19,702 nucleotides of DNA from an uncultured Thermoplasmata archaeon. GTDB taxonomy: Archaea; Thermoplasmatota; Thermoplasmata; Halarchaeoplasmatales; Halarchaeoplasmataceae. Position numbers and translations under genes: made by a program. The DNA is taken from the NCBI GenBank assembly GCA_964399335.1, contig CAYNQI010000020.1:1-19702 (forward strand), read 5' to 3'. Shown in pieces: positions 1 to 19,702 of this stretch; within the stretch, counting starts at the first letter, position 1, and the number at the start of each line of letters is the position of its first letter. The notes under the pieces are model-generated. The model saw only the letters and a list, made by a program, of their open reading frames with translations. It was not told the DNA's origin and made no database searches.

Positions 1-148
1 CCAAGGTAATTATAATTAAAATAAAATCCAATTATAAACATTTCGGGATGAAGCCGAATGGGTATCATGGTTATCGATGTTTATGAATATAGTCCAAAAT
101 GAGTAAGCTTCTTTTGCTGAAGGATGTAAAGAGCGGGTTTAGGAGGTT

Positions 149-256
149 CTATTCAAGATAATATCCAGCCTTTTCCCATTCCAAAAGGCCCACTTCGAAA
201 ACCGTGGCATCTTCGAATCCCAATTTAACAAGTTTTTCCGCCGCTAAGTAAAAAGA
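149..256 (-). pseudogene. C-terminal fragment of a rhodanese-like (sulfurtransferase) domain
   Basis: Manual minus-strand translation 256->149: SFYLAAEKLVKLGFEDATVFEVGLLEWEKAGYYLE*. This fits the rhodanese C-terminal pattern (AA..L..lGF..v....gG...W..aG.p.e). An in-frame TGA lies at 259-257, there is no start codon, and the N-terminal part is missing. Confidence 0.6.
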
Positions 257-260
257 TCAC

Positions 261-1367
261 TCACCGCTCCACCTTAACTCCCAACTTCTCCCGCACCCAG
301 AACGCCGCCCGCAGCAGTATCAACAGCACTATCAACCCGAACACCGACCACCAAACCGGATGGGTCCCGGCAGGCTCGTCAGCACCTTCTTCTTCGTACC
401 ACATCGGCTCAACCACAGGATAACGGTCGACACTCCTGTCCTCGACCCCAGTTCCCAATATGTGGTATGGAGTATCCCATATCCCATCATCCTCTTCAGC
501 ATCCGGATACAACCTTCTGTAATCAGACCAGTAATTACCGGTCTCACCATCGTCCCACTGGTTCTCACCTTCTATGCCGTAACTATCCCAGGCGGGATGA
601 CCGTTGCGAACGAAATCGTTGTGATGGATCCTGTTGAATTCTGAATGTATGTACTCTTCTTCTTCGTTCTCATCCATCTTCTCGATGTATACTCCCCAAC
701 CGTTCCTTAGAAATACGTTGTTATGAACTTTATTGAAACTGGAACTTTCTATGTAGACTCCGAAAGAATTCTCTTCGAACCAGTTACCATCTATTTCACA
801 ATCATCCGAACCTTCTATACCTACTCCCGTTCCGCTGTGCCATCCTATTTCATTATCGTAAAGGGTAATGTTCTCAGAATCAACCACGTTTACACCATGA
901 TCCACGGTCTCCCTTATCAGATTCCCTCGGATCCTGTTACCACTGACGTTGATGTTCCGAGAACCGACGATGTAGATGTTATGCCATACGTTATCCACTA
1001 CAAAATTATCAACAATCGTACCGTTCTCGGAATTGTAGATGTAGATACCGGTGTTTTCGAAGTATGGTTCCATCCGCTGACTAGCGTTGTGAAAGTGACA
1101 TCCACGTATCACAAAGTGATCAGTAACGTTACCGATAAACACTCCGTACCCGTGTTCACTCCCGTCGATAACCGCTCCTTCGATGACCCACGGGTCTGCA
1201 GAACTACCGTTCCCATCCCATCCCCTTTCATCGGCCAAATCAGCGAACTCCTCGTCCCCATCGATCCTTATAGGACTCTCCACTTCTTCACCACTGGACA
1301 AGACAGTAACAAGACTAACAGATACTAGAACGACAAGTACCACCAAGCAAACCTTCGTCTTATCCAT
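261..1367 (-). CDS. Membrane-anchored NosD/CASH right-handed parallel beta-helix repeat protein (cell-surface)
   Basis: N-terminal hydrophobic signal/anchor. Repeated 'GIYI..S.N..I..N.' beta-helix units, GNYWSDY and DGIWDTPY motifs typical of archaeal NosD-domain proteins. C-terminal TM helix followed by a basic tail. Confidence 0.8.
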   Translation of the reverse strand: MDKTKVCLVVLVVLVSVSLVTVLSSGEEVESPIRIDGDEEFADLADERGWDGNGSSADPWVIEGAVIDGSEHGYGVFIGNVTDHFVIRGCHFHNASQRMEPYFENTGIYIYNSENGTIVDNFVVDNVWHNIYIVGSRNINVSGNRIRGNLIRETVDHGVNVVDSENITLYDNEIGWHSGTGVGIEGSDDCEIDGNWFEENSFGVYIESSSFNKVHNNVFLRNGWGVYIEKMDENEEEEYIHSEFNRIHHNDFVRNGHPAWDSYGIEGENQWDDGETGNYWSDYRRLYPDAEEDDGIWDTPYHILGTGVEDRSVDRYPVVEPMWYEEEGADEPAGTHPVWWSVFGLIVLLILLRAAFWVREKLGVKVER

Positions 1368-1411
1368 GGCAAATAATAAATGTTTTCTGTGATATTAAAT
1401 CTTTGTCGATA

Positions 1412-1429
1412 CACTTGCACCCAAGTGCA
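1412..1429. promoter_or_regulatory. Candidate operator palindrome between the divergent NosD-domain and MATE 1 genes
   Basis: CACTTG-cacc-CAAGTG (1412-1427) overlaps TGCAC-ccaa-GTGCA (1416-1429), about 40-55 nt upstream of the MATE 1 ATG. Confidence 0.3.
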
Positions 1430-1466
1430 TAAATTGTAAATATGACAGCAGGAATGGGCTGAAAGA

Positions 1467-2900
1467 ATGAGTAACTTTATCACATACCTCAAACAGACGA
1501 TGGGACGTCCATCAAAAGAAGAGATACTCAACGGAGATATAATTCCACTTCTCTTCAAACTCGGTTGGCCCTTGATGATAGCCAACCTGTTACAGACCGC
1601 TTACAATCTAGCGGACACCCTCTGGTTAGGACGTTTACCGACGCCTGAAAACACCCTCTCCGTAGGTGCCATGAGTTTAGCATGGCCCTTCGTTTTCCTT
1701 TTACTATCCATAGAACTAGGTCTAGGTATCGCTGCTGTGGCACTGATCTCCCAGCACACGGGAGCAAAACGTTTCAAGGAAGCCCAGGAAGATGCCGGGC
1801 AGCTTTACTTCATAATATTCGTATTATCCATAGTTTTAGGTGCCATCGGTTACCTCACCGCACCTACTTTTATCAATTTCCTCGCAGAAGAAGGAGCAGT
1901 AGCATCTTACGCCATAGACTACCTTCAGATAATCTTCCTCGGATTCCCACTACTATTAACTTTCGCAGCTTTCTCCTTCGCTTTAAGAGCATGGGGTGAT
2001 ACCATCACTCCCATGGCTGTCATGTCACTCTCAGTAATAATCAACATAGGCCTAGACCCGTTCCTAATCTTTGGATGGGGACCCTTCCCAGCCATGGGTA
2101 TAAGAGGAGCAGCCATCGCCACCGTTTTCTCAAGATCCATAGGAGCTATTATATCCCTTTACCTGATGTTCGGAGGGAAAGTCGGTTTAGAACTGAAATT
2201 ACACTATATGAAACCGAACATCGATAAGATAAAAAAATTCTTCAAGATCGGTCTACCGGCGACAGGAGCCCGTGTTTTCGACGCAGTGGGTTTTGTAGTT
2301 CTTACCGGACTTCTTGCTAGACTACCGCAGCAGGAAGAAGTCTTAGCGGCTTACGGCATCGGAAGCCGTATCATCAACATCACCTTCGTGATCGTATTCG
2401 GTCTAGGTATCGCTTTAAGTACCATGGTAGGTCAAGCTTTAGGTGCAGAAAAGAGAAACAGGGCCGATAGGATCGCAAAGAAAGGGATGATGCTAATGGC
2501 CGGTTTCATGGTGATTATCTCTTTATTTTTAGTACTTCTACGTTATCCACTGATGACTTTCTTCATCCCGGGGGACCCAACCGTAATCCGTATGGGAGCT
2601 ATGTTCCTAGCTATCTTAGCCATCGGGGGACCCTTCTTTGGCATATTCGAAGCAGTTTCAGGAACTCTAAACGGTGCGGGACACACATTCAAACAGATGC
2701 TTTTGAGCATAACGAGACTTTGGGCACTACGTATACCCTTCGTAGCCATCTTCGCCTTCCTACTAACCATGCAATCTACCGGTGTATGGATCGCCATAGC
2801 ATTCAGTAACGTTATAGCCGGAACTGCCGCTTACATAGTTTACAGAAGAGGTGAGTGGAAGGATATGATCATCGACAAAGCCAAGGTCCCTCGCACATAA
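1467..2900 (+). CDS. MATE family efflux transporter (copy 1)
   Basis: 477 aa with about 12 hydrophobic helices. Hallmark segments LGWPLMIANLLQTAYNLADTLWLG, GDTITPM, NIGLDPFLIFG, MGIRGAAIATVFS, KIGLPA. Confidence 0.95.
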   Translation: MSNFITYLKQTMGRPSKEEILNGDIIPLLFKLGWPLMIANLLQTAYNLADTLWLGRLPTPENTLSVGAMSLAWPFVFLLLSIELGLGIAAVALISQHTGAKRFKEAQEDAGQLYFIIFVLSIVLGAIGYLTAPTFINFLAEEGAVASYAIDYLQIIFLGFPLLLTFAAFSFALRAWGDTITPMAVMSLSVIINIGLDPFLIFGWGPFPAMGIRGAAIATVFSRSIGAIISLYLMFGGKVGLELKLHYMKPNIDKIKKFFKIGLPATGARVFDAVGFVVLTGLLARLPQQEEVLAAYGIGSRIINITFVIVFGLGIALSTMVGQALGAEKRNRADRIAKKGMMLMAGFMVIISLFLVLLRYPLMTFFIPGDPTVIRMGAMFLAILAIGGPFFGIFEAVSGTLNGAGHTFKQMLLSITRLWALRIPFVAIFAFLLTMQSTGVWIAIAFSNVIAGTAAYIVYRRGEWKDMIIDKAKVPRT

Positions 2901-2932
2901 CACTTATAAACACCATCATTCTATGATTTCAA

Positions 2933-4810
2933 ATGATGGCCTACGGTCCTGAAGGTTACAAAGACGAGATAGATTTTATCCAATCTACTATCGGTAAGTA
3001 TTTCCCCACTTACAAGACACAAGTGGAATACGATATGGTATCGGTTTATATCAACGTATACAGGGGGGAAGATATAGAGGACAGATTCGACGAACTACGT
3101 AAAGAGTTGGTTCCAAAGAACTACATACCATATCTAAGAGATGATAACGGAGAATACGTCATCTCGGTTAAAAAAACAGAAGAAAAGAACTACCGTTCAG
3201 TAAAAACGAACATCGTCATGCTTTTCATAACCATCATCACGACATTGATCGCTGGCACTTTCTGGTGGCACTCATACAGACCCGTAGGAGGTTTTTTCTC
3301 ACTCCATAATATCCTCAACGGAGGTTTGTTCTTCACACTTCCCTTGATGACCATCTTAGGAGTTCACGAACTCAGCCATTACTTTTCAGCCAGATCTCAC
3401 AGTATCCATGCATCATTGCCGTTCTTCATACCAGCCCCACCACCCTTAGGAACCATAGGTGCTTTCATAAGTATCAGGGAACCGATCCCTGACAAAAAAT
3501 CACTCATGGACGTCGGTGTTGCGGGACCTATCGGTGGTTTACTGGTAGCCATACCTGTATCGATCATCGGATTGTACCTTGGAGACGTGATGCCGGCCAC
3601 GGCACCTTTGAGTCCCCAGGGCATGCTGTGGAATTTTAGATTTCCAGCAATTTTAAGGTTCCTTTCATTTATCTTACCCTTCGGAGAAGTCGGGTCGTTC
3701 CACCCCACACTCTTCGCAGGTTGGGTCGGATTTTTAGTCACTGGACTCAACCTTCTACCGGCAGGTCAGTTAGACGGTGGTCACGTCGTAAGAGCGCTTC
3801 TCGGAGAGAAGGCAAAGTATGCCAGCTACGCAGCTGTCATTTTCCTCATAGCAGTCGGCCTTTGGCAGTACATAGGATGGCTGGTCTTCGCATTATTCAT
3901 ACTTTTCTTAGTCGGTGTTAAACATCCTCCACCACTAAACGACTTCACCAACCTAGATAACAAACGTAAGATCATAGGTATAACCGCCGTCATAATACTG
4001 TTCATAAGTTTCCACCCTGTACCTATCGAACAGGCGGAGTACCGATTCGACTATACCATAGATTTGGAGGAATCGACAGTACAGAACATCACTATAAACG
4101 ATACCGCTGTTTACACATTCAAGATCACCAACACGGGCTCTTCAGATAACGATGTCTTCGATATCAGTGACCAGTACCACATCACTTACTCTCTGAGTAA
4201 CGAAACTTGGAGTGCGAACTTGTACCTCTTACAAAACGATACCTGGCAAGATGTCAACGAGGAGTATGAAACTGATACTCTAGAAAAAGATGACAACATA
4301 ACCATGAGACTCGAAGTGGAACCAGATACCTTCAACGCAACCAGTACTGACATCCAACTGAGAGTGGATTCGACCACCACCAATCTGAGAAGGACTAAAG
4401 ATATAACAACCAACATCAGGTTAGAATACGACGTAGATATCACCGGTGACGATATCATCTATCAGAACATCTTCCTCATGGAAGAAGAAAAGGATGATTA
4501 TCTTTTCAACGTATCCATAACCAACACAGGTAGGATCGACACTTACCATATCGAAACATTATACATCACCAACGAAAGCTGGAATATCTATTACACAGAT
4601 TCACAAACAACTAACACAACCCTCACAATCCTACCTGGCGGATCCGAAACAACAGGCATGATACTCACCCGTGAAGATAACGGAGAAGAGATAGAACTCT
4701 ACAGTTCAAACCAGATCCACTCAACATCCAACGTAGTCGTCCGTTTCGGAATACAAGTTCAAGGATCAGCTAGAACAGAGACCTTCGAGTTCGTAGGAGT
4801 CAAGGCTTGA
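2933..4810 (+). CDS. Site-2 protease (peptidase M50) with C-terminal extracytoplasmic beta-rich extension
   Basis: HELSH (HExxH) zinc motif, AGPIGG, NLLPAGQLDGGH motif and multiple TM helices. Residues ~364-625 are acidic, Thr-rich and soluble. TATA-like CTTATAAA at 2902-2909. Confidence 0.92.
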   Translation: MMAYGPEGYKDEIDFIQSTIGKYFPTYKTQVEYDMVSVYINVYRGEDIEDRFDELRKELVPKNYIPYLRDDNGEYVISVKKTEEKNYRSVKTNIVMLFITIITTLIAGTFWWHSYRPVGGFFSLHNILNGGLFFTLPLMTILGVHELSHYFSARSHSIHASLPFFIPAPPPLGTIGAFISIREPIPDKKSLMDVGVAGPIGGLLVAIPVSIIGLYLGDVMPATAPLSPQGMLWNFRFPAILRFLSFILPFGEVGSFHPTLFAGWVGFLVTGLNLLPAGQLDGGHVVRALLGEKAKYASYAAVIFLIAVGLWQYIGWLVFALFILFLVGVKHPPPLNDFTNLDNKRKIIGITAVIILFISFHPVPIEQAEYRFDYTIDLEESTVQNITINDTAVYTFKITNTGSSDNDVFDISDQYHITYSLSNETWSANLYLLQNDTWQDVNEEYETDTLEKDDNITMRLEVEPDTFNATSTDIQLRVDSTTTNLRRTKDITTNIRLEYDVDITGDDIIYQNIFLMEEEKDDYLFNVSITNTGRIDTYHIETLYITNESWNIYYTDSQTTNTTLTILPGGSETTGMILTREDNGEEIELYSSNQIHSTSNVVVRFGIQVQGSARTETFEFVGVKA

Positions 4811-5765
4811 AAACACAGAATATCCTTTTCAGCGAACCATGTACCCGGCTTTCATAACTCTCTACCAGTTCCAGATATTCTTCACCCATCTCAACGAACT
4901 CCCTTTCAGGAAATATCGTAGATAGATAGCCTCCTTCCCTCAACTTTTTAGAACAGCTTTCGAACAACCTTCTATAAACTTCTACAACATCTTCACCACC
5001 GGTAGATGAAGCTCTACCGTAGGGTGGGTCGGTCACTACACGATCTACACCATCTGGTACAGTGTCGAACACGTCCCCCTCTACGACTTCACCATCGACG
5101 GAGAACTGCCGTAAGTTCTTCCTACACCCCTGGACCATATCAACATCGATATCGCCACCGGAAACCTCCATACCCATCAACCCGGCTTCTAACAGTATAC
5201 CACCGGTACCGCAGAATGGATCGTGAACTTTACAACCCTCTTTGACCCTTCCCAAATTCACCAAAGCCCTAGCGTACCAAGGCTCCAAAGATATGGGGCT
5301 GAAATATTCTCGGTTCTTGACCTTTCTCGTTTTAAACTCTCCCTTATCAACGACAAAAGCTACCCTACCGGAATAAAACCTATCAGATATCAACACCAGC
5401 ACAACATGATCCGGATCATCTAGGTCGATCTCGTTATCTAACCAACCACCGACTTCCCTGCGTACTCTAACAGAATCACCATCCACACCCCCAACTCTTC
5501 TAGTATCGACAGCGACACTACCATCTGGCATCTCGACCTCACAAAATCCAAAATCATCAAACACGAAACCGTGATCCAGTACTCGATGGGTCAATCCCAA
5601 CCGCTTACCGACTTCTAAAGCATCACACTCAGTTTCAACAATGGTTACATACTTCGATGTATCCTTCAAGCTGTAATCTTTACCTAATACTTCTAAAACA
5701 GCCCTCACTTCTGCAGAAGCCAGGTCGTATTCAGGACCCCGCAGTTCAAAAATGAGTTTATCCAT
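4800..5765 (-). CDS. trm11: tRNA (guanine-10-N2)-(di)methyltransferase, archaeal Trm11/TrmG10 type
   Basis: N-terminal THUMP-like region, then SPISLEPWYARALVNL, SAM-binding DPFCGTGG and catalytic TDPPYGR motif. Confidence 0.88.
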   Translation of the reverse strand: MDKLIFELRGPEYDLASAEVRAVLEVLGKDYSLKDTSKYVTIVETECDALEVGKRLGLTHRVLDHGFVFDDFGFCEVEMPDGSVAVDTRRVGGVDGDSVRVRREVGGWLDNEIDLDDPDHVVLVLISDRFYSGRVAFVVDKGEFKTRKVKNREYFSPISLEPWYARALVNLGRVKEGCKVHDPFCGTGGILLEAGLMGMEVSGGDIDVDMVQGCRKNLRQFSVDGEVVEGDVFDTVPDGVDRVVTDPPYGRASSTGGEDVVEVYRRLFESCSKKLREGGYLSTIFPEREFVEMGEEYLELVESYESRVHGSLKRIFCVFKP

Positions 5766-6033
5766 TCCTTATTTCCTCTAATCGATTACGTAATTTCTCT
5801 TCTGTCAAAGTCTCGACGAATTCAACATTCTCGTTGATCACCACGGTCGGTATATGGGTGATATCGTACTTGCTAATAAGGTCCGCCCGGTCCTTGGCTT
5901 TGATGTAATCTACCTCTAGATCATCGTAGTCCTCTTTGATACGTTCCACGGCTTCTTTAGCTGGAGGACAATCGGGGCAAGTTTCAGAATAGATGAATTC
6001 CATCTTGATCTTTCCATCTTCTTCGTTCATCAC
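5758..6033 (-). CDS. Small thioredoxin/glutaredoxin-fold protein (CPDC)
   Basis: CxxC = CPDC near the N-terminus, cis-Pro motif HIPTVVIN, 91 aa. Its stop overlaps the trm11 start. Confidence 0.85.
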   Translation of the reverse strand: MMNEEDGKIKMEFIYSETCPDCPPAKEAVERIKEDYDDLEVDYIKAKDRADLISKYDITHIPTVVINENVEFVETLTEEKLRNRLEEIRNG

Positions 6034-6134
6034 CTTAACAACTAACTACCCTAATTTTAATCTTTTGATTATACGGGTGAAAGAGTTAAATAGTCTTTTT
6101 TGATTCCAAAACCAAAGAAATGGAGGACTTGAAG

Positions 6135-6458
6135 ATGTCTAAACCCATAAAGATAACAGATGAAAACTTCGATAAGCTAATTCAAGAGCATGAAAATGTA
6201 GTAGTAGATTTCTGGGCCACATGGTGTGGTCCCTGTAAGATGATGGAACCGGTATATGAAGAACTGGCGAGAGAATACGATAACGTACTTTTCGGAAAGG
6301 TCAACACTGAGAACAATCCCCAAACGACTTCTAAGTTCGGGATCCAAGCTATCCCAGCGTTCATTTTCATAAAAAACGGACAGCCAGTGAATCAAATAAA
6401 TGGTGCCGTCCAAAAAGACCAGATGAAAGATAAGATAGAGGAAGTATTCGACTTATAG
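6135..6458 (+). CDS. trxA: Thioredoxin
   Basis: VVDFWATWCGPCK active site and IQAIP cis-Pro motif. Start moved from 6120 to ATG 6135 because GGAGGA (6122-6127) is positioned as its RBS. Confidence 0.95.
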   Translation: MSKPIKITDENFDKLIQEHENVVVDFWATWCGPCKMMEPVYEELAREYDNVLFGKVNTENNPQTTSKFGIQAIPAFIFIKNGQPVNQINGAVQKDQMKDKIEEVFDL

Positions 6459-6797
6459 CTCTTCTATAGAAGATTTCATCTCAGTGTACCACTGCTCTAA
6501 ACATTCCTCAGCCTCTTCTCTTATTTTATCCATAGGTCTAGCAGAGTAAAGGAAATAGTAACCACCGTTCCTAATGGTATGTTTTTCCTTATAAACTAAC
6601 CCACAATTCACAAGATTTTCCAAGGATCGGTACACGGTACTCTGATCCCTATCCAACTCTTCCCCTAATTCCTTGGATTTGAACTCTCCACCATCGTTCA
6701 AGATCTTCAACACTTTTTTATCGAGTTTGGAAAGATCGAACAAACACTCCAAAACGTTCTCGCAGTCCACATCGCTAACTGAGAAATCAGGCTTCAT
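6453..6797 (-). CDS. Winged-HTH transcriptional regulator, TrmB-like/COG3355-like
   Basis: ELGEELDRDQSTVYRSLENLV helix-turn-helix and wing GGYYFLY. Four Cys (12, 18, 65, 99). Confidence 0.8.
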   Translation of the reverse strand: MKPDFSVSDVDCENVLECLFDLSKLDKKVLKILNDGGEFKSKELGEELDRDQSTVYRSLENLVNCGLVYKEKHTIRNGGYYFLYSARPMDKIREEAEECLEQWYTEMKSSIEEL

Positions 6798-6876
6798 CTA
6801 TCAACGGTTATGTATCCGTAATACTTAACCATTTCCAAAGGAAACTTATATTACGTATTTTAGAAATACACTATCC

Positions 6877-7335
6877 ATGGGAGACGAGAACGAGGAATTG
6901 AAAGAGGAGATCGAGTCCCTGAAAGACCAGGTCAACACAATGCAGGGTATGCTGGAGAATCTGATGAATATGCATAAGAACGTTCTAAAAAAGGTCTCCA
7001 TGGATTCAGATATTGAAAAACGTTACCTCAAGATGCTCTCCCTATACAAGCACTACGGAAAGATATCTCCATCGGTTTTACCAGGTATAGAAGACTCCAT
7101 CTCTGAAAATATAGTCGAGATCCTTTTAGATGCTAAGAGTGCTAACATCACTCAGATAACTGAAAGATTACGTCATAGAAAGGGTTCTGCCTCACGACAC
7201 ACTGTAAGGGACAGACTAAAGAAGCTTGAAAGCAAAGGGATAGTCAAGAATGAAGAGACCGGGAAAGGTAAAACATACGTTTTAACTGACAAAACCATCA
7301 ACAAGTGGGCAGAATTGCTCGGTATTAAGAAATAG
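6877..7335 (+). CDS. N-terminal coiled coil + C-terminal winged-HTH putative transcriptional regulator
   Basis: Heptad-rich N-terminus, then NITQITERL..ASRHTVRDRLKKLESKGIV..GKGKTYVLT wHTH. TATA-like AACTTATATT at 6843-6852. Confidence 0.7.
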   Translation: MGDENEELKEEIESLKDQVNTMQGMLENLMNMHKNVLKKVSMDSDIEKRYLKMLSLYKHYGKISPSVLPGIEDSISENIVEILLDAKSANITQITERLRHRKGSASRHTVRDRLKKLESKGIVKNEETGKGKTYVLTDKTINKWAELLGIKK

Positions 7336-7370
7336 TTTAGTCACTCTTATAGTATAACAGGTGAAAAAAA

Positions 7371-7727
7371 ATGAGCGTATCAGATATGGATGATATAAAG
7401 GAACTGAAAGAAGTGATGGAAACCCTGAACCAAACTGTACCACCTCTTATCTCTGGTATAGTTGAAGCGGTTTACAACGCTGAGAACAGCAAAGAATTAG
7501 CAAAGAACACTGCAAACTTCTACAAAGAACTGGTCGATGCCGGGATGGAAAAGGACCAGGCTTACCAGCTAACCAGGGATTTCATGAAGGGAAGAGACGT
7601 TGCTAGTCTAGTGAGAGAAGCATTGGGAAGCTCCGGTTTGATGAAAGGTGGAGAGTTCAACGAAGATATCGGTGAAGACATAAAGAAGAAGATCGAAAAG
7701 AAGATGGAAGAGAAGGAGTGGGAGTAG
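7371..7727 (+). CDS. Hypothetical helical protein (archaeal-type, FYKELVDAGMEKDQAYQLT motif)
   Basis: 118-aa ORF with GGTGA RBS. Its stop directly abuts the next ATG. Confidence 0.75.
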   Translation: MSVSDMDDIKELKEVMETLNQTVPPLISGIVEAVYNAENSKELAKNTANFYKELVDAGMEKDQAYQLTRDFMKGRDVASLVREALGSSGLMKGGEFNEDIGEDIKKKIEKKMEEKEWE

Positions 7728-7991
7728 ATGAAAGAGGAGGAAGGTGATGCCATAAAATTCGTAAAGGTATTGGTGTACCTCCTCCCCCTAGTCCTAAAAT
7801 TAGTGATCTTATACCTCCGTTTCAAAAGGATCCAGAAAAAAAAGAGGAAGGCTTTCAAAAAAGTTCTGAGAAAGGAAGGTTTAGACAAGGAAACTGCCGA
7901 ATCCCTTACAGATGAACTTCAAGAGATCGATTTCAAAAGCATCATCTCCAACGTTTCTGGAACAGATCTTAAAGGATTACTAAAATACTGA
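7728..7991 (+). CDS. Hypothetical protein with one hydrophobic helix and a basic patch
   Basis: 87-aa ORF coupled to the upstream gene (TAGATG). Shares a motif with the upstream protein. Confidence 0.7.
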   Translation: MKEEEGDAIKFVKVLVYLLPLVLKLVILYLRFKRIQKKKRKAFKKVLRKEGLDKETAESLTDELQEIDFKSIISNVSGTDLKGLLKY

Positions 7992-7995
7992 TCCT

Positions 7996-8922
7996 TCAGT
8001 ATTCAATACCCAAAACCTTTTCAACTTTTTTTAATTTTCTTTCGAATGCACTTTTTTCTTCATCTAATTTTTCATCTATCGTAGAGAATTCTCTCTCGAG
8101 TTCTCTCCTATCTTCGTCGTACATGTATTTTTTAGCTAGAGGAAATAAATGCTTATCTTCTCTTTCTATATGTGAATAAAGTAAAGAGCAGTAGGAATCG
8201 ATAGAATCTTTAAATTCATCGATACTACACTCATCGTTGAAGTATCTTTCTTTATTTTTCTTTATATTCTCTATCAGCTCGTTGAGCTCTCGATGTTCCT
8301 CCTCAACACTTTTGAGTGAAGCCCGATTGAACAGTTTTGACTTCGGGGAATCTCCCTGTTCTTTTATTGCATTCTCTAAAAATTTTAGAAGTAAGTACAT
8401 CTCCTTTTGGTGGTGTAGCTGTGTATCTAGTACCAATGATGAACTTGATATCCAGTCTGTTAAATTTGGTGGAGCTTTTTTATCTATCTTTGAAACTATC
8501 ACTTGAAAAGCGTTAGCCATCCTTTCCAACAGCCTATGTTCTTTTTCTAGTTCACTGATCGGTTCAAACAGATCATCATCGTCTGTATCATACTCGATTT
8601 TTTCCAACCTCTCTTCTATCAAATCCCTGGTGTACGGTTTTATGATAAAATCATCGGCTCCAGCCTCAAGGGCATCGATCATGTTTTCTAGTTTATCGGG
8701 GGATGTTGTGACAAATATGTAAGTCTCTTTTATCTCATCGATGAGCTCCAAATCTTTTTTACCAGTCCAATTTAAAAAGATCAAATCTATATCGTTTCCC
8801 TCTAGAACGCCTTTTATCTTTCTATTCCCTTCCAATAATATCGTTTTGTGATCTAATGATCTTAAAATATTATCCAACAATGTTCTAGGAGCTCTTTTCT
8901 CCTCTGATATGATGCATTTCAT
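7996..8922 (-). CDS. Atypical (pseudo-)receiver domain fused to a hemerythrin-like (HHE) domain
   Basis: Receiver fold cues DIDLIFLN, ALEAGADDFIIKP. Hemerythrin-type ligands H129, H170xxxE174, H209, H250xxxE254 followed by LFPLA. Confidence 0.8.
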   Translation of the reverse strand: MKCIISEEKRAPRTLLDNILRSLDHKTILLEGNRKIKGVLEGNDIDLIFLNWTGKKDLELIDEIKETYIFVTTSPDKLENMIDALEAGADDFIIKPYTRDLIEERLEKIEYDTDDDDLFEPISELEKEHRLLERMANAFQVIVSKIDKKAPPNLTDWISSSSLVLDTQLHHQKEMYLLLKFLENAIKEQGDSPKSKLFNRASLKSVEEEHRELNELIENIKKNKERYFNDECSIDEFKDSIDSYCSLLYSHIEREDKHLFPLAKKYMYDEDRRELEREFSTIDEKLDEEKSAFERKLKKVEKVLGIEY

Positions 8923-9001
8923 TTGTTATCACGCCCTTATACATGTCTAGAGACTAATTAAATTTTATTGCGAAACCACATCAAATCACAAAAAAACAAG
9001 C

Positions 9002-9013
9002 GTAAACTTAAAA
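9002..9013 (+). promoter_or_regulatory. BRE/TATA element of the tRNA-Phe gene
   Basis: GTAAA-CTTAAAA, ending 27 nt upstream of the mature tRNA 5' end at 9040. Confidence 0.55.
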
Positions 9014-9039
9014 TCCCATAACCGATTAACCCCCATTAA

Positions 9040-9113
9040 GCCGCAGTAACTCAGATTGGGAGAGTGTCGCACTGAAGATGCGAATGTCGCCGGTTCAAGT
9101 CCGGCCTGCGGCA
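9040..9113 (+). tRNA. tRNA-Phe (GAA)
   Basis: Complete cloverleaf: acceptor GCCGCAG/CTGCGGC, D arm ACTC/GAGT, anticodon arm TCGCA-CTGAAGA-TGCGA (GAA at 9074-9076), T arm GCCGG-TTCAAGT-CCGGC, discriminator A. CCA is not encoded. Confidence 0.98.
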
Positions 9114-9120
9114 TCTTTTT
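9114..9120 (+). terminator. Oligo-T terminator after tRNA-Phe
   Basis: TCTTTTT immediately after the discriminator base. Confidence 0.55.
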
Positions 9121-9180
9121 AACGATCCAAAATATTATATTACAATGTTCTATTTTATGATAAGTGAAGAGGAGATAGAT

Positions 9181-9723
9181 GTGAATCCATACGATGCAGG
9201 TAAAAGCAATAAGCCATTGATCGCGGGAGTTTTGATGATTATTGTATTCATTTTAGCAGTTGTAGCTGCTGGACAGATTTTTTTCTTAGATATGGATGCA
9301 GTAAATTTAGAAGAGCTTGAGGGACGAGAGGAGTTTAGTGTAGAACTAGTAGAAACGATCATGAACGTATGCGGAGCTATCATATTGATATTGGGTGTTT
9401 TCTTACTTATAGGAGGTTTCCTAGCCATCAAAAGGATCCATTGGGGGGTCGCTTTAGCGGCTTCTATCGCAGGTGTCTTCACTATTGGTCCACTTTTCAT
9501 AGGCAGTGTTCTCTCCTTGGTAGCCCTTGTATTGATATTCATGTCCAAGGACGAGTTCAACGGAAAGGGTGAGGTTCAACCATCACAATTCCAACAACAA
9601 ACAGATACCTTCCAACGCCCTTCCGACCAGAAAGAAAAGTTCTGTCCAGAATGTGGAACAAAGATGCAGTACGGTGAAGGATACCAGAGGTGTTACTGTC
9701 CACACTGCCAGGAATACAAATAA
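9181..9723 (+). CDS. Multi-pass membrane protein with C-terminal zinc ribbon (paralog A)
   Basis: About 4 hydrophobic helices, Q-rich linker, CPECG...CYCPHC. Start is uncertain: the ORF is open from 9145, but GTG 9181 follows AGGAGAT at the same spacing as the paralog's TTG start. Confidence 0.8.
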   Translation: MNPYDAGKSNKPLIAGVLMIIVFILAVVAAGQIFFLDMDAVNLEELEGREEFSVELVETIMNVCGAIILILGVFLLIGGFLAIKRIHWGVALAASIAGVFTIGPLFIGSVLSLVALVLIFMSKDEFNGKGEVQPSQFQQQTDTFQRPSDQKEKFCPECGTKMQYGEGYQRCYCPHCQEYK

Positions 9724-9809
9724 ACATACCACATCTTTGACCCATAACTATATAAGTGACCAGAGTAAGGCGTTGTTACGATATGATAAATGTAGGAGGT
9801 GAAATCGGT

Positions 9810-10004
9810 ATGAAAGGTGAAGTAAAGTTCTTTAACAACATGAAAAATTTTGGATTCATCAAACCTGACGAAGGCGATGAAGACCTATTTGTTCATAGCA
9901 GCGATATAGAAGATAGCTATTTGAGCGAAGGAGATAGGGTCGAATTCGAAACTGAACAGAGTGATAGAGGTCCTAGAGCTATTAATGTGAAAAAACTCGA
10001 TTAA
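9810..10004 (+). CDS. cspA: Cold-shock domain protein
   Basis: 64 aa MKGEVKFFN..KNFGFI (RNP1)..LFVH (RNP2)..GDRVEFE...GPRAINV. Strong RBS GGAGGTGA at 9795-9802 places the start at 9810, not 9756. Confidence 0.95.
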   Translation: MKGEVKFFNNMKNFGFIKPDEGDEDLFVHSSDIEDSYLSEGDRVEFETEQSDRGPRAINVKKLD

Positions 10005-10053
10005 GTATTTTATTTAGTACCTGGTTTTCAAGTACTGATTTTAAACCCTACTT

Positions 10054-10079
10054 AAGAAAAAATTTTCTTTTTTTATTTT
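10054..10079 (+). terminator. Putative terminator after the cold-shock gene
   Basis: AAGAAAA-aa-TTTTCTT inverted repeat running into a long T tract. Confidence 0.45.
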
Positions 10080-10110
10080 ACAAAATATGAATCAGATGCG
10101 GTACATTATT

Positions 10111-10179
10111 TAGTTTCATCCGAAACTAATAATCATGTCAAAGGATCGATCAACGGACAGTATTTAAGGTAAACTCAAA
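10111..10179 (+). pseudogene. Relic copy of the MATE 2 operator and first 15 codons
   Basis: TAGTTTCATCCGAAACTA-ATAATC-ATG. Codons from 10135 read MSKDRSTDSI*GKLK versus MSKDDSKDSIYGKLK at 11400. Confidence 0.9.
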
Positions 10180-10201
10180 ATCCTATAACTGATCAACCCT
10201 T

Positions 10202-10263
10202 AGTAACTCAGATTGGGAGAATATCGCACTAAAGATGCGAATGTTCAAGTCGGGCCTGCAGCA
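10202..10263 (+). pseudogene. Degenerate tRNA-Phe copy
   Basis: Colinear with 9045-9113 but with a 7-nt deletion removing the 5' strand of the T stem, GAA->AAA in the anticodon, D-stem and acceptor substitutions, and a missing 5' acceptor strand. Confidence 0.92.
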
Positions 10264-10324
10264 TTTGTATCACATCTCAAAAAAAATATATGTCTATAGT
10301 TTATAAGTTGTTTAGGAGATTTGA

Positions 10325-11275
10325 TTGGGGACCTATTACGAGAAACAACAGGAAAGAAGCAAGAAACCTATGATAGCCGGTGTATTGATGATCATTGCAT
10401 TTATTTTAGCTGTAGTAGCTGCTGGGCAAATGTTTTTTTTAGAAATGGGCGGAATATATTTAGAAGGGGGAGAGAACGTTGAATTAGAATTTATAGAAAG
10501 ACTTAGGACCATTTGTGGTGGCGTATACTTGTTATTGGGTATCTTTCTACTAATAGGGGGTGTTTTGGCTATAAAGAGAATTTACTGGGGCGTCGCTTTA
10601 GTAGCATCTATAGTTGGGTTGTTCCATCCCGCCCCTTTCTTTTCAGGCAGTATATTGTCTCTAGTATCATTGATATTGATAGGTATGTCTAAAGATGAAT
10701 TCAACGGTAAAGATACAAAAGAATGGGAATATCAAAACTACCTGCCTCCACCCCCACAGAACCACTATGAAAATAATTACTGTTCTGACTGTGGCACACA
10801 TATGAGACCTGACGAACAGGGACAATTGTTCTGTCCTCATTGTAAAAATAATAGTGGTGATTATATTCCCCCACCTAAAGACACTGAAAGTCAATCTTCA
10901 GATAGTCCGCCTAAATCGATAGGTGAAAGGATATCGATTATAGAAACTGAAATGAACTCTTTAAAAGATGAAGAGAGGATGATAGATACGAGGGCTATCG
11001 AAAAAGCTCTCGAAAAAGAAAAAGTAGATAGGGCTGAAGAACATCTAGATGATCTTAAAAGTAACTACGAGGAGTATAAAGAAACATTAGAGGAACTAAA
11101 ATCATTGGACAACAGCAAATATTCATTAGCTGAAAAACTAGCTGACGGTGAAATTGATAAAGACGTATTTAATGATGCGAAAAGGTCTATCGAAAGTAGA
11201 AAGGCAAAACTAGAAGAGGAGCTTGACAATTTACGCAGAGAAGTAATTCATGAAGATTATGAAAAGCCCTTTTGA
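10325..11275 (+). CDS. Multi-pass membrane protein with zinc ribbon and C-terminal coiled-coil/SHOCT-like extension (paralog B)
   Basis: TTG start after AGGAGAT. N-terminal half clearly paralogous to 9181-9723 (IAGVLMII.FILAVVAAGQ.FFL.M; WGVAL.AS; MSKDEFNGK). CSDCG...LFCPHC, then about 130 aa charged helical tail. Confidence 0.85.
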   Translation: MGTYYEKQQERSKKPMIAGVLMIIAFILAVVAAGQMFFLEMGGIYLEGGENVELEFIERLRTICGGVYLLLGIFLLIGGVLAIKRIYWGVALVASIVGLFHPAPFFSGSILSLVSLILIGMSKDEFNGKDTKEWEYQNYLPPPPQNHYENNYCSDCGTHMRPDEQGQLFCPHCKNNSGDYIPPPKDTESQSSDSPPKSIGERISIIETEMNSLKDEERMIDTRAIEKALEKEKVDRAEEHLDDLKSNYEEYKETLEELKSLDNSKYSLAEKLADGEIDKDVFNDAKRSIESRKAKLEEELDNLRREVIHEDYEKPF

Positions 11276-11347
11276 ATGGTTTTGAAATTTCCTACAATTC
11301 ATTTACCGCTTTCTCAAAAAGCACGGGTTGGGTGAAATAATCTGATT

Positions 11348-11393
11348 TAGTTTCATCCGAAACTATTATATAAGATAGTTTCATGCGAAACTA
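11348..11393 (+). promoter_or_regulatory. MATE 2 promoter: TATA box flanked by two palindromic operators (candidate MarR sites)
   Basis: TAGTTTC-atcc-GAAACTA (11348-11365), TTATATAA (11366-11373), TAGTTTC-atgc-GAAACTA (11376-11393), ATG at 11400. Confidence 0.8.
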
Positions 11394-11399
11394 ATAATC

Positions 11400-12956
11400 A
11401 TGTCAAAGGATGACTCAAAGGATAGTATCTACGGTAAACTCAAACGAAAGATGGGTCGACCCAGTAAAGACGAGATATTAGAGGGAAATATAATAGCTGT
11501 AATGTTCAAACTAGGATGGCCCATAATGGTAGCAACTTTCCTCAGGACACTTTACAATCTAGTTGACACGATATGGCTGGGTCGATTACCGGGTGAAGAG
11601 GCTGCCTATTCAGTAGCAGCCACGAGTCAGGCATGGTCCGTGGTTTTTATAATCATGTCTTTAGAGATAGGTATGGGAGTAGCTGCCTTAGCACTGATCT
11701 CACAATACACCGGAGCGAAAAAGTATGAAAAAGCTTCGGAATATGCAGGTCAACTTTACTTTATAGTGATCATCTTATCGATAATTTTAGGTGTCATCGG
11801 ATATTTCACCAGCCCTTACTTGTTAGATCTTCTTACGGGACATGGACCAGAGGCTGTAGAATTAGCTGATTATGGAACTAGATACCTTCAGATAATATTT
11901 ATCGGTATACCCTTCATGTTCCTTTTTTTCGCTTTCATGTTCATATTGAGGGGATGGGGAGACAACGTAACTCCCATGAAGATAGTAGCATTTACCGCGA
12001 TACTCAACATGATAATTGATCCGATACTCATATTCGGTTCAGGTGCAGTAGTTACACTTGGCCCATTATCATTCACGGTCCCTACATTCTTTGGATATTC
12101 GATACCTAAGATGGGTATAGAAGGAGCGGCCTATGCCACAATAGGAACAAGAGCTTTAGGAACTATATATTCGATATATCTCATGTTCTCCGGTAAATTA
12201 GGTATACATGTAAAGCCGTCTTACCTCATCCCGGATTTAAACAAGATCAAGCAGTTCTTCAAAGTAGGTCTACCGGCCTCTGCTGGAAGATTTTTCAGCG
12301 CTTTCGGTTTCCTGATACTTTGGGCCGTTATATACAGACTGCCTAATCCGGATATCGCAGGAGCCGCCTACGGTGCCGGGAGCCGGATCCTCAACATCAC
12401 ATTTTTGGTAATAGGCGGAGTGACAATGGCCATGAGTACCATGGTGGGCCAGGGTCTAGGTGCCGATCTAAAGAAAAGGACTGAAAAAGTAGCTAGGACC
12501 GGACTTATCGCTTTAGTGATCCTAACATCATTTATCGCTATAACTATATTCCTTACAAGGAACATACTGATGGGTTTCATAGTCCCTGGAAAGCCAGATG
12601 TGATCAGCTCTGGTGCACAGTATCTACTCATATTCTCACTATCCATGCCGTTCTTTGGTATTTTCAGAGGTATCACCGATATATTCGGAGGTTCTGGACA
12701 CACTTTCCAGAAGATGATACTCGATCTCTCCAGGATATGGGCTTTCAGAGTTGTCTTTGTGTTCGCCTTCGGCCTTGTTATCGGCATGGGTGAAACAGGG
12801 GTCTGGGTCGGAATGGCTATCAGTAATGTAGCAGCAGCAGCCCTTGCTTTCGGTTTCTATTCCATGGGTTGGTGGAAAGAAAAAATTATCCAAGATAAAC
12901 CACTTTCGAAACCGGAATTATCTGTTGATGAAAGTGGTCAAGCTGAAGAAAAATAG
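11400..12956 (+). CDS. MATE family efflux transporter (copy 2)
   Basis: 518 aa; LGWPIMVATFLRTLYNLVDTIWLG, GDNVTPM, NMIIDPILIFG, MGIEGAAYAT, KVGLPAS. Confidence 0.95.
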   Translation: MSKDDSKDSIYGKLKRKMGRPSKDEILEGNIIAVMFKLGWPIMVATFLRTLYNLVDTIWLGRLPGEEAAYSVAATSQAWSVVFIIMSLEIGMGVAALALISQYTGAKKYEKASEYAGQLYFIVIILSIILGVIGYFTSPYLLDLLTGHGPEAVELADYGTRYLQIIFIGIPFMFLFFAFMFILRGWGDNVTPMKIVAFTAILNMIIDPILIFGSGAVVTLGPLSFTVPTFFGYSIPKMGIEGAAYATIGTRALGTIYSIYLMFSGKLGIHVKPSYLIPDLNKIKQFFKVGLPASAGRFFSAFGFLILWAVIYRLPNPDIAGAAYGAGSRILNITFLVIGGVTMAMSTMVGQGLGADLKKRTEKVARTGLIALVILTSFIAITIFLTRNILMGFIVPGKPDVISSGAQYLLIFSLSMPFFGIFRGITDIFGGSGHTFQKMILDLSRIWAFRVVFVFAFGLVIGMGETGVWVGMAISNVAAAALAFGFYSMGWWKEKIIQDKPLSKPELSVDESGQAEEK

Positions 12957-12967
12957 AGGTTAAAAAA

Positions 12968-13405
12968 ATGGTAGAAGATTATTCGGAAGAAGATTCAATA
13001 CACAAGTTGTATCAGGTCGTTCACAAAAAGCTTATCAAGTTCATAAAGTGTGAACTGGAACCGTACGATTTCAACCGGGGTGAGTTCCCACTCCTTTTCA
13101 AGCTTATCAAAAAAGGAGACGGTCTCACTCAAAAAGAGATAAGCGGTATGCTGTACGTTTCCAAATCCACGACCTCTAAGATCATACATAATCTTGTGGA
13201 AAAGGGATATCTAAGAAAGGAGAGAGGCAGAGATGATAAAAGGGTCACAAGGATCTATCTTACGGATAAGAAAGATCAGATCGAGGATCTGATCAAAGAG
13301 CTGGACCGGAAAGCTGAGAACAAGATGTTGAAAGATTTCGATAAAGATGAGAAAGAGCAGTTGAGAACTTACCTAGAAAGTATTTTAGATAATCTAGAGA
13401 GATGA
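12968..13405 (+). CDS. MarR family transcriptional regulator
   Basis: GLTQKEIS..LYVSKSTTSKIIHNLVEKGYL....DDKRVTRIYLT winged-HTH of MarR type, 145 aa, directly downstream of MATE 2. Confidence 0.93.
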   Translation: MVEDYSEEDSIHKLYQVVHKKLIKFIKCELEPYDFNRGEFPLLFKLIKKGDGLTQKEISGMLYVSKSTTSKIIHNLVEKGYLRKERGRDDKRVTRIYLTDKKDQIEDLIKELDRKAENKMLKDFDKDEKEQLRTYLESILDNLER

Positions 13406-13629
13406 CTATGTTAACTTTGATAATAGATATGGCATTGTTGTTCACCGCTTTACTTTTTGTGAAATGGGACGTTAATAAACAGAACTTTGATAATAGGATA
13501 TATATGGCCTGGTTAGTAGGAACTATGATCGGATATTTCTTTTACTGGATGTACGGTGCAGCGGTAGTTTTCGTAGGTTATCTGGTTTTCAGTAGAGTCT
13601 TCAAGTACAGCTTGCAGGAAGCACCGTAA
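13402..13629 (+). CDS. Small hypothetical membrane protein (2-3 TM)
   Basis: 75 aa, hydrophobic, ATGA overlap with the MarR stop. Confidence 0.65.
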   Translation: MTMLTLIIDMALLFTALLFVKWDVNKQNFDNRIYMAWLVGTMIGYFFYWMYGAAVVFVGYLVFSRVFKYSLQEAP

Positions 13630-13667
13630 AGTATAATCTGCTCTTATGTATTGTTTGATGTGATACT

Positions 13668-14825
13668 TTGCATCTGACTAAAGAAGAAGAAGACATCTTA
13701 GAGGGTGAACACGGACCCGGACCGGAAAAAGCTATGAAATTACTGTTAGCTATAGGTAAGATATACGATGCGGAAAAGCTCATACCTATCGAATCAGCAC
13801 AGGTGGCTGGAGTTTCATACAAGACCATGGGAGACGCAGGCTTAGAATTTGTAAAAGATTTCTCGAATAAGGCTGAAGTGAAAGTTCGAACGTTGATGAA
13901 CCCAGCCGGGATGGATCTAGACCGAAAGGGTATAGAGAGTAAAGAATTTAGAGAAAAACAATTACAACTAGTAGAAGCTTACAGAAAGATGGGTATCGAA
14001 CCGTCCTGTACCTGCACTCCGTACCTGGCAGGGAACAGACCGAAAAAAGACACTCACTTAGCATGGAGTGAGAGCTCAGCTGTTTCATTCGCAAATTCAG
14101 TTTTAGGAGCTAGAACCAACAGGGAGGGCGGACCTTCTGCACTCATGGCTGCCGTGATCGGTAAAACACCTTACTATGGATTGCACATAAAAGAAAACCG
14201 AGCACCGGAAGTTATTTACGAAGTGCAGGACGAAGTTCCTACAGCCTTACTTGGTTATCTAGTGGGAAGAGATGTAGGTAATAAGATACCCTATTTCAAA
14301 GGTATATCACCTTCTGAGGATGAATTAAAAACTCTTGGTGCTGCCATGGCTGCAACTGGAGCAGTCGCCCTTTATCACGTTGAATCCATCACTCCGGAAT
14401 ACGATGACTTCTCAACCGAAGACCTGGAAAAAGTACCGGTCACAATGGAGGATATAAACGAAGTTAAGATGGAACTGACACAAAATAACGATCCGGACGT
14501 CATAGTCCTAGGATGTCCTCACTTATCTTCTGAAGAATTAACACATATTGCTAGTTTACTTGAAAACAAACATATCAAAGAAGGACCAGATCTTTTAGTT
14601 TATACAAGCAGGAAGGTCAAGGAACAGAACCCATCTTCAGTCAAGACCATTCAGAACTTTGGTGGTAAAGTCATCACCGATACCTGTATGGTGGTCAGTC
14701 CTTTAGAAAACAATTACAGCACCGCTGCCACCAACTCTGGTAAAGCAGCTGCATATCTACCTAAGCTTGCCAACCAAAAAGTGATCTACGCCGATCTTGA
14801 AACACTCATGGAGATGATATCATGA
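13668..14825 (+). CDS. Aconitase X catalytic subunit (DUF521); probable mevalonate-5-phosphate dehydratase large subunit
   Basis: SAQVAGVSYKT, CTCTPY, WSESSAVSFANSVLGARTNREGG, GCPH, DTCMVVSP, TNSGKAAAY. The split two-gene AcnX is the known phosphomevalonate dehydratase of the archaeal mevalonate pathway. TTG start. Confidence 0.9.
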   Translation: MHLTKEEEDILEGEHGPGPEKAMKLLLAIGKIYDAEKLIPIESAQVAGVSYKTMGDAGLEFVKDFSNKAEVKVRTLMNPAGMDLDRKGIESKEFREKQLQLVEAYRKMGIEPSCTCTPYLAGNRPKKDTHLAWSESSAVSFANSVLGARTNREGGPSALMAAVIGKTPYYGLHIKENRAPEVIYEVQDEVPTALLGYLVGRDVGNKIPYFKGISPSEDELKTLGAAMAATGAVALYHVESITPEYDDFSTEDLEKVPVTMEDINEVKMELTQNNDPDVIVLGCPHLSSEELTHIASLLENKHIKEGPDLLVYTSRKVKEQNPSSVKTIQNFGGKVITDTCMVVSPLENNYSTAATNSGKAAAYLPKLANQKVIYADLETLMEMIS

Positions 14826-15577
14826 TCTTAGAAGGAAGAGGTGTATCACCTGGGAACACAGAAGGAAAAGTCGTCAAAGTCGACGAACCGGTGTCGTTCC
14901 TGGGAGATGTCGATCCAACCACAGGTATGGTATTTGAAGAGAAGGATATCACGGACTCTATATTCGTTTTTCCTAAAGGTAAGGGCAGCACCGTTGGTTC
15001 TTATGTTATCTACCAGTTAAAAAAGAACAAACATGCCCCAAAAGCCATAGTTAACCAGGAAACTGAAACCATAGTCGCTACAGGAGCTATAATATCAGAT
15101 ATCCCACTGATAGATAAGGTAGATATCGAACTTCTAGAAGATGGGGACGAAGTTACCATAGACGGGTCAACTGGTAAATTAGAACTTCATGATATAAAAC
15201 CTACTCCCGTCGTTACCTGCTTCATCGAAAAAGATGATAAACTATTGATAGTGAAACGAAGCGATGAAGTAGGCAGCTTTCAGGGAAGATGGTCAGGAAT
15301 TTCAGGTTACCTGGAAGATAAAGATCCCTTAGAACAGGCAAAAAGAGAGATAACTCAAGAAACAAAGTTAGATGTGGAATTTATCAGAAAAGGTAATATA
15401 GTTTTAGCAAGAGGTGAAGACAATATCTGGGAAGTTCACCCTTTCCTGTTCCGAACCGAAGAAGAACCAGTTTTGGACTGGGAGAACTCAGAATACAGAT
15501 GGGTAACTAAAGAAGAGCTAAAAGAACTGAAAACCGTTCCTAAACTTTTAGAAGGATATGAAGAGGTGAAAAGATGA
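14822..15577 (+). CDS. Aconitase X swivel subunit (DUF126) fused to a C-terminal Nudix hydrolase domain
   Basis: Residues 1-~123: SFLGDVDPTTG, FPKGKGSTVGSYVIY, ETIVATGAIISDIP, VTIDGSTG. Residues ~127-251: VVTCFI...LLIVKRS..VGSFQGRWSGISGYLE...AKREITQETKL...VHPFLF...LDWENSEYRW. Confidence 0.88.
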   Translation: MILEGRGVSPGNTEGKVVKVDEPVSFLGDVDPTTGMVFEEKDITDSIFVFPKGKGSTVGSYVIYQLKKNKHAPKAIVNQETETIVATGAIISDIPLIDKVDIELLEDGDEVTIDGSTGKLELHDIKPTPVVTCFIEKDDKLLIVKRSDEVGSFQGRWSGISGYLEDKDPLEQAKREITQETKLDVEFIRKGNIVLARGEDNIWEVHPFLFRTEEEPVLDWENSEYRWVTKEELKELKTVPKLLEGYEEVKR

Positions 15578-16563
15578 AGATCAAAACTGAGGAAGGAATC
15601 AAGGACATGAGAGCCCTTTGGTTAGAAGAGCAAACTGTAAAGATGATCGATCAAAGGTATTTACCACATGAACTGTGTTATTTCGAAGCTGAAGACCATC
15701 ATGATATCAAAAGATCTATAAAAGATATGATGGTACGTGGTGCACCTACGATAGGAGCTACTGCTGCTTATGGTATGGCACAGGCCATTGTCAAAGATGT
15801 TGACATAAAAGAAGCAGCTGAAACTATAAAAACTGCAAGACCAACTGCTTACGACCTCTTTTACGCTGTAAATTACATGCTTAAACACAAAGATTCTCCA
15901 ATCGAAGCCGCCAACGATTACGTAGATTCTGTAGTCGATAAATGTAAGTCCATCGGTGAGCACGGAAATGAGTTGATCAAACAAGGAGACAGTATCTTAA
16001 CACACTGCAACGCCGGCGCACTAGCCACTGTTGACTACGGTACGGCTCTAGCTCCCATGAGAGCAGCTCACAACAACCAAAAGGATATCTTTGTATACGC
16101 TGACGAGACCAGACCAAGACTACAGGGAGCTAGGTTGACTGCTTGGGAACTTTACAATGAAGATATTTCACATGCAGTCATAGTCGATAACGCTGCTGGA
16201 CACTACATGCAGAGAGGTAAGATCGATCTAGTCATCGTCGGAACTGATAGAATAGTCGCTAACGGAGATATAGCTAACAAGATAGGTACGTATGAAAAAG
16301 CCGTACTAGCAAAAGAGAATGACATCCCTTTCTACGTGGCAGCACCGGTAACAACCTTTGATAAAGATATACAAAATGGCTTAGATATCCCTATAGAACA
16401 GAGAGAGCAAAATGAAGTCACACATATCAACGATACTAAAATCACCCCGAATGGCTCCGAAGCATTTAACCCAGCCTTCGACGTAACACCTGCAAAATAT
16501 ATCACAGGTTTCATCACCGAGAAAGGAGTCTTCTCACCTAATGATATAAAAAACATGTTCTAG
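15574..16563 (+). CDS. mtnA: S-methyl-5-thioribose-1-phosphate isomerase (eIF-2B alpha/MtnA family)
   Basis: IDQRYLP, MVRGAPTIG, ARPTA, LTHCNAGALAT, ETRPRLQGARLTAWEL, GTDRIVANGDIANKIGTY, NPAFDVTP. Confidence 0.92.
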   Translation: MKIKTEEGIKDMRALWLEEQTVKMIDQRYLPHELCYFEAEDHHDIKRSIKDMMVRGAPTIGATAAYGMAQAIVKDVDIKEAAETIKTARPTAYDLFYAVNYMLKHKDSPIEAANDYVDSVVDKCKSIGEHGNELIKQGDSILTHCNAGALATVDYGTALAPMRAAHNNQKDIFVYADETRPRLQGARLTAWELYNEDISHAVIVDNAAGHYMQRGKIDLVIVGTDRIVANGDIANKIGTYEKAVLAKENDIPFYVAAPVTTFDKDIQNGLDIPIEQREQNEVTHINDTKITPNGSEAFNPAFDVTPAKYITGFITEKGVFSPNDIKNMF

Positions 16564-16570
16564 AGTGACC

Positions 16571-16586
16571 AAAAACTATTTATCTT
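16571..16586 (+). promoter_or_regulatory. Putative BRE/TATA for the Cas4-like gene (likely leaderless transcript)
   Basis: AAAAACTA-TTTATCTT, ending about 24 nt before ATG 16610. Confidence 0.35.
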
Positions 16587-16609
16587 AATCCATGTAATAT
16601 AAAAATGTT

Positions 16610-17602
16610 ATGGGAGAACCTTGGATATCAGCCAGTGATGTTGAAAAATATGGATACTGCCCTCTTAGTTGGTGGTTGAATGAGTCTGAGAAGGAAGTGA
16701 TCAACGAGAGTCTTAAAGAAGGTAGAGAGGAACATAAAAAGATCACCGGTGAAATAGATCAAGTGAAAGAAAAAGAAGAAGCAACCAAAAAGTTCGAAAA
16801 TCTTATACTTTGGTTGGCAATTTCTGCAACATTACTTTCTATCGCTGGACTCTCTTTGATAAGACCTGAAAGGATATTCAGCCAGATATTTCAGGTAAAT
16901 GCACTGATCTGGCTTCTAGCAGCAACTTTTTTTCTGTTTATGAGTGAGAAAGGTTTGATCAAGGAAGAGGAGTTCAAGACAGAGCGTGTTATACTTATCT
17001 TTGCCATGGTAGCTACAGGTCTTGGGATTTTAAGTTTGACTCTTCCATTACTAGATGATTATCTAGCCCGTATCACACAGATCATATCACTGGTATGGTT
17101 GATCGGTGCTAGTTATTGGCTGAAACGTTCACTATCTCTGGGTAGAGAGGTCAAGTTAAAAAAAGAAAAACTCAAAATGCCTGATGGTGAAGTAGATTAC
17201 GTAGACATATACGAAGAAGATAGTAAGCTATTCTCATCCGATAAATATAGATTGAGAGGCAGACCAGATTATATCGTTAAGGAAGACAACGTCAAAATTC
17301 CTGTGGAGATCAAAACTGGACGTGTTCCTAAAGGCCCATTCTTTTCACATATACTTCAAACCGCTGCATACTGTCTTTTGTTAGAGGAAGAAACAGGCAA
17401 GTCACCACCATACGGGATCGTCAAGTATGGAGATAAAGAATTTGAAGTCGAGTATGATAATGAATTGAAAGACTTACTGCTGGAGAAATTGGACGATATG
17501 AGAGAGATATTTCAAACTGAAGATGTCCATAGGAACCATAATAGAAAAGGTAAATGTAGAAATTGTTCCAGGCGTGAGATATGTCCGGAATCTTTAGCTT
17601 AA
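16610..17602 (+). CDS. Stand-alone Cas4-like PD-(D/E)xK nuclease with four inserted transmembrane helices
   Basis: SASDVEKYGYC17P; G38xxxH42; GRPD220; E233-I-K235; Q250xxxY254; C316xxC319xxxxxC325 (1+3 Cys Fe-S arrangement of Cas4). Hydrophobic block at residues ~63-171. No other cas gene or array in the window. Confidence 0.88.
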   Translation: MGEPWISASDVEKYGYCPLSWWLNESEKEVINESLKEGREEHKKITGEIDQVKEKEEATKKFENLILWLAISATLLSIAGLSLIRPERIFSQIFQVNALIWLLAATFFLFMSEKGLIKEEEFKTERVILIFAMVATGLGILSLTLPLLDDYLARITQIISLVWLIGASYWLKRSLSLGREVKLKKEKLKMPDGEVDYVDIYEEDSKLFSSDKYRLRGRPDYIVKEDNVKIPVEIKTGRVPKGPFFSHILQTAAYCLLLEEETGKSPPYGIVKYGDKEFEVEYDNELKDLLLEKLDDMREIFQTEDVHRNHNRKGKCRNCSRREICPESLA

Positions 17603-17892
17603 TCCTCTAATTTCCTTTTGATCTCTTCAACATCTTCTTTCATCTTAAGCATCTCTTCTTCAAAGGTTGTAAATTGTCTAGTCGAAAAGATCCTATGGGA
17701 AATGTACATTCCAAAGAATACCGCTCCGATTATAGCCAAAATAGATATCACGACTAAACCGAATACAAAAGTGTAAAAACCCGTCAACACGTCCCTCATA
17801 GGTAGAATACCGGTCATCATAGCTACTGCTACTAATCCCACCCCGACTATGATAGAGCCCAAAAGTATCAACGATACAGGTATCTTTTTCAT
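17599..17892 (-). CDS. Small hypothetical membrane protein (2 TM + C-terminal coiled coil)
   Basis: 97 aa, two hydrophobic segments, then FEEEMLKMKEDVEEIKRKLED. ATGA overlap with the upstream lipoprotein gene. Confidence 0.75.
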   Translation of the reverse strand: MKKIPVSLILLGSIIVGVGLVAVAMMTGILPMRDVLTGFYTFVFGLVVISILAIIGAVFFGMYISHRIFSTRQFTTFEEEMLKMKEDVEEIKRKLED

Positions 17893-18350
17893 GAACTTTC
17901 CTCCATCTTATTCATTCTTCTAACAAAGGGTAAATTTTGTGGTCTTATGTTTTCTTCGGTACCATCTAGATGCTTTATAGTAAAACGAAAACGAACATCA
18001 TCATTGTGGTGTGTTTCAATAGTTGCATTAAAATTATACCAATCCCCATTCCGATATACATCGGTTTTCAAGTAAAAGGAAGTACGATTGGTCTTATATT
18101 CTATAGAAAAGGCATTGGTTTTGTTCATGACCGTTTCATCATCTATATTTAAAACAAGTCTATCGTACATAACATCCTCTATACCATGGATGAATACCAC
18201 CGTTTCATTTTGTCTTTCTAGTTGAACTGAATAATCCAAGACAAGTTTAGGCATATCATAGGCTGGGGGTCTAGGTGGCTCAGTAGTGCATCCGACGAAT
18301 GCTACTCCGAAGAGTACTAATAATGAAATGAGGGCTATAGCCTTCTCCAT
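17889..18350 (-). CDS. Hypothetical lipoprotein
   Basis: Signal peptide ending in lipobox-like FVG-C21, then a Pro-rich linker and a beta-rich soluble domain. Confidence 0.75.
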   Translation of the reverse strand: MEKAIALISLLVLFGVAFVGCTTEPPRPPAYDMPKLVLDYSVQLERQNETVVFIHGIEDVMYDRLVLNIDDETVMNKTNAFSIEYKTNRTSFYLKTDVYRNGDWYNFNATIETHHNDDVRFRFTIKHLDGTEENIRPQNLPFVRRMNKMEESS

Positions 18351-18485
18351 GTTAATACATCATACCAGGTAGTTTATTAATTTTATTAACAATTTTAAAA
18401 TTACTATTTTTATTTAAAGGATCATAATTAGAAAGGTTAAAATAACTTAATCACGTATCATTATGTTTGCTGCAGGGAGATCATA

Positions 18486-18719
18486 ATGGTTTCAAATATG
18501 AATGGTGTATTAAATGATCAACTCGGGTATATCATACCCGTAATTTACAGGATCCAAAAAAATGAAATGGGATTTCATGGTAAAAAAATTCCCCCCGAAC
18601 TACAAGATCAATTCGTGGAAGGTATGATAAAATTGTGCAGGTGCGAGTTCGAGATGGATATCGACGATCCCATGTATGAGAGTAAGTTACAAAGATTTGT
18701 AGAAGTTAACTCCGACTGA
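18486..18719 (+). CDS. Hypothetical protein (77 aa)
   Basis: ORF with GGGAGA RBS-like site and upstream GAAAGG-TTAAAATA promoter-like element. No family recognised. Confidence 0.5.
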   Translation: MVSNMNGVLNDQLGYIIPVIYRIQKNEMGFHGKKIPPELQDQFVEGMIKLCRCEFEMDIDDPMYESKLQRFVEVNSD

Positions 18720-18747
18720 TAATATGATAAGGTTGGATGGTGGTTAT

Positions 18748-19702
18748 ATGGGTAAACAAACAGTTCGTATATTAGGAAAATATCATCTTAATGGGGCGAA
18801 TGTTCACGCTCTTTTTCCAGTAGTAGAGGTAACTCTAGATATTGGAAATCTAAAAAAAAACTTTTTCGACACAGGATCCAAAAAGATATTAATTAAACTC
18901 TTACCTGATTTTAAAACACACCTAGATGACAATGAAGATATTTTGAAAGAACATAATACATCTCCTTCACATATCATACAATACTTGGTTATAGCTGTAC
19001 AAGATATGGCTGGTGACGAAGTATCATTTGGACAAATTATCAGAGATTCTGAAACAACATCGAAATTAGTAATAGAATATCATCATGAGGAACTCGTTGA
19101 CTATGCCGTAGAAAAAGCGGTAGAGCTTTACAACAAGATAATCGAAGGAGAAAAGGAATTAGAGGGATATGTTAACAGTATAATTAAAAAGGCCCAAAAT
19201 ATCTACTATATGAAAAAAATTGGACCTAGTACAAAATCTATTTTAGATGCTGCCAAAAAACATGATATCCCATTTAGACATATACAGAAAGATTACAGCC
19301 TTTATTCTCTAGGGTGGGGTGTTAAAAAGAAGCGTATATGGGGACCGGTCACATCTGAAACATCTATGATATCCTCGGATGTTGCTCAGAACAAGCTTTT
19401 GACTAAAAAGATCCTTTATGAAACCGGTTTTCCAGTTCCTAGTGGTGAGATAGTTACTTCCGAGGAAGAAGCTGTGCAAAGCGCAGAAAGATTATCGTAC
19501 CCGGTCATAATAAAACCTGTAGATGGTCACCACGGAGAGGGTGTATTAGGTGACATTGTATCTAAAGAAGAGGCAAAAGAAGCATTTGAAATAGCAAAGG
19601 AATACTCGAATAAATTGCTTTTGGAAGAGCACATCCCAGGTGATGATTTCAGGTTCTTAGTCGTAGATAATGAAGTTAAGGCAGTGGCTAAAAGAATACC
19701 AG
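18748..19702 (+). CDS. cphA: Cyanophycin synthetase-like protein (CphA N domain + ATP-grasp domain), 3'-truncated by the window edge
   Basis: Manual translation, open for 318 codons to the window end: ..HLNGANVH..VEVTLDIG..HIIQYLVIAVQDMAG..VSFG..VIEY..IGPSTKSILDAAKKHDIP..SLGWG..KRI..NKLLTKKIL..GFPVPSG..YPVIIKPVDGHHGEGV..LLEEHIPGDDFRFLVVDNEVKAVAKRIP. An in-frame ATG also exists at 18724; 18748 follows GGTGGT. Confidence 0.8.
   Translation, partial: MGKQTVRILGKYHLNGANVHALFPVVEVTLDIGNLKKNFFDTGSKKILIKLLPDFKTHLDDNEDILKEHNTSPSHIIQYLVIAVQDMAGDEVSFGQIIRDSETTSKLVIEYHHEELVDYAVEKAVELYNKIIEGEKELEGYVNSIIKKAQNIYYMKKIGPSTKSILDAAKKHDIPFRHIQKDYSLYSLGWGVKKKRIWGPVTSETSMISSDVAQNKLLTKKILYETGFPVPSGEIVTSEEEAVQSAERLSYPVIIKPVDGHHGEGVLGDIVSKEEAKEAFEIAKEYSNKLLLEEHIPGDDFRFLVVDNEVKAVAKRIP

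Follow-up and report, generated by a model that had tools for sequence, protein, structure and literature searches.

A Cas4-family nuclease of Thermoplasmatota with a predicted membrane insert inside its fold

The gene and its product

The gene considered here lies on the plus strand of a 19,702-nt stretch of archaeal DNA, the whole of which is referred to below as the window. The open reading frame (16610..17602) encodes 330 aa plus stop and specifies what is predicted to be a membrane-embedded Cas4-family nuclease; all features described below are on the same strand. It is separated from the stop codon of an IF-2B gene by a spacer of 46 bp, within which inspection of the sequence picks out an A/T-rich BRE/TATA-like stretch (AAAAACTATTTATCTTAAT, 16571..16589), some 25-35 nt upstream of the ATG. 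This putative promoter of the gene's own could plausibly yield a leaderless or short-leader mRNA. A sigma-70 promoter scan found fewer sites than in shuffles, the model being a bacterial one that is inapplicable to archaea. The only datasets listed as containing the window's DNA are DNA metagenomes from soda lakes and salt lakes, with no RNA dataset among them.

Cas4 motifs and fold

The product consists of an N-terminal nuclease segment, a long hydrophobic insert, and a PD-(D/E)XK (RecB-like) nuclease core. The N-terminal segment (aa 1-55, 16610..16774) aligns to residues 6-54 of the type I-C Cas4 in 8D3L, and the core (aa 190-330, 17177..17599) is supported by a Pfam stretch covering residues 190-326, by the AlphaFold2 (AF2) model and by Foldseek. 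In profile searches the protein scores 94.7 bits for TIGR00372 cas4 (cut-off 65), 47.0 bits for PF01930 (cut-off 22.7) and 51.6 bits for PF12705 (cut-off 22). The Cas4 motif set is complete. It begins with Cys17 (16658-16660), the predicted first Fe-S ligand, within YGYCPLSWWL, and the metal-ligand motif G38xxxH42, whose H42 (16733-16735) is carried on the first stalk helix, and continues in the core with G217-R-P-D220 (catalytic D220 at 17267-17269), E233-I-K235 (E233 at 17306-17308, K235 at 17312-17314), Q250-x3-Y254 (17357-17371), and the predicted C-terminal Fe-S ligands C316-x2-C319-x5-C325 (17555..17584). Both the four-cysteine pattern of the Cas4 [4Fe-4S] site, one N-terminal cysteine plus C-x2-C-x5-C at the C-terminus, and the RecB-like catalytic motifs (H, D, E-x-K and Q-x3-Y) are thus present. 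In an alignment of 66 sequences with 45-89% identity, C17, G38, H42, D220, K235, Q250, C316, C319 and C325 are invariant, as are W21 and W22 of the N-terminal segment, and E233 and Y254 are conserved in at least 90%.

Structural comparison gives the same assignment. The AF2 model (pLDDT 78.1, pTM 0.69) combines a Cas4-like core, with pLDDT of about 85-96, and four long helices (33-84, 88-113, 121-147 and 150-187) in and around the insert, the confidence being lower, 58-77, in the hydrophobic helices. Its top Foldseek matches in the PDB are Cas4 chains, 8D3Q_J (E 1.9e-5), 8D3L, 4IC1 and 7MI4, followed by Dna2, MGME1 and ACE1, and the PDB profile matches are to 4IC1 (1.4e-5) and 8D3L (2.4e-5). 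The original prediction that all Cas4 hallmarks are intact therefore holds for every motif listed, with three curated family cut-offs exceeded. Membership among the Cas4-type nucleases of PD-(D/E)XK fold is confirmed, and the protein is predicted to bind an Fe-S cluster and to cleave DNA.

A predicted membrane insert built from a duplicated hairpin

What sets the protein apart from the compact, soluble Cas4 architecture of about 160-220 aa is an insertion that carries four TM-like helices. Profile alignment places it between the equivalents of residues 54 and 102 of 8D3L, and the net gain, two stalk segments plus four TM helices, is about 130 residues. The prediction of four TM helices in about 110 hydrophobic residues thus stands as to the helices, which are seen in both hydropathy and AF2, but not as to the length. 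Kyte-Doolittle peaks over 19 residues reach 2.0-2.4 for TM1-TM3 and about 1.2, only moderately hydrophobic, for TM4.

The helices are arranged as two hairpins, each recognized by hydropathy, AF2 and hhalign, and the second also by its loop charges. Hairpin repeat 1 (aa 56-118, 16775..16963) comprises TM1 (~63-85) and TM2 (~92-112), with a short external loop between them, and repeat 2 (aa 119-181, 16964..17152) comprises TM3 (~124-149) and TM4 (~152-173). Aligned with each other by hhalign, the repeats score 92.3 (probability 99.3%, E 2.6e-20), whereas the best of 30 column shuffles scores 15.7; on this sequence comparison a single two-helix hairpin has been duplicated in tandem to give the insert. 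W163, L164 and A167 of repeat 2 are invariant or near-invariant, and have W101, L103 and A104 as their counterparts in repeat 1. A search with residues 56-185 gave 52 matches, all of them Cas4-domain proteins. An ESM Atlas feature search for the hairpin had 0.77 as its best match, a lead only.

Topology was assessed from loop charge and from helix number. Across the 66 sequences the mean number of K+R is 4.2 before TM1, 0.9 between TM1 and TM2, 3.2 between TM2 and TM3, 0.7 between TM3 and TM4, and 4.8 after TM4, so that the K/R-rich loop before repeat 2 and the tail behind it are predicted to be cytoplasmic; this positive-inside pattern fits an N-in, C-in arrangement. Among 214 complete one-piece homologs, scored with a hydropathy counter validated on hand counts, 39 have 2 TM helices, ~150 have 4 and 22 have 8. 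No genuine odd number occurs, the apparent ones being segmentation errors, and with an even number of helices the two halves of the nuclease are predicted to face the cytoplasm. That placement had been foreseen, and is supported, as a prediction, by the loops, the even counts of 2, 4 and 8, and the splits within the hairpin described below. The 2-, 4- and 8-helix classes intermix on a tree whose backbone is weakly supported and whose bootstrap had not converged. A 198-aa member devoid of TM helices (P0216) sits within the membrane-form clade; the nuclease can therefore exist without its anchor.

A split, two-gene form

At four divergent loci (L010, L094, L095 and L096) the gene is split within the hairpin. 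The upstream gene encodes 83-94 aa with the Cys/WW/GxxxH motif and one TM helix, and the directly adjoining downstream gene encodes 172-181 aa with one TM helix and the nuclease core. The split form is present in lineages that include Chloroflexota bacteria. A complex model of one such pair (P0290+P0303, from Anaerolineaceae) scores 0.92, the best control scoring 0.00, relative to a mark that is reached by 58/80 solved complexes and 2/110 mismatched pairs; the soluble part of the pair resembles solved Cas4, so its share in the passing score may be due to that resemblance. The runs share at least 92% of their contacts, and the partners have pLDDT of at least 73. Contacts are predicted between the two TM helices, and between Cys30 of the N-terminal half and residues 148-167, the equivalent of the C-terminal cysteine region. 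If these predictions hold, the split form would have an Fe-S cluster that is ligated by two polypeptides.

Independence from CRISPR

Neither cas1, cas2 nor a repeat array was found within the window, as had been stated at the outset, and the genome from which the window derives (80% complete) gives no Cas1 match and has the nuclease gene as its sole PF01930 match. The same absence of CRISPR context extends to the family. Cas1 is found in ~32/199 carrier genomes, leaving ~84% of carriers in which it is not detectable, and no cas gene adjoins a family member in more than 80 neighbourhoods. Genomes that bear CRISPR hold a separate, soluble Cas4, adjoining or fused to Cas1. Against the family core all membrane forms score at least 103 bits, whereas CRISPR-linked Cas4 proteins from this phylum reach 2-35 bits; on the tree the membrane forms make up a clade of their own, divided from CRISPR-linked Cas4 by a branch with 99/97 support.

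Distribution and gene neighbourhoods

A search for homologs and their neighbourhoods traced the combination of Cas4 with TM hairpins across the phylum Thermoplasmatota. The family occurs in 207/301 sampled genomes and 99/138 genera, mostly with one match per genome. It is near-absent from one family (f2, 1/36), and another (f5) has CRISPR-type Cas4 only; since whole families lack the gene, the phylum as such can do without it. The median identity of the nuclease is 58%, versus 58-70% for the syntenic AcnX and IF-2B genes, so that its rate of evolution is roughly as low as that of the metabolic genes beside it.

No partner gene is conserved across the family, the 84 loci showing synteny that is lineage-specific only. 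The neighbours include AcnX-AcnX/Nudix-IF-2B, FBPase-TIM-PLD/LTD/PKD, TPD with GlmS/GlmU, Nop56-IF-2B with a Rce1-like gene, and MetRS/gyrase; the usual setting is thus among housekeeping genes, and not in a defence island. A single copy, slow evolution and a spread across the phylum are more readily reconciled with a core function than with a typical mobile defence gene.

Proposed mechanism and role

The molecular picture that we regard as probable, judged from sequence and structural models, is of a Cas4-family nuclease that stands alone, independent of CRISPR, and is integral to the cytoplasmic membrane, with its active site on the cytoplasmic side. Its fold would be interrupted, after the N-terminal Cys/His motif and ahead of the catalytic core, by two tandem two-helix hairpins. 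A [4Fe-4S] site would be formed by Cys17 together with C316, C319 and C325, and this Fe-S staple, along with the metal site of D220, E233, K235 and H42, would assemble on the two stalk helices that run into TM1 and out of TM4. Tethered in this way, the active site would lie no more than a few nanometres from the membrane, and the enzyme would therefore act only on DNA that reaches the membrane, away from the bulk nucleoid. As to role, a core function that is constitutive and exercised at the membrane, rather than a mobile defence module, seems most likely, with no single task favoured beyond a tentative degree. Possible tasks are the degradation or processing of linear DNA that enters or touches the membrane, and membrane-proximal chromosome maintenance. 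The roles first suggested, in dealing with incoming DNA, in DNA uptake and in cell division, stand as candidates.

Two readings of the role are about equally tenable, each of them no better than possible. One is that of a housekeeping nuclease for DNA maintenance at the membrane, engaged in end resection and repair, in the clearance of DNA trapped at the division site, or in handling membrane-attached replication and segregation intermediates. The vertical, phylum-wide pattern and slow evolution speak for it, as do a TPD/CDIN1-like nuclease gene upstream in ~15 loci, nadK-recN downstream in Anaerolineaceae, ExoVII, CinA and ComEA-like genes near the locus in Thermoflexales, and the relatives Dna2, MGME1 and AddB, which are repair or replication nucleases of the same Fe-S fold. 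However, these DNA-metabolism neighbours are not family-wide and may reflect inherited gene order, whole families are without the gene, and there is no complementarity with NurA, which is found in 37/199 carriers versus 26/102 non-carriers. Nor does a part in repair give a reason for the membrane anchor.

The other reading is an innate barrier against viruses and plasmids, which would know self from non-self by location, cutting foreign DNA as it crosses the membrane while the tether spares the chromosome. Its precedent is the bacterial SNIPE, a GIY-YIG nuclease bound to the membrane, which cuts phage DNA as this is being injected and which is toxic once its TM is removed (PMC13190303); the architecture predicted here matches the logic of that system. 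Nucleases of the Cas4 family work on the ends of DNA and are often met with in viral and defence settings (PMC5704561), and PADLOC matches are confined to the Cas4 and DruK nuclease domains. Yet PADLOC returns nothing for the neighbour genes, PHROGs gives generic exonuclease families only, and a single-copy gene of 99/138 genera in housekeeping synteny is distributed as a core gene. Its divergence equals that of its metabolic neighbours, unlike most defence genes. It also has no virus-sensing domain, where SNIPE has DUF4041, and both its fold and its mode of anchoring are unrelated to those of SNIPE.

A somewhat more speculative proposal is that of a constitutive 'gatekeeper', an Fe-S Cas4 put together across a membrane hairpin and encoded by a core gene of Thermoplasmatota, with its split form in Chloroflexota. 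DNA ends of any kind that turn up on the membrane's inner side might be destroyed or processed by it, so that foreign DNA would be discriminated by location, independently of sequence; the number of hairpins (1, 2 or 4), or the split, might tune assembly or oligomeric state.

That the hydrophobic block is not inserted in a membrane at all, forming instead a buried oligomerization core, or that the protein is a non-catalytic scaffold, is very improbable. Soluble Cas4 and solo-Cas4 proteins do form large oligomers, a decamer in 4IC1 and a 318-kDa assembly in Methanosarcina mazei (PMC12501428), and the modest hydrophobicity of TM4 (~1.2) would suit a buried core. Against this, the helices are of ~20 residues with Kyte-Doolittle values of up to 2.4, they follow the positive-inside pattern in strictly even numbers, and each half of the split forms keeps exactly one of them, whereas the catalytic and cluster residues, invariant or at least 90% conserved, argue against a dead scaffold. 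Weakest is the view of a CRISPR adaptation Cas4 that acts in trans with Cas1-Cas2 encoded elsewhere, a view that the database name invites and for which the TIGR00372 'equivalog' cut-off and the ~16% of carrier genomes with Cas1 could be cited, but which is largely refuted by the Cas1-free majority of carriers (the window's genome included), the lack of adjacent cas genes, and the separate soluble Cas4 of CRISPR genomes that lies across the 99/97 branch.

Novelty and significance

Enzymes of the Cas4 family are regarded as soluble proteins, both those of CRISPR adaptation and the 'solo' nucleases. A full-text literature search found no paper describing a membrane architecture of Cas4; the word 'transmembrane' is absent from a Cas4 phylogenomics paper (PMC5704561), and a Kiwa preprint holds nothing relevant on Cas4. 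The 'novel Cas4 clade' of JCVI-syn3.0 (PMC13621843) is another protein, soluble and fused to DEDD. The caveat that the subfamily might already be catalogued is right in part: its members are abundant in databases under automatic names ('Cas4', 'Dna2/Cas4 domain-containing', 'PD-(D/E)XK nuclease'), but no account of the membrane architecture was found. The naming amounts to a systematic annotation error, in which hundreds of the genes bear the label 'CRISPR-associated protein Cas4' where the genome has no detectable Cas1.

Thermoplasmatota include the abundant marine Poseidoniia, which have a 280-aa form of the protein, and the cultured Aciduliprofundum, whose strain MAR08-339 has the homolog WP_015283263.1. 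A whole archaeal phylum would keep a version of Cas4 with its fold predicted to be threaded through the membrane. If the predictions hold, solo-Cas4 biology can be tested in a concrete setting, that of membrane-located DNA transactions, and the family offers a rare natural case of a soluble enzyme fold into which a TM hairpin intrudes, and which in the split form is even divided inside that hairpin.

Comparison with known systems

The closest known proteins are the solo Cas4 nucleases (PF01930/TIGR00372), such as SSO0001 (4IC1), Pcal_0546 (4R5Q) and the M. mazei enzyme, which share the fold, the RecB-like motifs, the 1+3 cysteine site and a location away from cas operons. Those proteins are soluble and of ~160-220 aa, whereas here ~130 residues, two TM hairpins with their stalks, separate the Cys/His motif from the core. 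In the M. mazei solo-Cas4 the Fe-S cluster is dispensable for cleavage (PMC12501428), and by analogy the staple of the membrane form may be structural rather than catalytic. The Cas4 proteins of CRISPR adaptation, from type I-C (8D3L/8D3Q) and as a Cas4-Cas1 fusion (7MI4), are the best structural matches to the core, but no linkage to Cas1, Cas2 or an array was found for the gene described here, be it in its window, its 80%-complete genome or the family at large, and the true CRISPR Cas4 of the phylum is a separate, weakly scoring paralog.

AddB, AdnAB, Dna2, EXO5 and MGME1 belong to the same superfamily and have a staple of one N-terminal cysteine and a C-terminal cysteine triad (Foldseek 5EAN, 6PPU, 7LW8). 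They are soluble enzymes of repair and replication, usually fused to helicases, and have no membrane helices inside the stapled loop. The likeness to SNIPE is one of functional logic only, that of a cytoplasmic nuclease on the membrane's inner side (predicted here), and implies no membership. As a tested precedent, SNIPE shows what such a tether can be good for, namely the spatial discrimination of self from non-self without autoimmunity. SNIPE combines GIY-YIG with DUF4041, neither of which is in the 330-aa protein, where Pfam gives only PD-(D/E)XK/Cas4, and SNIPE has a single N-terminal TM and a patchy distribution, in contrast to a PD-(D/E)XK nuclease with hairpins inside its fold and a core-like distribution. 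Should the predictions hold, the SNIPE principle of controlling a nuclease by its location may extend to archaea by way of an unrelated fold.

A Cas4-type nuclease with a membrane insert

The membrane Cas4 gene of the window (16610..17602, + strand) is an uninterrupted ORF of 330 codons whose product scores above the curated thresholds of TIGR00372 (Cas4; 94.7 bits, threshold 65), PF01930 (47.0 bits, threshold 22.7) and PF12705 (51.6 bits, threshold 22). The Cas4 motifs named in the original prediction are all found, as YGYC17PLSWWL, G38xxxH42, G-R-P-D220, E233-I-K235, Q250xxxY254 and C316xxC319xxxxxC325, and so are its four hydrophobic stretches (residues ~63-85, 92-112, 124-149 and 152-173), which occupy the interval from H42 to D220. 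Alignment with the type I-C Cas4 structure 8D3L places residues 4-51 on chain residues 6-54 and residues 229-330 on 102-202, giving a net insertion of ~130 residues. The observation of a Cas4-type nuclease with a membrane insert is confirmed.

The AlphaFold2 model, computed from an alignment of 66 sequences (pLDDT 78.1, pTM 0.69), has four long helices (33-84, 88-113, 121-147 and 150-187) and a confident alpha/beta core at residues 194-303 (block pLDDT ~85-96). Because the first and last helices run unbroken in the model between the nuclease domain and TM1 and TM4, respectively, that domain is predicted to sit on two stalks. Foldseek comparison of the model with the PDB ranked Cas4 chains on top (8D3Q_J, type I-C, E 1.9e-5; then 4IC1, the solo Cas4 SSO0001, and 7MI4, a Cas4-Cas1 fusion), followed by Dna2, MGME1, ACE1, AdnAB and EXO5. 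Computation shows that the protein has a Cas4 fold, with catalytic and cluster ligands all strongly constrained.

A duplicated hairpin in even numbers

Profile-profile comparison of residues 56-118 with 119-181 aligned 58 columns without gaps (probability 99.3%, E 2.6e-20, score 92.3), the maximum score among 30 column-shuffled controls being 15.7. Mean K+R across 66 homologs is 4.2 before TM1, 0.9 in loop 1-2, 3.2 in loop 2-3, 0.7 in loop 3-4 and 4.8 after TM4, the pattern predicted of a positive-inside, N-in, C-in protein. When the hairpin region alone was searched against a collection of 5.8 billion proteins, the matches were Cas4-domain proteins only. The insert is shown by computation to be a TM hairpin present in two copies, with the signals of an N-in, C-in topology, and it resembles a genuine membrane domain.

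Searches of genomes and protein representatives revealed that hairpin count varies at the same insertion site of the same nuclease, with a 2-TM form (~255-318 aa, for example in Poseidoniia), a 4-TM form (~320-480 aa, among them WP_015283263.1 from the cultured Aciduliprofundum sp. MAR08-339) and an 8-TM form (~470-600 aa). The TM counter agreed with hand counts for 8 of 10 whole proteins, its two misses being an extra call within the nuclease core and a helix of weak hydrophobicity, and in its final use was confined to the insert region. Among 214 complete one-piece proteins it assigned 2 TM to 38, 4 TM to 134 and 8 TM to 21; fifteen apparent '3 TM' calls are homologs as long as the 4-TM form, three further outliers were read by eye as 4, 8 and 2, and neither a true odd number nor a 6-TM class was seen in this set. 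An even-number rule is thereby shown by computation, and the counts fit successive doublings with both nuclease halves constrained to one side of the membrane. One homolog from the protein-representative search, P0216 (198 aa), is a complete member with zero TM helices and a 43-residue linker; given its score of 115 bits on the family core and its position within the membrane clade of the core tree, its hairpin may have been secondarily lost.

A natural gene fission inside the hairpin is also shown by computation. In a Thermoplasmatota genome of family f21 (locus L010), an 87-aa ORF with the Cys/GxxxH motif and one TM overlaps by ATGA a 177-aa ORF with one TM and the nuclease core. Comparable pairs occur at L094 (83 aa then 181 aa) and L095 (87 aa then 178 aa), which are unrelated metagenomic contigs, and at L096 (94 aa then 172 aa). 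The L096 contig is 128 kb long, and NCBI lists one of its proteins under an Anaerolineaceae MAG; for relatives of the C-terminal half, the named sources are Chloroflexota, Anaerolineaceae and Thermoflexales. For the small Anaerolineaceae protein P0303, the match to Cas4 models covers their N-terminal 45 positions. Its predicted complex with the large protein P0290 scored 0.92, 0.92 and 0.83 (best of three controls 0.00), on a mark attained by 58 of 80 solved complexes and 2 of 110 mismatched pairs, with the qualification that the soluble part of this pass may reflect likeness, since solved Cas4 structures resemble that part. Contact agreement between runs was at least 92% and partner pLDDT at least 73. 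In the model the interface includes both TM helices (chain 1 residues 3-25, chain 2 residues 62-90), and Cys30 of the small protein is placed against the large protein's segment 148-167, where H152, C158, C161 and C167 are located. We know of no solved precedent for the TM-TM part.

Downstream of the split pair at L096, on the same strand, lie nadK, a 175-aa gene and a RecN-like SMC_N gene (7589-10714, +). At L099, from Thermoflexales, the homolog P0302 is a 'C-half' with one TM and the nuclease core (7001-7522, +); upstream of it is an acidic protein of 150 aa that has a C-terminal TM and lacks the Cys/WW/GxxxH motif (6539-6991, +).

Independence from CRISPR

The originally noted lack of CRISPR context holds: no cas gene or repeat array was found in the window, and its genome (1.57 Mb, 212 contigs, 80% complete) gave no match to Cas1 and a sole PF01930 match, the membrane Cas4 gene itself. 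The search for further proteins joining Cas4 to TM helices, which the original prediction had proposed, was productive, the family profile matching 207 of 301 sampled Thermoplasmatota genomes at E<=1e-20 (99 of 138 genera), mostly once each. Cas1 is present in 73 genomes of the same sample. Carriers were cross-tabulated with Cas1 by hand, with removal of eight low-scoring hits and three Cas1 hits below cut-off; the low-scoring family hits in family f5 are true CRISPR Cas4, adjoining or fused with Cas1. Among the cleaned carriers, ~32 of 199 (16%) have Cas1.

Every 2-, 4- and 8-TM and split member tested scores at least 103 bits on the nuclease-core profile, and CRISPR-linked Cas4 of the same phylum only 2-35 bits. 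In the maximum-likelihood tree of the core, a branch with 99/97 support has every membrane and split form on the same side; within the membrane group, where the backbone is weak and the bootstrap did not converge, hairpin-number classes are intermixed. Independence from Cas1 is shown by computation. A role as a CRISPR component is largely ruled out by the absence of cas genes from the window and of a Cas1 match from its 80% complete genome, the presence of Cas1 in only 16% of carriers, the core-profile scores and the 99/97 branch.

Gene neighbourhood

Housekeeping and transport functions in the window comprise a NosD-like gene, two MATE pumps, an M50 protease and a methyltransferase, together with a receiver-hemerythrin protein, MarR, AcnX large and small subunits, an IF-2B-family gene and a cyanophycin-synthetase-like gene. 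Neighbourhood analysis, also proposed originally, uncovered lineage-specific synteny but no neighbour common to the whole family across 84 loci. Over the 21 to 24 loci in which the same six genes are retained, median identity to the window's copy is 58% for membrane Cas4, 70% for AcnX-large, 70% for IF-2B, 58% for AcnX-small/Nudix and 33% for the adjacent 153-aa protein. By these comparisons, membrane Cas4 behaves as a vertically inherited gene under purifying selection.

Some DNA-related neighbours recur within single lineages and offer no more than hints: a TPD/CDIN1-like nuclease, a PLD/lamin-tail/PKD protein, nadK-recN in Anaerolineaceae, and ExoVII, CinA and ComEA-like genes in Thermoflexales. 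A distribution of NurA complementary to that of membrane Cas4 was not found. The PLD/lamin-tail/PKD protein (~870 aa; two PLD-like domains, lamin-tail domains and a PKD domain) belongs to one clade, where its gene lies directly upstream of and co-directional with membrane Cas4 (L049, L051, L052, L054, L056, L066 and L079; for example L051:3346-5955, +). The protein resembles a surface or secreted nuclease/phospholipase, and its position could reflect a functional link or mere inherited gene order.

A gene on the - strand (17599-17892), whose 97-aa product has two TM helices and a charged coiled-coil tail, converges on membrane Cas4, the 3' ends overlapping by 4 nt. It stays beside membrane Cas4 in the haloalkaliphilic clade and at L066, is conserved like it (median 57% identity) and has no Pfam or PADLOC match.

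Elsewhere in the window, the AcnX small subunit (swivel domain; 14822-15577, +) is fused to a weak Nudix domain, a 251-aa arrangement that the syntenic relatives (L003, L004 and one clade) also keep. The open-ended ORF at 18724-19701 (+) combines a cyanophycin-synthase-like N-terminal domain with ATP-grasp (PF18921 1.9e-8, RimK 1.1e-8) and would be an archaeal CphA-like gene running past the window edge. Two tandem 28-nt copies, 79% identical and each with GTTTCATNCGAAAC, lie at 11337-11392 (+), just upstream of the second MATE gene (11400), and look like putative operator sites.

Novelty, proposed mechanism and possible role

The caveat that the subfamily might already be catalogued was half borne out: homologs are numerous in databases under the generic names 'CRISPR-associated protein Cas4', 'Dna2/Cas4 domain-containing', 'PD-(D/E)XK nuclease family protein' and 'hypothetical', but the full-text literature search found no description of a transmembrane Cas4 architecture, and 'transmembrane' has zero occurrences in the reference Cas4 phylogenomic study (PMC5704561). 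The membrane architecture thus appears undescribed in the searched literature.

The two fold halves would join on the cytoplasmic face with the Fe-S cluster as closure, forming a metal-dependent DNA nuclease comparable to SSO0001 or M. mazei Solo-Cas4 (PMC12501428), and tethering would limit its action to DNA at the membrane. Such an enzyme could serve as a gatekeeper for incoming DNA or as a membrane-proximal maintenance nuclease, two tentative roles to which we give equal and modest weight. Tethering of a nuclease has a precedent in SNIPE, a bacterial membrane-bound GIY-YIG nuclease that cleaves phage DNA during injection; experiment showed that its membrane sequestration both shields the chromosome and directs the nuclease to entering DNA (PMC13190303). 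SNIPE has a fold unrelated to that of membrane Cas4 and a defence-like distribution, and it is therefore an analogue rather than a relative.
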